Shown piece after piece: positions 1 through 64,000 of a DNA stretch of 64,000 nucleotides (positions are counted from its first letter, which is position 1; each line of letters starts with the position of its first letter). Under the pieces are notes generated by a model, which saw only the letters and a list, made by a program, of their open reading frames with translations, searched no databases and was not told the DNA's origin. The position numbers and the translations under genes were made by a program. Source of the DNA: Nitrospirota bacterium (GTDB lineage: Bacteria; Nitrospirota; Nitrospiria; SBBL01; JAADHI01); NCBI GenBank assembly GCA_029261135.1, contig JAJDBX010000005.1, positions 2,231 to 66,230 on the forward strand. Direction: 5' to 3'.

Positions 1-1121
1 GTGGCGGTGGGACGGGCGACACGCGGAAAGAAGGTGACGGGACTTGTGGTACGGTTCCCTGTCGCGTCTGTACAATTTTTGGGCGCAGCTACGGCGGGAT
101 TAATAACACAGGGCTGCTCTCCGACAGGAGGCGTCACATCAGTGTGAGGTGTCCCATCATCATCGACGACAAGCACAAGCAGATGCTCCCCCCCCGGTAT
201 CAGGGTGGGAGGCTGAAAACCACCCGGTGGAGGAAAGATGACTTGAACCGAGGTAGCGCAGGGGCTTCCACCCACAGTAGTATCTGCATCGGTGCCGTCG
301 AGACACGAACCGTCAGAACCCACAGCGACGTTGCCCACAATACAGGCACTGGTCAGGCGCTTCCAGTTAAAGGGATTGGCCTGGTCTGGATCATTGATAT
401 AAGTGAGCAGCGAAGCCCGGACACAGCCGGGCGCGGCCACGGCCAAGTCCGTGCTGGATTGATTTCGTATAGTCACCCCCCAGCCGTCCACATTCACCTG
501 CCAGTCGTCTGGGCTAAGTTCAGTGCTGATATCGGCATCATAGACACCCGTTCCGCCGATTCCTCCATCGGCGCCGAGGCTCTTTACGGTAAAGGTCGCT
601 GGAGGCGGGGTCGGATCATTAACCTTCCAGCCGTAATTTGGGAGGGCGGCGACATTCCAACCATCATAAAAGGCGACAACCGTACCGGGTGGCGATGTCA
701 GATAACTCCCTCCGCGATAACCTTTAAAAAGCTGTTCTCCAGAGGCAGAAAGTGGTATCCCCGCGTCGTCATTGATGCCGGTGACAGCATCCGGCTTAGG
801 GTCAAAAATCGGGTTCTTTAACTCATAACTGTCAAAATCTGTGGGTTTCATCAACAACCCCTGAATGTCATCAGGCAGCAGGCCATTATCCGCCGAATAA
901 CCCGATAATAAGCGCTGTCCGTTGTAAACCGCGCCCGTCTCTCCGATCACCGCACGGCGGATCAAATCCAAACGGCGACGGGTGTCTTCAAAACGGACTT
1001 GATTGTCTTTGTTGTCTACAATATCAATTGCGGAAAACGCGAGCGTGGAGAGAATCAGGACCACCAGCATCATTTCGAGCAGGGAGAAACCGCTTTGTGA
1101 AAACATGATTTTTCGGGTCAT
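1..1121 (-). CDS. Prepilin-type N-terminal cleavage/methylation protein (large pseudopilin-like), runs off the window start
   Basis: Not in the ORF track. Manual translation from ATG 1121 (or 1106): MTRKIMFSQSG|FSLLEMMLVVLILSTLAFSAIDIVDNKDNQVRFEDTRRRLDLIRRAVIGE... It has a class III signal (G|F-x-x-x-E5) and a later SLGADG motif like GspG, and stays open to position 1. Confidence 0.85.
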   Translation of the reverse strand, partial: MTRKIMFSQSGFSLLEMMLVVLILSTLAFSAIDIVDNKDNQVRFEDTRRRLDLIRRAVIGETGAVYNGQRLLSGYSADNGLLPDDIQGLLMKPTDFDSYELKNPIFDPKPDAVTGINDDAGIPLSASGEQLFKGYRGGSYLTSPPGTVVAFYDGWNVAALPNYGWKVNDPTPPPATFTVKSLGADGGIGGTGVYDADISTELSPDDWQVNVDGWGVTIRNQSSTDLAVAAPGCVRASLLTYINDPDQANPFNWKRLTSACIVGNVAVGSDGSCLDGTDADTTVGGSPCATSVQVIFPPPGGFQPPTLIPGGEHLLVLVVDDDGTPHTDVTPPVGEQPCVINPAVAAPKNCTDATGNRTTSPVTFFPRVARPTA

Positions 1122-1131
1122 TTTAATGGGA

Positions 1132-1662
1132 TCAATCTTCTTTATCTTTTTCGGCGGGTTTGTCGATGTCCTCAAACCAGGTCTTCAGCGCGGCGGAAAA
1201 CTGCTGCCATTCCGTGTGACGGTCAAAATCACTCACCAGGATACCGGGGCCGTATTTTGAGTTATAAACATGATAGCCGTAGAGGGTCACGCGGTCATCA
1301 ACAGACAAAGCGGCGAGTGCGCGTTTTGCCGTCTGATCTTCCATATAAACATTAAGTTGATGTCCCTTGAGTGAATGGATATCCAGCCCATGGGTCACTG
1401 CCGGCATCCGATTAAGTCCCCAACCCTCAAGCACATGCATTAAATAATGGGTCTTGCGCACCTTCGGCGGCGCGGCCACTTGGGCTTCGATCTGAATCAA
1501 AGGGAGCGGCAGTAATTCCACGGAGCCCTTCTGCCCCGGGGTGCCGTGTTCGATCATCTTGTCCAGATCCCGCGGGCTGAAGTCGGCGGAGTCGCCGGAA
1601 GCGCGTCCCGTCGATACGATCGTCAGCAGCAGACTTGATATCAATATCATTCGTTTCATCAT
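1132..1662 (-). CDS. Hypothetical exported protein in the pilin-like operon
   Basis: 176 aa with an N-terminal signal-peptide-like segment (MKRMILISSLLLTIVSTGRAS). Tightly packed between two prepilin genes on the same strand. Confidence 0.7.
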   Translation of the reverse strand: MMKRMILISSLLLTIVSTGRASGDSADFSPRDLDKMIEHGTPGQKGSVELLPLPLIQIEAQVAAPPKVRKTHYLMHVLEGWGLNRMPAVTHGLDIHSLKGHQLNVYMEDQTAKRALAALSVDDRVTLYGYHVYNSKYGPGILVSDFDRHTEWQQFSAALKTWFEDIDKPAEKDKED

Positions 1663-1696
1663 TTAAGTCTTCCCGCCTTTACGGCACGTTGTGCCC

Positions 1697-2470
1697 CTAT
1701 CGCAATAAACAAACCAGGAGATCATCTTCCTGGGGCGCACAGAGATTACAAGAATCGGTCGCACCACAGGTTACATTGCCGTCATAACGGCCATTCGGCC
1801 CCATGCTCATGAGACGCGCCCTATTTTCGTCACCCATTTCAAACATCAGGTAGGGTCGGCCGTGACGCTCATGCGCCTTGTCGCCGTCTCCATCATCTCC
1901 GTCTTTGTCATCATCAAGGGTGCGCCAGTCCAAGAGGCAAGTGTTATTGTCAACATCCTCTTCACAAGCCGCGTAGGAACCCGGTACCGCCGGAAACGCA
2001 GAAAAGGGATCGGCCACACCGCGAATATCTTGAACCTGAGCCCCGGTAACAGGTGATCCCCCGCCGTTGCTCAGCAGATCCGCACCGATGTCGGTATACC
2101 CTTCGCCCAGAGCACTCAAATACGGCCCGCGCCAGCCGCGCCGATTATCTGGATTCCAGAGGTTGGGCAGAACCACATCACCATAAAGTTCCAAAAAATC
2201 AGCCGGATTTGCCGGATTCGGCAGCGTCCCCATGTCGAGGCGGAACTGAAGGATCGCAGCTTTCACTTTCTGCATTTCATTCAAGGCCACGCTTCCCTTC
2301 GCTTTCTCCGCCGTCTCTCCCTGTTTAAAGATCATGCCGCCCGCCACGACCGCTAATATCGCGACGACGATCATTAATTCCAAAAGGCTGAAACCCGCCT
2401 GCCCGCGCACGAGCCGCAAAATACGGGGTGCCTCTATATTCATTGCCCGACCTGTCAACCGTTTGATCAT
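1697..2470 (-). CDS. Prepilin-type / GspG-like pseudopilin
   Basis: QAG|FSLLELMIVVAILAVVAGG; GWRGPYL, DPF, GRPY and SMGPNG motifs resemble T2SS major pseudopilins; Asp-rich loop and Cys pairs. Confidence 0.85.
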   Translation of the reverse strand: MIKRLTGRAMNIEAPRILRLVRGQAGFSLLELMIVVAILAVVAGGMIFKQGETAEKAKGSVALNEMQKVKAAILQFRLDMGTLPNPANPADFLELYGDVVLPNLWNPDNRRGWRGPYLSALGEGYTDIGADLLSNGGGSPVTGAQVQDIRGVADPFSAFPAVPGSYAACEEDVDNNTCLLDWRTLDDDKDGDDGDGDKAHERHGRPYLMFEMGDENRARLMSMGPNGRYDGNVTCGATDSCNLCAPQEDDLLVCLLR

Positions 2471-2490
2471 TCAATCTCGAATAGCGGAGA

Positions 2491-2532
2491 AGCACCGGGC
2501 GGGAAAGGGGGTGGAGAAAACCGCCCGGCGCT
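2491..2532 (-). terminator. Intercistronic stem-loop (mRNA stabiliser or partial terminator)
   Basis: AGCACCGGGCGG ... CCGCCCGGCGCT. Fully paired (one G-U) on the minus-strand transcript, directly after the first pilin gene, with a poor U-tract. Confidence 0.55.
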
Positions 2533-2553
2533 AAACACAGACTACGAGCCTGC

Positions 2554-3648
2554 TTAGGTCTTCTGTCCCGTGAACTCGGCCATCTCCTCGTCAAGGAAAT
2601 CACCCCGTGCATCAAGCACGGCCACGACGGTCGCGACGGTCGCGGGGAAGTGATCAGCAGGAAGAACAGTCGCCAAATCACCATCCAGATCGCGCCCTAG
2701 ATTCACCAGAATGGTGTAGTGGCTGTATTTATCCCGTCCAATTTGGCCCGCATAAAACGGCGCTTTGGCAAAGGGCGAACTTGGAAGGCCAACGGCATCG
2801 GAAGCCTGACCCAGGCCTAAACCGATCAGCACATCCGTTGCCCCGGCACCGACTTTTACGTTGTTATACCCATCTGTCCCACGATCCCAAACCATCAGCG
2901 CCGGAGTGGTCGCTCCGCCGAAATCGATGGTTCGCGCAAAACCCCTGCCGCGATTACGCTGACCCAAAAGACCTGGACGAGGGCCTTCAAAGGCATGATT
3001 GGGAATATTGTTTTCCGCCAGGGAAGCCTGGGGGAAAGGCGCCGTCGCAGAGGTGGGTCCTTTCGCCAACGCTGGAGTTAATGGATCTGTATCACAGGAT
3101 TCGCCGTCCGCATAACGCAGTGAGGTAATCCCCGCGGTAATGAGTGCCTGTCCCATACCAGTCGGTATTGAAACGAGGTTGAATTTGTTGGCGATGTTTG
3201 CGCCTAAACCGCCGCCGACACCCGGCAGATCACTTAATCCACCAAATTTAGAGGCTTGGGTTGTCGCTGCCCAGGTAGCGGGTGCGGGACCGTTGATAAT
3301 ACCAAGGCCTATTGTCGGATGCGCTGCCAGTGCAAAATCGAGACAGGTCAGCGACTCCAAGTTATTTGGAATCACGCCGTTCACGGCAACTTGAATACGC
3401 ATGGCATCTTCAATTCCCGCAATGGTTTGTGTTGCCACACCTCGACCCGCCTTCGCTTCCTGACCGCCGAAGGAGGAAATCATCGCACCGCCGATGACGG
3501 CAATAATCCCGACCACCACCAACATTTCAAGCAGGGTAAATCCATGCTCGTTGTTGATCAGGCGTAGAGCGCTTTGTTTTGGTTTTTTGTTTTGAACGGT
3601 TTTGTTCTGAATGTCTTCATCCTGAAGACTTTTGACTGTGTTTCTCAT
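2554..3648 (-). CDS. Large prepilin-type protein (364 aa), probable major subunit of the cluster
   Basis: NEHG|FTLLEMLVVVGIIAVIGGAMISSF class III signal; strong SD (AAGGAG) upstream; first pilin gene of the operon. Confidence 0.85.
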   Translation of the reverse strand: MRNTVKSLQDEDIQNKTVQNKKPKQSALRLINNEHGFTLLEMLVVVGIIAVIGGAMISSFGGQEAKAGRGVATQTIAGIEDAMRIQVAVNGVIPNNLESLTCLDFALAAHPTIGLGIINGPAPATWAATTQASKFGGLSDLPGVGGGLGANIANKFNLVSIPTGMGQALITAGITSLRYADGESCDTDPLTPALAKGPTSATAPFPQASLAENNIPNHAFEGPRPGLLGQRNRGRGFARTIDFGGATTPALMVWDRGTDGYNNVKVGAGATDVLIGLGLGQASDAVGLPSSPFAKAPFYAGQIGRDKYSHYTILVNLGRDLDGDLATVLPADHFPATVATVVAVLDARGDFLDEEMAEFTGQKT

Positions 3649-3808
3649 TTGAATCTCCTTTTAATAAGTTAATGTGAATGAGCCACTCTACCCACAAGAG
3701 CTGGACTCACGGTGTTACTTGGTCTGTGCGGGATACTACGCCGTGTGGACCCACTCCACCACGTCAAAAAACAATGCCTAAACAAATCGGGCTCCATAAC
3801 AAAAGCCA

Positions 3809-4228
3809 TCACACTGTCGGGCGTAACGCCCCAAAATACCGACGCCGATCACCTCCGATGCGGCGTTCCAATTTGAGATTTCTGGCATCGACCGATTGCC
3901 CTCTCCGTTCGATACCATTGCGGCGCTCTTCTCCAAGCCACTGAGGCAGTGCTTTCATCACATCTTTTCTTTGCACGCGATATCCGATATCAAGATCCCG
4001 GCCATCGACGACAAAACGATACTGCTTGCCACAACTGAGGACGACTTCCTTCTGTCCCTGACGTAAAAGACGGATTTCGAGCTTGATTTCGCCATAACCA
4101 TTGTGCCTGACAAGGTCCTCGTACAAATGGATAAATTGATCCAGCACCTTACGACTGGTCATCACCGCAGTGGACATAGACTTTCTCCTTTTCTCCGTGC
4201 CTGTTCTCATATTCGAGCCCTGTAACAT
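3809..4228 (-). CDS. Small hypothetical protein with a compact N-terminal domain and C-terminal Arg-rich ERR/DRR repeats
   Basis: GGGGAG SD upstream. HNGYGEIKLEIRLLRQGQKEVVLSCGKQYRFVVD core, then WLGEERRNGIERR...LERRIGGDRRRY. The true start could be an internal Met. Confidence 0.7.
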   Translation of the reverse strand: MLQGSNMRTGTEKRRKSMSTAVMTSRKVLDQFIHLYEDLVRHNGYGEIKLEIRLLRQGQKEVVLSCGKQYRFVVDGRDLDIGYRVQRKDVMKALPQWLGEERRNGIERRGQSVDARNLKLERRIGGDRRRYFGALRPTV

Positions 4229-4271
4229 CTGAAATTTTCACTCCCCAGATCGTGCGCCCGCCGGGCGCATC

Positions 4272-4318
4272 AAAAATAAAAAAAGCCCGGAACGGTTTTT
4301 AAACCGTTCCGGGCTTTT
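4272..4318 (-). terminator. Intrinsic terminator inside the operon leader
   Basis: Perfect 18-bp inverted repeat AAAAGCCCGGAACGGTTT-TT-AAACCGTTCCGGGCTTTT with a long U-tract on the minus strand, ~45 nt upstream of the ATG at 4228. Confidence 0.85.
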
Positions 4319-4372
4319 GGACGCTTAAAGTGAGATCGCTAGCCGCTCTTTAATCTTATTTTACAGAATCAA

Positions 4373-4389
4373 TTGATAATGATTCTCAA
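4373..4389. promoter_or_regulatory. Fur box
   Basis: TTGATAATGATTCTCAA; one mismatch to the 7-1-7 consensus TGATAATnATTATCA; just downstream of the predicted TSS. Confidence 0.8.
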
Positions 4390-4400
4390 AACTGTTTTCA

Positions 4401-4430
4401 ACAATAGCCGACGCAGAGGATTCTTGTCAA
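4401..4430 (-). promoter_or_regulatory. Sigma70-type promoter of the leader / pilin-like operon
   Basis: Minus strand TTGACA (4430-4425), 18-nt spacer, TATTGT (4406-4401). Confidence 0.65.
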
Positions 4431-4638
4431 GCACTCGTTTAATTTTTTTCGATGAAAATAATACGATCATTTTTAATCACCGGTCAGGTTATCCACCCCT
4501 TTCATGCCCACGCGATACAATAAGAACCCGGATGGACTACGGGAGTAGATAAGTTTACTTTTGAGAACAGATCTAGGCGATGGCTAAAATACTTCTCTAT
4601 ATATAAATTGCAAAGTCCGTGTTTTCCTTTAAAGATAG

Positions 4639-4675
4639 AAAAAGCCCAGAACAATAAAAAATTGTCCTGGGCTTT
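4639..4675 (-). terminator. Intrinsic terminator downstream of the ferritin-like gene
   Basis: AAAGCCCAGAACAAT-AAAAA-ATTGTCCTGGGCTTT inverted repeat with U-run on the minus strand. Confidence 0.65.
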
Positions 4676-4753
4676 AATTCCTAAAAAACGAGACCGCAAT
4701 CAACTCTGAATGACTCAAGATATATTAATCGTAATCCTCACATCGCTTTTTTT

Positions 4754-5224
4754 CTAGGACTGTGGACTGGAAAAAGCCCTGATTTCTCCCGGCCTGCGCA
4801 TCATCTTATCCACTTCCCCCTGGTGCATTTCTTCTTCGGTGATCATGCGCCGTGCATAGTCCTCCAACAATACGGAATGCCCTTCAACCAAGGCCAAAAG
4901 TTCTCGGTAGGTTTGAAGTGCCACGCCTTCGTGCGTCAAAGACTCGTGAAGGATATCGCCGATGTCATGCTGTTCGGTCTCCAGCAGGGGGCCGATCGCC
5001 AATGAAGGATGTCCGCCCAAATGCGTAATAAGTTCGCCAGCCTCCTGAGCATGCCCCAGGGATTGCACGGCCTGCTCACGCATCCAGGCGATGATGGGAA
5101 TCCGGTTATAACCGTAGACCATTAAGGCGTAGTGCGTGTAGCGCACGACCCCCGCAAGCTCCAGTTCCAAAATCCGGTTTAGTTTCTCAGTCGCGGCATT
5201 TTTGTCCAGTGTTTTTTCGTTCAT
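4754..5224 (-). CDS. Bacterioferritin-like ferritin-superfamily protein
   Basis: LNRILELELAGVVRYTHY...HAQEAGELITHLGGHP...EEEMH. Start placed at ATG 5224 (SD GGAGGG) rather than 5440. Confidence 0.85.
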   Translation of the reverse strand: MNEKTLDKNAATEKLNRILELELAGVVRYTHYALMVYGYNRIPIIAWMREQAVQSLGHAQEAGELITHLGGHPSLAIGPLLETEQHDIGDILHESLTHEGVALQTYRELLALVEGHSVLLEDYARRMITEEEMHQGEVDKMMRRPGEIRAFSSPQS

Positions 5225-5255
5225 GGGTTCCCTCCATATGTATTTAACTTTTGCC

Positions 5256-5284
5256 ACAATATCGATAATAATTATCTTTTGCAA
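5256..5284 (-). promoter_or_regulatory. Sigma70 promoter with a Fur/PerR-family palindrome in the spacer
   Basis: TTGCAA - 17 nt - TATTGT on the minus strand; the spacer holds GATAAT-A-ATTATC (5264-5276). Confidence 0.65.
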
Positions 5285-5451
5285 TATCTTAGAGATGAAT
5301 ACCGATTTTGGCTTGGACTGACCTCCTCGCTTAAAATTCTTCACTTTTAGATGAGTCGAAAAGTTGTCTAAATGCATGTGAGACCTTCGATGTTTTAAGA
5401 AAGTTTCAATGTGAAGGTTACTGGAAGAAAGCGTGAGCAAAACTCAGAAAT

Positions 5452-7071
5452 CTAAAAATTGATCGAAAAGTGATCGCCCAAAAGGACTTGATTCATTCGC
5501 GAGTGTTGCGGGGGATAATCTTTATTTCTATCAGGGAAATCTTCCCGAAAGTGCGCCCCGAGACTCTCTCGGCGGTTTAATGCAGACTCAATCAACACAG
5601 CTGAGGCTGCTAACATGTTTCCTGTTTCAATCGCTAACCGCGACAGGGGCGGATTTTTCAAAATATCTCGCCAGGGCTGCCATGCGTCAATCGCACGTCT
5701 GATCGATTGCTCATTGCGTATCACACCGAGGTTTTGCCACATAAAAACCTTTATTGATTTTTGAATGGCATGATAGGCTTCGGGCCACTTTAGGGTCTCC
5801 TGCTCAAAAACGGTTTGTGAATCTGCTAAAGGAAGATCGGCTGAGCTCGACTGAGATGACGACACTTTTTCGAGGGCATCACCAACACGGGCGCCAAAAA
5901 CCAGTCCTTCCAAAAGCGAATTGCTTGCAAGCCGGTTTGCGCCATGCACCCCTGTCGAAGCGACTTCTCCCACGGCAAAAAGCCCCGACACATTGGTCTG
6001 CCCGTTCAAATCTGTTTTAATTCCCCCCATCATGTAATGGGCGCTGGGTGCAACCGGCACCTTTTCGCTAACCATGTCGATGCCATAACGTAGACAGGTC
6101 GCATAAATCATGGGAAAACGTTCGCGGACAAAATGAGGGTTCAGATGGGTAACATCAAGAAAAACATGATCGGTATTGCTTTGCCGGATTTCACCTAAGA
6201 TTGCACGCGAAACCAAATCACGCGGCGCCAACTCCGCATCCGGGTGATAGCGATCCATAAAACGCTTCCCTTCAGCATTTCGTAGTCGCCCGCCTTCCCC
6301 TCGAATCGCTTCAGAGAGCAGAAAAGAGGGTGCATCTGGGAGTGCCAAGGCCGTCGGATGGAATTGGTAAAATTCCATGTCTTCCAATTCCGCGCCCGCT
6401 TTAAGTGCCATCGCAATGCCATCCCCAGTTGCAACAGGCGGATTGGTGGTCCGCTGAAAAATCTGTCCGACACCCCCTGTCGCGAGTATGACCGCTTTAG
6501 AAAAAAAGCGCCGTAAAATATTTTTTTCTTCATCAAGGACGACAACCCCATGACAAATAGGCCGGGAAGGCTCGGGATAAGCTGTTAAAAGTTGAACGGT
6601 AAAATGACCATTTAAGGTCAGGATATTTTTATTGGAGGCAATAGCCCTCTGGAGTGTTTTGACAATTTCATTCCCGGTGGCATCTCCGCGTGCGCGTAAA
6701 ATACGATTTTTGCTATGTGCCCCTTCTCGCGTCAGTAAAAAATCATCCCCGACCTTGTCAAAAGATACGCCCCATTCCAACAATTCCTGAATACGCAGAG
6801 GCCCCTCAGAAACCATCACCTTCACAGCCGCTTCCCGACAGAGCCCTTTGCCGGCGATAATCGTATCTTCAAAATGCGATTGAATCTCGCTCGGGGCTTC
6901 ATCCAGGGCCGAGGCAATACCACCCTGGGCAAATTTTGAGCTGGATTCCCCTTTTAAGCCCTTATTGAGGATGGTGACTTGGCCGAAGCGGCTTGCGCCA
7001 ATCGCCGCACGAAGCCCGGCAATGCCACCGCCGATAATGAGGAAGTCTGTGTGAATATCAGCACTCGGCAT
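5452..7071 (-). CDS. nadB: L-aspartate oxidase
   Basis: GGGIAG FAD motif, AQGGIA, EGAHS, QFHPT, ELAPRD, HYMMGG, GVHGANRLASNSLLE. Confidence 0.95.
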   Translation of the reverse strand: MPSADIHTDFLIIGGGIAGLRAAIGASRFGQVTILNKGLKGESSSKFAQGGIASALDEAPSEIQSHFEDTIIAGKGLCREAAVKVMVSEGPLRIQELLEWGVSFDKVGDDFLLTREGAHSKNRILRARGDATGNEIVKTLQRAIASNKNILTLNGHFTVQLLTAYPEPSRPICHGVVVLDEEKNILRRFFSKAVILATGGVGQIFQRTTNPPVATGDGIAMALKAGAELEDMEFYQFHPTALALPDAPSFLLSEAIRGEGGRLRNAEGKRFMDRYHPDAELAPRDLVSRAILGEIRQSNTDHVFLDVTHLNPHFVRERFPMIYATCLRYGIDMVSEKVPVAPSAHYMMGGIKTDLNGQTNVSGLFAVGEVASTGVHGANRLASNSLLEGLVFGARVGDALEKVSSSQSSSADLPLADSQTVFEQETLKWPEAYHAIQKSIKVFMWQNLGVIRNEQSIRRAIDAWQPWRDILKNPPLSRLAIETGNMLAASAVLIESALNRRESLGAHFREDFPDRNKDYPPQHSRMNQVLLGDHFSINF

Positions 7072-7079
7072 CTACGACC

Positions 7080-7571
7080 CTATCGGAGGCCTGCGAGACC
7101 CCTAAAAGGAGAATCCCCGCGAACCTCTGTTAATTTAGGATTATCTCTGTCCTCCCAGAAAAAGATGACGCCTCCTTGTCTCTCAATGGGATCAGGCTCT
7201 GAATCGGCCTTCCACAGGCCTCGCCAGCGCAGCGTTGTCTTAAATGAGTTCTCTTCAATTTCAACACGTTCAATGACGAAAGAAAGCTGCGTTTTGGAGT
7301 ACTGTTTAAAATCTTGGAGAATCTTTTCCCGAACAGAGTCGAGTAAAGTTGAGCTTGCATCGAGCGTCGCAAAAATCATTCTTTCATCCCTACTTTCATA
7401 GGCCTTTGAAAATTCCTTGAGACGTTCTTGAATGCGCCCTACCTGCTTCGCCACAGGCGAAGGTTTCTTCGGATCAGAAGCACAGGCCGTCATGATGAAA
7501 AAAGAGAGGCTGAATAACAGGATTTTAAAAACCACCTGATTTTTCAAAAATGGGTTCAGAAAGTTTTTCAC
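7080..7571 (-). CDS. Hypothetical lipoprotein
   Basis: Lipobox FFIMTA|C. Start reassigned to the in-frame GTG at 7571, 6 nt downstream of a TATAAT box. Confidence 0.65.
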   Translation of the reverse strand: MKNFLNPFLKNQVVFKILLFSLSFFIMTACASDPKKPSPVAKQVGRIQERLKEFSKAYESRDERMIFATLDASSTLLDSVREKILQDFKQYSKTQLSFVIERVEIEENSFKTTLRWRGLWKADSEPDPIERQGGVIFFWEDRDNPKLTEVRGDSPFRGLAGLR

Positions 7572-7730
7572 GGGCAAATTATAGTGCAAAGTAAGAAAAG
7601 CGGTCAAGTTCGAGAACAAGCCCTTCCGTTCCGAGGCGAAAAACCCCCTCACAGAACAATATCGGGACTCAATTTTGTCATAATCTTGACAGAATGGATT
7701 AAAAAAGATAGCTTAAATGCCGAGGTTTCT

Positions 7731-8000
7731 ATGGCGAATTTACAAAGAAAAGGTTCGATGTTTTTATTTTTCACCCTGCTGGGAGGGATATCCGGAGGGA
7801 TACTTTCAGAAATCCTTGACCGGTTTACTTCTGCTGGATTTGTTCGCGATATATTCCTGAAAGGTTTTAAGATCGGCTTGACCCCGCCAGTCACTATAGA
7901 TCTTCACATGCTTGCATTTACTTTTGGCTTTACCTTGCAGGTCAACTTGCTCACCCTGCTTGGCGTGATATTGGGGATCTATACTTACAGACAAGCCTAA
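7731..8000 (+). CDS. DUF4321-like small membrane protein
   Basis: Two hydrophobic segments, PVTIDLHMLAFTFGFTLQVNLLTLLG; SD GAGG and TTGACA promoter upstream. Confidence 0.75.
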   Translation: MANLQRKGSMFLFFTLLGGISGGILSEILDRFTSAGFVRDIFLKGFKIGLTPPVTIDLHMLAFTFGFTLQVNLLTLLGVILGIYTYRQA

Positions 8001-8048
8001 AACCACCGATTCCCCCAAAAAATACGGCGTTCTCTTTAATTTTCTTCT

Positions 8049-10046
8049 TCACCGTTCTTCGAGAATCTCCATTTCATTAAGTCGTTTGATTTGATCTCTT
8101 ATGGTCGCTGCACGCTCATATTCCAAAAGCCGGGCGGCTTCGCGCATTTCACGTTCAAGTGATTTAATCTGTTTGAGTCGCTCTTTCCGTGGGATGTATA
8201 GGGTTTGTGATTCTGATACGACCTCAGTTGTGAGGTTCCTTCCGTAGGCTTCCTCTCGTAATCCAATCGGGATTTTTTTAATGATAGATTCAGGGGTAAT
8301 GTGGTTTTCCTGGTTGTGGCGAAGTTGGATGATCCGACGGCGATTGGTTTCATCTATCGCCGTCTGCATCGACTGCGTGATCCGATCGGCATAAAAAATC
8401 ACCTGCCCCGAGGCATTACGTGCGGCCCGTCCTGCGGTTTGAATCAATGACCGATGAGATCGGAGGAAGCCTTCTTTGTCTGCATCAAGCACAGCAACCA
8501 AAGAAACCTCCGGCAAATCCAATCCTTCACGCAAAAGGTTGATCCCCACAAGCACATCAAATTTCCCAATACGCAGTTCTCGAATCACTTCCATCCGCTC
8601 AATGGTTTTAATGTCAGAATGAAGATATCGGACTTGAACCCCAATTTCCTCGTAATATTCAGTGAGGTCTTCCGCCATACGTTTCGTAAGCGTCGTCACC
8701 AAAACGCGTTCTGAGCGTGCGGCACACAGGCGAATTTCTTCGAGTAAATCATCGACTTGTCCTTTAGCAGGCCGAACCTTAATTTCAGGATCCAATAATC
8801 CAGTCGGACGAATCACCTGCTCAATCACTTTTCCTTTAGATCGCTCCAGTTCATAAGTTCCGGGGGTGGCAGAAACATAAATCGTCTGATGCATGAATTT
8901 CTCGAACTCTTCAAATTGAAGAGGGCGATTGTCAAAGGCCGAAGGGAGGCGAAAACCATAATCAATCAGGTTTTTTTTTCGCGCATGATCTCCTTTATAC
9001 ATGCCGCCCACTTGCGGAACACTCGCATGGCTTTCATCAATGACAAGCAAAAAATCTTTTGGAAAATAATCGAGTAGAGTCGGCGGCGCTTCTCCGGGTT
9101 GTCTGCCAGAAAAATGTCGTGAGTAATTTTCAATGCCCTGGCAGTAGCCGATCTCTCGAATCATTTCTAAATCAAATCCGGTACGTTGTTCAATCCGTTG
9201 TGCCTCTAAGTGCATGTTCCGGGCTTTGAAATACTGAATACGTTCCTGCAAACCGGCTTCGATTTCCGCAAGCGCTTTTTCAATACGCTCCGGCAGGATG
9301 ACATAATGGCTGCCGGGATAAATGGCGATTTTAGGCAAGCGTCGTATCACTGTGCCCCGAAGTGAATCGATTTCATAAATTGCGTCAACGGTATCACCAA
9401 AAAATTCGATTCGAATGGCACTGGCATCCGATGCAGCAGGAAAGACTTCGACCCGGTCTCCGCGAACACGAAAGGTGCCGCGATGAAAATCAAAATCATT
9501 ACGTTCGTACTGAATTTCGACCAGTTTTTTGAGAACGGCGTCACGCTCAATCTCTGAGCCTTCTTCAAGGTAAACCAACATGCCGTGATAGGCTTCGGGA
9601 GATCCCAAGCCATAAATACAGGAGACCGAGGCAACGATGATAATATCGTTTCGCTCCAAAAGAGCAGAGGTGGCGGCGTGGCGCATTCGGTCAATCGCAT
9701 CATTGATAGAAGCATCTTTTTCAATCAGGGTGTCTGTGTGAGGGATGTAGGCTTCCGGCTGATAATAATCATAGTAACTGACAAAGTATTCAACCGCGTT
9801 CTCCGGGAAAAAGTCTTTAAACTCACGATAAAGTTGGGCCGCCAAAGTTTTATTGTGCGCAAGAACCAAGGTCGGGGTTTGGACCTGTTCGATGACATTG
9901 GCGAGGGTAAAGGTTTTTCCAGAGCCGGTGACACCCAGAAGCACTTGATGGGCATCGCCTCGATAAAACCCTTCGCACAAGGCTTGTATCGCCTTGGGTT
10001 GATCTCCCTGAGGGGAAAAATGAGATGAAATTTTAAATTGAACCAT
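8049..10046 (-). CDS. uvrB: Excinuclease ABC subunit B
   Basis: [41 protein letters not shown]-terminal UVR domain. Confidence 0.98.
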
Positions 10047-10379
10047 CGCTACAGACCTTTAAGTGCTAGAAATATAACATAAAAAGGATCACTTTAGCCT
10101 TCGAGGACTTTAATCAAACCTTGACTTTCCTAGAGATTTCGTAGATAATTCTCCTTCTCAACAATATTACTATTGTATGAACTAGCAGGAAATTATATAT
10201 ATTTTCATTGATCTTATTGGAGGATTCCGGGAATTTTATAAAACAGGCTTCACTGCTTCAACATAATGTCAATCTGCCCAAGCCCTCCTTGCCACACTGA
10301 AATGCATTCATGCCGTTTTATAGATATAGTTGACCAAGACGTCTTAATTAGCAGTTTACTGACTTGCTAAGGGTTTTTT

Positions 10380-12395
10380 ATGTTGAAAGAACAGGACTTA
10401 TCACAAGAAAATTGGTATCACGTTCAAAAATCCCTCTCTTCGCTTTGTGGGTTTTCTCTTTTTATCTATGATCCGAAACGAAAAAGAGCCTGTACCCCGG
10501 TCACAAACGAAAACAGTGCTTGTCTGCTCGTTCATGAAATTGGACGAGACTTCCCCTGCGACGAGGCCTATGACGAAAATGTTCGTATTGCCCTCGAATC
10601 ACAAGAAATCCTGTTTTACAAATGCCAGGCAAACCTCAACTATTTCGTTATCCCGATTAAAATCAATCATGATGTCCGTTATGCCATCATTGGAGGACAA
10701 AGCTATTTCTCCTCTGCAGATGTCACAGGTTTTCGTGAGAAGGCGATGAAATGGGGAATCTCATCAAAAAAGCTCCACGATGCGCTAGAAAAGAATAAGA
10801 TTTCCAGAGAAGATTCCCAGCTTAAGCGTGCAAGTGATCTTCAAGCCATCGGGACAATATTAATTGAGAGTGTTCACTACCAAAACCAATATCGATTAAA
10901 GGCCACTTATTTAAGAAAACTGACGGACATTGCGAATCAGTTTAAAAATGACCCCTCCCCTTCAACTCATTACGGAACACTACTGAGTTCTTTGGGCATT
11001 CTTTTTGATTTAGAATCTGCTTCTGTTTTTAAGCAATATTTTGATGATAGAAATGATCGAGAGGTGGCTTCTTTTGGAAAAGTAGCTCCGGGTTTTGATA
11101 CCTCGGGCCTTTTTTTGGGTTTGTTACTCGATGGGACGCAAGACGAAGAGCACCCAACCGTCGTAAAAGATCCTGGGGAACTCCATGAGGCGGGCTTCCC
11201 TATTGGCATGCGCTCATGTGCTCTTTTCCCACTTTCACAGAATGCTCATACCAAAACAACCCTTGCCATTTTTAACACCCACTTATCCGATGACGAAACT
11301 GAAATGATCATGACCTTTTGCCTGCAAGCCGGGGTCGGACTCGAAACAGTGGAATTGCGGAGACAAATTTTACAACAAAGAAAAACGGTTCAGTCACTTT
11401 CAGCTTTAACCTCTTTTAATTTTCATCTCAAAGAGGACGCGCTCTACAAAAACTTGCTTGAGCAGACGACACAGTTGCTAAATGCAGAACAGGGTTCACT
11501 CATGGTTTTTGACGATATAAAAGAAGAACTTTCAGTGATGGCCATGACAGACGTGAGTCCTGCACTATACTCTCTTTTCAATAAAAAACTGGGTGAGGGT
11601 ATTGCGGGTCAGGTCTGTCAGTCTGGGTCGCCACTACTTGTCGAGAACATCTTAGCCGATACAAGGGTGACCCACGTTCCGCGCTCAAGATATAAAACAC
11701 CCTCTTTCTTGAGTGTACCGCTGATTAAAAATGACCAACCGATGGGCGTCGTCAGTATCGCGGATAAGATCGGGGGGCACCGTTTTACCGAGGAAGATTT
11801 GAGCCTATTAAGAGCGATGGGTAGCTTCCTGACGATGGCCATTGAACGATCTCATCTTTATTCAACCACTGAAACACTCAAAGAAATCTCCATTACCGAT
11901 TCTCTAACTGGACTTTTAAACCGAAGTTATTTTTATGAACGCTTGACCGAGGAAATTGAGCGAACGAAACGGCATGGCCTGCCCACCTGTCTCATCATGC
12001 TTGATATCGATAATTTTAAAATGGTGAACGATACTTACGGACACCAGGTGGGGGATGAAGTCCTAAAATGGCTGAGCCAGCTCCTGAGAAATACCATCCG
12101 AACCATCGACGTGGCTTCGCGTTATGGTGGGGAAGAATTTACGGTCATCCTCCCCAACACCACGAAAGAGGATGCCCGCATCATCGCCGAGCGTACCTGC
12201 TCGGCCATTGCAAAAAGAAGCAGTCTTCAAAAAAAAATCCCTCAATTGAGCCGTTTGACTGTCAGTGTTGGTCTCGCGAGTTTCCCGGAGGATGCTTCAT
12301 CCATTCATGAACTGATCAACCACACCGATAAAGCCCTTTACCAAGCCAAACACCTCGGCAAAAACAAGGTCGTTGTATACAAAAAACCACGTTAA
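10380..12395 (+). CDS. Diguanylate cyclase with PocR-like sensor and GAF domains
   Basis: N-terminal PocR-like Cys pattern, GAF (GEGIAG..SFLSVPL), DSLTGLLNR, NDTYGHQVGD, RTID I-site, GGEEF. Confidence 0.9.
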   Translation: MLKEQDLSQENWYHVQKSLSSLCGFSLFIYDPKRKRACTPVTNENSACLLVHEIGRDFPCDEAYDENVRIALESQEILFYKCQANLNYFVIPIKINHDVRYAIIGGQSYFSSADVTGFREKAMKWGISSKKLHDALEKNKISREDSQLKRASDLQAIGTILIESVHYQNQYRLKATYLRKLTDIANQFKNDPSPSTHYGTLLSSLGILFDLESASVFKQYFDDRNDREVASFGKVAPGFDTSGLFLGLLLDGTQDEEHPTVVKDPGELHEAGFPIGMRSCALFPLSQNAHTKTTLAIFNTHLSDDETEMIMTFCLQAGVGLETVELRRQILQQRKTVQSLSALTSFNFHLKEDALYKNLLEQTTQLLNAEQGSLMVFDDIKEELSVMAMTDVSPALYSLFNKKLGEGIAGQVCQSGSPLLVENILADTRVTHVPRSRYKTPSFLSVPLIKNDQPMGVVSIADKIGGHRFTEEDLSLLRAMGSFLTMAIERSHLYSTTETLKEISITDSLTGLLNRSYFYERLTEEIERTKRHGLPTCLIMLDIDNFKMVNDTYGHQVGDEVLKWLSQLLRNTIRTIDVASRYGGEEFTVILPNTTKEDARIIAERTCSAIAKRSSLQKKIPQLSRLTVSVGLASFPEDASSIHELINHTDKALYQAKHLGKNKVVVYKKPR

Positions 12396-12400
12396 CCATT

Positions 12401-13270
12401 TTATTCCGCGTTGATGCTGCCACTTCGTATTATGTGGAGGTCGCGTTGTGGAAAGGGGATTTCTACCCCGTTTTCTTTCAGCTTTTTAAAAATCTCATAA
12501 TTGAGTTCACTGCGAAGAATGATCGGCCTTTCGGTGTAGGTTTTTGTCCAAATCCGTAACAAAAAGTTGAGCGAACTTTCTCCAAAATCGTCCAAAAGCA
12601 CTTGGGGTTTCGGTTGATCAAGCACGCCTGGATGCGCTGCGGCAACTGCCAAGAGTAACTCTCGCACGAATTCAGGGTCTGAGCCGTATGAGACGCCGAC
12701 AGGAATGCTACGGCGCACCAGGCGGTCTGTATGGCTCCAATTGATGACGGTTGATGAGATGAAATCTGAATTGGGCACGATGATTGAGATATTTTCATTT
12801 GTGACAATCGTTGTTGCGCGGGGAGAGATGTTGACCACGTCACCCAAAATATCATTGACCTCGATACGGTCTCCGACTTTGATGGGTCGTTCAAACAAAA
12901 TAATAATGCCGCTCACAAAATTACTGGTGATACTCTGAAGACCAAAACCCACACCGATTCCCAAGGCGCCCGCCAGAACCGTAATAGCGCTCAAATCGAC
13001 CCCTGCAGATTGCAGGATCATCAAAAAGCCGATTGAGATGACCGCATAGCGGATAATCGAACCGGTCGCTTCACTGATGCCCACATCAATATTTTGCCTC
13101 ACTTTAAGCCCTTGGACAATCCAGGACTTCATCTTGCCCGTCAGATAAAAAAGAAGTGTGACCAAGAGAACAATATAGATAATGGACCACAAGGTAAATT
13201 GGGTTTTGCCTAAGACAAAAAGGGTGATATTGAGGAAATCTCGCAGTTGTCTAAAAAAAGCTTGGATCAT
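12401..13270 (-). CDS. Small-conductance mechanosensitive channel (MscS family)
   Basis: GALGIGVGFGLQ, ERPIKVGD, IVPNS, VGVSYGSD, EIPFPQRD. Confidence 0.92.
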   Translation of the reverse strand: MIQAFFRQLRDFLNITLFVLGKTQFTLWSIIYIVLLVTLLFYLTGKMKSWIVQGLKVRQNIDVGISEATGSIIRYAVISIGFLMILQSAGVDLSAITVLAGALGIGVGFGLQSITSNFVSGIIILFERPIKVGDRIEVNDILGDVVNISPRATTIVTNENISIIVPNSDFISSTVINWSHTDRLVRRSIPVGVSYGSDPEFVRELLLAVAAAHPGVLDQPKPQVLLDDFGESSLNFLLRIWTKTYTERPIILRSELNYEIFKKLKENGVEIPFPQRDLHIIRSGSINAE

Positions 13271-13547
13271 TTTTTCTCCAGGAAGAGAGGGTCATGTTTC
13301 AATGAAATGAAACAATTATACCTAAATGACAAAAAACAGGAAAGCTTTTCAGTCCGGATTGATCAAAGTTTGTTTTTTTGAATCTTCCATCGCAGGACTT
13401 CAAAGTGCTACGATTATAACTCAATAGGAAGTGAATACTTTATTTTCCCTATGTATTGGGACATACATCTGTTTCCCTGCGATCAAAGTATCATGATGTG
13501 GAAATCATGCTAGAGTTTAGAACGGATCAGTGATATTGGAGGATCGC

Positions 13548-14282
13548 ATGGAAAAATCACTCAATACAAAAAAACGATCTCATAAAAAACTTTTTATTAT
13601 AGGCATCCTTGCCCTTGGCATCGCTGGCTTTTTCTTTTTTGACCTCGGGAAATATGTGACGCTTGAAGTACTTAAAGACAATAAAGACGCCTTAAAAATC
13701 TATGCAAATGAAAATTATCTCTTCACCGTGTTTCTTTTTATTCTGGTTTACACAGCCCAAACGGCCTTGTCTTTACCGGGTGCGACAATATTAACCTTAG
13801 CCGGGGGATTTTTATTCGGCAGCTTTCTCGGAGCTTTATTTGTGAATATCGGGGCAACATCCGGGGCAGCGCTTGCTTTTATGGCGGCCCGCTATCTTTT
13901 TCGCGATAGCTTGGAACGTAAATTTGGAAACCGCTTGTCTGCGATTCAAGAGGGATTTGAAAATAATGGGTTTAATTATTTGCTGACCCTGCGGCTTATT
14001 CCACTTTTCCCATTTTTTCTCGTCAACCTCGCTGCTGGCATGACGCGCCTGGAGCTTTCAACCTACATACTTGCTACCGCCATTGGTATTTTTCCCGCAA
14101 GCCTAGTTTTTACCAATGCTGGGAAGCAGCTGGGAAGCATCAATGCCTTGGGAGATATCGCCTCTCCCGGCGTACTGGGTGCTTTTGCCCTCTTGGGCTT
14201 ACTCGCAATGCTTCCCGTGCTCTACCATAAATTGAAGAAACCGACTGCTGCAAAGCCGAAAATTCATATCGCAAAACCATAA
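13548..14282 (+). CDS. TVP38/TMEM64 (DedA-superfamily) membrane protein
   Basis: SLPGATILTLAGGFLFG, LRLIPLFPFFLVN; SD GGAGG before ATG 13548. Confidence 0.88.
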   Translation: MEKSLNTKKRSHKKLFIIGILALGIAGFFFFDLGKYVTLEVLKDNKDALKIYANENYLFTVFLFILVYTAQTALSLPGATILTLAGGFLFGSFLGALFVNIGATSGAALAFMAARYLFRDSLERKFGNRLSAIQEGFENNGFNYLLTLRLIPLFPFFLVNLAAGMTRLELSTYILATAIGIFPASLVFTNAGKQLGSINALGDIASPGVLGAFALLGLLAMLPVLYHKLKKPTAAKPKIHIAKP

Positions 14283-14297
14283 ACAGACGGGGGATTT

Positions 14298-15743
14298 ATG
14301 AAGGTATTTGATTTAATCGTTATTGGCGGCGGCGCTGCGGGTTTGGTCACCGCAAGTGGCGCAGCGCAACTGGGTGCAAAAGTGGCGCTGATCGAAAAAG
14401 ACAAACTGGGTGGAGAATGTCTTTGGACGGGCTGTGTCCCCAGTAAAGCTTTAATCGAAGCAGCGCGGACAAAACGTCGTATCGATCTCTCCCGTAAAGA
14501 GGGTTTTGATATGGGGGAGGTTCAAGTCGATTTTGCCAGGGTGATGGATCATGTACACGAAACCATTATGACAATTGAGCCGCACGATAATCCTGAGCGA
14601 TTTAGAAAAATGGGCATCACCGTGATAGAGGGGCATGCCACATTCACAGGTCATGACCGGATTGAAGTCAATGGCGAAACGCTCGTCGGCGGCCGATTTT
14701 GTATTGCAACAGGGGGAAGTGTCTTTGTCCCCCCAATTGAAGGGATCAACAATGTAAGTGTTATGACACACGAAAATTTTTTCAATATTCGAAAGCAACC
14801 CAAACATTTAATTGTGATTGGCGCAGGACCGATCGGTTGTGAACTGGGGCAATCCATGGCACGCCTGGGAAGCCAAGTCACCCTGGTTGAAACCTTCGAT
14901 TGTGTCTTACATAACGATGACAAAGAACTCGCCTGCATGCTACATGCTTACCTGGATGAAGAGATTACCATCCATATCAGTACACGGGCCATGAAAGTCG
15001 AAGAAAAAGAAGGCACGATCCGACTAACCTGTCAGCGTGGAGATGAATCGTTTGTTGTTGAAGGAGATATGCTCTTATTGGCCACAGGCAAACGTGCCCG
15101 CACAACCAACATGGGCCTTGAGCTTGCCGGGGTGAGGGTAGAGAAAAATAGTCTTCAAGTAGACGCCTCGCTGCGCACAACAAATCCTAGAATTTTTGCC
15201 TGTGGCGACGTGGCTGGGCCTTATTTATTTACACATATGGCAGAATATCAGGCTGGGATTGTCATCAGTAATGCCTTGATTCCGCTCATGAATCGGAAAG
15301 TCTCTTATGACGTGGTCCCGTGGGCGACCTATACGGATCCAGAGTTAGCCCATGTCGGGCTTTCTGAATCCGCGGCAATCGCACAGTTTGGCAAAGAAAA
15401 TATTTCCATTTTTCGTTATTCAGTCAAAGAAAATGACCGCCATATTATCGAAGGTGCGACCAAAGGGATGGTCAAGCTGGTCACAAAATCAAATGGGAAA
15501 ATACTGGGTTGTGATATTTTAGGGGCGAATGCTGGTGACTTGATCCACGAATATGCTTTGGCAATTAAAAAAGGGCTTTCGGTCGGATCGGTTTCAGGCA
15601 CGATCCACGCCTATCCGACCCTTGCTCAAGCCAATAAGCGGGCCAGTGATCAATATTATGCAGAAAAGATCTTTAAAGGGAGGATTCCAAAAGTGGTCAA
15701 GTGGTGGTTGGAAAAAGTGCGTCCGAAGGGGGAAGTTTTATGA
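14298..15743 (+). CDS. FAD-dependent pyridine nucleotide-disulfide oxidoreductase (MerA/LPD-like)
   Basis: GGGAAG, redox CLWTGC, GAGPIG, HAYPT; lacks the MerA C-terminal Cys-Cys. Confidence 0.88.
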   Translation: MKVFDLIVIGGGAAGLVTASGAAQLGAKVALIEKDKLGGECLWTGCVPSKALIEAARTKRRIDLSRKEGFDMGEVQVDFARVMDHVHETIMTIEPHDNPERFRKMGITVIEGHATFTGHDRIEVNGETLVGGRFCIATGGSVFVPPIEGINNVSVMTHENFFNIRKQPKHLIVIGAGPIGCELGQSMARLGSQVTLVETFDCVLHNDDKELACMLHAYLDEEITIHISTRAMKVEEKEGTIRLTCQRGDESFVVEGDMLLLATGKRARTTNMGLELAGVRVEKNSLQVDASLRTTNPRIFACGDVAGPYLFTHMAEYQAGIVISNALIPLMNRKVSYDVVPWATYTDPELAHVGLSESAAIAQFGKENISIFRYSVKENDRHIIEGATKGMVKLVTKSNGKILGCDILGANAGDLIHEYALAIKKGLSVGSVSGTIHAYPTLAQANKRASDQYYAEKIFKGRIPKVVKWWLEKVRPKGEVL

Positions 15744-15761
15744 GATTAGAGCGGGTTGTTT

Positions 15762-16937
15762 ATGGAATTTGAAAATAGGCTCTCTGAGTCGGCGAAGCCT
15801 GAAGAGATTATTGAGGATTTAAGCATTGGCCCAACCGGTGAATATGACCTCGGGATCTTGTTTTTATCGCTCATGTCGCTTGCTGAAGTACAAGATATTG
15901 TTGAGGGACTACGGCAGAACATTTCAATTCGGGATTTACTGGTCACAACCTGCTCAGGAGTGATTGGCAGTGAAATCGAACTAGAGGATCAATCGGCCGC
16001 ATCATTCATGCTGGCGAAACTCCCCGGAGTGAACATTTCTCCTTTTTATCTCGATCAAGCACAATTAAAGCAAATGCCGGAACCCGCCGATTGGCAACAA
16101 TTTTTTAATGTTTTTCCCAATGAAAACCCCGCGTTTATTTTATTACCCGATCCCTTTCTGCTGGATATCAATCATTTCCTGAAAGGGATGAATGCAGCCT
16201 ATCCCGGTTGTCCTATCGCTGGCGGCTTGGCGAGTGGCGCAGATCAGCCCACAGGCAATACCTTGATGTTGGGGGATTCCTTTTACGAGCAGGGGATGGT
16301 GGGCGTGGTTTTGACCGGCGCCATTGAAATCAACACCGTTGTTTCTCAAGGTTGCCGACCAATTGGGGAAACCTACCTTGTGACCCGTGCGGAGCGTAAT
16401 GTGATTTTTGAGCTTGGTGGAAGACCTTTTACCGAAGTCTTGGAGGAGGTTGTCGCCAATGCCGATGCGCGTGATCAAGAACTGCTTCGGCAATCGATTT
16501 TTGTGGGCATTGCCATTGACGAGAAAAAATCCGAGTACAAACCGGGCGATTTTTTAATTCGAGGTTTAATGCGATTGGATCCCGAAAGCGGGACGGGATC
16601 GATTGGTGATGAAATTGACTCCGGACAACGGATTCAATTCCACGTTCGGGATCCGCAGTCGGCTGTTGAAGAATTACACGCTCTCTTGGAACATCAACAA
16701 AAAAGCATGCAAAATCGTAAACCCGAAGGGGCGCTCGTGTTTAGTTGCAGTGGCCGGGGAGAGCACCTTTTTGCACGCAGAAATCATGACATTGATACCA
16801 TTCAGCAGCATCTTGGGCCGGTGCCTGCGTCGGGGCTTTTTTGTGCGGGTGAGATTGGCTGTGTCGGCGATCAAAGTTTTTTACACGGTTTTACGAACAG
16901 CATGGTTTTATTTTATTCGCCCTTATCAGAAGAATGA
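15762..16937 (+). CDS. FIST N/C-domain signal transduction protein
   Basis: GGLASG, VSQGCRPIG, QFHVRD, FSCSGRG, GLFCAGEIG. Confidence 0.88.
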   Translation: MEFENRLSESAKPEEIIEDLSIGPTGEYDLGILFLSLMSLAEVQDIVEGLRQNISIRDLLVTTCSGVIGSEIELEDQSAASFMLAKLPGVNISPFYLDQAQLKQMPEPADWQQFFNVFPNENPAFILLPDPFLLDINHFLKGMNAAYPGCPIAGGLASGADQPTGNTLMLGDSFYEQGMVGVVLTGAIEINTVVSQGCRPIGETYLVTRAERNVIFELGGRPFTEVLEEVVANADARDQELLRQSIFVGIAIDEKKSEYKPGDFLIRGLMRLDPESGTGSIGDEIDSGQRIQFHVRDPQSAVEELHALLEHQQKSMQNRKPEGALVFSCSGRGEHLFARRNHDIDTIQQHLGPVPASGLFCAGEIGCVGDQSFLHGFTNSMVLFYSPLSEE

Positions 16938-17121
16938 AGGAAGAGCGGCACTTTTTTTGTGAACAGGTTACACATTGCATACCCACTCGATCCCTGCTAC
17001 AATTTCAAGCTATTTTTGACGACATCCACCTTTAGAAATATTATAGTCTATAATAAATCACTAGAGACACACGGCGGGTTTTTCGCCTTTATTTTTTATC
17101 ACCATTTTAAGGAGTCTGTTT

Positions 17122-18729
17122 TTGATTTCTACAGCAAATGTAACGATGCAGTTTGGGGCAAAGCCGCTTTTTGAACATGTTTCAGTCAAATTCGGTGACG
17201 GGAACCGCTATGGGTTAATCGGCGCGAATGGCGCCGGAAAATCAACTTTCATGAAAATTCTTTCGGGTGAATTGGACGCTTCTGCGGGGACAGTCGTGCT
17301 TGGCCCTAATCAGCGCTTGGGCAAACTGCGACAGGATCAATTTGCCTTCGAAGATCAGATGGTACTGGATGTCGTTATCATGGGGCAATCCGAGCTTTGG
17401 CGCATCAAAAAAGAACGGGAACGGATTTACGCCTTACCGGAAATGAGCGAAGAAGAAGGCATGAAAGTGGGCGATCTCGAAGCGGAGTTTGCCGAGATGG
17501 ATGGTTACACGGCAGAGTCCCGCGCAGGGGAGCTACTGTTGGGCCTTGGGATTCCTTTGGAGCAGCATGAAGGGCCGATGAACGCCGTGGCACCCGGTTG
17601 GAAACTGCGTGTGTTATTGGCACAGGCTTTATTTTCAGATCCAGATATTTTACTCCTGGATGAACCGACCAACCACCTTGATTTAAACGCTATTCGTTGG
17701 TTAGAAAACCTATTGAAAGAACGTGCTTCCACGATGGTGATCATTTCGCATGACCGTCATTTTTTAAACAGTGTCTGCACCCATATGGCCGATTTGGATT
17801 ACGGTGAAATCCGGATGTTCCCTGGAAATTATGATGAATATATGACGGCGGCAACGGCCGTGCGTGACCGATTGATGTCCAATAATGCGAAGAAAAAGGC
17901 CCAAATCGCCGAGTTACAAACCTTTGTGAGACGTTTTTCTGCCAATGCCTCGAAGGCACGACAGGCCACTTCACGTGCAAACCAAATTGAAAAGATTAAA
18001 CTCGAAGAAGTGAAACCTTCAAGCCGGGTTTATCCATTCCTACGGTTTGATCAGGATAAAAAACTGTATCGTTCCGTCGTCGAAGCCAGTGATTTGAGCA
18101 AATCTTATGATGCAGGACCGCTCTTTAAGGATTTAAACCTTACAATTGGTGTGGGCGAACGTATTGGCATTATAGGCCCCAACGGCATTGGAAAAACAAC
18201 CCTGCTTCGCACCCTTCTCCCAGAAGAAAATGTGGAAGGCTTAAGGCCGGATCATGGCGCAGTGAAATGGTCGGAAAATGCGAATGTCGGTTATTTCCCT
18301 CAAGACCACACCGATGATTTTAAAAAAGAGATGTCGCTCTTCGATTGGATGAATCAATGGCGGCAGGCCGGAGATGATGAGCAAGAAGTGCGAGCGACTT
18401 TAGGACGGCTCCTGTTCTCAAAAGGGGAAATGGATAAATCGGTGAAAGTGCTTTCAGGCGGCGAGCAGGGACGCATGCTGTTTGGAAAACTAATCCTTCA
18501 GCGACCAAATACTTTATTGATGGATGAACCGAGCAACCACCTTGACATGGAGTCCATCGAATCGCTCAACAGCGCACTGGAAAAGTTTCCGGGCACCTTG
18601 ATTTTTGTCAGCCATGACCGTGAATTCGTTTCTTCACTCGCAACACGAATTATCGAGATGACATCTGAGGGCATTGTGGACTATAATAACTCGTACGAGC
18701 ATTATCTCGAAAGCCAGGGGGTGGCTTAG
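17122..18729 (+). CDS. ybiT: ABC-F family ATPase (YbiT-like)
   Basis: [34 protein letters not shown], two NBDs, no membrane segments; TTG start with SD AAGGAG. Confidence 0.9.
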
Positions 18730-18749
18730 GCCTATCATAGGGAGGGGAA

Positions 18750-18923
18750 ATGGCAAGACAAAATTATCAGTACGAAAAACGCCAAAAGGAAATTGCCAAG
18801 AAAAAAAAGAAAGAAGAAAAAAAACAACGTAAGCTCGAAGCCAAACAGTTAGAATCTCAAAAAAATCCTGACCAATTACCCGACGAAACACCAACTGATC
18901 TCAACATCGAAACGGTGGTCTGA
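18750..18923 (+). CDS. Small Lys/Glu-rich protein (57 aa), absent from the ORF track
   Basis: SD GGAGGGG then MARQNYQYEKRQKEIAKKKKKEEKKQRKLEAKQLESQKNPDQLPDETPTDLNIETVV*. Confidence 0.75.
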   Translation: MARQNYQYEKRQKEIAKKKKKEEKKQRKLEAKQLESQKNPDQLPDETPTDLNIETVV

Positions 18924-19043
18924 CCGACCTGCTTGACGCGGACGCAAGTGTTTTACTTATAATCGCGCTGATGATTAGAAAAGGCGCTTTTTTTTCTGTA
19001 AAATATGGATCGTCTTCTCGTCTAATCAAAGGGGCCGGGATTC

Positions 19044-19628
19044 ATGGATCAAAGCAATGACATCCAAAAGCTCGTGCAGCGAAAGCGGCGGCTTGTACGC
19101 CACTTGGGTAAAATGAAGTCCTCCCTGCCTGATCTCCTTGAGCACGCATTTGATCGATATTATGAAACCCAAACCCGCCTGTATATCAAAGCTGAGGGAA
19201 AGGCTTTCCGCTTTGAAGAACTCATTACGGGATTGGAGCGTGAGGTTGAGGATGTCGATGGCATGGGGAGCCTTCGGCTGGTAGCTGGGCGCGTGAATTA
19301 TGTCGCGGATCAGCTCGATGCGCTTGAATCAACGGTTTACAAACGGGCCCGTCAAAGACGTCGCATCGCGTTTAATCTGGCTGATTTTTTTGAAAAATTT
19401 TCAAATGGAAACAGTCCTTCCAAATCCCGACAGGAAGTTTCATCCCTTACAGAAGCCTACGAAATCTTAGATCTTGAAGAAGGATGCAGTTTATCTCAAA
19501 TCATGACTGCATTTCGAAAATTAGCCAAAAAATATCATCCCGATGCCCACGGGGGTGATCGAAGCAGTGAGGCAGAACTTCGGCGCGTCGTCGAGGCCTA
19601 CCAGGTGATCAAGGAATCCTTTGCGTAA
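19044..19628 (+). CDS. Protein with a C-terminal DnaJ (J) domain
   Basis: AYEILDL...FRKLAKKYHPD...VVEAYQVI; helical N-terminus. Confidence 0.85.
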   Translation: MDQSNDIQKLVQRKRRLVRHLGKMKSSLPDLLEHAFDRYYETQTRLYIKAEGKAFRFEELITGLEREVEDVDGMGSLRLVAGRVNYVADQLDALESTVYKRARQRRRIAFNLADFFEKFSNGNSPSKSRQEVSSLTEAYEILDLEEGCSLSQIMTAFRKLAKKYHPDAHGGDRSSEAELRRVVEAYQVIKESFA

Positions 19629-19645
19629 ACCATCACGCTGAAAAG

Positions 19646-21457
19646 ATGTCTTTGTCTCCTTTGATCAGTTGCCAATCGATTTCTAAATCCTTTGGCCCCC
19701 AAACCTTATTTTCCGATATCTCCATTGGTTTTTTTGAAAATGAACGCTTAGGCTTGATCGGGCCAAACGGTTCTGGAAAGACCACCTTATTACAAATCCT
19801 CGTGGGCCTTGAAGATCCTTCTTCAGGATCCATTTCTCGAAAACGCAATTTGAACCTGATTTATCTTTCTCAAGAGGAACAACTAGATCCTGAGTTGACC
19901 GTGAAAGAAATTCTTTTTCAAGGCTTGCCTGATGCTTTGGAAAACTGGGAATCCAATAGAGAGATTCGCGCATTGGTGAAAGAAATGGCTTTTGAGAATC
20001 TCGAACAAAAGGCAGGCACGCTTTCCGGCGGGTGGCGCAAGCGCTTGGCCATTGCGCAAGCCCTGATTCATAAACCAGATTTATTGTTCATGGATGAGCC
20101 GACCAACCATCTCGATTTGGAAGGGATTTTATGGTTGGAAGCTCGACTCAAACAAGCAGGTTTTGCTTTTGTACTAGTGAGTCATGACCGTTTCTTTTTG
20201 GAAAATACGACAAACCGGATTGTTGAACTCAGCAAGCGCTACCCCAATGGCTTCATCAAAGTGGAAGGAAATTACAGTCGGTTTCTCGAAAAACGTAAAG
20301 AGATACTCAACGAACAGCAGAGACATGAAGCATCGCTGTCGAGCAAAGTGAGGCGAGAATTAGAATGGCTCGCCCGCGGGCCGAAAGCGCGGACAACCAA
20401 AGCAAGGTATCGCGTGGATCAGGCTGCCCAACTTCAGAAAGATTTAAGTGAGGTCAAAGGCCGAAATAGGCAAAATCAAACAGCACAACTTATCTTTAAC
20501 CCGACTGATCGAAAAACGAAGAAACTGATTGAAACGAAAAGCTTGGGAATGACCCTTGGCGATAAAACACTATTTAAAAATCTCAATCTCATTCTCTCGC
20601 CGGGTTTTTGTTTAGGTCTACTCGGTCGAAACGGGACGGGAAAAAGTACCCTCATCCATCTTTTAAATGGCAGACTCACCCCCGATTCCGGGTCAATCAA
20701 AAAAGCAGATCAAGTCAAAGTGGTCACCTTTGGCCAAAAACGGGAGCAGTTGGATCAAGATCAATTGGTAAAAACTGCGCTTGCCCCAGAGGGGGGCGAT
20801 CAAGTCATTTATAGAGGAGAAGCAATCCATATCGTTTCATGGGCCAAGCGATTTCTGTTTACGACTCAACAACTGGGGCTACCCGTTTCAAAACTTTCCG
20901 GCGGAGAACAGGCCCGTCTGCTCATTGCAAATTTGATGTTAAAACCGGCAGATATTTTGTTGTTAGATGAACCGACCAATGATCTGGATCTCCCAACCCT
21001 TGAAATTTTGGAAGAACGTTTGGCCGAATTTCCAGGTGCTATCGTTCTTATCACGCATGATCGCTATCTGCTTGATCGTTTAAGTGATATCCTGCTTTCC
21101 CTAGAAGGCAATGGGCAGACCACCGTGTATGCCGATATTTATCAATGGCAAAAAGCGCAACAAGAATCCCCCGGCCCAAAAATGGCTTTGAAGAAATACC
21201 CCCAGCCTCAAAAAAAGAAACCTCAAACACCCCCTCAAAAACTGAGTCATGAAGAACGAAAAGAACTCAATCGCATTGAGATCAAAATTGAAAAGGCAAC
21301 GGAAGCGACTGAAAAAATAAAAGCACAGTTGAATGATCCAGCCATTCAAAGTGATGCCGAGCGCTTACTTGCACTCAGTGCAGAACTCCGTGAAGGGGAA
21401 GAAAAGGTCGAAGGGCTTTTTCAACGCTGGGAAGTTTTGGAAGCCTTGAATGAATAG
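19646..21457 (+). CDS. uup: ABC-F family ATPase (Uup-like)
   Basis: Two NBDs, ELEWLARGPKARTTK linker, C-terminal coiled coil ending RWEVLE. Confidence 0.88.
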   Translation: MSLSPLISCQSISKSFGPQTLFSDISIGFFENERLGLIGPNGSGKTTLLQILVGLEDPSSGSISRKRNLNLIYLSQEEQLDPELTVKEILFQGLPDALENWESNREIRALVKEMAFENLEQKAGTLSGGWRKRLAIAQALIHKPDLLFMDEPTNHLDLEGILWLEARLKQAGFAFVLVSHDRFFLENTTNRIVELSKRYPNGFIKVEGNYSRFLEKRKEILNEQQRHEASLSSKVRRELEWLARGPKARTTKARYRVDQAAQLQKDLSEVKGRNRQNQTAQLIFNPTDRKTKKLIETKSLGMTLGDKTLFKNLNLILSPGFCLGLLGRNGTGKSTLIHLLNGRLTPDSGSIKKADQVKVVTFGQKREQLDQDQLVKTALAPEGGDQVIYRGEAIHIVSWAKRFLFTTQQLGLPVSKLSGGEQARLLIANLMLKPADILLLDEPTNDLDLPTLEILEERLAEFPGAIVLITHDRYLLDRLSDILLSLEGNGQTTVYADIYQWQKAQQESPGPKMALKKYPQPQKKKPQTPPQKLSHEERKELNRIEIKIEKATEATEKIKAQLNDPAIQSDAERLLALSAELREGEEKVEGLFQRWEVLEALNE

Positions 21458-21669
21458 CCCCTTTTCATCATGAAATAAGAAGTCCCTTACATATTTACCC
21501 GGTAAAATATTTCTTAAAGTGCCCAGAATTGCCGCTTGTATTCAAGCCATGTTTTTATGGCTTACGCGTTAAAACCCAACAATAAATCTATATTATTTGA
21601 ATAAATTCTTGTCGCAAATTGTTAATTTTCAGGCACATCCGATTTTCCCATATTTTTCCCATTCAAGGC

Positions 21670-21685
21670 TGGCATCTCCTTTGCC
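21670..21685 (+). promoter_or_regulatory. Sigma54 (-24/-12) promoter
   Basis: TGGCATCTCCTTTGCC: GG(21671-2)-N10-GC(21683-4), ~40 nt upstream of the riboswitch. Confidence 0.7.
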
Positions 21686-21721
21686 TTAGTAAGCCCTCAT
21701 ATAAGATCCGCACCATAAAAA

Positions 21722-21849
21722 CCTTTGCCCAGAGCAAACCCATCGAAAGGTGGGGACGCAGAGCAACGGGGCTATCTGAGAAATACGAACAGGTTCTTTT
21801 AAAAGTTGCCTTCCGTATCGTTTTTTCATGCCAGCCGAGCCACCAAAGG
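21722..21849 (+). ncRNA. GEMM-I (c-di-GMP-I family) riboswitch, A20 variant
   Basis: GCAAACCCATC-GAAA-GGTGGGGACGCAGAGC...CAGCCGAGCCACC; closing stem CCTTTG/CAAAGG; long extended second hairpin. Confidence 0.88.
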
Positions 21850-21890
21850 ATCCTTCTCGCGGATCTTTGTTTCATCATGGAGGGTTTTTT

Positions 21891-23075
21891 ATGATCTCAA
21901 TTTCTCTACTTTCCTTATGTCTTGATCATCGCAATAATAATATTGTTTGTACATTGAATTCTTTTTTTAAGGATCAGAAATCATTACTAATTACCCTATC
22001 CACCGGATTACTCTTTGCTTTCAATTCACTCGCCTTCGGCGCAAGTGCCAGCTTATCCTGGGATGCCAATACAGAGTCGGATCTTTCAGGCTACAAAGTC
22101 TACTATGGCACATCTTCGGGAAGTTATGGCTCCCCCATTACCCTGGGAAATACAACCAGCCATTCCATCTCGGGATTGGGGGATAGCACCTATTATTTCT
22201 CGGTCACTGCATATGATACTTCGGGAAACGAAAGTGCTTTCTCGATTGAAGCAAGTAAGACTTTTTCGAGTGGATCGGGTTCCGGTTCGGACGCCACAGC
22301 GCCTGTGATTACAAACACCAGTATTCAAAGCATCACCGGCAACACGGCAACGATCACATGGACCACCGATGAACCTGCCACCTCTCAGGTCTTCTTTGGT
22401 CTGACCAATACCTACGGCTCAAGCAGCATAGAAAATCAAACGCTTGAGACGAGCCACAGTCATGTCCTCACAGGATTGACTGAAGGGACAGACTATCACT
22501 TTAGTGTCAGTAGCGCGGATGTGAGTAGCAATACAAGCACATCGAATGATGACACTTTCAGCACGAGCACTTTAGAAAGTGTCGATTCCACGCCGCCTGC
22601 CGATGTCACGTTATTCATTGCTTCCGGTGAAGATCGCCAGATGGTGCTGACATGGATCAATCCTTCAGATAGCGATTTTGTTGGTGTGCGTCTTCGGTTT
22701 AGAGCCGATCGCTTTCCGAGCGATCTTAATGATGGTGCGCTTTTATCGGATATCGTCGGTGATCCAGCGCAAAATATGCGGATCGTCCACAGTGGTCTGG
22801 CCGAGGGAACGACTTACTACTACCTTGCAGCCACCTACGATGCCAGTGGTAATTTCCAAACAACGGCATTTGTTTCAGGGACAACGAAGTTAACCCAAAC
22901 GAACACTGACTCTTCTTCGTCAGGTGGAGGAGGTTGTGGCATGATTCGTCCGGGCGGGGGTGAACCACCCAAACCTGGAGATGCCGCAGGCATGGTGACC
23001 CTGATTGGTTTCATGTTTCTGCTTTTCTTGAAAAAGACTTTAGGTCGGAGAACCTTGCCGACTTTAAGAATCTAG
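21891..23075 (+). CDS. Fibronectin type III repeat surface protein with a C-terminal GGGGC-TM-basic sorting signal
   Basis: LSWDANTESDLSGYKVYYG..YYFSVTAYDTSGNES, ITWTTDEPATSQV, LTWINPSDSDFVGV; tail SSSSGGGGCG...MVTLIGFMFLLFLKKTLGRR; SD GGAGG before ATG 21891. Confidence 0.85.
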   Translation: MISISLLSLCLDHRNNNIVCTLNSFFKDQKSLLITLSTGLLFAFNSLAFGASASLSWDANTESDLSGYKVYYGTSSGSYGSPITLGNTTSHSISGLGDSTYYFSVTAYDTSGNESAFSIEASKTFSSGSGSGSDATAPVITNTSIQSITGNTATITWTTDEPATSQVFFGLTNTYGSSSIENQTLETSHSHVLTGLTEGTDYHFSVSSADVSSNTSTSNDDTFSTSTLESVDSTPPADVTLFIASGEDRQMVLTWINPSDSDFVGVRLRFRADRFPSDLNDGALLSDIVGDPAQNMRIVHSGLAEGTTYYYLAATYDASGNFQTTAFVSGTTKLTQTNTDSSSSGGGGCGMIRPGGGEPPKPGDAAGMVTLIGFMFLLFLKKTLGRRTLPTLRI

Positions 23076-23086
23076 TTCATCCGTTT

Positions 23087-23152
23087 TCTGAATAGAGCCC
23101 TCTCCATTTATCATATTTTTCATAACTTACTATGGAGAGGGCATCATTCAGA
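23087..23152. terminator. Inverted repeat after the FN3 gene
   Basis: GCCCTCTCCAT (23097-107) / ATGGAGAGGGC (23132-142), flanked by TCTGAAT/ATTCAGA. Confidence 0.5.
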
Positions 23153-23457
23153 CTACCTGGTTAAGCCTATAAAATAGATCCACTTTTCTTCAAAGTAACA
23201 ATTCCTTTGTTTGTTCTAAAACCCCACTTACCATAAGATGTGCTTCTCCGGTCGCCCGGCTCAATACGCTTCAGTTCGATGAATTTAAATCGAATGAAAA
23301 TATTCAAACCTCAGAAAGAAAAGAGACTGGAATATTGATCAAAAAATAGGGATAATCATCCGGTCACTAAGTTATCTGTTCTGTTTTGGATTCAGAAGGT
23401 CGGATTTTAGAGAGAAATTTAAAACCACATCGATTAATCGAATAAAGGAGAGCTTGG

Positions 23458-23796
23458 ATGACGGTATTAAGTCAAAAAAAATGTGAAGCATGCCGGGTCG
23501 GTGCGCCATTGGCAACACAGGAAGAGATTAAATCTTTTTTACCTCAAATTCCAGAATGGACCATCGTCGAAGTAGAAAATGTGAATTGCTTGACACGGAC
23601 TTTTAAATTTAATGATTTTTTGAGGGCGCTTGATTTTACGAATCAGGTCGGTCGTTTGGCCGAGGCCGAGGCACATCATCCCGCTATTTTGACAGAGTGG
23701 GGCAGTGTGGTGGTTTCTTGGTGGACGCATAAAATTAAAGGATTACACGTCAATGACTTTATCATGGCGGCAAAAACAGATGTCTTGTTTCAATAA
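23458..23796 (+). CDS. phhB: Pterin-4-alpha-carbinolamine dehydratase
   Basis: CEAC, AEAEAHHP, WWTHKIKGLHVNDFIMAAK. Confidence 0.92.
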   Translation: MTVLSQKKCEACRVGAPLATQEEIKSFLPQIPEWTIVEVENVNCLTRTFKFNDFLRALDFTNQVGRLAEAEAHHPAILTEWGSVVVSWWTHKIKGLHVNDFIMAAKTDVLFQ

Positions 23797-23818
23797 TGAA
23801 AGATAGGAGCATATTTTT

Positions 23819-24424
23819 ATGAAAGCACTTTGTGGTGAAGAAATATACACCTGGTCCACCTATAGTGAAGAGCATCAAATGGAGTTTCACAGTTTCTTGT
23901 TGTACCTCATCGAGGGAAATATCCTTGTGGATCCCTTGCCTTTTACAGAGGAAGATTTAAAGGATTTGCTTGATTTAGGTCCGGTTTCCGCGATAGTGGT
24001 CACCAATTCAGATCATATTAGAGCTACGGAACAGGTCGCCAAAAAACTAGGGGTTCCCGTGTATGCGCCGGAAGGCGAACGGGACGCCTTCCCTTTTCGT
24101 GTGGTGCGATGGTTGAAAGATGGCGATCATGTTGTGCCGGATATCAAGGTTTTTGCGATGGAAGGCTCAAAAACAAAAGGCGAATTGGCGCTTTTATTTG
24201 AAAAGAGCACCCTGATTACCGGGGACTTGATTCGCTCGAAGGAGACAGGAAAACTGGCCTTACTTTCGGATAACAAGCTTTCAGATAAGGCGAAAGCCCT
24301 CGCGTCGGTCAAGCGTTTGTCTGAATTGTCAGATTTAAAAACAGTGATTGTGGGAGATGGCGGGCCGCTTTTTGAGAACGGGAAAGAATGTCTGATGGAA
24401 CTCTTGAAATCAGAAGGACTTTGA
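23819..24424 (+). CDS. MBL-fold hydrolase-like protein with a degenerate metal motif
   Basis: NILVDP, VVTNSDHIR (in place of HxHxDH), LITGDLI, VGDG. Confidence 0.75.
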   Translation: MKALCGEEIYTWSTYSEEHQMEFHSFLLYLIEGNILVDPLPFTEEDLKDLLDLGPVSAIVVTNSDHIRATEQVAKKLGVPVYAPEGERDAFPFRVVRWLKDGDHVVPDIKVFAMEGSKTKGELALLFEKSTLITGDLIRSKETGKLALLSDNKLSDKAKALASVKRLSELSDLKTVIVGDGGPLFENGKECLMELLKSEGL

Positions 24425-24454
24425 GCCCTCTTTGGATATAGGAGAGTTAATGTT

Positions 24455-24994
24455 GTGAAGATCGCCATTTTATGGATGTTGAGCTTACTCGCTGTGATGT
24501 GGGGACTTGAGTTGCTCAATGTTTTTATGGGACATAGCTTAAGTCGGATAGGCGGTATTCACCCCCGAAGCCTGTCAGGGCTTTTGGGAATTCCCGCCAG
24601 TCCTTTTTTGCATTTCAGCCTCTTCCACCTCTTCCTGAACAGCCTGCCCTTTGCCATTTTAGGGGGCCTGATTTGTTTGCAAGATAAGAAATTATTTCTT
24701 GAAGTCAGCCTGATTGTGATTATCGTCTCCGGCCTCGCTGTGTGGCTTTTGGGGCGTTCTGCATCTCATGCGGGTGCGAGTGGACTTATCTTTGGTTATT
24801 TTGGTTTTTTACTCGCTTCAGGCTGGTATGCCAAAGATATGCAGTCCATTGTGATTGCGCTTGGCGTGCTGCTTTACTACGGGGGAATGGTTTTTGGTAT
24901 TCTCCCCTTACGTGCCTACGTGTCATGGGAAAGCCATCTCTTTGGATTTTTGTCAGGCATATTGGCTGCAAGGATGAATGTGCAACTGAAGTAA
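24455..24994 (+). CDS. Rhomboid family intramembrane serine protease
   Basis: PFLH..HL..N, HAGASGLIFG (catalytic Ser), SWESHLFG (catalytic His). Confidence 0.9.
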   Translation: MKIAILWMLSLLAVMWGLELLNVFMGHSLSRIGGIHPRSLSGLLGIPASPFLHFSLFHLFLNSLPFAILGGLICLQDKKLFLEVSLIVIIVSGLAVWLLGRSASHAGASGLIFGYFGFLLASGWYAKDMQSIVIALGVLLYYGGMVFGILPLRAYVSWESHLFGFLSGILAARMNVQLK

Positions 24995-25023
24995 TGGTGG
25001 TATTTTTTATTATTGGAGGGAAA

Positions 25024-25374
25024 ATGCAGGTTTTTATGTTTCATAATCCAAAATGCAGCAAAAGCCGACAAACACTGGCCTTGTTGAATAAAAAAGGCGT
25101 CACCCCGGAAATTATTCTCTATTTGAAAAATCCCCCAACGAAATCGGAACTTTCAGAGATCTTAAAAAAATTGAAGATGGAGGCGAAACACCTGATTCGA
25201 TTCAAAGAAGGGATTGCGTCTGAATTAGATATTTCTTTATCAGACGAACGCTCAGATGCTGCGTGGATAAAACTCATGGTTGAAAATCCGAAGCTGATTG
25301 AGCGTCCGATTGTCGTGACTTCAAAGAAAGCCATCATTGGGCGTCCTCCTGAAAAGGTTTTAGAAATTCTCTAA
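25024..25374 (+). CDS. arsC: Arsenate reductase (glutaredoxin)/ArsC-Spx family
   Basis: HNPKCSKSR, PKLIERPIV, IGRPPE; SD GGAGGG before ATG 25024. Confidence 0.85.
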   Translation: MQVFMFHNPKCSKSRQTLALLNKKGVTPEIILYLKNPPTKSELSEILKKLKMEAKHLIRFKEGIASELDISLSDERSDAAWIKLMVENPKLIERPIVVTSKKAIIGRPPEKVLEIL

Positions 25375-25415
25375 TTGGAATTTTGTGCCGTGTATCGCAT
25401 GAATTGGAGTATTTT

Positions 25416-25745
25416 ATGAAAATATTGCTTGGGGTGGTTTTCACCATTTGTACAGTCATCGGGTGTACAGTGCTTCCATCCAGGACAACATTATCCTTGT
25501 CAGGCTCACCTGAAGTCAAAACCGTCCGCCAATCTTCAAATGATGCCATCTACGATTCTCTAAAATCTGAAAACCTGAATCTCCCGATGTTTTCTAGCAT
25601 CACAGAATCCATAGATCAAGTCTCTAAAATATTGTATCTCAGTGTTCCTCCCGATTTTGAGGCGGCAAAAACCATAATCCAAAATAAAAAACCGGGAGTC
25701 CTTCGTGTCATCCTCATGGATGTGGATCGAACGGGTCCAAGATAA
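25416..25745 (+). CDS. Hypothetical lipoprotein (possibly frameshifted, continuing in 25705-25887)
   Basis: SD GGAG; MKILLGVVFTICTVIG|C lipobox-like. Confidence 0.55.
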   Translation: MKILLGVVFTICTVIGCTVLPSRTTLSLSGSPEVKTVRQSSNDAIYDSLKSENLNLPMFSSITESIDQVSKILYLSVPPDFEAAKTIIQNKKPGVLRVILMDVDRTGPR

Positions 25746-25892
25746 CCCGCCCTATCGTGGTCTGGAAGCGAAAAATACCCATAAAATGAAGGCGGTGATC
25801 GATGCCGTTTTGTCTGGTACAATCGAAGGGCTTGTCTCATATCAACAAGAAAAAGCACAGCCTTTTCCAGGCAATGAAGGCGAATAATCCGC

Positions 25893-28800
25893 TTATTTTT
25901 TGATGAGTTTTCTGAGCGCTTCTTCAGGGATCGCCGCTTGATACAGCGTTCCTTGCGCCAGGTCACATTTTAAGTCAGATAGAATCTTGGCTTGTTTCTC
26001 TGTTTCGACCCCTTCAGCGATGATACTTAAATCCAATGCGTGCCCCAAGGCAATCACGGCAACAATGATTGCAACGGCATGTTGATCTTCGCCAATATCT
26101 TTCACAAAAGCCTGGTCGATCTTGAGCTTGTCGATCGGTAGATTTCTCAGGTAGCTCAAGGAAGAGTAGCCTGTCCCAAAATCGTCGATAGAAAGAGTCA
26201 CTCCTTCTTCACGCAGTTCCGCTAAAGCGATTGAGACACGATCTTGATGACGGATTAAGGTGTTTTCGGTGATTTCTAATTCTAAGCGACTGGGGGATAG
26301 CCCACTTTCTTGGAGTGCAGATTTTATTGTATGAATAAAACCTCTATGTTCGAGGTTAAACCCGGAAAGATTGACTGAAATTTTAAGGGGGCGCAGGCCA
26401 TCTTTCTGCCAAGCTTGCGCATGCCGACAGGCCTCGTGGATCACCCAGGCATCAATCTTTTGAATCAAACCACTTTCCTCTGCGATAGGTAAAAACTTAC
26501 CGGGGAGGATCAGCCCTTTTTCCGGGTTTTGCCATCGCACAAGAGCTTCTACCCCAACAATTTCACCCGTATTGATGGACACCTGTGGTTGATAATAGAG
26601 AACCAACTCTTTTTTTCGCAAAGCCCGTCGCAGATGACTTTCGATTTCCAATCGTTCAAAAGCGGCTTCTGTCATCTTCTTGTCATAAAATTGGTAGTTA
26701 TTCCGTCCCGTGTTTTTTGCGTGATACATCGCGGCATCGGCATCTTTAATGAGTTGATCCGGAGTGTCTCCATCATCAGGATAAATACTGATCCCGACGC
26801 TGGCGGATGTAAACACTTCCCGACCCGATAATAGAAAAGGCTGATTTAAAGCGCTAATAATTTTTTGAATGACTTGAACGGTAGATCGCACCCCCTCAAT
26901 ACCTTCAAGAATAATGGCAAATTCGTCTCCACCGAGGCGTGCAATGGTATCCTCTTTTCGAACCAATGCACTCATCCGTTTTGCGACCCCGCAGAGCAAA
27001 GCATCTCCCACAGGATGGCCAAGCGAATCGTTAATGTTTTTAAAGTGGTCGAGATCAAGAAAGAGTAGTGCTAAAGAGTGATTATGTCGCTGCTCCCTTT
27101 CCATGGCACGGGCCAGGCGTTTTTCAAAAAAAAGTCGGTTGGGCAACCCAGTAAGCGGGTCATGGTGAGCAAGATGTTCCATCTGCTCTTGCGAACGTTT
27201 GATGGCACTGATGTCGGAAAAAACTGAAATGTAATTCATTAATTTCCCGTTTGGATCTTTGACAGAGCTAATGTTTTGCCATTCGGGATAGATCTCTCCA
27301 TTTTTTTTTCGATTCCAGATTTCGCCCTGCCAATGTCCTGTCGTCTCGATGGAATGCCACATGTCTTTGTAAAATAGCTTATCTTGTCGGCCAGAAACCA
27401 AGATGCGAGGGGTTTGGCCAATGAGTTCAGTCGCACTGTAGCCCGTGATGCGCGTGACGGATGGATTCACGGAAATGATTTTTTCATCCGTGTTGGTAAT
27501 TATGACCCCATCAATGGTGTTGTCAAAAACTCTTGAGGACAATTGCAGCCTGTTTTCAATGGCCTGCCTTCCCTGAATCAGACTGTTGAGTGATTCTGCC
27601 ATTTTTGCCACTTCATCTTTCCCACGCACTTCGACATGCCCACCGTAATCCCCTGTTTCTTCCACCTGCCGCAAAGCTTTAATAATGAGGCCAATACCTG
27701 AAACCAGGTGATTTGACACCTTAAGACCCAATATAAGTGCAATCAGCAATGTCGTCAGTGTAACGGAGATATAGCCAAGCAATGCAGTCTCAGCTGTTTC
27801 GGTTTCTTTTTCCGCAAGTTTCTTTAAGTCGCGCCCAATGTCGTCACTGATTTTTTTAAAAAGGTTAATTCGCTCTGTTGCAGATTCAGACCATGTGCCC
27901 GCGCCGATCTCGCCAAAACTTTTTCTGAGATAAGCAAATGCAGCTAAAACAGGCGCGTCATCCACGATGACCGATTTGTCGATCTCTGTGACGGGCAAGC
28001 CTTGTCTGTGTAAGGCTTCAACCGTAATGATCGCGCCACGATATTCTTCAAATGCAGCGGTGACCACCGCAAGTGCCAGCCGTTCTTCAATGCTCAGCCC
28101 GGGTGAGCTTTGGTACCAATAAATGAGTTTCCCAGACTCAAATAAGGCCGCATGAAAACGTGTGAGATAGTCCTCCTCTCCGCGTAAGACATAGTCTTTA
28201 AAATGGTGGATCATGCCACTGAAACCGATTAAGGCCTGCAAGGAATTTAAACGATCAAGTTTGTCCAATTTGATATGGGCCAGTTGACGCATTTCCTTAA
28301 TCCGCCTCTCACCAGGGCCGGTCAAGGCTGCCGCGAGCTGCTCATGATTGACTTCAGAAAAGGTGACTTTCCTCAGGTCTGCTAGCAATGCCTGTTGCTT
28401 TGCGATGTACTGCTGAACCTGTTCCAATTCCTCTCGGTTGATCTCACCTGAGGCCAGAACACTGTCGAACACATCCCGCTCAAGATTGGCGTATTCTTGG
28501 AGCCATAAAAGGTAGCTGTAGGCCCGCCCTTTTTTGACCAGTTTGGCGTCCTCCATGGCCATCCCCATGCGCTCAATTAAGTAAAGGGACTCTGTGTTTA
28601 CGGTGGTGTAGTAAGGGAAAAAATGACGCCGCTCTTCCAATAAATCGATGTTTTTCCGGTGAATAAGCCGTTTTTCAAAATCACGCATCAAGTCTTCCAG
28701 GTCGTGAAGTAGCTCACCTTCTTTGGTATTTTGGGTCGCCTGGAGTGAACTAAAAGACAACTGATTGACCGCCTGGTCACTCTTTAACCATTGATCTTCT

Positions 28801-29057
28801 AATGTTTGATAGATATTCTCGTTGGTATTTCTAAAATAAGCGGCACTGAAATTACGTTCTTTTTCTAGCTCGTAAACAATATCAGCCAGTTCTTGAGAAA
28901 TATGGATAATCTCTTGCGTGGACTGGACATCTTTAAATCGGTGCCATTTTTCACTCACACCCACGAGGCTAAAAAACAACAAGACAGAGATCGGAACGGT
29001 GAGTAGCAGCATCAGCTTGTTGCGAATTTTTAGGTTGTTTAACCAGGAAAAAATCAA
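25893..29057 (-). CDS. Membrane sensor NIT-HAMP-PAS-GGDEF-EAL protein
   Basis: TM1, NIT-like (LEKERN, EYANLERD), TM2/HAMP, PAS (WQGEIWNRKKNG), GGDEF, EAL, DDFGTGYSS; start set at TTG 29057 behind GGAGG. Confidence 0.9.
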   Translation of the reverse strand: MIFSWLNNLKIRNKLMLLLTVPISVLLFFSLVGVSEKWHRFKDVQSTQEIIHISQELADIVYELEKERNFSAAYFRNTNENIYQTLEDQWLKSDQAVNQLSFSSLQATQNTKEGELLHDLEDLMRDFEKRLIHRKNIDLLEERRHFFPYYTTVNTESLYLIERMGMAMEDAKLVKKGRAYSYLLWLQEYANLERDVFDSVLASGEINREELEQVQQYIAKQQALLADLRKVTFSEVNHEQLAAALTGPGERRIKEMRQLAHIKLDKLDRLNSLQALIGFSGMIHHFKDYVLRGEEDYLTRFHAALFESGKLIYWYQSSPGLSIEERLALAVVTAAFEEYRGAIITVEALHRQGLPVTEIDKSVIVDDAPVLAAFAYLRKSFGEIGAGTWSESATERINLFKKISDDIGRDLKKLAEKETETAETALLGYISVTLTTLLIALILGLKVSNHLVSGIGLIIKALRQVEETGDYGGHVEVRGKDEVAKMAESLNSLIQGRQAIENRLQLSSRVFDNTIDGVIITNTDEKIISVNPSVTRITGYSATELIGQTPRILVSGRQDKLFYKDMWHSIETTGHWQGEIWNRKKNGEIYPEWQNISSVKDPNGKLMNYISVFSDISAIKRSQEQMEHLAHHDPLTGLPNRLFFEKRLARAMEREQRHNHSLALLFLDLDHFKNINDSLGHPVGDALLCGVAKRMSALVRKEDTIARLGGDEFAIILEGIEGVRSTVQVIQKIISALNQPFLLSGREVFTSASVGISIYPDDGDTPDQLIKDADAAMYHAKNTGRNNYQFYDKKMTEAAFERLEIESHLRRALRKKELVLYYQPQVSINTGEIVGVEALVRWQNPEKGLILPGKFLPIAEESGLIQKIDAWVIHEACRHAQAWQKDGLRPLKISVNLSGFNLEHRGFIHTIKSALQESGLSPSRLELEITENTLIRHQDRVSIALAELREEGVTLSIDDFGTGYSSLSYLRNLPIDKLKIDQAFVKDIGEDQHAVAIIVAVIALGHALDLSIIAEGVETEKQAKILSDLKCDLAQGTLYQAAIPEEALRKLIKK

Positions 29058-29210
29058 ACAGATACCTCCAATCTGTAATTTTATCATATTCAAACCTATC
29101 CACATTAAAGTGAGGACAGGTTATATGGCGGTTCGCTTGACAATAGGAAGATAGAAAAAAAGACTCAAAAAAATTTCATATTCGAGGAAGATAAAAACAT
29201 ACAGCTGAGC

Positions 29211-30347
29211 TTAGGTGATATTGTTTTCGCTTTCCTTTATTGTTTTGAGCCGGTCATGGGTCTGTCGGATCACCTCTTCGGTTGTTGACCAATCGATACA
29301 AGCATCAGTGATGGAGACCCCATAACGCAGCATCGACAAATCTTCCGGTAAGCTCTGATTCCCTGTTTCGAGATGACTTTCCAACATAAATCCAATGATG
29401 GATTGATTCCCTTCGGCGATTTGATCAATACATGCGCTTAAAACAGCGGGTTGCCGTAAAGGGTCTTTCATCGAGTTTCCATGACTGCAATCCACAACAA
29501 TATTTTTAGAGAGACCTTCTTTTTCCAAGGTGTGTTCACAAAGCGTAATACTTTCAGCATCATAGTTTGATTTTCCGCCGCCGCCCCGCAAGACAATATG
29601 GCCATAGTTGTTGCCTCGGGTATGAAAAACAGCACACTGACCCTGTTGGTTGATGCCAAGAAAGTGATGCGCTTGCGAGACGGAGCGCAAGGCATTCATG
29701 GCCACTTGGAGTCCACCGTCTGTCCCATTTTTGAAGCCGACAGGGGTGGAGAATCCGCTCGACATTTCTCGATGGGTTTGCGATTCCGTAGTGCGTGCAC
29801 CGATTGCCGTCCATGTAATGAGGTCTGAGAGATATTGGGGTGTAATCGGGTCAAGGGATTCCGTTGCCGTGGGGAGTCCGAGTTCTGCAATTTCGAGCAA
29901 AAGGGAGCGGGACATATGTAACCCTTTATCCATCTGAAAAGAGTGATCCATGAAAGGATCATTAATCAGCCCTTTCCATCCGATTGTTGTGCGGGGTTTT
30001 TCAAAATAGACACGCATGACCAACACAAGGGTATCAGCGACTTCATCGGCCAGTGATTTGAGCCTTTCAGAGTATTCTCGTGCGGATTTTAAATCATGGA
30101 TCGAACAGGGACCGATAATCGCAAACCGTCTCGGGTCTTGCCGATCCATAATTTTCTGGATTACTTTCCGCCCTTCAAGCACGGTTTGACCTCCTTTGTC
30201 TGTGAGCGGGAGGGATGCTTTAACTTCCTCCGGAGGCGGAAGAACATCTCTGGAAATGACGTTAACATTATAGAGCTGATTTTCAGGAATCGCTTCCTCT
30301 CCTTCTCTTCGATGCACAAACACACAAACTGAGCGATTATTGCACAT
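29211..30347 (-). CDS. aroG: 3-deoxy-7-phosphoheptulonate (DAHP) synthase, class I-alpha
   Basis: GPCSIHD, MRVYFEKPRTTIGWKG, IGARTTESQTHRE, DCSHGNS, YGVSITDAC; real start probably 30290 (see findings). Confidence 0.93.
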   Translation of the reverse strand: MCNNRSVCVFVHRREGEEAIPENQLYNVNVISRDVLPPPEEVKASLPLTDKGGQTVLEGRKVIQKIMDRQDPRRFAIIGPCSIHDLKSAREYSERLKSLADEVADTLVLVMRVYFEKPRTTIGWKGLINDPFMDHSFQMDKGLHMSRSLLLEIAELGLPTATESLDPITPQYLSDLITWTAIGARTTESQTHREMSSGFSTPVGFKNGTDGGLQVAMNALRSVSQAHHFLGINQQGQCAVFHTRGNNYGHIVLRGGGGKSNYDAESITLCEHTLEKEGLSKNIVVDCSHGNSMKDPLRQPAVLSACIDQIAEGNQSIIGFMLESHLETGNQSLPEDLSMLRYGVSITDACIDWSTTEEVIRQTHDRLKTIKESENNIT

Positions 30348-30437
30348 GGTATCAACATTGTTTCAATGACAGCAAATTTTAAAACAAAGGCCTGCCCCCC
30401 TTTCAAAAATGAAGCGCTCTATCTATACTTCACTACA

Positions 30438-31634
30438 ATGCTTGGAAAGAAACAATTTGATACCGTGATTATCGGGGCCGGTGCAGCAGGATTGATGTGT
30501 GCCGCAGGGGTGGGGCAGCGTGGACGCCGTGTTTTGTTATTGGATCATGCCCCAGGGCCTGGGAAAAAGATTCTGATTTCCGGCGGTGGGCACTGCAACT
30601 TTACCAATCGATCGGTCGCGCCAACACATTTTATCTCTCAAAACCCTCATTTTTGTAAATCAGCATTGAGCCGGTTTGGTTCAGCAGATTTTATAAAACT
30701 TGTTGAAAAATACAACATCCCCTATCAAGAAAAGAAACACGGTCAACTTTTTTGCAAGAGAAGTGCGCGGGACATCCTTCATCTTTTGTTGGAAGAGTGT
30801 AGAAAGGGGGATGTTGAGGTCAAAAACACTTGCGCAGTAGATGAGATCTCACACGATGAAAAGAGGGAGATGTCCTTTACGCTCAAAACAAATTTGGGGG
30901 TATTTAAGAGTAAATCGTTGGTCATCGCAACAGGAGGTCTATCTTTTCCAAAAATTGGCGGAACTGATTTCGGGTATCGGGTCGCAAAGCAATTTGGTTT
31001 AAACATCCAGCCGACACAACCCGCCCTGGTGGCTTTAGCATTAGATGCGCGAAATTTACAAATGATCAAGGGATTATCGGGCATCTCTGCGAATGTCTCG
31101 GTTTCCTGCAAAGGGACACACTTTCTGGAATCCATGCTCTTTACACACAAAGGTTTGAGTGGGCCGGCCATTTTGCAGATTTCAAATTACTGGCATCCCG
31201 GAGACGAAATCACCATTAATTTCCTACCGGATATTCACCTCTCGGGGTTAATCGTAAAATGGCAAAAGACGCGACCGAAAACAACGCTTAAAAACTTGAT
31301 TGCTGAGCGACTCACAAAACGCCTTGCCGAAAAGTGGCTGGCTTTATCCGCTGAAAACAAAGCCGTGAATCAATATTCCCAAAAAGAGATTGAGGCGATT
31401 TCAGATCGCTTTCACCTTTGGCAGTTTATTCCCTCAGGGACAAGCGGTTATCGTCTTGCAGAAGTGACTTTAGGCGGGGTCGATACAAACGAACTTTCCT
31501 CAAAAACCTTTGAAACAAAACGTGTGCCGGGACTCTATTTTATTGGGGAAGTCGTCGATGTGACCGGTTGGCTCGGGGGTTACAACTTCCAATGGGCTTG
31601 GTCATCGGGTTATTGTGCGGGTTTGTATGCCTAG
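30438..31634 (+). CDS. HI0933/BaiN-family flavoprotein
   Basis: GAGAAG, GKKILISGGGHCNFTN, LFTHKGLSGP, AEVTLGGV, GGYNFQWAWSSG. Confidence 0.92.
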   Translation: MLGKKQFDTVIIGAGAAGLMCAAGVGQRGRRVLLLDHAPGPGKKILISGGGHCNFTNRSVAPTHFISQNPHFCKSALSRFGSADFIKLVEKYNIPYQEKKHGQLFCKRSARDILHLLLEECRKGDVEVKNTCAVDEISHDEKREMSFTLKTNLGVFKSKSLVIATGGLSFPKIGGTDFGYRVAKQFGLNIQPTQPALVALALDARNLQMIKGLSGISANVSVSCKGTHFLESMLFTHKGLSGPAILQISNYWHPGDEITINFLPDIHLSGLIVKWQKTRPKTTLKNLIAERLTKRLAEKWLALSAENKAVNQYSQKEIEAISDRFHLWQFIPSGTSGYRLAEVTLGGVDTNELSSKTFETKRVPGLYFIGEVVDVTGWLGGYNFQWAWSSGYCAGLYA

Positions 31635-32430
31635 ATTGAAGCATTTTAAAAAGAAATACGGCCCTTGGGTTTTGGTGACGGGGGCTTCTTCGGGCATCGG
31701 CCTGGCATTTGCCAAACAACTTGCGGCACTGGGTTTGAACATCATCCTGGTGGCACGCAGAAAAAAAAGGCTCAGTGCACTTTCAACAGAACTGAAAACA
31801 AAACACGGGGTAGAAACAAAAGTCGTCTGCGCGGATCTCTCCCGAGATGATTTTATGAATGTCATTCAGTCCGCGACAGAAGCGCTTGAAGTGGGCCTGC
31901 TGATTAATAATGCGGGATTTGGAACAACAGGGCATTTTGTCGAGAATGAACTGAGCAGAGAAATTAAAATGCTGCATGTCAATTGTCGCGCGCCCTTAAT
32001 CTTGGCACATTATTTTGGAAAATTGATGAAGGATAGAAAAAAAGGCGGGATTATTTTTTCATCTTCGATTGTGGCTTTCACCGCTGTTCCCCTTTGGAGC
32101 AATTATGCTGCGACAAAATCATATGATTTACTGCTTGCGGAAGGGCTGGCAAGTGAGTTAAAAGATGTGGGCGTTGATGTCTTGGCTTTATGCCCCGGAA
32201 CAACAGAAGCTGAATTTCAAGAGACCGCAGGGACGAAAAAAATCATGCCGATGAGCGCAGATATTGTTGTTGCTGCAGCCCTTAAAGGGCTTGGCCGAAA
32301 ACGGGTGGTCATTCCAGGTTGGTTCAATACCCTGAATGTGCTCCTCATCAAGCTTCAACCCCGGTCATGGAGTGCTAAAATTTTTGGGGCAGTGATTCGC
32401 TCTATCCAAAAAAAGGTGGATAACCGTTAA
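31627..32430 (+). CDS. Short-chain dehydrogenase/reductase
   Basis: TGASSGIG, NNAG, YAATK. Confidence 0.92.
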   Translation: MPRLKHFKKKYGPWVLVTGASSGIGLAFAKQLAALGLNIILVARRKKRLSALSTELKTKHGVETKVVCADLSRDDFMNVIQSATEALEVGLLINNAGFGTTGHFVENELSREIKMLHVNCRAPLILAHYFGKLMKDRKKGGIIFSSSIVAFTAVPLWSNYAATKSYDLLLAEGLASELKDVGVDVLALCPGTTEAEFQETAGTKKIMPMSADIVVAAALKGLGRKRVVIPGWFNTLNVLLIKLQPRSWSAKIFGAVIRSIQKKVDNR

Positions 32431-33093
32431 ATGAAGCTCTATGACGTGAGCCTTCCGATTTCTGAGAACCTCCCTGTCTGGCCGGGTGATCCCGCGATTT
32501 CGATGTCGCTTTCACAGAGCCTCAGAAAGGGGGATGAAACCAATGTAACCTACTTGGGACTGAGCGCTCACACCGGGACACACATTGATGCCCCTTCCCA
32601 TTTAGAACCGGAGGGCATTGGCATCGACCAATTGCCTTTGGATGTGCTCATTGGCCCCTGTCGCCTTGTAGATCTCTCTCATTTAAATGTGCCGATAGAC
32701 CGATCTCTTCTGGAAAAGTTGGACCTAAAAGACGTGAACCGCATCCTTTTTAAAACACGCAATTCTAAACTTTGGGAGAATAACGATCCGGCATTTCATA
32801 AGGATTATGTGTCATTGACAACCGATGGCGCAGAATATCTTCAGGAATCCGCCATCCAACTCGTGGGGATAGATGCTCTCTCCATTGAAGCCTTTGATCA
32901 AGCAGGATATCCCACCCATCATTTACTGTTAAGGAACAATGTCATTATTTTAGAAGGACTCAACCTACATCAAGTTCCAGCTGGCGATTACGAACTGATT
33001 GCATTACCGCTCAAACTCAAAGGAGCAGATGGTGCGCCGACGCGTGTTGTGTTGAGGGAATCATCCATTTTATCTTTAAAAGGAGAACATTGA
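32431..33093 (+). CDS. Cyclase family protein (kynurenine formamidase-like)
   Basis: WPGDP, HTGTHIDAP, VGID, LPLKLKGADGAPTR. Confidence 0.9.
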   Translation: MKLYDVSLPISENLPVWPGDPAISMSLSQSLRKGDETNVTYLGLSAHTGTHIDAPSHLEPEGIGIDQLPLDVLIGPCRLVDLSHLNVPIDRSLLEKLDLKDVNRILFKTRNSKLWENNDPAFHKDYVSLTTDGAEYLQESAIQLVGIDALSIEAFDQAGYPTHHLLLRNNVIILEGLNLHQVPAGDYELIALPLKLKGADGAPTRVVLRESSILSLKGEH

Positions 33094-35118
33094 ATGAGTT
33101 TGGATCAAAAATCGCTGGATACACTTTGTATGAACACCATCAGGATGCTTGCGGTCGATGGGGTTCAAAAGGCAAATTCCGGCCATCCGGGAACCCCGAT
33201 GGGGCTTGCGCCACTGGCCTACCTGCTCTGGACGCAGTTTTTAAAACATCATCCTAACAACCCCAATTGGGTAAACCGCGATCGTTTTATTCTCTCAGCA
33301 GGTCATGCATCCATGTTGCTCTACAGCCTGCTTCATTTGACCGGTTATGATCTTTCCCTTGATGATCTCAAAAATTTCCGGCAGTTGAATAGCAAAACAC
33401 CCGGGCATCCAGAATACGGGGAGACGCCCGGCGTGGAAACAACGACCGGCCCGCTCGGGCAGGGAATTGCGAATGCCGTCGGCATGGCAATGACCGAACG
33501 CTTTCTCTCACAGAAATTTAATCGGCCCGGCTATCCCGTTATGGATCACCAGACCTATGTGGTTGCGGGCGATGGCGACTTGATGGAAGGCGTGGCCTCT
33601 GAAGCGGCATCCTTGGCCGGCCATCTTCAATTGGGCAAGCTGATGTGTTTTTACGACGACAACAAAATCACGATTGAAGGCGGAACTGATCTTGCCTTTT
33701 CAGAAGATGTCGGCGCGCGCTTCGAGGCCTATGGCTGGCATGTTATCAAGGTGGGGGAAGTCTCCGGTGTTGAGGATTTTGAAGTGCTCTCCACTGCGAT
33801 TCAGTCTGCACAGAATGAAGGGGATCGACCCTCTTTACTCATTGTCCGCACCCATATCGGTTTTGGGAGTCCGAACCGTCAAGATACTGCACAAGCCCAC
33901 GGTTCACCGCTGGGAGCTGAAGAGATTAAACTCACGAAAGCAACGCTAAACTGGCCGATGGAACCCACGTTTCATGTACCTGAAGAAAGCTTAGCCCATT
34001 TTGCACAAGTCGGGGCATCCGGGAAAAAAGCAGAGGACGACTGGCAGAAGCAATGGGACGCTTATTCGGAAGCCTACCCGGATTTGGCCAAGGAATGGGA
34101 TGCGGCAATGCGGCGGCAACTTCCCGAAGGCTGGGATCAAGGGATCAATGATTATAAAACAGAAGGATCAGTTGCAACACGGAAGGCCTCCGGTCAGGTG
34201 CTCAATGAAATCGCTCAAACCTTGCCGACATTAATTGGCGGTTCGGCAGATTTAGCGCCATCAAACAATACCTATCTCAAAGACCTCGGGGATATCTCAG
34301 GGAAGGATTTTAGCGGACGGAATCTCCACTTCGGGATTCGGGAACATGCCATGGGAGGCATACTCAACGGCATGGCACTGCATGGCGGCGTGATGGTCTA
34401 TGGCGGGACTTTTTTGATTTTTTCTGATTACATGCGACCCGCCATTCGCTTGGCAGGCCTGATGCGCTTACCCGTGATTTATGTCTTTACCCACGACAGT
34501 ATTGGCTTGGGTGAAGATGGCCCCACGCATCAACCCGTGGAACATTTGGCGGCGCTCAGAGCCATCCCCAATTTAACCGTCATCCGACCGGCCGATGCAG
34601 CGGAAACGGCCGTCGCGTGGCGCTGTGCCATTTCAAAAAAGGATGGGCCGACTGCGCTGATTCTCTCACGGCAAAACCTGCCTGTGCTAGATCGCAGCCG
34701 CTATGCCTCAGCCGCCTTGCTTGAAAAAGGGGCCTACGTGTTGACTAAAACATCCGATCCAGTCTCAGAGCTGACGCTGATTGCGACGGGTTCCGAGGTA
34801 CAACTGGCATTGGAAGCAGCAGTACAGTTGTCTGAAGAAGGCATTCGCGTTCGTGTCGTGAACATGCCGAGCTGGGAGCTTTTTGAAGCCCAGTCCGAAT
34901 CCTACAAACAAATGGTACTTCCCCCTGAGGACTCATCTGTCATTGCCATCGAAGCCGGCATGTCCTTCGGTTGGCAACGCTATGTGGGAAGGAGTGGTAG
35001 AATCATAGGGATCGATCGATTCGGGGCCTCCGCTCCCATCGAAGATCTAATGAAAGCATATGGATTTACGGTGGAGAATATAAAGGATCAAGCCAAAGCC
35101 CTCTTAAAATTGTCATAA
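33094..35118 (+). CDS. tkt: Transketolase
   Basis: [36 protein letters not shown]. Confidence 0.97.
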
Positions 35119-35130
35119 GGAGAATAAAGT

Positions 35131-36258
35131 ATGCCCAATAATCCCCTCACGGAAATGAGAACCTATGGCCAAAGTATCTGGCTGGATTACATTCGTCGCG
35201 ATCTGATCCAATCGGGTGGGCTTCAACAATTGATCGATGAGGATCAAATTCGCGGGGTCACCTCTAATCCGACCATATTTGAAAAAGCCATTGCCGGAAG
35301 CAGTGATTATGATGAACAATTGTTGCAGCTCTCTTCGGAAGGAAAAACGATTCCAGAAATTTTAGAGGGACTGACCATTCGGGATATTCAGATGTCGGCC
35401 GATATTTTCAAACCGGTTTACGATCTGTCCGAAGGAGAGGATGGTTTTATTTCACTGGAAGTCAGTCCGCTTTTGGCGGATCAGGAAGAAGAAACCGTTC
35501 AGGCGGCTTTGGATCTTTTTAAGCGGGTTAATCGCCCTAATCTTATGATTAAAGTTCCAGCCACTGAGGCGGGAATTCGCGCACATGAGCGATTGATCGG
35601 AATGGGGATTTCGATCAACATGACCTTAATTTTTTCACTTGAAACCTATGAAGCGGTGGCCCGGGCTTACATCAAGGGTTTAAGTCGATTAAACGACCGC
35701 CGCCAACCGATCGGGGAAGTGCGATCTGTGGCCTCTGTTTTTGTCAGCCGAGTAGATGCCTCTGCAGACAAACTCATGAACGGACACGACACAGACCTCT
35801 CTGCACTGGCCGGAAAAGTCGCGGTGGCCAATGCAAAGATGATTTATCAGTCATTTCAAACACTCTTTAAAGACCCAAGCTTTTTAGAACTTCAAAACTT
35901 GGGTGCACATCCCCAACGTCCGCTTTGGGCGAGCACGGGTACTAAAAATCTGAACTACTCCGACGTGCTGTATATTGAGGAATTGATTGGCCCGCATACC
36001 GTCAATACCGTTCCACCCGCAACAATGGATGCATTTCGAGACCATGGGAAACTTCGCTTTAGTCTCGAAGAAGGGGTTCCAGAGGCAAAAGCGGCCTTAA
36101 AACAACTGGATACTGCCGGAATCGATCTCAAAACCATTACCCACGACCTTCAGGTGGCCGGGGTAAAAGCTTTTGCCGATTCTTATCAAAATTTGCTCGA
36201 TACCCTCTCTAAAAAAAAGGAACGGCTCCTTGCGAAACACAGAATGCACTACAGCTGA
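35131..36258 (+). CDS. tal: Transaldolase (type found in Tal-Pgi fusions)
   Basis: GQSIWLD, GVTSNPTIF, MIKVPAT, ASVFVSRVD, QRPLWASTGTK. Confidence 0.95.
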   Translation: MPNNPLTEMRTYGQSIWLDYIRRDLIQSGGLQQLIDEDQIRGVTSNPTIFEKAIAGSSDYDEQLLQLSSEGKTIPEILEGLTIRDIQMSADIFKPVYDLSEGEDGFISLEVSPLLADQEEETVQAALDLFKRVNRPNLMIKVPATEAGIRAHERLIGMGISINMTLIFSLETYEAVARAYIKGLSRLNDRRQPIGEVRSVASVFVSRVDASADKLMNGHDTDLSALAGKVAVANAKMIYQSFQTLFKDPSFLELQNLGAHPQRPLWASTGTKNLNYSDVLYIEELIGPHTVNTVPPATMDAFRDHGKLRFSLEEGVPEAKAALKQLDTAGIDLKTITHDLQVAGVKAFADSYQNLLDTLSKKKERLLAKHRMHYS

Positions 36259-37936
36259 TCTGGGCGATTTTGAAGGCGCAGTACTAGAAACACTCCAATC
36301 ATTCGACCAGCAAAACCTCATTCAGCGAATCTGGCAAAAAGATCCTTCGCTTTGGAGCAGTGACCCCGCGGTTCAAAAAAAAATTCAGAATCGTCTCGGT
36401 TGGCTGACGGTTGCAGATGAAATGACCGGAGTCCTTGATGACATCCTGGCCTTTTCCGAAGACATCAAAAAAGCGGGGTTTTGCGATGTGGTCTTGCTGG
36501 GGATGGGAGGCAGCAGCCTCTGCCCGGAGGTACTCAATCAATGTTTTGCTTCCGCAGCGGGCACACCCAAACTGACCGTCTTGGATACCACCGATCCTGA
36601 AACCATCCTCTCCACCGAACGTGGCATCGACCTCAAAAAAACGCTGTTTATCCTGGCGAGTAAATCGGGCAACACGATTGAGATGTTATCACTCTACCGC
36701 TACTTTGAAGAAAAAATTCGTGTGTTGATTGGCGAAAATGTGGGTGCGCATTTTATGGCCATCACTGACCCGGGAAGTTCCCTTGGGGCACTTGCAAGGG
36801 AAAAAGGGTTTCGGAAAATCTTCCTCAATATGCCCGACATCGGGGGGCGTTATTCGGCCTTGTCCTATTTTGGGCTGGTTCCTGCAGCGCTGATCGGGAT
36901 TGACCCATCCGGGCTCTTGAAACGCGCTTCCGCCATCATGACTGCCTCATCGGCATCTACCCCCACAAAAGAGAACCCGTGCATCATATTGGGTGCGATT
37001 TTGGGCACACTCGGCCAGTCCGGGAGAGACAAAATGACGCTTGTCACATCGCGGGCTATTTCTTCCTTTGGACTTTGGGTTGAACAGCTTGTTGCTGAAA
37101 GTACCGGGAAAGCAGGGAAAGGCATTGTCCCGATTGATCGGGAATTGTTGGCTGAGCCATCCCTGTATGCTCATGATCGGCTTTTTGTTTATCTCCGCCT
37201 TGACTCAGATGATAATCCGGCTTTGGATCAAAAACTGACCCAACTTAAAAAGGGAGGACATCCTGTCGTTCAAATCGATTTGCAGGACCGTCTTGATTTG
37301 GCGGGTGAATTTTTTCGCTGGGAGTTGGCGACCGCGGTGGCTGGATACATGCTTCAAATCAACCCCTTCGATGAACCGAATGTTTCAGAAAGTAAGGAAA
37401 ACACGGCCCAAGTCCTAGAACGATTTGAGGCGGCCGGGGAGCTCCCTTTCCCGGACGGGGTTTCCGTGGAAGGGGGTTTGAGGGTTTCAGGAACCTTGAA
37501 TCCAGAGTGGGCTCAAACCTTAGCCCAAATCCTTCAGCATTTTTTATCAAGTGCCAGAGCGAATGACTATATCGCCATCATGGCCTACCTTCCCCCCACA
37601 AAAAACAATGATGTCCTTCTTCAAACCCTTCGGGCAAAAATTCTAAAAAAATACCACCTCGCTACGACCCTCGGTTATGGCCCGAGATTTCTCCACTCCA
37701 CAGGACAGCTCCACAAAGGCGGCGGCAGATGCGGCCGCTTTATCCAAATCACAATGGAAGATAAAAAAGATATTGCCATCCCGGGAAGCAATTACAGCTT
37801 TGGCATATTAAAAAGAGCGCAAGCCCTGGGGGATTTTCATTCTTTAATTCGACAGAGGCTACCTGTGATTGATATTCGTTTGGGAGAAGCGCTTGAAGCA
37901 GACCTGGAAAACATTGTTCAGTCTCTCAATCAGTAA
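36173..37936 (+). CDS. pgi: Glucose-6-phosphate isomerase domain (C-terminal half of a probable Tal-Pgi fusion; no credible own start)
   Basis: RLGWL, LGMGGSSL, ASKSG, IGGRYS, EQLVAESTGK, NPFDEPNV, GPRFLHSTGQLHKGG. Confidence 0.85.
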   Translation: MPILIKICSIPSLKKRNGSLRNTECTTADLGDFEGAVLETLQSFDQQNLIQRIWQKDPSLWSSDPAVQKKIQNRLGWLTVADEMTGVLDDILAFSEDIKKAGFCDVVLLGMGGSSLCPEVLNQCFASAAGTPKLTVLDTTDPETILSTERGIDLKKTLFILASKSGNTIEMLSLYRYFEEKIRVLIGENVGAHFMAITDPGSSLGALAREKGFRKIFLNMPDIGGRYSALSYFGLVPAALIGIDPSGLLKRASAIMTASSASTPTKENPCIILGAILGTLGQSGRDKMTLVTSRAISSFGLWVEQLVAESTGKAGKGIVPIDRELLAEPSLYAHDRLFVYLRLDSDDNPALDQKLTQLKKGGHPVVQIDLQDRLDLAGEFFRWELATAVAGYMLQINPFDEPNVSESKENTAQVLERFEAAGELPFPDGVSVEGGLRVSGTLNPEWAQTLAQILQHFLSSARANDYIAIMAYLPPTKNNDVLLQTLRAKILKKYHLATTLGYGPRFLHSTGQLHKGGGRCGRFIQITMEDKKDIAIPGSNYSFGILKRAQALGDFHSLIRQRLPVIDIRLGEALEADLENIVQSLNQ

Positions 37937-38090
37937 AGAATAAACGCATTCTGTGTTTTGGCCATTAAGGGGTGCTTGGCTTGACGAGGGGAGCTTGTCA
38001 TGTGTATAAGTCAAAAATGCGAAAATTCCCTCCCATCTGTATTTTAAAAAATTCCATAAACTTCCAAGTGAGTATTCCGGAGAAGAGCAG

Positions 38091-39260
38091 ATGCTGATCG
38101 CGGTGCCAAAAGAAATTTTCTCAGGAGAACAGCGTGTTGCTGCTACACCAACGACTGTTCGTCGTTTTGTGAAGAAAGGTTTTGAAGTTTGGGTCGAATC
38201 AGATGCAGGTCTTGCAGCAAATATAACAAACAGTGCACTTGAAGCGGCCGGGGCAAAAATTATATCTGATACGACCCGTCTTTATGGTAATGCAGAAATT
38301 ATTATCAAAGTGCAACATCCCAGCTTTAACAAGGGGCTCGACAAACACGAGATCGATATCATGAAGTCAGGGGCCGTGCTCATTGCGCTGTTACAGCCCC
38401 TGACTGCCATTAAAACAATTGAACAGCTTACAGCAAAAAACATCAGTGCATTTTCATTGGAACTCATTCCTCGCATTACCCGCGCACAGCAAATGGATGT
38501 CCTCAGTTCGATGAGCAGCCTTGCCGGTTATAAAGCGGTGCTTTTGGCGGCTGCGGCTCTTGGAAAAATTTTCCCGATGATGACGACAGCGGCGGGAACA
38601 CTTCATCCGGCGAAAATCTTGATTTTGGGCGCGGGGGTTGCCGGTCTGCAGGCCATTGCCACCGCGAAACGACTCGGCGCGGTGGTCGAAGCATTTGATA
38701 CCCGGCCCGCAGTCAAAGAACAGGTTGAAAGCCTCGGCGCAACCTTTGTTTCCCTTGAGCTGAATGCCGATGAAGGCGAGGCCGCAAGCGGTTATGCGAA
38801 GGTCCTTTCTGAGGCCGCCCATCAAAAAGAGGTCGCATTAATTCATGAACGGGCCGTACAGGCCGATGTGATTATCACAACGGCCTTGATCCCTGGGAAA
38901 AAGGCGCCTGTTTTGATTACAAACGAAATGTTAAAAGCGATGAAAAAAGGCGCAGTCGTTGTCGACATGGCGGCAGAACAGGGTGGAAACTGCGCGCAAT
39001 CTGAAGCAGGAAAAGAAGTCGACATTGAAGGCGTCACAATTATTGGCGCAGTGAACCTGGCGGCAACGATTCCTGAACATGCCAGTCAAATGTTTGCCAA
39101 TAATATGTTCAATTTCATCAAACACCTTTGCCCAGATCTGACATGCAAGATTGATCAAAATGACGAGATCACTTTAGGGTCTCTCGTCACGCACGCAGGT
39201 CAAATTGTGAATGAAGTCGTAAAGTCTGCACATGAGGCACTCAAAGTACCGGAGGAATAG
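38091..39260 (+). CDS. pntA: NAD(P) transhydrogenase alpha subunit, part 1
   Basis: EQRVA, PRITRAQ.MDVLSS, GAGVAGLQA, AEQGGNC. Confidence 0.95.
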   Translation: MLIAVPKEIFSGEQRVAATPTTVRRFVKKGFEVWVESDAGLAANITNSALEAAGAKIISDTTRLYGNAEIIIKVQHPSFNKGLDKHEIDIMKSGAVLIALLQPLTAIKTIEQLTAKNISAFSLELIPRITRAQQMDVLSSMSSLAGYKAVLLAAAALGKIFPMMTTAAGTLHPAKILILGAGVAGLQAIATAKRLGAVVEAFDTRPAVKEQVESLGATFVSLELNADEGEAASGYAKVLSEAAHQKEVALIHERAVQADVIITTALIPGKKAPVLITNEMLKAMKKGAVVVDMAAEQGGNCAQSEAGKEVDIEGVTIIGAVNLAATIPEHASQMFANNMFNFIKHLCPDLTCKIDQNDEITLGSLVTHAGQIVNEVVKSAHEALKVPEE

Positions 39261-39262
39261 GC

Positions 39263-39538
39263 ATGCTGATATTTTCGATCACGCTCTTTGTTCTTGCGAC
39301 TTTTTTGGGATATGAGCTGATTTCAAAAGTCCCCCCACTGCTGCATACCCCGCTGATGTCTGGTGCAAATGCCATATCGGGGATCACCATCGTGGGAGCG
39401 ATCTTGGCCGCTGGCTCTGGCGAATCTAACTTAAGCGCGATTTTAGGCTTTCTTGCTGTTATTTTTGCAACAATTAATCTGGTCGGCGGATTTATGGTGA
39501 CGCGTCGAATGCTCTTGATGTTTAAAAAACAAAAGTAG
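39263..39538 (+). CDS. pntA: NAD(P) transhydrogenase alpha subunit, part 2 (membrane)
   Basis: LHTPLMSGANAISG, GGFMVTRRML. Confidence 0.95.
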   Translation: MLIFSITLFVLATFLGYELISKVPPLLHTPLMSGANAISGITIVGAILAAGSGESNLSAILGFLAVIFATINLVGGFMVTRRMLLMFKKQK

Positions 39539-39543
39539 GATCT

Positions 39544-40932
39544 ATGGATCAGATTATTCAGCTCGCTTATCTCCTTGCAGCCATTTCTTTTATCCTCGGT
39601 TTAAAATTTTTAAGTTCACCCGAGACAGCCGCACACGGCATGCTTTTGTCTCAGGGGGGCATGTTCATCGCGATTGTCGCGACCTTGCTCTACAACGGGG
39701 TGGTGAGTTATGGACTTATCCTGGGGGGTATCGTTGTGGGCTCAGCCGTCGGCGCAATTATGGCCACCAAGCTTCAAATGACGGATATGCCGCAAATGGT
39801 CGCTCTTTTAAACGGCTTTGGCGGTCTGGCCTCCGCCTTGGTTGCGGGGGCGGAGTTTTTTCGATCTCAAGCCAATTTAACCCCTTATCCGATGGTCACG
39901 ATTGCACTCACCTTGCTCATCGGCTTGGTCACCCTGACGGGCAGCTTGGTCGCCTTTGCAAAGTTACAAGAACTGATGCGCGGCGCACCGATTATTTTCC
40001 CTTTTCAGCACGGGATGAACCTGCTCTTTTTTTTAGCAACGCTGGGCCTTATTGCATCTCTTGCCATCACTCCTACTGCAACCCCCGTTTTTTGGGCCTT
40101 AATTGTGATCGCATCTATCTTGGGTGTTTTGGTCGTCATTCCCATCGGGGGGGGAGATATGCCGGTTGTCATCTCCCTATTAAATTCCTATTCCGGCATG
40201 GCCGCAGCCGCCAGTGGGTTTATTCTTAACAATAATGTGTTGATTATCAGTGGTTCTCTTGTAGGCTCGGCTGGTATTATTCTTTCACAATTAATGTGCA
40301 AGGCCATGAATCGTTCTCTCACCAATGTTTTATTTGCTGGATTTGGCCAGGTCAATACACCCTCTAAACCTGTATCCAGCCAAGGAAAACCTCAGGGCAC
40401 TCCAGAAGAAGTCCAAAGCTGCAGTCCTGAAGAAGCGGCAGCGTTTTTCAAAAAAGCCAAGTCGGTGATTATTGTTCCCGGCTATGGGATGGCGGTCGCA
40501 CAAGCCCAACATTCCGTGAAAGAACTGGCAAGCTATTTGGGAGACCAGGGGACTGATGTCCGATATGCGATACACCCAGTCGCCGGTCGCATGCCCGGCC
40601 ATATGAATGTGCTCTTGGCAGAAGCCAATGTGCCCTATGATCAGTTGATTGATATGGATGAAATTAATGAGGATTTTCCGGAAACCGATATCACACTGGT
40701 AATTGGCGCGAATGATGTGGTGAACCCCGCAGCCGATACCGATCCCGATAGCCCGATTTACGGGATGCCCATACTGCATGTTGATCAATCAAAACGGGTG
40801 ATGGTTTTAAAAAGAAGTATGAAACCCGGTTTTGCAGGGATCCAAAATCCGCTCTTTTTCAAAAAAAATACGATGATGATTTTCGGAGACGCCAAAGGGA
40901 CAATCGATCAGATTGCAAACGCCCTGAAGTAA
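39544..40932 (+). CDS. pntB: NAD(P) transhydrogenase beta subunit
   Basis: MPQMVALLNGFGG, IGGGDMPVVISLLNSYSG, PGYGMAVAQAQH, HPVAGRMPGHMNV. Confidence 0.97.
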   Translation: MDQIIQLAYLLAAISFILGLKFLSSPETAAHGMLLSQGGMFIAIVATLLYNGVVSYGLILGGIVVGSAVGAIMATKLQMTDMPQMVALLNGFGGLASALVAGAEFFRSQANLTPYPMVTIALTLLIGLVTLTGSLVAFAKLQELMRGAPIIFPFQHGMNLLFFLATLGLIASLAITPTATPVFWALIVIASILGVLVVIPIGGGDMPVVISLLNSYSGMAAAASGFILNNNVLIISGSLVGSAGIILSQLMCKAMNRSLTNVLFAGFGQVNTPSKPVSSQGKPQGTPEEVQSCSPEEAAAFFKKAKSVIIVPGYGMAVAQAQHSVKELASYLGDQGTDVRYAIHPVAGRMPGHMNVLLAEANVPYDQLIDMDEINEDFPETDITLVIGANDVVNPAADTDPDSPIYGMPILHVDQSKRVMVLKRSMKPGFAGIQNPLFFKKNTMMIFGDAKGTIDQIANALK

Positions 40933-40957
40933 CAAATCTTCTTTTCGCTTTAAGCCT

Positions 40958-41212
40958 TTATTTTTTTTCACCTACTTCGCCTTTTTTTGCTTTCTCATCT
41001 TTTTTTGCTTTTTTACGCTGTAAGGTCGTTTCATTATGAAAATGTTGGCTGATGCCGGTCCATGTGGCAAAAACATCTTCAAAGATGCCCTTTGAATCAA
41101 TATTGGTTCCCTTTTGAAGATGGACAAGCTTCGCGGTAAAAAGGGCATTGGTCAGAATCGCAGCAATGAGTTTGTTTTTTTCGACATCATCTTCTCTTGG
41201 AACAGAACGCAT
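40958..41212 (-). CDS. Hypothetical protein with a basic tail
   Basis: Strong SD AGGAGG upstream; fills the gap between pntB and dnaE. Confidence 0.6.
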   Translation of the reverse strand: MRSVPREDDVEKNKLIAAILTNALFTAKLVHLQKGTNIDSKGIFEDVFATWTGISQHFHNETTLQRKKAKKDEKAKKGEVGEKK

Positions 41213-41424
41213 TTTTTCCTCCTAACATATTGGATCTCTGTTTATATTCAAAATATTGAGACAATCTAGCATTATTATTGGTACTAATCATACCAACTTT
41301 AGCGGTCGTGTCCATAAGATTGAAGTGTTTTGACTGTATTTTAGGCCATGACTATAAAAATCTTACGGGTGTATTTCAAACACTTCATTATCACTCACCC
41401 TTTGTATTTTAACCGATTTGAGAC

Positions 41425-41453
41425 TTGACGATTATATGCCATCAATTTAGAAT
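41425..41453 (+). promoter_or_regulatory. Sigma70 promoter of dnaE (leaderless arrangement)
   Basis: TTGACG - 17 nt - TAGAAT, then 6 nt to the ATG at 41460; no SD. Confidence 0.65.
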
Positions 41454-41459
41454 GCCCGC

Positions 41460-44400
41460 ATGGTACAAGAATTTGTTCACCTCCATCTTCACACCGAATA
41501 TAGCCTACTGGACGGGGCCAACAGGGTTTCTCCACTGATCTCATCGGCAAAAGACTTCGGCATGCCTGCCATTGCGATTACAGACCACGGCAACCTTTTT
41601 GGGGCCATTGAGTTTTATCGAAAAGCAAAACAAGCGGGCATCAAACCCATTATCGGTTGTGAGGCCTATCTCGCGCCCCGGAGCCGCTTCGACAAAGAAG
41701 GCCATGGGACGGGTTCGGATGATTACGATACAGCGATCGCCTCAAATCCCTACTATCACTTGATTCTATTGGCCTCAAACTTAACCGGGTATAAAAACCT
41801 GATGAAGCTGGTTTCCATCGCAAACATGGAAGGGTTTTATTACAAACCCAGAATCGACAAAGAAATTCTAGAGCAACATGCAGAGGGTTTGGTCGGGCTT
41901 TCGGGTTGTCTTCGTGGTGAAATCCCTTACCTTTTGGCACGAGACCTTAAAAAAGAAGCCTATGCGGCAGCAGATGATTATCAAAGAATTTTTGGAAAAG
42001 AACATTTTTTCATTGAAATTCAGGATAATGGTTTAGACCTTCAGGTGAAGGTCAATCGGCAATTGATTGAACTGGCCAAACAGAAAGACATTCCCATTGT
42101 TGCGACCAACGATTGCCACTATCTCCACAAAGAAGATGCCCATGCCCACGACGTCATGCTCTGCCTACAAACGGGAAAAACCTTCAACATGCCCAACCGC
42201 ATGCGCTTTGAAACCAAGGAACTTTATTTAAAATCGGCTGATGAAATGGTCAGGGCTTTTTCTGAAATTCCTCAATCAATCACCAATACCTTGAGAATTG
42301 CCGAGATGATTGATCTCGACCTCACTTTTGGCAAAGCACACATGCCGCAATACACACCACCCGCTGGTATGACCCTTGAAACCTATCTTGAATCGCTTTC
42401 AGAAAAGGGACTTTCCTGGCGATTGAAACAATTGAACGGCAGTGCTGAAACACAGCGTCCACGATACGAAGCAAGATTAAAACAAGAGCTGGACATTATC
42501 AATGCCATGGGCTATCCCGGTTATTTTTTGATTGTCTGGGACATTATCAATTATGCCCGTCAATCACAGATTCCCGTCGGGCCGGGCCGTGGTTCCGCCG
42601 CCGGAAGCCTGGTGGCTTACGCCCTGGGGATCACTGACATCGACCCGATAACAAACGGCCTCATCTTTGAGCGCTTTTTAAATCCGGAACGCGTCTCGCT
42701 TCCCGATATCGACATGGATTTTTGTATGGATCGACGGGAAGAGGTGATTCAATACGTAAACGAAAAATACGGCTCAGACCATGTTTGTCAAATCATTACC
42801 TTCGGCACAATGGCTGCCAAAGGCGCCTTGCGTGATGTGGGTCGGGTGCTCGAAATTCCTTACGCCGATGTCGATCGCATCGCAAAGCTGGTTCCGAACA
42901 CCTTGAACATCACCCTGGATGAGGCTTTGGCCCAAGAGCCAAAATTTGAAGAAGAAAAAAGAAACAACCCCAAGGTGGGGGAACTCATTGAAATGGCCAA
43001 ACAGTTGGAAGGCCTCTCCCGCCATGCCTCAACCCATGCCGCAGGGGTCGTGATTTCTGATGCGCCCCTCACCGATCATGTCCCGCTTTATCGGGGGAGC
43101 AAAGGGGAAACGGTAACCCAGTACCCCATGGGGGATATTGAAAAAATCGGACTCATCAAGTTCGACTTTTTGGGTCTTCGTACATTGACGGTCATCGACC
43201 TCGCGCTGAAGATGGTGAACAAAACAGAGAAGGAAGGCACGAGTCCGCTGAAGGCATCGGACATCCCTCTGACAGACCCAGAAACCTATGCCCTGCTCGG
43301 TTCTGGAGAGACAACCGGCATTTTCCAATTGGAAAGTGCCGGGATGCGTGATTTGTTGATTAAAATGCAGCCTGAAACTTTTGAAGACGTTACGGCGATT
43401 TTGGCGCTTTATCGCCCTGGGCCCATCGGGAGTGGCATGGTCGATGATTTCATCAAAAGAAAACAGGGTAAGAAAAAGATTAAATACGACCATCCCAAGC
43501 TCGAAGAAATCCTCAAAGAAACCTATGGGGTCATTGTTTATCAGGAACAGGTCATGAAGATCGCCAATTCTCTCGCGGGTTTTTCACTCGGAGAAGCTGA
43601 TTTGCTTCGCCGTGCGATGGGTAAAAAAAAGGTCGAAGAAATGGCCGCTCAAAAAGCACTTTTTATAGAGCGTGCTGTCGAAAAGAAAGTGAAGCCCGCC
43701 AAAGCCGAAAAGATTTTTGACCTCATGGAATATTTTGCCGGTTACGGTTTTAACAAATCGCACTCCGCTGCCTATGCCTTGGTGACTTTCCAAACGGCCT
43801 ATTTAAAGGCCCATTATCCGGAACAATTTATGGCAGCATTGCTTTCCTGCGAGATGGGCAACTCGGACAAAGTGGTAAACTACATAACAGAATGCCGGCG
43901 CATGAGCATTGAGATACTCCCTCCGGATGTGAATGAGAGTGAGAAAGCCTTTACGGTCGTCTCCGAAGGTATTCGTTTCGGGCTCGCCGCGATTAAAAAT
44001 GTCGGCGGAGGCGCGGTGGATTCTGTGATTGAATCTCGCGAAGAAAAAGGATCCTTCTCGTCCATTTTTGATTTTTGTCGAAAAATTGATTTGAGACGGG
44101 TGAATAAGCGTGTCATTGAGGCCTTGGTTTATTGTGGGGCCTTTGATACGACCCAAGCAAAGAGAAAGGCCCTGATGGAAGTCATGGAGCAGGCGATGCA
44201 GTTGGCCACTTTACATAAAAAGGAAGTGGATAGTGGTCAGTTGTCGATATTTGGCGGTGCAACTTCGGGAGAACATAATCCTGTTGATCCGGTTTTACCA
44301 GAGATTGATGAATGGGACGACCGTCAAATCGCAAAACTGGAAAAAGAATCCATCGGATTTTATATCACCTGTCACCCTTTAACAGGCTTTGAATCCGTCA

Positions 44401-44954
44401 TGAAAACACGATCGGTCACCCAGAGCGATGCCCTAAGCACCATACAGGATAACCGTGAACTCCGTATTTGCGGCATGATCATTCAAAAAAAAGTGGCCAC
44501 CACAAAGCGCGGTGAAAAAATGGCTTATCTTCGCATCGAAGACTTGGTCGGAAGCGTTGAAGTCATTGTTTTTCCAGACTTATATCGCTCATCGGCTTTC
44601 CTGTTTGATCAAGACATCCCGCTCTTGGTCAATGGGACACTTGATCAGGGAGATAAAGGCATCAAACTCAAAGCGACCATGATTCTCCCCTTGGAAAAGA
44701 AAAACAAAGTGACCATTGTGTTATCATCGAAGCAGGTTTCTCCTGAGGAGATTAATAGACTGAATCAAGTTTTGGAAGAATTTCCTGGGGAAATCCCTGT
44801 TTTTTTGAAAATTCGGGTACCGGATGGGGATCGATTTTCGACTGAATCGACCATCGCCCTGGACACCCGATTAAATGTGGATGCTTCTGAGCAATTGAAA
44901 ACCAAATTAGAAAAGATGTTCGGGAAAAAGGCCATTTTTTCCGAAGCGCTCTAG
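41460..44954 (+). CDS. dnaE: DNA polymerase III alpha subunit
   Basis: HLHLHTEYSLLDG, GPGRGSAAGS, PDIDMDF, KFDFLGL, YGFNKSH, QLSIF clamp motif; no intein seen. Confidence 0.98.
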   Translation: MVQEFVHLHLHTEYSLLDGANRVSPLISSAKDFGMPAIAITDHGNLFGAIEFYRKAKQAGIKPIIGCEAYLAPRSRFDKEGHGTGSDDYDTAIASNPYYHLILLASNLTGYKNLMKLVSIANMEGFYYKPRIDKEILEQHAEGLVGLSGCLRGEIPYLLARDLKKEAYAAADDYQRIFGKEHFFIEIQDNGLDLQVKVNRQLIELAKQKDIPIVATNDCHYLHKEDAHAHDVMLCLQTGKTFNMPNRMRFETKELYLKSADEMVRAFSEIPQSITNTLRIAEMIDLDLTFGKAHMPQYTPPAGMTLETYLESLSEKGLSWRLKQLNGSAETQRPRYEARLKQELDIINAMGYPGYFLIVWDIINYARQSQIPVGPGRGSAAGSLVAYALGITDIDPITNGLIFERFLNPERVSLPDIDMDFCMDRREEVIQYVNEKYGSDHVCQIITFGTMAAKGALRDVGRVLEIPYADVDRIAKLVPNTLNITLDEALAQEPKFEEEKRNNPKVGELIEMAKQLEGLSRHASTHAAGVVISDAPLTDHVPLYRGSKGETVTQYPMGDIEKIGLIKFDFLGLRTLTVIDLALKMVNKTEKEGTSPLKASDIPLTDPETYALLGSGETTGIFQLESAGMRDLLIKMQPETFEDVTAILALYRPGPIGSGMVDDFIKRKQGKKKIKYDHPKLEEILKETYGVIVYQEQVMKIANSLAGFSLGEADLLRRAMGKKKVEEMAAQKALFIERAVEKKVKPAKAEKIFDLMEYFAGYGFNKSHSAAYALVTFQTAYLKAHYPEQFMAALLSCEMGNSDKVVNYITECRRMSIEILPPDVNESEKAFTVVSEGIRFGLAAIKNVGGGAVDSVIESREEKGSFSSIFDFCRKIDLRRVNKRVIEALVYCGAFDTTQAKRKALMEVMEQAMQLATLHKKEVDSGQLSIFGGATSGEHNPVDPVLPEIDEWDDRQIAKLEKESIGFYITCHPLTGFESVMKTRSVTQSDALSTIQDNRELRICGMIIQKKVATTKRGEKMAYLRIEDLVGSVEVIVFPDLYRSSAFLFDQDIPLLVNGTLDQGDKGIKLKATMILPLEKKNKVTIVLSSKQVSPEEINRLNQVLEEFPGEIPVFLKIRVPDGDRFSTESTIALDTRLNVDASEQLKTKLEKMFGKKAIFSEAL

Positions 44955-45114
44955 GGGGCATTCTCAATTAACTGGGAGAGTACATTTTCTAGGGATTTTC
45001 TATTCTGACAAGGCTGTTTTTGTACGCAATGCCAGCCATTGCAAAGAAAAATTAACGCAGTCAGGGCTGAAAATAATAGAAAAGGAACCGTTCACGTTAA
45101 TTGAGAACGCCCCC
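44954..45114. mobile_element. MITE-like element (161 bp)
   Basis: 19-bp TIRs GGGGGCATTCTCAATTAAC / GTTAATTGAGAACGCCCCC (1 mismatch), flanked by TA on both sides; non-coding interior. Confidence 0.8.
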
Positions 45115-45137
45115 TAAGCATTTGTGTTGAGGTTCTG

Positions 45138-46088
45138 ATGAAAGAATATCTCGATTTTGAAGCCCCTGTCGTGAAAATCCTTGAAAAAATCGATCAACTG
45201 AAAGACTTAGGCAAAACCAATCCCCGTCGCATGGAAGAAATTCCAATTCTCCAAAAAAAGGTCAAGGAGCTTCAAAGTGAAATTTACGCAAAATTAAGTC
45301 CTTGGCAAGTGACCCAATTGGCCCGACATCCCGGACGTCCCGGGACATCGGATTATCTCGAAATGATTTTTGAAGATTTTATCGAGCTCCATGGCGATCG
45401 GCTCTACGGAGACGACAAGTCCATCATCAGCGGGATGGCCCGTATCGAGGGTCGCTCTGTAATGGTGATTGGTCACGAAAAAGGAAAGGGTGTGAAAGAT
45501 CGCATCGCCCATCATTTTGGCATGCCACATCCGGAAGGGTATCGAAAAGCACTTCGCATGATGCAATTGGCCGAAAAATTCAATAAACCAATTATCACCT
45601 TTGTGGATACGCCGGGAGCCTATCCAGGAGTCGAGGCAGAAGAGCGCGGTCAGTCTGAAGCCATTGCGCGAAATTTGATGGTCATGTCACAACTGAGTGT
45701 CCCCATTATTTCTGTGGTTATTGGAGAAGGTGGGAGCGGCGGGGCGCTTGCGATTTCTGTCGCCGATAGAATGCTGATGTTGGAATATGCGATTTATTCC
45801 GTGATCTCTCCTGAAGGCTGTGCCGCAATATTGTGGGATGATCCAGCTAAAACCTCTGAAGCCGCAGAGAGCCTCCGTCTTACATCGAAAAATCTGCTCA
45901 AATTAGGTATTATTGAAGGCATCATCTCGGAGCCTTCAGGGGGCGCACATCATAATCCCATAGAAATAGCTGAATCTGTTTCATTAACCATCTGCAAGCA
46001 GTTGAGCGCCTTAGAATCCATCCCGCCTGAAGAGCGTGTCAAACAACGCTACGCGCGTTTACGAAAGATCGGTGCTTTTACAGAGTAA
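45138..46088 (+). CDS. accA: Acetyl-CoA carboxylase carboxyltransferase alpha
   Basis: YLDFEAP, ELHGDR, PEGYRKALR, AEERGQ, GEGGSGGALA, ISPEGCAAILW. Confidence 0.97.
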   Translation: MKEYLDFEAPVVKILEKIDQLKDLGKTNPRRMEEIPILQKKVKELQSEIYAKLSPWQVTQLARHPGRPGTSDYLEMIFEDFIELHGDRLYGDDKSIISGMARIEGRSVMVIGHEKGKGVKDRIAHHFGMPHPEGYRKALRMMQLAEKFNKPIITFVDTPGAYPGVEAEERGQSEAIARNLMVMSQLSVPIISVVIGEGGSGGALAISVADRMLMLEYAIYSVISPEGCAAILWDDPAKTSEAAESLRLTSKNLLKLGIIEGIISEPSGGAHHNPIEIAESVSLTICKQLSALESIPPEERVKQRYARLRKIGAFTE

Positions 46089-46216
46089 TCCCACGAACCA
46101 TTTCTATCTCTATTGTCTCCCCGAAGCTTAAGCACGACAAGAACCTTCCCCTATTCCTTCTTTTTCTGCTATTCTGTCTAAACTGTATTGTCTTCACAGG
46201 AATTTAAGGCGGTTTC

Positions 46217-46870
46217 GTGACCTCTCAGCGTTTTCACGATTCAAATGATGACCCCTTCGCCCGCGTACTGTTTTTTTCTGTCTTCCTGCACTATATTATT
46301 TTTTTGATTTTGTTTGGAAATCCTTTCCTTTTGAATTGGGAGAACGGGCGTAATCCTCCCAGCTTAGATCGGCGTTTTGAAGTTCATCTGCTTAATTTTC
46401 CAGGGATGGGTGATTCCAGAAGTCCTGGCGCACTTTCCAGGGAAAAAGGGCTGAAAGGCTTGGGGAGTTCTCCTGAAAATGGAAGACACCCTCCAAAAAT
46501 AAAAATGCTGGGTCTCTTCCCCCAAGAGGTTTCAGGGGAAGAGGTTAAAAACAGGGCGCTCAAAGAGCAAGATGCAGAAGCCCTTGGAAATGCCCAGAGA
46601 AAAACCCAGAATCCTTCAGAGATCCCAGATTTGAAATTCGGCATCACAAATCAAACCCTAAAACAAAAATTGAAGACAGCAACCTTAAACCCTGAAGGGA
46701 AAGACTTGTTGTCGGATGAGCCTCTCCCTATGGTGACCACAAAAAAACCACCCCCCAATATGACAGGACCCGCCGACTGTATGATTAAGGTTGTCGGCAT
46801 GGTTTGTCCCAATGGCGATCCAAAATGTATCGTCGCCTATACTGCATTTTGTGCCAGTTTACCGAAGTAA
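46217..46870 (+). CDS. Hypothetical membrane-anchored protein with a 4-Cys C-terminus
   Basis: N-terminal TM (FFSVFLHYIIFLILF), Pro/Gly/Lys-rich linker, CMIKVVGMVCPNGDPKCIVAYTAFC. Confidence 0.6.
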   Translation: MTSQRFHDSNDDPFARVLFFSVFLHYIIFLILFGNPFLLNWENGRNPPSLDRRFEVHLLNFPGMGDSRSPGALSREKGLKGLGSSPENGRHPPKIKMLGLFPQEVSGEEVKNRALKEQDAEALGNAQRKTQNPSEIPDLKFGITNQTLKQKLKTATLNPEGKDLLSDEPLPMVTTKKPPPNMTGPADCMIKVVGMVCPNGDPKCIVAYTAFCASLPK

Positions 46871-47701
46871 TGTTTTCTTAACCTCCTCTCTGTAAAGGTT
46901 CCATTCACGACAAGCATATTTTTCTTTGATCAGCTGATCGACAATTTTTTGTTCGGAAAGAGAGAGTCTACCGGGCTTTAATTCAATTGAAAGGGCTTCT
47001 TCAAACCCTTTTGTCAAAATTTGAATCAATAACTCCCTTGAGGGTGGGGACGCCTTAAGCTCTGAAAGGCTTATCTGGTTAAGAGAAACAAAAGCATCTT
47101 TCGGTACTTGATCAGAACTGAGATCTAATAGGCTTTTCTCAATAACGAGCGAGCCATGCTGTAAAAAATGTGACTTCCACCGCCGTTGCGCGCTCCCGAT
47201 GAGCTTCTTCCGATTTGCAGTGATTTCATACCAGGAGACCGCGTCAAAACATAGCGGATTTTTCTGTTTTGAGGGGGAACGACCTGCATGTGAAACGACC
47301 TCGGCATCCATATTCAGTTGATGCAATCCTTTTAAAAATCCATGGGCAATGGATTGGAAGGTGCCTTTAATCCCGGATGAAAATAGCGCATCATGCGTGC
47401 TAGCGGTGATCGAATAGGTCAGTTCCTTATCGTGTAAAAGCCCTCTCCCCCCCGTGATACGCCGGATGATAGGAACCGCGTGCTTTTCCAAAGCGCTGAT
47501 CCAGTCTTCGTTCAGCATTTGAAATGAACCGATCGAAAAGCTGGGTTGTTCCCAGGCATAAAAACGAAGCGTCGGTGGAGATTCACCCTTAGAAAAGGTC
47601 AGTGCGATGGCTTCATCTATGGCCATATTGGTCGCCGCAGATTGGGGTTTATCAATGATAAGACGCCAGCTTGTACGATTCAATCTGTCAATCTCTCCCA
47701 A
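46859..47701 (-). CDS. Lipoate-protein ligase / octanoyltransferase family
   Basis: NMAIDEA, LRFYAW, RRITGGRGLLH, KLIGSAQRR, LQHGS. Confidence 0.9.
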   Translation of the reverse strand: MGEIDRLNRTSWRLIIDKPQSAATNMAIDEAIALTFSKGESPPTLRFYAWEQPSFSIGSFQMLNEDWISALEKHAVPIIRRITGGRGLLHDKELTYSITASTHDALFSSGIKGTFQSIAHGFLKGLHQLNMDAEVVSHAGRSPSKQKNPLCFDAVSWYEITANRKKLIGSAQRRWKSHFLQHGSLVIEKSLLDLSSDQVPKDAFVSLNQISLSELKASPPSRELLIQILTKGFEEALSIELKPGRLSLSEQKIVDQLIKEKYACREWNLYREEVKKTLLR

Positions 47702-47833
47702 ATACGAAACTTAAGACATTTGAATTGCTTTGATGCTCTTGCAAGTCTGACGATCTTATCTTATATTATACGGATTCAAGCAATGCGGCAATCTCATACA
47801 GGGATGATGCACTAAAGAAAGGGGCTAAGCACT

Positions 47834-48886
47834 ATGCGCACGGAAATTGAAAAATTACTCGCTGATGAAGCAGAAGATCTTCTCTCACATAATTGTAAAA
47901 CGATTCCTAAAGAACAGCTCAACCTACCGGGTTCTGACTTCATCGATCGTGTCGTTTCATTGTCTGACCGCCCTGTCGCCGTACTCAACAATCTTTCTCG
48001 TCTATTTCAGCATGGCCGTCTGGCGGGGACAGGCTATGTTTCCATCCTGCCCGTTGATCAAGGCATTGAGCATTCGGCAGGGGCATCCTTTTCACCAAAT
48101 CCTGTTTGTTTTGATCCAGAGGGCATTATTCAATTGGCGATTGAAGGAGGATGTAATGCCGTTGCTTCTACGCTCGGCGTGCTGGGATCTCTCGCCAGAA
48201 AATATGCCCACAAGATTCCTTTTATTTTAAAATTCAATCACAACGAATTTATTTCGTACCCCAATGGCTACGACCAAATACAGTTTGCAAGTATGAAGCA
48301 GGCTTTTGATTTGGGGGCGGCTGGCGTGGGTGCGACGATTTATTTTGGTTCTCCGGAATCAAAACGACAAATTCAAGAGGTTTCCGTCGCGTTTAAGCAA
48401 GCACATGACTTAGGCATGTTTACCGTGCTCTGGTGTTACCTTCGCAATAGTGCCTTTAAGACTTCCGAAGCAGATTATCATGCCGCAGCAGATTTAACCG
48501 GCCAGGCCAACCATCTGGGGGTGACGATAGGGGCCGACATCATTAAGCAGAAACTCCCAGAGTGCAACGGGGGATATCAGGCATTGAAATTTGGAAAAAC
48601 CCATAAAAAAGTCTACGACGAACTTTCATCGGATCACCCCATTGATTTAACCCGATACCAACTGGCTAATTGCTATATGGGGCGCGCGGGCTTGATCAAT
48701 TCAGGTGGCGCATCCGGGAAAAATGATCTTGCAGATGCGGTAAAAACCGCAGTGATTAACAAGCGGGCGGGCGGAACAGGATTGATCTCAGGACGTAAAG
48801 CCTTTCAGAAACCGATGGCAGAAGGCATCCAACTACTTAATGCGATTCAAAATGTTTATCTCTGCGAAGAAATTACTGTCGCCTAA
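47834..48886 (+). CDS. fbaB: Class I fructose-bisphosphate aldolase
   Basis: [43 protein letters not shown]. Confidence 0.96.
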
Positions 48887-48903
48887 AAACTTCCAAAATA
48901 TTC

Positions 48904-49767
48904 TCATGTTTCTGTTTTCAAAGCAGAGAAAGATTCGACAAAAGGACGATCATGATCCCTCATTGACTCGGATAAGGCCTCAGCAATCTCATCACGAAGA
49001 AAAAATGTGGGGATTTGAAGGGCATCTTTTTCTTGAATCATCGGCAGGGCTTGAGCTTCATTCCATTTTTTGAAGTGTGGCACAAGAATTTTTTCAATTT
49101 CAATTGTCATTTGCTCACGCAGGATCTCCAAAAGTTCCCACAGAAAGACCTCTTCTTTTTCTAAAACCATCTCCGTTCCCGTGAAAACGGCCACAGTCAT
49201 ATGAATGGGATACTCTTGGCTTGTTTTGCTGACCTTGATCTCAGGGCCGAGGTGGTCTTGAAGCGATTTTAAGGTCGTTTCAATGAGAACAACATCGCTA
49301 TTTTTTTTCGCTTTCTCCCGAAATTGAAGCACACCTCGAAAACCTTCTTGAATTGCCGCCGCTACGACTGTCGCCAGCTTATGTGAGCCTGGGCTTTGAC
49401 TTTCCTTCGGACAGGAGATCAAAGTCAATGCCCGAAGCTGATGATCTGCTGCAAGACGAAAAATAACACGGGCGATGTGATAGTTCGCCCCTCTGATCGC
49501 AATGGACGGGATAGGGTCAGCTGATGATTTTTCTAGGAATGGGGTTCCGTTCAGGTGGATACCCAAGGGTGTGGCGAGCATCTTAATGATCCATCTTGCC
49601 ATGCCCCGCATTTCTACTTTTTCGTGAAAGGCTGCAGTCCATACTAAGCGGTCGATGAGGGGGCCACGGATGCGCTTCTCATCTAAAACTCGAACCCTGC
49701 CGTTTGAGATATCGACGATGCCTTTGAGGGTATCGCCCACTTGGCTCATGGTTTGAAAGCACGACAT
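48904..49767 (-). CDS. Degenerate, shortened class II fructose-bisphosphate aldolase-like protein
   Basis: IDRLVWTAAF..ARWII..LGIH, IPSIAIRGANYHIARVIFR and ATVVAAAIQEGFRG recall the long class II FBA of Nitrospirota/Desulfobacterota, but the following QGDH metal motif is missing. Confidence 0.6.
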   Translation of the reverse strand: MSCFQTMSQVGDTLKGIVDISNGRVRVLDEKRIRGPLIDRLVWTAAFHEKVEMRGMARWIIKMLATPLGIHLNGTPFLEKSSADPIPSIAIRGANYHIARVIFRLAADHQLRALTLISCPKESQSPGSHKLATVVAAAIQEGFRGVLQFREKAKKNSDVVLIETTLKSLQDHLGPEIKVSKTSQEYPIHMTVAVFTGTEMVLEKEEVFLWELLEILREQMTIEIEKILVPHFKKWNEAQALPMIQEKDALQIPTFFLRDEIAEALSESMRDHDRPFVESFSALKTET

Positions 49768-49816
49768 CTTTTTTTCAATATTTCCGTGAGACAGATTTGT
49801 TCAAAGAGTGAATGGA

Positions 49817-50998
49817 CTATTCTATTCTGCCGAATTCCTTCACCACTTCAAAAACCACATTGGCTGTTTGGGCCATTTCTGAGAGGCTGACCCATTCTCG
49901 GACGGTATGGATTTGGTGCATACCCGTCCCAAGGTTAGGGACGGCGATGCCTCTTTCGTTTAAAATATTTGCATCGCAGCCGCCGCCTGTTGCATTTGTT
50001 TGCACCTTGTAGCCGCATCTTTCTGCGGCTTGGAGTACCGCTTCCACAATGGGTGAATTCTCAGGAAGATTGATCGGGTTGTAATCCCGCCAAATTTTTT
50101 CTTCGATTCGTCCGGTGACCCGCTTGCCGCTGACATCGATTGAAAACTTTTCAAGCGCCTCCTGAAAGCAGGCGCGCATATGATCAGTTTGTCTTTTTAA
50201 TTTTTCAATGCTGTGACTCCTGGATTCGGCCCGCACCCTTACCGTTTTTGGCACAATATTGACGGCAGCACCACCCTCGATGAGCCCGATATTCGCAGTC
50301 GTCTCAGAATCAATTCGTCCGAGAGACATGCGGCTAATGGCTTCTGCGGCAATTTGAATCGCAGAAATCCCTTCTTCAGGGCAAACCCCTGCGTGCGCTT
50401 CAATACCATGAACTGTAAACTCATGCCGATCAGAGGCCGGAGATTGCGTGAAAAGGAAATCAGCGTTGTCACAGTCGAGTACAATGCCAAATTTTGAATG
50501 GAGTTGTGAGATATCGAGGTGTTTCACCCCGACAAGTCCGTATTCTTCACAGATGGTCAACACCACTTCAATTTCTCCATGTGGCATTTCTTGTGCTGTA
50601 AGTGTCCTTAAAACTTCAATAATGATGGCAATACCTGACTTATCATCGCCACCCAAGATCGTCGTTCCGTCGCTACGAATAATATCCCCTTCACAGATGG
50701 GTTTGATCCCTTCACCGGGGACAACCGTATCCATATGTGCTGAAAGCAGGATAGGCTGCCGCCTTGGGTCGCTCGCCGGGATCCTCGCAATCATGTTCCC
50801 AACCTCTCCACCCACGGCTTCTCCGGCATCATCATAAATCACTTTCGCCCCGATGGCTTCGAGGTCTTTCTGAAGTGAAAGTGCGACAGCACCTTCTTTT
50901 TTGGAAATACTGTCGATTTGAACCAAAGACAAAAAATGATCTTTCATTCGCTGTATGTTCAATATGGACAGATCTATATTTAGGGTAGATTGAGTCAA
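49817..50998 (-). CDS. M20 family peptidase T-like metallopeptidase
   Basis: AHMDTV, LGGDDKSG, CEEYGL, HAGVCPEEG, GGGCDAN, IHTVRE. Confidence 0.92.
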   Translation of the reverse strand: MTQSTLNIDLSILNIQRMKDHFLSLVQIDSISKKEGAVALSLQKDLEAIGAKVIYDDAGEAVGGEVGNMIARIPASDPRRQPILLSAHMDTVVPGEGIKPICEGDIIRSDGTTILGGDDKSGIAIIIEVLRTLTAQEMPHGEIEVVLTICEEYGLVGVKHLDISQLHSKFGIVLDCDNADFLFTQSPASDRHEFTVHGIEAHAGVCPEEGISAIQIAAEAISRMSLGRIDSETTANIGLIEGGAAVNIVPKTVRVRAESRSHSIEKLKRQTDHMRACFQEALEKFSIDVSGKRVTGRIEEKIWRDYNPINLPENSPIVEAVLQAAERCGYKVQTNATGGGCDANILNERGIAVPNLGTGMHQIHTVREWVSLSEMAQTANVVFEVVKEFGRIE

Positions 50999-51981
50999 CT
51001 CACACTCCCATCTTCATCCTGGCGCTTGAGGTGAGATAGAACGGCTTCAATCACAGTTTCGGGATGGAGACGGCTAAATTGGCTCTTGCCTTCTTTATCT
51101 GTATATTTAAGTACAGAGGTCATCGCACGTCCGGGGTAATCTTCGGCCAACCAAAGACCACTGGGATTGGATTCCGCTCTGTTGAGGACTTCCGCAAGGT
51201 TTTTCATCGGAATTTTCATAATCTGAGGACGGGTCACCGTCTCCGCCCAGGCATAATAACGATATTCCAACTCATAAGCATAACCGCCACCGGTGTGCTC
51301 TCGATCTTCAACCACAAGAAAAAGATCGCCTTCGCAATAATGATCAATGGCTTGCCGGGCAGGACGTTTTTCATCAATAATCACAGAGAGCCTTTCATCT
51401 TCGTGTTCTTCGACCCCGATAATGCCTTTTTCAAAGAGCGCCATCGAATGCAGAATTCTCTCAAAATTTGCTTGCCATAAAGGGCGATATCGGTCTTTAT
51501 TTTTGAAGAGATCGGGGACAACAGGCAGAATATATTTATAGTAGGCGGCCTCCAGAGGCCCATCATAGGAGGTGATCTTTCCAGCGAAAGGACTTTCATT
51601 ATGATGGCAAAGCGCATGAATGAGCAAGTTCAGCTGAACCCCTTCTTCAGAAGAAAAGGCGGAAAAATCACCTGCTTCAGCCGCTGAAATCATGCGGCCT
51701 GCCAATGGCTCTGCTTTTTTGGGATTAAGCAAGGCCCAGATCGATAAAAGCCCATCTGTGTCAAAATGATTATTGGTAATAATGCGATACTGAGGAAAAA
51801 GGTCTTTGCGTTTTGGGTGGCAAAGATAACGAAAAACGATCTCAGTTGCGGTATCCGCCTTAAAAGGGACGGGCGTTTGATTCCCTCTCCAATGACTGAG
51901 GTGCGCGCTGTTAGGGACAAGACCATCGACTGAGATCTTGTCGACATCTTTCATCGCATTTTCATAAAAATAGAAGACCAT
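50995..51981 (-). CDS. DHH-like hypothetical protein (DUF6687-like)
   Basis: SVDG, LSHWRGNQTP, ADTATEI, NNHFDTDGLLSIWALLNP, AEAGDF. Confidence 0.65.
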   Translation of the reverse strand: MVFYFYENAMKDVDKISVDGLVPNSAHLSHWRGNQTPVPFKADTATEIVFRYLCHPKRKDLFPQYRIITNNHFDTDGLLSIWALLNPKKAEPLAGRMISAAEAGDFSAFSSEEGVQLNLLIHALCHHNESPFAGKITSYDGPLEAAYYKYILPVVPDLFKNKDRYRPLWQANFERILHSMALFEKGIIGVEEHEDERLSVIIDEKRPARQAIDHYCEGDLFLVVEDREHTGGGYAYELEYRYYAWAETVTRPQIMKIPMKNLAEVLNRAESNPSGLWLAEDYPGRAMTSVLKYTDKEGKSQFSRLHPETVIEAVLSHLKRQDEDGSVS

Positions 51982-52183
51982 TGTGTAAAAAATCCGATGA
52001 ACTATTTTGCTTTTCGAAGATCCTCTTCTAGCTAGTTCCTAGAGTGGTCATGAGCTGTCCTTAAACCGCCCCACTATATCAAATATACAAATTCAATTCA
52101 AAAAAAGGTAGTGTCTCAGTTTGAAAAAGGGCCGTATTTAAAAACCTTCTGGAAAATAGTATAATGTACTCGGAGGTTATTAG

Positions 52184-52411
52184 ATGCCAAAAGGCCCAAA
52201 AGGTCAAAAAAGACCCGCCGATGTTGTTGGTTGTGCCGTTATGGTTGCCAAGATAGCGACGGGCGAAGAAGAAGAAACAAAGGAAAAGTCCGGTCGTGTC
52301 CGTTCGGGCAAAGCCGGAGCAGAAGCACGTAAGAAATCCCTCACCCCAGAAGAACGATCCCAAATTGCCAGAAAAGCGGCTAAAGCGCGGTGGAAAAAAA
52401 ATAAAGTTTAA
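52184..52411 (+). CDS. Small basic IS-associated protein
   Basis: MPKGPKGQKRPADV...LTPEERSQIARKAAKARW; SD GGAGG and TATAAT upstream, just inside the left TIR. Confidence 0.8.
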   Translation: MPKGPKGQKRPADVVGCAVMVAKIATGEEEETKEKSGRVRSGKAGAEARKKSLTPEERSQIARKAAKARWKKNKV

Positions 52412-52719
52412 TATTTCCCCTTAAATTCCTCATATAAATCTAATTGCTGTTGTAACACTTCTATAAATTTAGGCATACGATCTGGGGTTATAATAACGCT
52501 TCCAACACAATCCGCTGTTACTACCGGATTATCATTGAACTTGTCTTTGTCGTTTTCCTCAATGAGAATCGGACGCTGAATCTCAAAAAATGAAACTTTA
52601 AATTCTGACTCAATGATCTGCACAACCATATTAGTGGCAAACCTTGTTATAATGCCTTCTGGAATATTGTATTTCATTGACGGTTCTGGTCTTTCTTTTA
52701 CTTTCTTCTCTTTTGACAT
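52408..52719 (-). CDS. DUF3467-like protein
   Basis: FATNMVVQ..EFKVSFF...VGSVIITPDRMPKFIEVLQQQLDLYE pattern; SD AGAGGA. Confidence 0.6.
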   Translation of the reverse strand: MSKEKKVKERPEPSMKYNIPEGIITRFATNMVVQIIESEFKVSFFEIQRPILIEENDKDKFNDNPVVTADCVGSVIITPDRMPKFIEVLQQQLDLYEEFKGKY

Positions 52720-52771
52720 TGCTTTAAGTCCTCTGCAAACGTTTGAGGGTCGGTCATGGCCAGGTTCCGCC

Positions 52772-53308
52772 TTATGCTGCTACGGCTTTTGGCCCTTCCT
52801 TATGTGGGTTGCTTCCGCCAAAAATAGGATAATAGGGTCTTTCTAGCTCTTTCCCTGCATGTCCGTCTTGAGCGTTGCTTAGTATTCTCACGAGATTTTC
52901 TTCGGTTTGCGTGTCCCCATTTTCAAGCATGACTTTTTTAGATTCATTAAATTTTTCTTCGTCAAAGCTTTTTACCTGTATGTCTTCGGGTGACAAGTTA
53001 ATCTCCCAGTTTATTAGTTCGCTGAATGGGGCAAATTTAACTACCAAGCCAACATCAAAAACGGACGCAAATTCTTGAAGAGTAGCAAGAGAAAATTTAG
53101 AGTAATTTGGATTTTCAATCTTTGATATCCATGCCTGTGTTTTGCCTGATTTTTCCCCTAATTCTCTTTGGGTCAATTTCTCTTTTTTTCTAAGGGCTTG
53201 TAGTTGAAAAGGAATGGCATTATTAATATGTTCTAAAACAAAAGCATCTCTATATTCTTTATTTTTCAATTTTCTAATCAATTTCTTTTTACGCGTATCA
53301 GAAGTCAT
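52772..53308 (-). CDS. XRE-family HTH antitoxin-like protein with a C-terminal extension
   Basis: LRKKEKLTQRELGEKSGKTQAWISKIEN HTH; overlaps the upstream toxin stop. Confidence 0.85.
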   Translation of the reverse strand: MTSDTRKKKLIRKLKNKEYRDAFVLEHINNAIPFQLQALRKKEKLTQRELGEKSGKTQAWISKIENPNYSKFSLATLQEFASVFDVGLVVKFAPFSELINWEINLSPEDIQVKSFDEEKFNESKKVMLENGDTQTEENLVRILSNAQDGHAGKELERPYYPIFGGSNPHKEGPKAVAA

Positions 53309-53675
53309 CGAGATACCCCCTATCCTTATTTATCAAATCCATTCTATTAACGGCTAACTTTGGCGCATTTTTTGGATCTAATTTATCACCATGCTCTTCT
53401 GCACCAACAAGCAATGTGAACTCTCTTGGCCCAGGGCCGAAAAACCCTAAAGGTCGATATTGAGTGTTTTTATGTATAACCTTTATTTCATAAAGTTTTT
53501 TATGACTTTTGTATTTTCTTGCATAATTCATAGGCCAACGGAGTGTTACTTCTAAGTATGAAACTCTTCTCTCTATAGCGGCTCTACCTGACACGGGCAA
53601 TGAATTAAGCCATTTTTCTATCTCACTGTGTAGATTATTTCTTTTTCTAAAGGTTTTAAATGTATAGTATCTCAT
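53298..53675 (-). CDS. RelE/HigB (Gp49-like) type II toxin
   Basis: IEKWLNSL...KLYEIKV...QYRPLGFF..FTLLVGAEE; basic 125-aa ORF directly upstream of the HTH gene. Confidence 0.75.
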   Translation of the reverse strand: MRYYTFKTFRKRNNLHSEIEKWLNSLPVSGRAAIERRVSYLEVTLRWPMNYARKYKSHKKLYEIKVIHKNTQYRPLGFFGPGPREFTLLVGAEEHGDKLDPKNAPKLAVNRMDLINKDRGYLDDF

Positions 53676-53679
53676 AATA

Positions 53680-53733
53680 ATATAATAATATTGTTATTTC
53701 TGCAAGGAAGATAATATATAATAATATTGTTAT
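53680..53733. repeat. Tandem 18-bp quasi-palindromic operator-like repeats
   Basis: ATATAATAATATTGTTAT at 53680-697 and 53716-733, immediately upstream of the toxin ATG. Confidence 0.65.
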
Positions 53734-53858
53734 ATCGCCGGATTAGTTTAAATAAACCGTTAGATTATAACAGAGGAAAGACATACATACTATCTGAAGA
53801 ACAGATTGTAGTGAACTTTATGCTTGGTATTTAGTGTCCACCATGTTAGATTAAGACC

Positions 53859-54716
53859 ATGAAAAAGTTGCAACTACATAAACGAACTCAAATCCTTCAC
53901 ATGTTAGTGGAAGGCTCCTCTATGAGATCAATTTCAAGAGTCGTCGGCGTATCAATCAACACGGTCACTAAACTCTTGGTGGATGCTGGCAAGGCTTGTG
54001 CGGCTTACCATGACAAACATGTGCGTAACGTGAAAGCTACACACGTTCAATGTGATGAGATTTGGTCATTCTGCTATTCAAAACAAAAAAATGTGGACTA
54101 CAACAAAAAAGACCAAGAAGGTGCCGGTGATGTCTGGACATGGACGGCCCTAGGTTCTGAAAACAAGATGATAATCTCTTGGTTGGTTGGTGGACGTGAT
54201 TCTGGTTATGCTCTTGAATTTATGGATGACCTAAAGAGTCGATTAGCAAACCGAGTGCAACTCACTACAGACGGGCACAAAGCCTATCTTGAAGCCGTAG
54301 AGGATGCTTTCGGTGCCGACGTAGACTACGCCATGCTGATCAAGCTCTATGGAGAACCAAGCGAAAAGGGAAACGAGAAAAGATATAGTCCGGCTGAATG
54401 GACAGGGTCAAAAAGAAAAACTATCTCAGGTCGTCCAGACTATGACTCAATCAGCACATCCCACGCTGAACGTCATAATTTAACCATGCGGATGAGCATG
54501 AGACGGTTTACGCGCCTGACAAATGCTTTCTCTAAAAAACTGGACAACCATTGTCACGCGCTGGCTCTATATTTTATCCACTATAATTTTGTTAGAATTC
54601 ATAAATCACTTAAAGTCACCCCTGCTATGGCATCCGGAGTTTCAAGCCGACTTTGGGATATGGAAGATATTGTGGATATCATTGATGAATATCAAATGAA
54701 AAGAAAATCAAACTGA
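53859..54716 (+). CDS. IS1-family DDE transposase
   Basis: N-terminal HTH (GSSMRSISR), [43 protein letters not shown]; stop codon lies within the right TIR. Confidence 0.92.
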
Positions 54717-54770
54717 GACACTACCCAAAAAAATATTATTCCGTTCATTGACTTTGGCGTTAAAAACCAT

Positions 54771-54799
54771 TTGACAACTCAGGTTCTATTGAATATACT
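54771..54799 (+). promoter_or_regulatory. Sigma70 promoter upstream of rho
   Basis: TTGACA - 17 nt - TATACT. Confidence 0.7.
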
Positions 54800-55139
54800 G
54801 GGAGAAGCTACTAGTCAATTCCTATTTTAAATTTCAGGTATAATTCAATTATATATAGATAGCTATTCATCCAATAATTTCAACCGTTAGGGATGCCTCA
54901 CCCAGTTTACACCGATACTACCTTCAGAGCAGCCGTTTAGTCATACTTAAAACGATCAAATAAAAAAACTGATATGATCTTAGATTTAGATCTAACCTAT
55001 GGTTGACTCTTTTTTGTCTCATTTCGCAACGGAAGCACCAAGTGTTCTTAAAACATTAGGAACGAAGAAACCGTTTGCACAAACGCTTGCTTGTTTATTC
55101 AGCCAAGAGCAAGTTTGATATATTGATGGAGGAAAAAAG

Positions 55140-56387
55140 ATGCATCTTGCTGAATTAAAACAAAAAAGTATCTCTAATCTTTTCGACGTGGCAAAAGAGT
55201 TAAAAGTTGAAGGGGCCAGCAACCTTAGAAAACAAGAACTCATATTTGCGATCCTACAGGCACAGTCTGAAAAAAATGGAACAATTTATGGAGAAGGGGT
55301 TCTCGAAATCCTGCCAGATGGTTTTGGTTTCTTAAGGTCGCCCAATTACAATTACACCCCTGGTCCCGATGATATTTACATCTCTCCTTCCCAAATCAGA
55401 CGGTTTTCCCTTCGGACAGGAGACACCATTTCCGGACAAATTCGTCCCCCAAAGGAAACCGAACGCTATTTTGCCCTACTGAAAGTTGAAGAGGTCAACC
55501 ATGAAAGCCCAGATGTCGCAAAGGATAAAATCCTTTTTGATAACCTGACCCCGCTTTACCCCGAAGAGAAGCTTAAGCTGGAATACAATCGTGAAGATTA
55601 TTCGACACGTGTGATGGAACTCATTACCCCCATCGGGAAAGGGCAGCGCGGATTGATTGTGGCTTCTCCCCGAACAGGGAAGACCGTTCTACTGCAGTCG
55701 ATCGCAAAAGCGATCATGAAGAATCACCCCGAGGTCATGTTGATTGTGCTTTTGATTGACGAACGGCCTGAAGAAGTGACAGACATGCAGCGTCAAGTCA
55801 AAGGAGAGGTCGTCAGCTCGACCTTCGACGAGCCGGCACAGCGACATGTGCAAGTGGCCGAGATGGTACTGGAAAAGGCAAAGCGCCTTGTAGAGCACAA
55901 AAAAGATGTTGTGATTTTACTTGATTCCATTACACGTCTGGCACGTGCCTTTAATGCCGTGATTCCTTCAAGCGGGAAAGTCCTCTCAGGAGGCTTGGAT
56001 GCAAATGCCCTTCAACGACCAAAACGGTTTTTTGGTTCAGCCCGAAACATTGAAGATGGCGGCAGCTTAACGATTATGGCCACGGCCTTAGTCGATACAG
56101 GCAGTCGGATGGATGATGTGATCTTTGAGGAATTTAAGGGAACAGGTAACATGGAAGTCCATCTTGATCGTAAGCTGGCAGACCGCCGAATCTACCCCTC
56201 AATTGATATCTCCCTTTCAGGCACCCGAAAAGAAGAACTCTTGGTTGAAAAAGAAGTCCTGAATAAAATGTGGGTGTTAAGGAAGGTCTTGAGTCCGCTT
56301 TCCTCTATTGAATCGATGGAGTTTTTAATCGATAAGATCAAGGGGACGAAAACCAACAAAGAATTTTTAGAATCCATGAATCGATAA
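55140..56387 (+). CDS. rho: Transcription termination factor Rho
   Basis: [48 protein letters not shown]. Confidence 0.98.
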
Positions 56388-56453
56388 AACGGCTTGAATT
56401 TAGAGCATTCATTCGCTATCATAAGTCGCGTTTAATCACGAAAGGAACTATTT

Positions 56454-56666
56454 ATGAAAGAGGGGATACATCCAGAGGTTCATGAAATTGAAATTACATG
56501 TGCAACATGTGGTTCCGCATTGCCAACGCGGTCAACGGTTCCTTCGATTCGCCTCGAGGTTTGTGGTGCCTGTCATCCTTTTTTCACAGGAACCCAAAGG
56601 ATTATGGATACTGAAGGACGCGTCGAACGATTTAAGAAAAAATATCAAAAAGCCACAAAAAAATAG
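56454..56666 (+). CDS. rpmE: 50S ribosomal protein L31 (Zn-binding type)
   Basis: [27 protein letters not shown]. Confidence 0.96.
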
Positions 56667-56685
56667 CTTATATTCTGGTGCATTT

Positions 56686-56711
56686 AAGCCTGCCTGTTGG
56701 CAGGTTTTTTT
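56686..56711 (+). terminator. Intrinsic terminator after rpmE
   Basis: AAGCCTGCC-TGTT-GGCAGGTTT followed by a T-run. Confidence 0.75.
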
Positions 56712-56770
56712 GTTTCTGGACTCTTTTTTTGTAGATTTTTTCCAAAAAAAAACCGATTCAGGGCAACCTT

Positions 56771-57847
56771 ATGTTTATTGAATTAGAATCCGCATACATC
56801 GAAAAGCTGGAAGAAGTGACTCAAAAATGTGAGACACTCAACCAACAGCTTTCAGATCCTGCTATTCTTTCAGATCCTAAAGAACAGATTCGTATTGCCA
56901 AGGAGCGGGCAGAACTCGATGAGACCCTAGAACTCTATGAAGTCTATAAAACCCTTGTAAAAGAGATTTCAGAAGCAGATGAACTGAGACAAGATAAAAA
57001 TTCAGATCCCGAATTTCAAGAACTGGCTGAATTAGAATGGATCGAACTTTCGGAAAAAAGCCAAAAACTCAGCGATGCCATCAAATCGATTCTCCGTCCC
57101 AAAAATCCTTACGAAGACCGAAACCTGTTCATTGAAGTCCGTGCAGGAACCGGTGGGGACGAAGCAGCTCTTTTTGTGGGAGACCTCATGCGCATGTATA
57201 CGAAGTATGCTGAGCTGCATCGATGGAAGGTCGAGATGATTAATTCGAGTGAAACAGGCATCGGAGGCTTTAAAGAGGTCACTTTATCCGTGAGTGGCAA
57301 AGGCGCCTATCGCCACCTGAAATATGAGAGTGGCGTCCATCGTGTTCAACGCGTGCCAAAAACAGAATCAAGCGGTCGTATTCATACCTCAACGGTGACG
57401 GTAGCTGTCATTATTGAAGCAGAAGAAGTCGATATTGAGATCAAGCAGGGCGATCTTCGGATTGATACCTATTGTGCTTCCGGCCCTGGGGGACAGGGTG
57501 TCAATACCACCTATTCCGCTGTACGGATTACCCATCTGCCCACAGGTGAAGTGGTCACCTGTCAAGATGAACGATCGCAGATTAAAAATAAGGCAAGAGC
57601 CATGCGGGTGTTGCGTTCCCGGCTTCTGGAAGTTGAACTGGCCCGGCAAGAACAAGTGATTGCAGATGATCGCCGCTCCAAAGTGGGAACGGGTGGCCGA
57701 AGTGAAAAAATTCGCACCTATAATTTCAAGGAAAATCGCGTGACGGATCACCGCATCAACCTCTCCCTCTACCAACTCGAAAAAATCCTTGAAGGTGAGA
57801 TCGATCCATTGATAGAGGGACTTGTGGCGGAAGGAGAAATGGTCTAA
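56771..57847 (+). CDS. prfA: Peptide chain release factor 1
   Basis: [12 protein letters not shown] specificity motif, [13 protein letters not shown]. Confidence 0.97.
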
Positions 57848-58761
57848 TGCAAACCACGCTTTTGTCCCAAACAGCTCGGTCTGTCTTTGCTTTGTTGGCA
57901 GAAGGCACTGTTTTTCTCCAATCGCATCAAATCGAAGCCGCTCGTTTAGAAGCAGAACACATCTTATCTGCCATACTCGATTGCAAACGACTCGATCTTT
58001 TCCTGTATCCAGAAAAAGAACTTTCTGAACAAACTTGTCACCGCTTTCGGGACGATTTAAAACGCCGAGCCGCTCATGAACCCCTCCAATACATTACCGG
58101 GGTCGTGGAATTTTGTGAGATGAGGCTTGATATTACAGAAGGTGTTTTCATCCCGAGGCCAGAAACAGAACTCATTGTTCAAGGGGCAGAGCAACTGACT
58201 TCGTCGCCACAACAAATACTCGATCTTTGTACGGGAAGCGGCGCATTGGCCATTGCATTATCTAAATCTTTTCCCTCAGCAAAAGTTCTTGCGGTAGATT
58301 GCTCCGAGCAAGCTTTGGCCATGGCCATGCAAAATGCAGAAAAACTAAATGTCGAAGAGAATGTGACTTTTCTGAAAGGGGATTTGTTTGCTCCCCTCTC
58401 AAAGACCATCTTTCCGGCGGAAAGGTTTAATCTCATTGTCTCTAATCCACCTTACATTTCGGAAGCAGATCGAGACAGTTTACCTCCCGAGGTGCGAGAC
58501 TATGAGCCTGAAATCGCCCTTTTCGCACAAGATGAAGGCCGGGCGTTTTATCGCCGCATTCTCTGCGAAGCCTCTTTATTTTTAGCCGACGAGGGGATGA
58601 TTTTATTGGAACTGGGTCATGGCCAATCTGAATGGCTCCGGGCTTTTGTAGAAAATGAAACAGATTATAACGTTTCCTTTATTCAGGATTGGACCGGGAT
58701 TGAGCGCATTGCGCGTCTTTCAAAAAAACCCCTTTTTATAAAATGGCTTGCCAATGGATAA
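57847..58761 (+). CDS. prmC: Release factor glutamine methyltransferase
   Basis: EPLQYI, IPRPETE, LDLCTGSG, SNPPY. Confidence 0.96.
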   Translation: MQTTLLSQTARSVFALLAEGTVFLQSHQIEAARLEAEHILSAILDCKRLDLFLYPEKELSEQTCHRFRDDLKRRAAHEPLQYITGVVEFCEMRLDITEGVFIPRPETELIVQGAEQLTSSPQQILDLCTGSGALAIALSKSFPSAKVLAVDCSEQALAMAMQNAEKLNVEENVTFLKGDLFAPLSKTIFPAERFNLIVSNPPYISEADRDSLPPEVRDYEPEIALFAQDEGRAFYRRILCEASLFLADEGMILLELGHGQSEWLRAFVENETDYNVSFIQDWTGIERIARLSKKPLFIKWLANG

Positions 58762-60010
58762 GATTGTCATCCAAGGCGGAAAGCCGCTTCGGGGAGAGAT
58801 GACGATCAGTGGCGCTAAAAATGCTGCGCTTCCTATTTTGGCCGCCACCTTACTTTCGCCTGAACCGCAGCACTTAAAAAATGTCCCCAAGCTCGTCGAT
58901 ATCACCACAATCAAACGGCTACTGGAAAAAATTGGTGCAAGCATTACCGAAGAAGATAATGGCTGCACAATTCAAATTAAAAACATCGAAAATAATGAGG
59001 CCCCCTATTCATGGGTCAAAACCATGCGCGCCACCATTCTCGTCTTAGGCCCTTTGTTGGCCCGATGCGGCGAAGCACATGTTTCTTTACCGGGAGGCTG
59101 TGCCATCGGTGCGCGTCCGATTCAACTTCATCTGACCGGACTCAAAAAAATGGGCGCAGAAATCACCATTGAACACGGGATGATTCATGCGAAGGCCGCA
59201 AAACTCAAAGGAGCGTCCATTTATTTAGAAGCCCCGACGGTTACCGGCACAGAAAACCTGATGATGGCGGCGACACTGGCAGAGGGCACCACGATATTAG
59301 AAAATGCCGCCTGCGAACCGGAAATTACCGACTTGGCCCATTATCTCAATGCTTGTGGGGCACAAATCATCGGAGCTGGCTCTGACCGGATTATCATTCA
59401 CGGGGTTCCGTCTCTTTCTGGGACGACTTACGAAGTGATGCCCGACCGAATTGAAGCAGGCACCTTCATGTTGGCCGCATCCATTACCTTAGGAGACCTC
59501 CATCTGAAAAATCTACGGCCTTCAGACATGGTCAGTATCATTGAGAAATTGCGTGAGATCGGCTCTAAAATTGTGGAAGAAAAAGATTCGCTCCGCGTGA
59601 TCGGGAAAGAAATTCATGCGGTTGACCTGAAAACCCTGCCCTATCCAGGACTACCCACCGACATGCAGGCACAGTTTATGGCGCTGATGAGCGTGGCGGA
59701 TGGCTCATCCGTGATTACAGAAACCATTTTTGAATCTCGATTTAATCACTGTGCGGAATTACGTCGCATGGGTGCACAAATCAAGGTCGAAGGAAATCAT
59801 GCGATGATCAAGGGGGTTCCTTATCTTTCAGGTGCACCCGTCATGGCCTCTGATCTTCGGGCAAGCGCTTCGTTGATTTTAGCCGGCTTGGTTGCACAGG
59901 ACGAAACAGAAGTTCTGCGGATTTATCATCTCGACCGGGGATATGAAGCGATTGAACAAAAGCTTTCTCAGGTTGGCGCTTCTATTCAACGGCTTAAAGG
60001 AACAGCATAA
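58754..60010 (+). CDS. murA: UDP-N-acetylglucosamine 1-carboxyvinyltransferase
   Basis: SGAKNAALP, LPGGCAIGARP, PDRIEAGT, DLRASA, HLDRGYE. Confidence 0.97.
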   Translation: MDKIVIQGGKPLRGEMTISGAKNAALPILAATLLSPEPQHLKNVPKLVDITTIKRLLEKIGASITEEDNGCTIQIKNIENNEAPYSWVKTMRATILVLGPLLARCGEAHVSLPGGCAIGARPIQLHLTGLKKMGAEITIEHGMIHAKAAKLKGASIYLEAPTVTGTENLMMAATLAEGTTILENAACEPEITDLAHYLNACGAQIIGAGSDRIIIHGVPSLSGTTYEVMPDRIEAGTFMLAASITLGDLHLKNLRPSDMVSIIEKLREIGSKIVEEKDSLRVIGKEIHAVDLKTLPYPGLPTDMQAQFMALMSVADGSSVITETIFESRFNHCAELRRMGAQIKVEGNHAMIKGVPYLSGAPVMASDLRASASLILAGLVAQDETEVLRIYHLDRGYEAIEQKLSQVGASIQRLKGTA

Positions 60011-60682
60011 ATGGAAAAACCTTTGGTGCTTGCCGTCTCGAAAGGTCGGCTCTTAGAATTCGCACTCGATTTTTTTGAAAAAATGGGCATCGTCCCTGCG
60101 GAACTCGGCACTGATAGCCGCGAGCTCATGTTCGATGTGCCCGAAAAAGGGCTCCGTTTTCTCCTCGTACGCGCAGTGGATGTGGCCACCTATGTTGAAT
60201 ATGGCGCGGCAGACATCGGCATCGCGGGAAAAGATTTGCTCCTTGAACAGATGTGCGACGTCTACGAACCCATCGATCTCGGTTTTGGCCATTGCCGCAT
60301 CGTTTTGGCCGAAGCCGAAAAAGACGGATACAGCCAAAATCAGAACCGTTATTCTAAGCGGCGTGTGGCAACAAAATACCCTAATATTACAGAACAATAT
60401 TTTTCCGAAAAAGGGATTCCGATTGAAATCGTCAAACTCTATGGATCCATTGAACTGGCTCCGCTGGTTGGACTGTCCGATCAAATTGTCGATCTTTCAT
60501 CGAGCGGCGCGACGCTCAAAGCGAATCATTTGAACATTGTCGATGAAATTGCAGAGTGCACCGCCCGTGTCATTGTCAATCGGGCCAGTTTAAAACTAAA
60601 ATACCCGGCCGTAAAAAAGATTATTGATGGGATCAAAGCGGCACTTCAACAGGAACAGATTAAAGGACAGGAAACATCATGA
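60011..60682 (+). CDS. hisG: ATP phosphoribosyltransferase, short form
   Basis: SKGR, DIGIAGKD, ATKYPN, GSIELAP, IVDL; no C-terminal regulatory domain. Confidence 0.95.
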   Translation: MEKPLVLAVSKGRLLEFALDFFEKMGIVPAELGTDSRELMFDVPEKGLRFLLVRAVDVATYVEYGAADIGIAGKDLLLEQMCDVYEPIDLGFGHCRIVLAEAEKDGYSQNQNRYSKRRVATKYPNITEQYFSEKGIPIEIVKLYGSIELAPLVGLSDQIVDLSSSGATLKANHLNIVDEIAECTARVIVNRASLKLKYPAVKKIIDGIKAALQQEQIKGQETS

Positions 60683-61977
60683 TCATGAAAACCATCCCGT
60701 TTAAAGATCCAAAATTTAAATCGGCCTACAAAAAAGTGCTCAACCGGCTGAATTTGGGCGATGGGGGTTTGGACACGCTTGTTCAAGGTATTTTGAATGA
60801 CGTTCAAAAAAGGGGAGATCGTGCGGTCATTGAATACACCCATCAATTTGATCGATTGAAATTGAAGCCCACAGAAATCCGGGTCACGAAAAAAGAAATC
60901 AAGGACGCTTATAAAGAAGCAGACCCCGAAGTCATTGAAAGCCTTAAGTTCGCGGCAAAGCGCATCACCGACTTTCATCAGCGCCAAAAACAAGAAGGAT
61001 GGTCTGTTAAAAACAAAGGCATTTATCTGGGGCAGCGCGTGCATCCACTCGAAGCCGTCGGACTTTATGTACCGGGCGGCAAAGCGGCCTATCCTTCCTC
61101 CGTCTTGATGAACGCCATCCCGGCCATTGTCGCAGGGGTGCCCCGTTTGGCCATCACAACCCCGATACCGGAGGGGCTTTGCAATCCCTATTGCCTCATT
61201 GCGGCAGATTTAGTGGGGGTGGATGAAGTTTACCGTGTGGGCGGGGTGCAGGCGGTGGGGGCTTTGGCCTACGGAACAAAAGCGATTCCCAAAGTGGATA
61301 AAATTGTCGGCCCTGGCAATAAATATGTTGCAGCGGCAAAACGGCTGGTTTACGGTCTGGTGGATATCGACATGGTGGCAGGCCCGAGTGAACTCCTGAT
61401 TATTGCGGATGCCGATGCCAATCCGGCCTATCTCGCCTCGGATTTAATCTCTCAAGCAGAGCACGATGAAGAAGCAGTCGTGATCTTTTTATCAACCTCG
61501 GCCAAACTGGTCACTTCTGTGATGAAAGCGATGGAAAAGCAGCTTAAAACCCTGCCTCGCAAAAAAATCGCACAAACGGCCTTGAAGAAAAACGGCGTGG
61601 CCTTTATCGTCCCCAATTTGAATGAAGCGGCTAAAATGTCGAATGAAATCGCGCCGGAGCATCTTTCAGTCTTCACGAAGAAGCCATTTCAAGTGCTCAA
61701 AAAATTAACAAACGCCGGATCGATTTTTTTGGGGGAGGACACACCGCAGTCCCTCGGTGATTACGTCGCGGGCCCCAACCACGTGCTCCCAACGGGTGGC
61801 ACCGCACGCTTCTCTTCCCCGCTTTCCGTGGACGATTTTGTGCGAAAAAGCAGCGTAATTTCTTACACACGAAACGCCCTCAAACGCGACGGCGATCATT
61901 TGATTCGAATCGCGGAAGTCGAAGGCTTGACTGCACATGCCAACATGGTCAGGATAAGGGTCAAAAACAATGCGTAA
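60679..61977 (+). CDS. hisD: Histidinol dehydrogenase
   Basis: [41 protein letters not shown]. Confidence 0.97.
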
Positions 61978-62554
61978 AGCCAGTGTCACCCGAAAAACAA
62001 AAGAGACGAATATCAGCATCGCCGTAAATTTGGACGGCAGTGGCGAGTATCAAATTGATACGCCTTTTCCTTTTTTAACGCACATGCTTTCTGCTTTTTC
62101 GAAACACGGGTTTTTTGATTTACAGGTGAAAGCCACGGGTGACATCGAAATTGATGAACACCATACGGTGGAAGACACAGGCATTGTCTTGGGCGAAGTG
62201 TTCGCAAAGGCCTGGGGCGACAAACAAGGCATCCGGCGATTTGGGACGGCTACTATCCCGCTCGACGAGGCTTTGTCTCAAGTGACAGTGGATCTCTCCG
62301 GTCGCCCGTTTTTAGTCTACAATGTCCCGAACCGGCGCAAAAAAATCAAAAACTTTGATTGTGAGTTGATTGAGCATTTCTTCCGTTCAATGGTGGATCA
62401 ATGCCGCATTAATCTCCACATCAATACCCTCTACGGAAAAGACCCGCACCATATTTTTGAAACCATCTTCAAGGCTTTTGGTCGTGCCCTCGATCAGGCA
62501 ACACAGTTAGATCCTCGTCAAACTGGCGTCGCATCGACCAAGGGAAGTCTTTGA
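61970..62554 (+). CDS. hisB: Imidazoleglycerol-phosphate dehydratase
   Basis: [29 protein letters not shown]. Confidence 0.97.
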
Positions 62555-62558
62555 TCCA

Positions 62559-63167
62559 TTGAATAATATCGTCATTGTTGATTACGGATCGGGCAATTTA
62601 AGAAGCGTGCAGCGCAGTTTTGAGCGGGCTGGATTTGTTTCGACGATTACCCCTGACCCCAATGTGGTGGCCGAGGCCAGTCATTTGGTGGTTCCGGGGG
62701 TGGGTGCTTTTTCGGATTGCATGGGTAATCTTGAAAAACTGGATATGCTTGATCCAATCCGTGCATTTATTCAAGCCGAGAAACCCTATCTCGGGATTTG
62801 CCTCGGGCTTCAAATTTTATTCACTGAGGGGACGGAGTTTGGATCGCGCCCCGGTCTGGGTATTTTGCCCGGACAGGTGATCCGCTTTCCAAAAAACGAA
62901 TTGAAAGTTCCCCACATGGGATGGAACCAAGTTCAAATCGAAAAAGAAATTCCACACCTCAAAGGCATTCCGGACCACAGCTATTTTTATTTTGTGCACT
63001 CTTATTATGGCAACCCCTCAGAACGTGACTGCATCGCGACCACAACAGAGTACGGCACCCGTTTCCCTTCTGCAGTGTCACAGGGGCGGCTCTTTGCCTG
63101 CCAATTTCACCCCGAAAAAAGTCAGCAGATGGGGCGGCAGCTTCTTGAAAATTTTGCGAGGTTATAA
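62559..63167 (+). CDS. hisH: Imidazole glycerol phosphate synthase, glutaminase subunit
   Basis: DYGSGN, PGVG, GICLG, PHMGWN, YFVHSY, QFHPEKS. Confidence 0.97.
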   Translation: MNNIVIVDYGSGNLRSVQRSFERAGFVSTITPDPNVVAEASHLVVPGVGAFSDCMGNLEKLDMLDPIRAFIQAEKPYLGICLGLQILFTEGTEFGSRPGLGILPGQVIRFPKNELKVPHMGWNQVQIEKEIPHLKGIPDHSYFYFVHSYYGNPSERDCIATTTEYGTRFPSAVSQGRLFACQFHPEKSQQMGRQLLENFARL

Positions 63168-63893
63168 ATGATTTTAATTCCGGCAATTGATATTAAAGGC
63201 GGACGCTGTGTTCGTCTGATTCAAGGCGACCTTGAGGATGAAACGGTGTACTCAGAAGATCCGCTTGAAATGGCACAGCGCTGGGTCAGCGAAGGAGCCG
63301 AACGGCTTCATTTGGTCGATTTGGATGGTGCCGTCGCGGGCAACCCCGTTCATTTTTCAATTATCGAAAAGATCATCAAATCCATTTCTATTCCGGTGCA
63401 AGTCGGCGGCGGCATTCGTTATTTGAGTGACATGGATCGTTATTTGTCTGCGGGAGCCGATGCGGTCATTTTGGGCACGGTGGCACTGAAGGAACCCCTC
63501 ACCTTAAAAGAAGCCTGCTTGGCATTTAAAAATAAAATTATTGTGGGCATTGATTCCCGAAAAGGAAAAGTCGCCGTCCAAGGCTGGACAGAGCAGCGTG
63601 ATGAAAGTGTCGCCGAACTCGCGATCGAGATGGAAAAAGTCGGTGCGGCTTCCCTTATTTTAACCGACATCGAAAAAGACGGCATGCTCGAAGGCCCTAA
63701 TTTTGACTTGATGGAAACCGTCGGACATGCTGTAAATATCCCCATTATTGCGTCGGGCGGCGTCACCACCTTACCGCAAATCCAACGCCTTTCAAAAATA
63801 AATGGCGTCAAAAGTGCCATCATCGGCAAGGCCCTTTACGAAGGTAAGATCTCATTGCCGGAAGCCCTTGCGGCGACAAAAGGAAGTGGATAA
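63168..63893 (+). CDS. hisA: ProFAR isomerase
   Basis: [33 protein letters not shown]. Confidence 0.97.
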
Positions 63894-64000
63894 TGCTTGC
63901 GAAACGGATTATCCCCTGCTTAGACGTCAAAGGGGGACGCGTGGTCAAAGGGGTCGGATTTGTGAACCTGAAGGATGCGGGTGATCCTGTGGAAGTGGCC
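63893..64000 (+). CDS. hisF: Imidazole glycerol phosphate synthase, cyclase subunit (partial)
   Basis: [36 protein letters not shown]; runs off the window end. Confidence 0.93.

What the first reader, a model, noticed from the sequence alone, without database searches (positions are those of the whole stretch)
1..4430. Fur-box-controlled operon of oversized pilin/pseudopilin proteins: candidate iron-starvation surface fibre or secretion system
Seen: one minus-strand unit running promoter + Fur box, terminator-ended leader, small Arg-repeat protein, 364-aa prepilin, stem-loop, 257-aa prepilin, exported orphan, >370-aa prepilin (continuing off the window). It is visibly GC-richer than the rest of the window and abuts a ferritin-like gene. 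Known: G|FxxxE N-termini are PilD/GspO substrates, canonical major pilins and GspG are mostly ~150-200 aa, and Fur boxes mark iron-repressed genes. Inference: a dedicated type IV filament-family system induced by iron limitation, for example for metal or mineral scavenging. It matches no canonical T2SS or T4aP gene order that I recognise.
Basis: partly seen in the sequence, partly recalled or inferred. Interest (0 to 1): 0.85.

Follow-up and report, generated by a model that had tools for sequence, protein, structure and literature searches.

The report
Iron-gated retractile pilus with giant pilins
A 14-kb gene island encodes a pilus machine that fits no named type, with three unusually large pilins and a retraction motor behind an iron-repressor-type site, so it likely builds a retractable surface fibre when iron is scarce, predicted to help the cell gather iron.

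Summary
The window has the 5' end of a 13-gene, ~14-kb GC-rich island operon that continues onto contig C54 (exact 141-nt overlap). Order: small ORF, three large prepilins, a predicted exported OB-fold protein, PilM/N-like, PilO-like, PilT, PilB/GspE-type ATPase, PilC, PilP-like, secretin, OmpA-like gene.

The order recurs in unrelated bacteria, but the system is rare (4 of 401 genomes of the host phylum). It has PilT, unlike T2SS, and GspG-like pilins, unlike T4aP. Both ATPases form their own clades, and the pilin-1 head has no solved-structure match.

The Fur-type box is one of three perfect sites in the genome; the other two head Fe(III)-transport genes. Six of 10 other loci have a similar box. 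The leader belongs to a covarying RNA-plus-terminator family found before iron-uptake genes, a likely protein-operated attenuator.

Best reading: a new type IV filament subfamily making an iron-starvation retractile pilus. Iron induction, the fibre and its role are untested; two loci lack Fur boxes.

The parts
4754..5224 (-). Ferritin-like gene, probable first gene of the island; Fur-like site upstream at about 5258-5282 (15 of 19)
   Evidence: PF00210 E 8e-18; site; GC3 0.64, absent beside nadB in 5 of 5 same-genus genomes
4641..4675 (-). Intrinsic terminator after the ferritin gene; weak copy of the leader motif family
   Evidence: model hit C35:6866-6933, E 4e-4
4401..4430 (-). Sigma-70-type promoter (-35 TTGACA, -10 TATTGT)
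   Evidence: both hexamer regions kept in L012
4374..4388 (-). Fur-type 7-1-7 box
   Evidence: 1 of 3 perfect sites in the genome; 5 shuffles gave 0,1,0,0,0; the other two head Fe(III)-transport genes
4272..4352 (-). Conserved leader RNA: small covarying hairpin (from 4346) whose 3' side overlaps the 5' strand of a terminator (stem 4318-4281); predicted attenuator
3809..4177 (-). Small conserved protein (122 aa; core HxGxG...GQKEV...CGKQYRF) that heads iron-linked operons; function unknown
   Evidence: 29 homologues, alignment; heads a heme-uptake operon in Aquabacterium olei NZ_CP029211.1
2554..3648 (-). Prepilin 1, 364 aa (36-aa leader ending in G, 328-aa mature); predicted major pilin with an unmatched head and an acidic C-terminal DxxGDxxDEE motif
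2492..2533 (-). 12-bp stem-loop after pilin 1; predicted to raise pilin-1 mRNA over downstream genes
   Evidence: also in L012
1697..2470 (-). Prepilin 2, 257 aa, GspG-like (invariant GWxGPY), Cys-rich and acidic
   Evidence: PF08334 22.1 vs cut-off 21; TIGR01710 46.4 vs 88.85; alignment of 10
1132..1662 (-). 176-aa protein with a signal-peptide-like N-terminus and a predicted OB fold; present in 4 loci, absent in others
1..1121 (-). Prepilin 3, 378 aa (ends at C35:2215), with a GspG-like GADGxxGGxG loop (motif recalled). The operon continues with PilM/N-like, PilO-like (C35), then PilT, PilB/GspE-type ATPase, PilC, PilP-like, secretin and a split OmpA-like gene (C54:45548-37852)

Best explanation
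The island encodes a self-contained type IV filament machine of an unnamed subfamily, which likely builds a retractable pilus of giant acidic pilins when iron is scarce and is predicted to bring iron-bearing particles or carriers to the cell surface. Shown: gene content and order, own ATPase clades, a Fur-type box, a covarying leader with terminator, and iron-gene neighbourhoods in relatives. Inferred steps: (1) low iron releases Fur from 4374-4388; (2) the leader terminator stops most transcripts unless the small hairpin is stabilised, probably by the zinc-finger protein of the Fur-boxed C46 operon acting in trans; (3) the genome's single prepilin peptidase (C41) processes the pilins; (4) pilin 1 is the major subunit, and pilins 2 and 3 are minor or priming subunits; (5) the PilB-type ATPase extends and PilT retracts the fibre through the secretin; (6) uptake is left to porins, the FutA-type ABC transporter or TonB receptors.
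For: Complete machinery in one order in G000, G337, G009, L056, and in L076 and G024 as far as assembled. PilT passes TIGR01420, 427 vs 319.1 bits, and lies in every locus that reaches that far (6 of 6). System extension ATPases form one clade (SH-aLRT 99 and 100) and system PilT another (99), apart from the GspE-, PilB- and MshE-type references. Only three perfect boxes in 3.2 Mb: this locus, the porin-fur-Fe ABC operon, and a FutA/FbpA-type binding protein (PDB 7li0, E 3e-113). Six of 10 other loci have a box with at most 2 mismatches; background is 20 of 20000 60-nt windows. G009 has TonB/ExbBD upstream, L056 a divergent TonB receptor, and G020 has pilin 1 downstream of fur, a porin and a multicopper oxidase. 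Leader: inner stem paired in 34 of 34 copies in either of two registers (shuffle mean 22.2, max 28 of 10000) and 25 of 34 in one register (mean 16.4, max 24). Of 23 non-training loci, 17 have a box within 50 nt or a zinc-finger ORF upstream. Precedent for pilins in iron gain: PMC4144903 and PMC13170364 (abstracts).
Against: No expression, binding or fibre data. L019 and L020 lack a box (3 and 5 mismatches); L056 and L076 have only 3-mismatch matches to this pattern. The degenerate box and the leader regex were written after seeing the sites, and the relatives are kin, so the controls overstate significance. The leader motif was not found at the promoters of pilin loci from other lineages. Pilins 2 and 3 look like T2SS pseudopilins, and the extension ATPase is weakly sister to GspE (support 63). 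The pilins have no CxxCH heme motif and low aromatic content, 6-7%. The genome has other pilus and T2SS systems (11 PF00437 ATPases). In PMC13170364 the iron role of the pilin did not need the pilus (abstract). The OmpA-like last gene is split here.
Confidence: 0.45

Rival explanations
1. It is an iron-regulated secretion machine: a short pseudopilus pushes iron-acquisition proteins (for example the OB-fold protein or a multicopper oxidase) through the secretin, and PilT resets the piston.
For: Pilin 2 passes PF08334. The ATPase, platform and secretin score slightly better on GspE/F/D than on PilB/C/Q models. The ATPase is sister to GspE in the quick tree, support 63. It is a single-locus system, and a signal-peptide protein sits among the pilins.
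Against: No GspH/I/J/K set. PilT is constant, whereas T2SS lost it (PMC6668835 passages). A large first pilin followed by a conserved stem-loop suggests a high-copy subunit. The OB-fold gene is absent in G009, L019 and L020.
Confidence: 0.25
2. Iron is only the cue: the pilus serves adhesion, biofilm building, twitching or DNA uptake, and has no direct part in iron gain.
For: PilT-powered pili usually do these jobs (PMC6668835). The OB-fold model resembles ssDNA-binding domains (RPA Z 9.9, rmsd 3.0, 92 aligned). L019 and L020 use a different regulator.
Against: The OB-fold hits are tied with non-nucleic-acid ones (YgiW Z 9.1), and the protein is not basic (pI 5.7). In G020 the pilin is embedded in the fur/porin operon. 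The host has separate PilB/PilT systems.
Confidence: 0.2
3. The Fur promoter makes only the ~120-nt leader as a small RNA; the pilus genes are independent of iron or are a decaying island.
For: Strong terminator before the first ORF; split last gene and an IS110 fragment at the far end.
Against: Boxes lie directly before the pilin genes, without this leader, in G009, L016, L017 and L018. Copies of the motif sit inside operons before TonB receptors and ExbB, where readthrough is needed. Twelve of 13 ORFs are unbroken.
Confidence: 0.1

Closest known systems
Type IVa pilus (PilB/PilT/PilC/PilMNOPQ)
   Same: PilT above the family cut-off, PilB-like ATPase with an MshEN domain, PilC platform, secretin, M/N-O-P-like genes, peptidase encoded elsewhere.
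   Different: One operon; three pilins of 231-369 aa mature; no FimT/PilVWXE/PilY1-like genes; PilB and PilQ cut-offs missed; ATPases outside the PilB and housekeeping PilT clades.
Type II secretion system (GspC-M)
   Same: Single locus; pilin 2 is GspG-like; ATPase, platform and secretin score best on Gsp models.
   Different: Has PilT; lacks GspH-K; all Gsp equivalog cut-offs missed; the host has a separate canonical gsp cluster on C60.
'Generic' TFF systems of Denise et al. 2019 (PMC6668835)
   Same: Meets that definition: ATPase, inner-membrane platform and pilin (section 17).
   Different: The main text has no mention of iron (0 occurrences) and the passages read describe no such clade; the supplementary system tables were not seen.
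Synechocystis PilA1 (PMC4144903) and Legionella PilA2 (PMC13170364)
   Same: Type IV pilins linked to growth in low or insoluble iron (abstracts only).
   Different: Those are ordinary T4aP major pilins, not a dedicated Fur-boxed machine; the Legionella effect is independent of the pilus.
Phage Mu Com/mom and BglG/LicT antiterminators (recalled), for the leader
   Same: A small hairpin overlapping a downstream inhibitory stem, with a small zinc-finger gene nearby in relatives.
   Different: No Rfam match; 5 of 5 zinc-finger ORFs had no Com-family Pfam match at E 0.1; binding untested.

Membership tests
Type IV filament superfamily (generic) | ATPase + inner-membrane platform + prepilin (secretin, peptidase accessory) | tested here: met
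   PF00437, PF00482, PF07963, PF00263 above cut-off; PF01478 on C41
T4aP | Retraction ATPase PilT | tested here: met
   TIGR01420 427 vs 319.1; forms its own clade
T4aP | PilB orthologue | tested here: not met
   TIGR02538 449 vs 675.65; outside the PilB-type clade in quick trees; the topology test did not finish
T4aP | PilQ secretin | tested here: not met
   TIGR02515 133 vs 284.35
T4aP | PilM/N/O/P alignment complex | tested here: inconclusive
   Three genes in the expected places, but no PilM/N/O/P family match; names rest on position and recall
T4aP | PilA-type major pilin plus FimT/PilE/PilX minor pilins | tested here: not met
   Only three prepilins, matched over the N-terminal helix only
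T2SS | GspG major pseudopilin | tested here: inconclusive
   Pilin 2: PF08334 22.1 vs 21 met, TIGR01710 46.4 vs 88.85 missed
T2SS | Minor pseudopilins GspH/I/J/K | tested here: not met
   No model above cut-off; three prepilins in all
T2SS | GspE, GspF, GspD orthologues | tested here: not met
   466 vs 630.25, 295 vs 424, 191 vs 351.35; sister relation to GspE only 63
T2SS | No retraction ATPase | tested here: not met
   PilT in 6 of 6 loci that reach it
T2SS | Exports folded periplasmic proteins | not testable with these tools
   Needs a secretome of a mutant
MSH pilus | MshL secretin and MshE ATPase | tested here: not met
   TIGR02519 116 vs 250.2; apart from the MshE-type rows (label inferred)
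Fur regulon | 7-1-7 box at the promoter and a fur gene in the genome | tested here: met
Fur regulon | Fur binding and iron-dependent repression | not testable with these tools
   Needs EMSA/ChIP and RNA data
HemP (small ORF) | PF10636 match | tested here: not met
   1 of 28 members, E 0.46; similar only in position
Mu Com family (zinc-finger partner) | Com-family profile match | tested here: inconclusive
   No such Pfam hit in 5 of 5 short ORFs at E 0.1; resemblance recalled

The most novel reading that the evidence does not exclude
[quoted passage not shown] It is a retractile fibre with a new pilin-head fold that binds Fe(III) minerals or colloids and reels them in. Each host wires it to its own metal sensor: Fur plus a zinc-finger RNA switch here, and possibly a PQQ/lanthanide-linked two-component system in L019 and L020.
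Probability: 0.3. Interest if true: 0.9.

Novelty: new variant of a known kind. Interest (0 to 1): 0.72.

Why it matters
How marine and biofilm bacteria reach particulate iron is an open question, and pilins have been tied to iron gain only through mutants of general-purpose pili. A dedicated one-operon pilus system under Fur control, with both a retraction motor and pseudopilin-like subunits, would make this directly testable. It would also add a branch to the classification of type IV filaments that bears on how T2SS arose from T4aP. The leader gives a second testable item, a candidate protein-operated iron attenuator controlling a surface machine.

Tried and rejected
Fold of pilin 1: the model is good (pLDDT 85.6), but Foldseek gave no match at E 0.001 and VIA-align a best Z of 4.9 on helices only; this does not prove a new fold, and the head was not folded alone. 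Expression: no RNA holder listed. Plasmid copies of the system: none with pilin 1 at 1e-15 or the secretin at 1e-60; PilT hits were all under 48% identity. Viral contigs: no small-ORF relative. Group IIC intron stub after the terminator (recalled likeness): no Rfam hit, 0 exact matches, absent in L012; left unproven. The conserved spacer 3660-3800 as a structured RNA: z 0.53 and 0.42, not supported. A 19-bp Fur consensus gave only 14 of 19 and did not single out the site (115 sites at 14); the 7-1-7 pattern did. The idea that the box belongs to a resident small RNA beside ferritin: same-genus genomes have neither the ferritin nor the leader at nadB. Shared homology of the pilin heads: profile comparisons align only the first ~62 residues. 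Of 80 metagenome loci, 72 matched only the N-terminal helix and were dropped. Host taxonomy via UvrB was uninformative. Literature searches with no relevant paper on this system; these multi-term searches cover only the held open library. No complex prediction was sent.
Full report
Observation. All three pilins pass the prepilin models TIGR02532 and PF07963. GC is 0.544 against 0.452 +/- 0.026 for the genome.

The rest of the operon. The window is G000:C35:2231-66230. Left of it lie a 579-aa and a partial ORF with no PilM/N/O family match, called PilM/N-like and PilO-like by position. The end of contig C54 overlaps the start of C35 by an exact 141 nt and continues the PilO-like ORF. The same genes are contiguous in G337. 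An 18,962-nt contig of run X1, which may be the source sample, runs 10,929 nt past the end of C54. C54 then carries PilT, a PilB/GspE-type ATPase, PilC/GspF, a PilP/GspC-like gene (PF11356 only at E 0.042), a 729-aa secretin with a DUF3438 tail, and an OmpA-like gene split into two frames, followed by an IS110 fragment. That gene is whole in G337. The unit is about 14 kb and 13 genes. A prepilin peptidase is encoded elsewhere, on C41.

An island. In 5 of 5 same-genus genomes nadB is not followed by the ferritin gene, and a ferritin relative was found in only 1 of the 5, at 28% identity. None of 6 same-genus genomes has a full-length pilin 1. The PilM/N-like profile found 4 of 401 genomes of the host phylum, G000 included. 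Pilin-1 and small-ORF profiles found 1 of 401 in the phylum of G337, that genome itself. The family is nonetheless broad: 195 proteins among 7992 candidates at E 1e-10 and 337 clusters at 50% identity. Source names among the PilT relatives include Myxococcota, Planctomycetota, Nitrospirae, Nitronauta, Emcibacter, Pseudomonadales and Propionivibrio; that each sits in this system was not checked. The gene order is kept in G009 (no small ORF, no OB-fold gene), G337, G024, L056 and L076, and the 5' part in L015 and L017-L020. Eight of 80 metagenome loci were real homologues. G337 is titled as a Hyphomicrobiales MAG but holds a 71-91% identical copy with the ferritin gene; recent transfer and misbinning cannot be told apart here.

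Classification. PilT passes its family cut-off; GspE, PilB, GspF, GspD, PilQ and MshL models all fall short. In quick maximum-likelihood trees (the careful search did not finish) the system's extension ATPases form one clade (6 rows at SH-aLRT 99; 5 rows at 100), and its PilT proteins form another (6 rows, 99). Both are separate from the host's own and from Neisseria, Acinetobacter and Aeromonas references. The labels GspE, PilB and MshE for those rows are inferred from length, neighbours and recall, since the records had no annotation there. The sister relation to GspE has support 63 only, and the test for a PilB grouping did not finish. Pilin 2 keeps an invariant GWxGPY and passes PF08334 narrowly. 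Pilin 3 has a GADGxxGGxG loop like the GspG calcium loop (recalled). Pilin 1 folds confidently as a long helix with a large head and has no match among solved structures. All three are acidic (pI 4.3-4.9) and lack heme motifs. The 176-aa protein is predicted to be an OB fold (pLDDT 71.7 from 4 sequences; Z 9.9 RPA, 9.1 YgiW, tied). By the definitions in PMC6668835 (passages, section 11 and part 1 of section 17 read; supplements not seen) this is a 'generic' type IV filament system.

Iron control. A degenerate 7-1-7 pattern, chosen after seeing this site, has three perfect matches in the genome against 0, 1, 0, 0, 0 in five shuffles. The independent check is what the other two head. One is an operon with two porin-like genes, fur and an ABC permease/ATPase pair; the other is a FutA/FbpA-type Fe(III)-binding protein. 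Among 10 other pilin loci, 6 have at most 2 mismatches, L056 and L076 have 3, and L019 and L020 have 3 and 5. G009 has a TonB-ExbBD cluster upstream, L056 a divergent TonB receptor, and in G020 pilin 1 follows fur, a porin and a multicopper oxidase behind a perfect box. The small ORF family heads a TonB-receptor/heme-uptake operon on an Aquabacterium olei plasmid, though it is not HemP by profile. Against generality, L019 and L020 sit opposite NarL-type regulators, next to a PQQ-catabolism beta-propeller (above cut-off) or near a PepSY protein matching PDB 9vy3. That the latter is lanpepsy, a lanthanide binder, is my recall.

The leader. The hairpin recurs in 5 of 6 same-genus genomes, not at pilin genes but after a small CxCGSL..ELKCxRC ORF or a porin in iron operons. 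A covariance model from 8 copies found 26 of 41 relatives at E 0.01. Of the 30 loci fetched, 7 were training copies; 17 of the other 23 have a box within 50 nt or the zinc-finger ORF upstream. Downstream genes include TonB receptors (3), ExbB (2), DUF3450, CbiX-like and multicopper oxidase among 12 scanned, 3 of which had no match. An inner 3-bp stem pairs in 34 of 34 copies allowing two registers and in 25 of 34 with one, with changes such as GGT/ACC, GAT/ATC, GCC/GGC and GAA/TTC; no shuffle of 10000 reached either count. The regex was written after seeing the copies and the genomes are kin, so this overstates. The flanking GGC/GCC pairing would take the first bases of the terminator stem, which is the layout of an antiterminator (inference). 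The host has the zinc-finger ORF and a second motif copy in the Fur-boxed C46 operon. The motif is not at the pilin promoters of other lineages, so it looks like a host control module placed on a mobile machine. Rfam has no match. Four earlier AI notes of this scan describe the same leader and Com-like partner in other genomes; they are leads, not support, and I saw them after building the model.

Mechanism and odds. Shown: content, order, clades, box, leader, neighbourhoods. Inferred: Fur repression (about 0.85), readthrough control by the zinc-finger protein (about 0.55), a retractile fibre with pilin 1 as major subunit (about 0.65), and a direct role in iron capture. The whole chain gets 0.45; a secretion machine 0.25; iron-cued adhesion or DNA uptake 0.2; an iron-independent or decaying island 0.1. 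Precedents for pilins in iron gain are PMC4144903 and PMC13170364 (abstracts only), both ordinary T4aP pilins.

Novelty. Eight literature searches combining pilin, pseudopilin, PilT, Fur, iron or lanthanide terms gave no description of this system, and three look-ups of earlier scan findings for the pilus gave none. The library is partial, and the supplementary tables of PMC6668835 may list members as generic systems. I rate it a new variant of a known superfamily, probably a subfamily of its own; interest 0.72.

Noticed in passing
G000:C46:2085-11343 (L109): Fur-boxed operon: porin-like gene, small zinc-finger ORF, second copy of the leader motif without a U-tailed terminator, ApbE-FMN-binding fusion, fur, second porin-like gene, ABC permease and ATPase. 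Related porin and zinc-finger genes recur in several relatives; a candidate unnamed iron-uptake module.
   Followed up: partly
L019:4941-9879 and L020:115-2142: Pilus operons without a Fur box, opposite NarL-type regulators, sharing a GGxAAxxTTCC-like upstream motif, near a PQQ-catabolism beta-propeller or a PepSY protein (PDB 9vy3 match); possible lanthanide/methylotroph control.
   Followed up: partly
window 4250-4271 (-): A GC-rich stretch right after the terminator resembles the 5' end of group IIC introns (recalled); absent in L012, no Rfam or viral-contig match.
   Followed up: partly
window 3660-3800 (-): The spacer between the small ORF and pilin 1 is as conserved in L012 as the coding DNA, but does not fold better than shuffles.
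   Followed up: partly
G000:C54:38434-38900 (L104): The secretin carries a C-terminal DUF3438 (TIGR03749 integrating-conjugative-element) domain in G000, with a similar tail in G337, but not in G009 or G024.
   Followed up: no
G000:C54:37852-38434: The OmpA-like lipoprotein gene is split into two frames here and is whole (256 aa) in G337; laid contigs show no indel, so the split is in the DNA.
   Followed up: partly
C35:479-2215 (L001), residues 174-197: The PilM/N-like protein has a weak MshE-type c-di-GMP motif match (E 4e-4) at an invariant RFGE, hinting at c-di-GMP input.
   Followed up: no
G000 contigs C2 and C22: Two small contigs with GC 0.53 (primase, integrase, RHS, transposase, helicase) look foreign to the 0.45-GC genome; possible bin contamination or mobile DNA.
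   Followed up: no
L112:19974-27248 (Aquabacterium olei NZ_CP029211.1): The small-ORF family member heads a PEP-CTERM, TonB receptor and heme ABC operon behind a Fur-like site, in the position HemP usually takes (recalled).
   Followed up: partly

Follow-up and report, generated by a model that had tools for sequence, protein, structure and literature searches.

A mobile IS1-family element carries a three-gene operon: a gene for a predicted mRNA-cleaving toxin of the HigB type, one for an XRE antitoxin that likely restrains this toxin and has a variable C-terminal tail, and one for a small DUF3467 protein. By analogy with toxin-antitoxin-chaperone (TAC) systems, the operon is read as TAC-like, with DUF3467 as the protein that binds the antitoxin tail and stabilises it (probability roughly 60%). 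Since the same trio is found in dozens of related sequences, the small third protein likely has the role that belongs to SecB in the known three-part toxin-antitoxin (TA) systems. The analysed stretch of 64,000 nucleotides from a Nitrospirota bacterium (GCA_029261135.1, JAJDBX010000005.1:2231-66230) is referred to as the window. The three open reading frames were located on the minus strand in the order and place proposed by an earlier sequence-only reading (Table 1); toxin and antitoxin frames overlap by 11 nt, and 52 nt separate the antitoxin gene from the DUF3467 gene.

Table 1. Positions of the IS1-family element, its passenger genes and their features, counted from the first nucleotide of the window.
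Feature	Position	Strand	Evidence or remark
Left 8-bp target-site duplication copy	52099..52106	+	
IS1-family element with passenger genes	52107..54725	+	2,619 bp; terminal inverted repeats, target duplication, empty site
Left terminal inverted repeat	52107..52124	+	18 nt, 100%
Small basic 75-aa ORF of the IS backbone, convergent with DUF3467	52184..52411	+	92% identity over 61 aa to sister element
DUF3467 protein, 103 aa, proposed tail-binding partner	52408..52719	-	PF11950, 28.9 bits (cut-off 25)
XRE/HigA-like antitoxin, 178 aa	52772..53308	-	HTH_3, E 1.2e-10
Variable C-terminal tail, about residues 122-178, ending Val-Ala-Ala	52775..52945	-	Homologue comparison
RPYYPIF patch, residues 157-163	52820..52840	-	Private to the window copy (1/59 tails)
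Asn-Leu-Val-Arg-Ile (NLVRI), residues 138-142	52883..52897	-	Aliphatic motif common to 12 other tails
Predicted HigB/RelE-type (Gp49 family) toxin, 125 aa	53298..53675	-	Gp49 and relatives
Two AT-rich imperfect palindrome copies	53680..53736 (53680-53700, 53716-53736)	-	95% identical; directly before toxin start
Single-frame IS1-family DDE transposase, 285 aa, divergent from cargo operon	53859..54716	+	PF03400 at cut-off
Right terminal inverted repeat	54708..54725	+	Perfect 18-bp repeat pair
Right 8-bp target-site duplication copy	54726..54733	+	

The trio forms the entire cargo of the element and sits between the small ORF and the transposase gene. All defining IS1-family traits were found (inverted repeats, target duplication, DDE transposase and mobility), and the IS link suggested earlier turned out to be stronger than claimed: the trio lies inside an element with 18-bp repeats, an 8-bp duplication and empty sites. 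The transposase matched NF033558 at E 3.8e-19, below the cut-off of that model. GC content of the element is 39%, versus 46.5% for the window. The empty-site joint (52098-54726) was recovered in contigs of three of four DNA runs from one study. In the same runs the empty site was covered more deeply than the element, and loose contig ends pointed to further insertion sites. Given these joints and the loose ends at other sites, the element is mobile and polymorphic. In its surroundings (window 50995-51981), the element has a DUF6687 gene on one side and the stretch that precedes rho on the other, and both are intact.

A sister element in the same genome (L214, G000:C54:19971-22866) has identical inverted repeats, an 8-bp duplication of its own and an 80% identical transposase. 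Its cargo consists of a 396-aa HTH and M78 peptidase protein and a 160-aa protein without assigned family. As the HTH-M78 protein is a homologue of PD-Lambda-2_B (E 3.7e-44), the cargo slot appears to hold defence-type genes. From this cargo context a phage-defence role of the trio is plausible, and it is less certain than the link between tail and partner. GGTAG-ended inverted repeats, an 8-bp duplication, a single-frame DDE transposase, a small backbone ORF and exchangeable cargo are shared with other IS1-family elements with passengers; unlike in those, the cargo here is a tripartite TA module, with an HTH-M78 peptidase pair in the sister element. Elements of this kind may go under the label 'ISMhu11 group, transporter IS'; no paper bearing that group name was found in the literature search.

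The toxin matched Pfam Gp49 (PF05973) at E 1.7e-4, slightly below cut-off, and its assignment rests on relatives, namely on Gp49 matches of homologous upstream genes and on a 29-sequence profile. Gp49 was matched by 27 of 39 scanned upstream toxins of DUF-anchored loci (among the matches listed) and by 5/5 of antitoxin-anchored loci. The best solved match of the profile was the TAC toxin HigB1, at a weak E of 0.0085; a search with the single toxin sequence found no solved relative. Toxin residues E63, K65 and R74 align with E66, R68 and R77 of HigB1, which are named as proposed catalytic residues in the accessible text of PMC9098466. At position 95, 21 of the 29 homologues have a Lys that aligns to the essential K95 of HigB1; because the window copy has His in its place, this toxin may be weak. 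The PADLOC check recommended by the sequence-only reading came back negative, with no model matching either toxin or DUF3467. Where scanned, the upstream genes of L050, L070 and L071 (group D toxins, ~150 aa) matched nothing in Pfam, NCBIfam or PADLOC; they possibly constitute an undescribed toxin family.

The AT-rich palindromes in front of the toxin are likely operators of the XRE protein. Similar repeats and a TTGAC-type hexamer precede most of 21 homologous toxin starts (among the matches listed). In most of the 21 homologues listed, just 23-27 nt separate the -35-like hexamer from the toxin start (window 53676-53740). This region and the homologous loci have no Shine-Dalgarno sequence at the toxin start, and the opposite strand often has a second hexamer. 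The layout suggests that the toxin mRNA is leaderless or nearly so; a second, divergent promoter may face the transposase and perhaps share operators with the toxin promoter. A sigma-70 promoter scan gave hits at chance level (12 vs 9).

The antitoxin profile matched HipB, HigA2 and HigA structures. Across 15 homologues the core (residues 1 to ~121) was conserved and the ~57-aa tail was not, in agreement with the C-terminal extension described at the outset. For tail analysis, 59 non-redundant DUF-linked tails were used, with 11 near-duplicates and 3 unanchored rows left out. Their length was 35-107 aa (median 57, among the matches listed), vs a mean of 14-18 codons for a chance open run. Asn, Thr, Ser, Gln, Ala and Glu are high in the tails and Phe, Trp, Leu and Gly low, with Phe at 0.51x and Trp at 0.56x of background. 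No motif was universal across the 59 tails. The RPYYPIF patch, which the sequence-only reading had noted as aromatic, is indeed present in the window copy; as a family recognition motif it was rejected, being found in 1/59 non-redundant tails, and aromatic clusters were not enriched either (18/59 tails vs 14.5 expected; the observed count was reached in 290/2000 shuffles). An aliphatic motif, [NK][VIL][VIL]x[FILM], was picked post hoc and occurred in 13/59 tails vs 2.2 expected (0/2000 shuffles), most carriers belonging to one core group. Its form in the window copy, NLVRI, is a candidate binding strand. Ala-Ala ends were counted in 7/59 tails vs 8/1543 long host ORFs; tail-less antitoxins often end in Ala-Ala too. 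The Val-Ala-Ala end of the window copy resembles the C-terminal ClpX degron of a TAC antitoxin, as far as this is described in the accessible part of PMC8165232. Antitoxin relatives were present in 0 GenBank phages and 1 PLSDB plasmid.

For the locus scan, 20 close DUF3467 sequences served as query, the 145-row DUF alignment being too diverse for this purpose. The scan yielded at least 72 metagenome loci and one viral locus, which were reduced to 60 clusters at 90% identity. The co-occurrence of DUF3467 with tailed antitoxins that the sequence-only reading had asked about is recurrent: among the matches listed, 52/60 non-redundant close relatives lie directly behind an antitoxin, and the trio recurs far above chance. 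The 52 antitoxins comprise 49 XRE, 2 partial XRE and 1 HicB (PF05534) proteins, and the 49 XRE cores fall into four groups labelled here as A/B (26), C (17) and D (6), again among the matches listed. The remaining 8/60 clusters (matches listed) were placed before a HicB-looking gene (1), had other neighbours (4) or came without upstream DNA (3). A tailed antitoxin also preceded the DUF gene in 3/4 fetched matches with E<1e-30 from GTDB samples. Neither GenBank phages nor PLSDB plasmids yielded a DUF relative.

Behind DUF3467, 31/53 TA-linked clusters (among the matches listed) have an IS-type small ORF. One IS vehicle is common to many loci, which are therefore not independent. The count of 31/53 would also fit a joint capture, by an IS cassette, of an ordinary two-gene HigBA pair and a hitch-hiking DUF3467, with the tail as a by-product that has no functional link; that the tail physically adjoins the DUF gene and that 4 clusters have the DUF without TA (among the matches listed) point the same way. 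We consider such an origin very unlikely, as five antitoxin groups keep open 35-107-codon tails beside DUF3467, the same position is taken in 10 loci by distant DUF3467 lineages that fall outside the main clade, and in others by SecB, and DUF-first arrangements with other TA-like pairs exist.

Mirror order (DUF3467, antitoxin-looking gene, toxin) was seen at L119:1480-2408, L184:800-1875, L037:2075-2751, L159:959-1815 and L185:225-2010. Some of these antitoxins have an apparent N-terminal extension; the toxin of L119 is PemK/MazF by Pfam, and the others were called by eye, with no family match. At L120:1426-2129 and L122:1100-1878, the gene after DUF3467 encodes a protein whose N-terminus is of low complexity and whose C-terminus has a membrane segment; the two genes could form a different sort of partner-effector pair.

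Starting from the antitoxin, a long-core set of 21 loci was chosen blind to the third gene (one duplicate and one unfetched match excluded). A third gene was present in 17/21 loci, with tails of 43-107 aa. These third genes were 11 DUF3467 (two below cut-off), 1 DUF6941 and 1 look-alike, 3 members of a ~220-aa family and 1 unassigned protein. Three of the 21 loci had no third gene and tails of 14-24 aa, and 1/21 was cut by a contig end. The short-tailed controls are weak: 2/3 are orphan phage genes without toxin, and the third has a toxin fragment only. In the more distant HigA-like short-core group, 4/26 loci had tails of at least 43 aa, and each of these had a third gene; three of the third genes encode SecB, one copy being interrupted by a stop, and the fourth an 84-aa protein. 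The other 22/26, which represent two groups of near relatives, had mostly basic tails of 0-37 aa and neither SecB nor DUF3467. Long antitoxin tails are associated with a third gene. Because tailed HigA-like antitoxins are followed by DUF3467 in some loci and by SecB in others, DUF3467 fills, by gene position, the SecB slot that had been suspected for it.

Canonical HigBA-SecB TAC loci occur in the host phylum (L129, L133 and L134; SecB of L133 is split by a stop codon), and no SecB was found in the 95% complete host genome. The other families seen in the slot behind a tailed antitoxin are the ~220-aa family (L004:3605-4276, L008:3579-4268, L125:677-1429), DUF6941 or its look-alike (L009:3471-4010, L088:3602-4048) and the 84-aa family (L128:962-1216); they are candidates for additional antitoxin partners. 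Assignment of the ~220-aa family to TIGR04255 was rejected by NCBIfam, and the family matches only unnamed Atlas clusters.

Tails partly appear to follow the DUF gene across unrelated cores. On a quick tree of DUF3467 (112 columns, 43/103 forks open) the TA cores are interleaved: a HicB locus is sister to an XRE locus (SH-aLRT 97), and group A cores lie within the group D clade (SH-aLRT 97). Among cross-family pairs, the 20 whose DUFs are most similar had a mean tail-similarity z of 2.7 vs 0.44 permuted (0/5000). When the related core groups A and B were merged, z of the top 20 pairs was 1.3 vs 0.40 permuted (78/5000), and pairs chosen by core likeness gave about 0 (-0.05). Antitoxin tails of groups A and D with sister DUFs have a Gln-Tyr/Phe-Thr-x-Ile-Pro-Thr-Ala stretch in common. 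Nearest-neighbour agreement between tail and DUF was found in only 26/51 loci, and the tail of the window copy itself shows no co-transfer signal (best z 2.6). The co-transfer signal rests on few clusters, and physical linkage could account for it or contribute to it. The pattern mirrors the transferability of chaperone-addiction (ChAD)/SecB pairs between TA systems reported in the accessible text of PMC5105189.

The identification of the third gene as DUF3467-like held at the Pfam cut-off (Table 1), and 125/145 rows of the DUF alignment match the PF11950 family at E<=1. By sequence, the third partner was also correctly called non-SecB. The window protein matches PF11950 alone, and SecB is absent among the best 25 families listed for the 145 alignment members. 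CmdC models matched 0/145 members and a control SecB at E 3.8e-17, and control SecBs from the same searches were recognised as SecB. Comparison of the DUF profile with a profile from two SecB controls, shallow on the SecB side, gave a probability of 0.5%. At the sequence level, the third gene has no likeness to SecB.

For fold comparison, the window DUF3467 was modelled (pLDDT 94) as a three-strand beta-meander that has a short inserted helix and ends in a long helix at the C-terminus. Best structural matches of this monomer were COMM domains (Z 5.8) and Pur-alpha (5.1), in a middling range. P0055 and P0178 are natural tandem DUF3467 duplications in a single chain. The model of P0055 (unaltered, pLDDT 84) matched Drosophila Pur-alpha repeats I-II (3k44) with Z 8.9, rmsd 3.0, 99 aligned residues and 13% identity, followed by MRP1/2 (6.1) and Whirly (5.8). 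Foldseek also ranked PURA first for P0055 (E 0.018); in PDB and viral models it gave no match at E<=0.001 for DUF3467. The comparison with SecB proposed beforehand placed SecB in none of the fold-search lists for DUF3467 models, and a sequence search with the DUF profile found no relative of solved structure. DUF3467 is predicted to be a Pur-alpha/PC4-like dimer with two beta-meander-helix units per domain, formed by dimerisation or tandem repeat. It would share the beta-meander plus swapped helix with PC4-like, Pur-alpha and Whirly proteins and COMM domains; unlike these, it is without sequence likeness to them, slightly acidic, has an extra helix insert and stands in TA operons. A complex prediction with 4 DUF3467 copies and antitoxin residues 110-178 scored 0.00; as the controls were not folded, this score speaks neither for nor against tail binding.

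According to the available text of PMC7549692, the ligands of the solved relatives of the predicted fold (Pur-alpha, MRP1/2, Whirly, PC4) are mostly single-stranded nucleic acids, not peptides. DUF3467 could accordingly be imagined as a single-stranded DNA/RNA binder that senses such nucleic acid from phages or transposition, or that helps to regulate the divergent promoters of toxin and transposase, with tail contact only as a switch. The sequence-only reading did not raise this possibility. Its best fold matches are nucleic-acid binders, the conserved residues R26, aromatic 27, N30, Q34 and F45 could form a sheet surface, and another DUF3467 clade stands behind lexA and before repair-type genes. 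We nevertheless regard this role as unlikely. With a median net charge of -2 (window copy -3), the family is slightly acidic, against the highly charged binding surface of Pur-alpha-type binders described in the accessible part of PMC13392464, and this slight acidity suits the binding of peptides no less than that of nucleic acid. Moreover, the top matches of the monomer, COMM domains, are protein scaffolds with a similar dimer, and nucleic-acid binding alone would leave the upkeep of the tails unexplained.

PF11950 was matched in 28/201 genomes of the host phylum, where the strong matches, like most weak ones in two other phyla, are stand-alone or behind lexA; the host genome has one stand-alone copy on another contig. 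That most DUF3467 genes outside the TA-linked clade stand alone or follow lexA counts against the tail-binding view. TA-linked relatives belong to the same Pfam family as the stand-alone proteins, unlike which they form a clade of their own (60 rows, SH-aLRT 98, quick tree). Besides this main clade, TA-linked DUFs include distant lineages with 10 loci, a pattern as expected if a housekeeping protein had been recruited repeatedly. The lexA-linked clade (L196-L213, relatives of an Acidobacteriota genome) has lexA immediately upstream and endonuclease III-like or DinB-like genes downstream; the lexA neighbour was confirmed by Pfam for L203 and by eye for other members. An SOS role of this clade is possible.

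LexA repressor fragments are protease substrates. That the lexA-linked clade follows a repressor, and that Ala-Ala-type ends are enriched in the tails, would suit a DUF3467 that acts as a proteolysis adaptor, binding the tail and handing the antitoxin to ClpXP or another protease to promote toxin release. A constitutive, co-transcribed adaptor would, however, free the toxin permanently, and the slot is otherwise occupied by SecB, a stabiliser; an adaptor function therefore seems quite unlikely.

Under the preferred reading, DUF3467 as stabilising partner of the tail, the trio is compared with the TAC systems HigBA1-SecB(TA) of M. tuberculosis, HigBAC, MqsRAC and CmdTAC (PD-T4-9) of E. coli, and HicAB-TAC, as covered in the accessible portions of PMC5105189 and bioRxiv 10.1101/2024.02.24.581848. 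Shared with these are the order toxin-antitoxin-third gene in one operon, with a type II pair of the HigBA/MqsRA/HicAB kind and a HigB-type toxin, and an XRE antitoxin tail that is variable in length and sequence, has a small hydrophobic C-terminus and is missing from two-gene relatives (controls partly weak). In both, the same type of third gene occurs with several TA families including HicB, and tail and partner apparently move together. Unlike in TAC systems, the third gene has no SecB homology by sequence and encodes a predicted Pur-alpha/PC4-like dimer, the DUF-linked tails lack the aromatic recognition pattern that defines known ChADs, and the trio is carried inside an IS and is known here from sequence and predicted structure. 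As SecB homology and aromatic motifs are absent, the trio is not classed as TAC; by analogy, it appears to work like a TAC system from outside the family. SecB-type and ParA-type third components, not DUF3467, are named in the accessible parts of PMC11980606 and bioRxiv 10.64898/2026.10.19.760177. The TAC and tripartite-TA literature searched contained no such system, and for DUF3467 only a mention in one unrelated paper and no functional paper was found (subscription papers and bioRxiv supplements were outside reach in both searches). Within the same limits, PF11950, DUF6941 and TIGR04255 were not mentioned in the literature, and the supplements of PMC13069673 and PMC10440598 held no match.

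From the architecture, the following mechanism is proposed. The tail would be an unstable, degron-ended extension that destabilises the antitoxin. A DUF3467 dimer would bind it, possibly by adding the short aliphatic strand to its sheet, and would thereby protect the antitoxin. DUF3467 would be titrated away by a rival ligand, for which a phage protein is the most plausible candidate, by analogy with HigBAC and CmdTAC; the antitoxin would then be destabilised and the toxin RNase freed. For HigBAC, release of the RNase through chaperone competition by a foreign protein is described in the available text of bioRxiv 10.1101/2024.02.24.581848.

More tentatively, tail addiction may operate with several unrelated folds. 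DUF3467, as a Pur-alpha/PC4-fold dimer, would then be a second, SecB-independent class of antitoxin chaperone and phage sensor, with tail-partner cassettes swapped among HigBA, HicAB and other cores in the IS1-family cargo slot. The DUF6941, ~220-aa and 84-aa families would be further sensors, and the mirror-image operons, with the partner first and an N-tailed antitoxin, would be included too.

TAC systems described in the literature searched use a SecB-like chaperone that is also the phage sensor. If the reading proposed here is true, a tail plus a dedicated partner would be a general, convergent control principle, and DUF3467, a widespread family, would receive its first function. The PC4/Pur-alpha fold would be extended to peptide binding, and small, swappable sensor modules would be gained.
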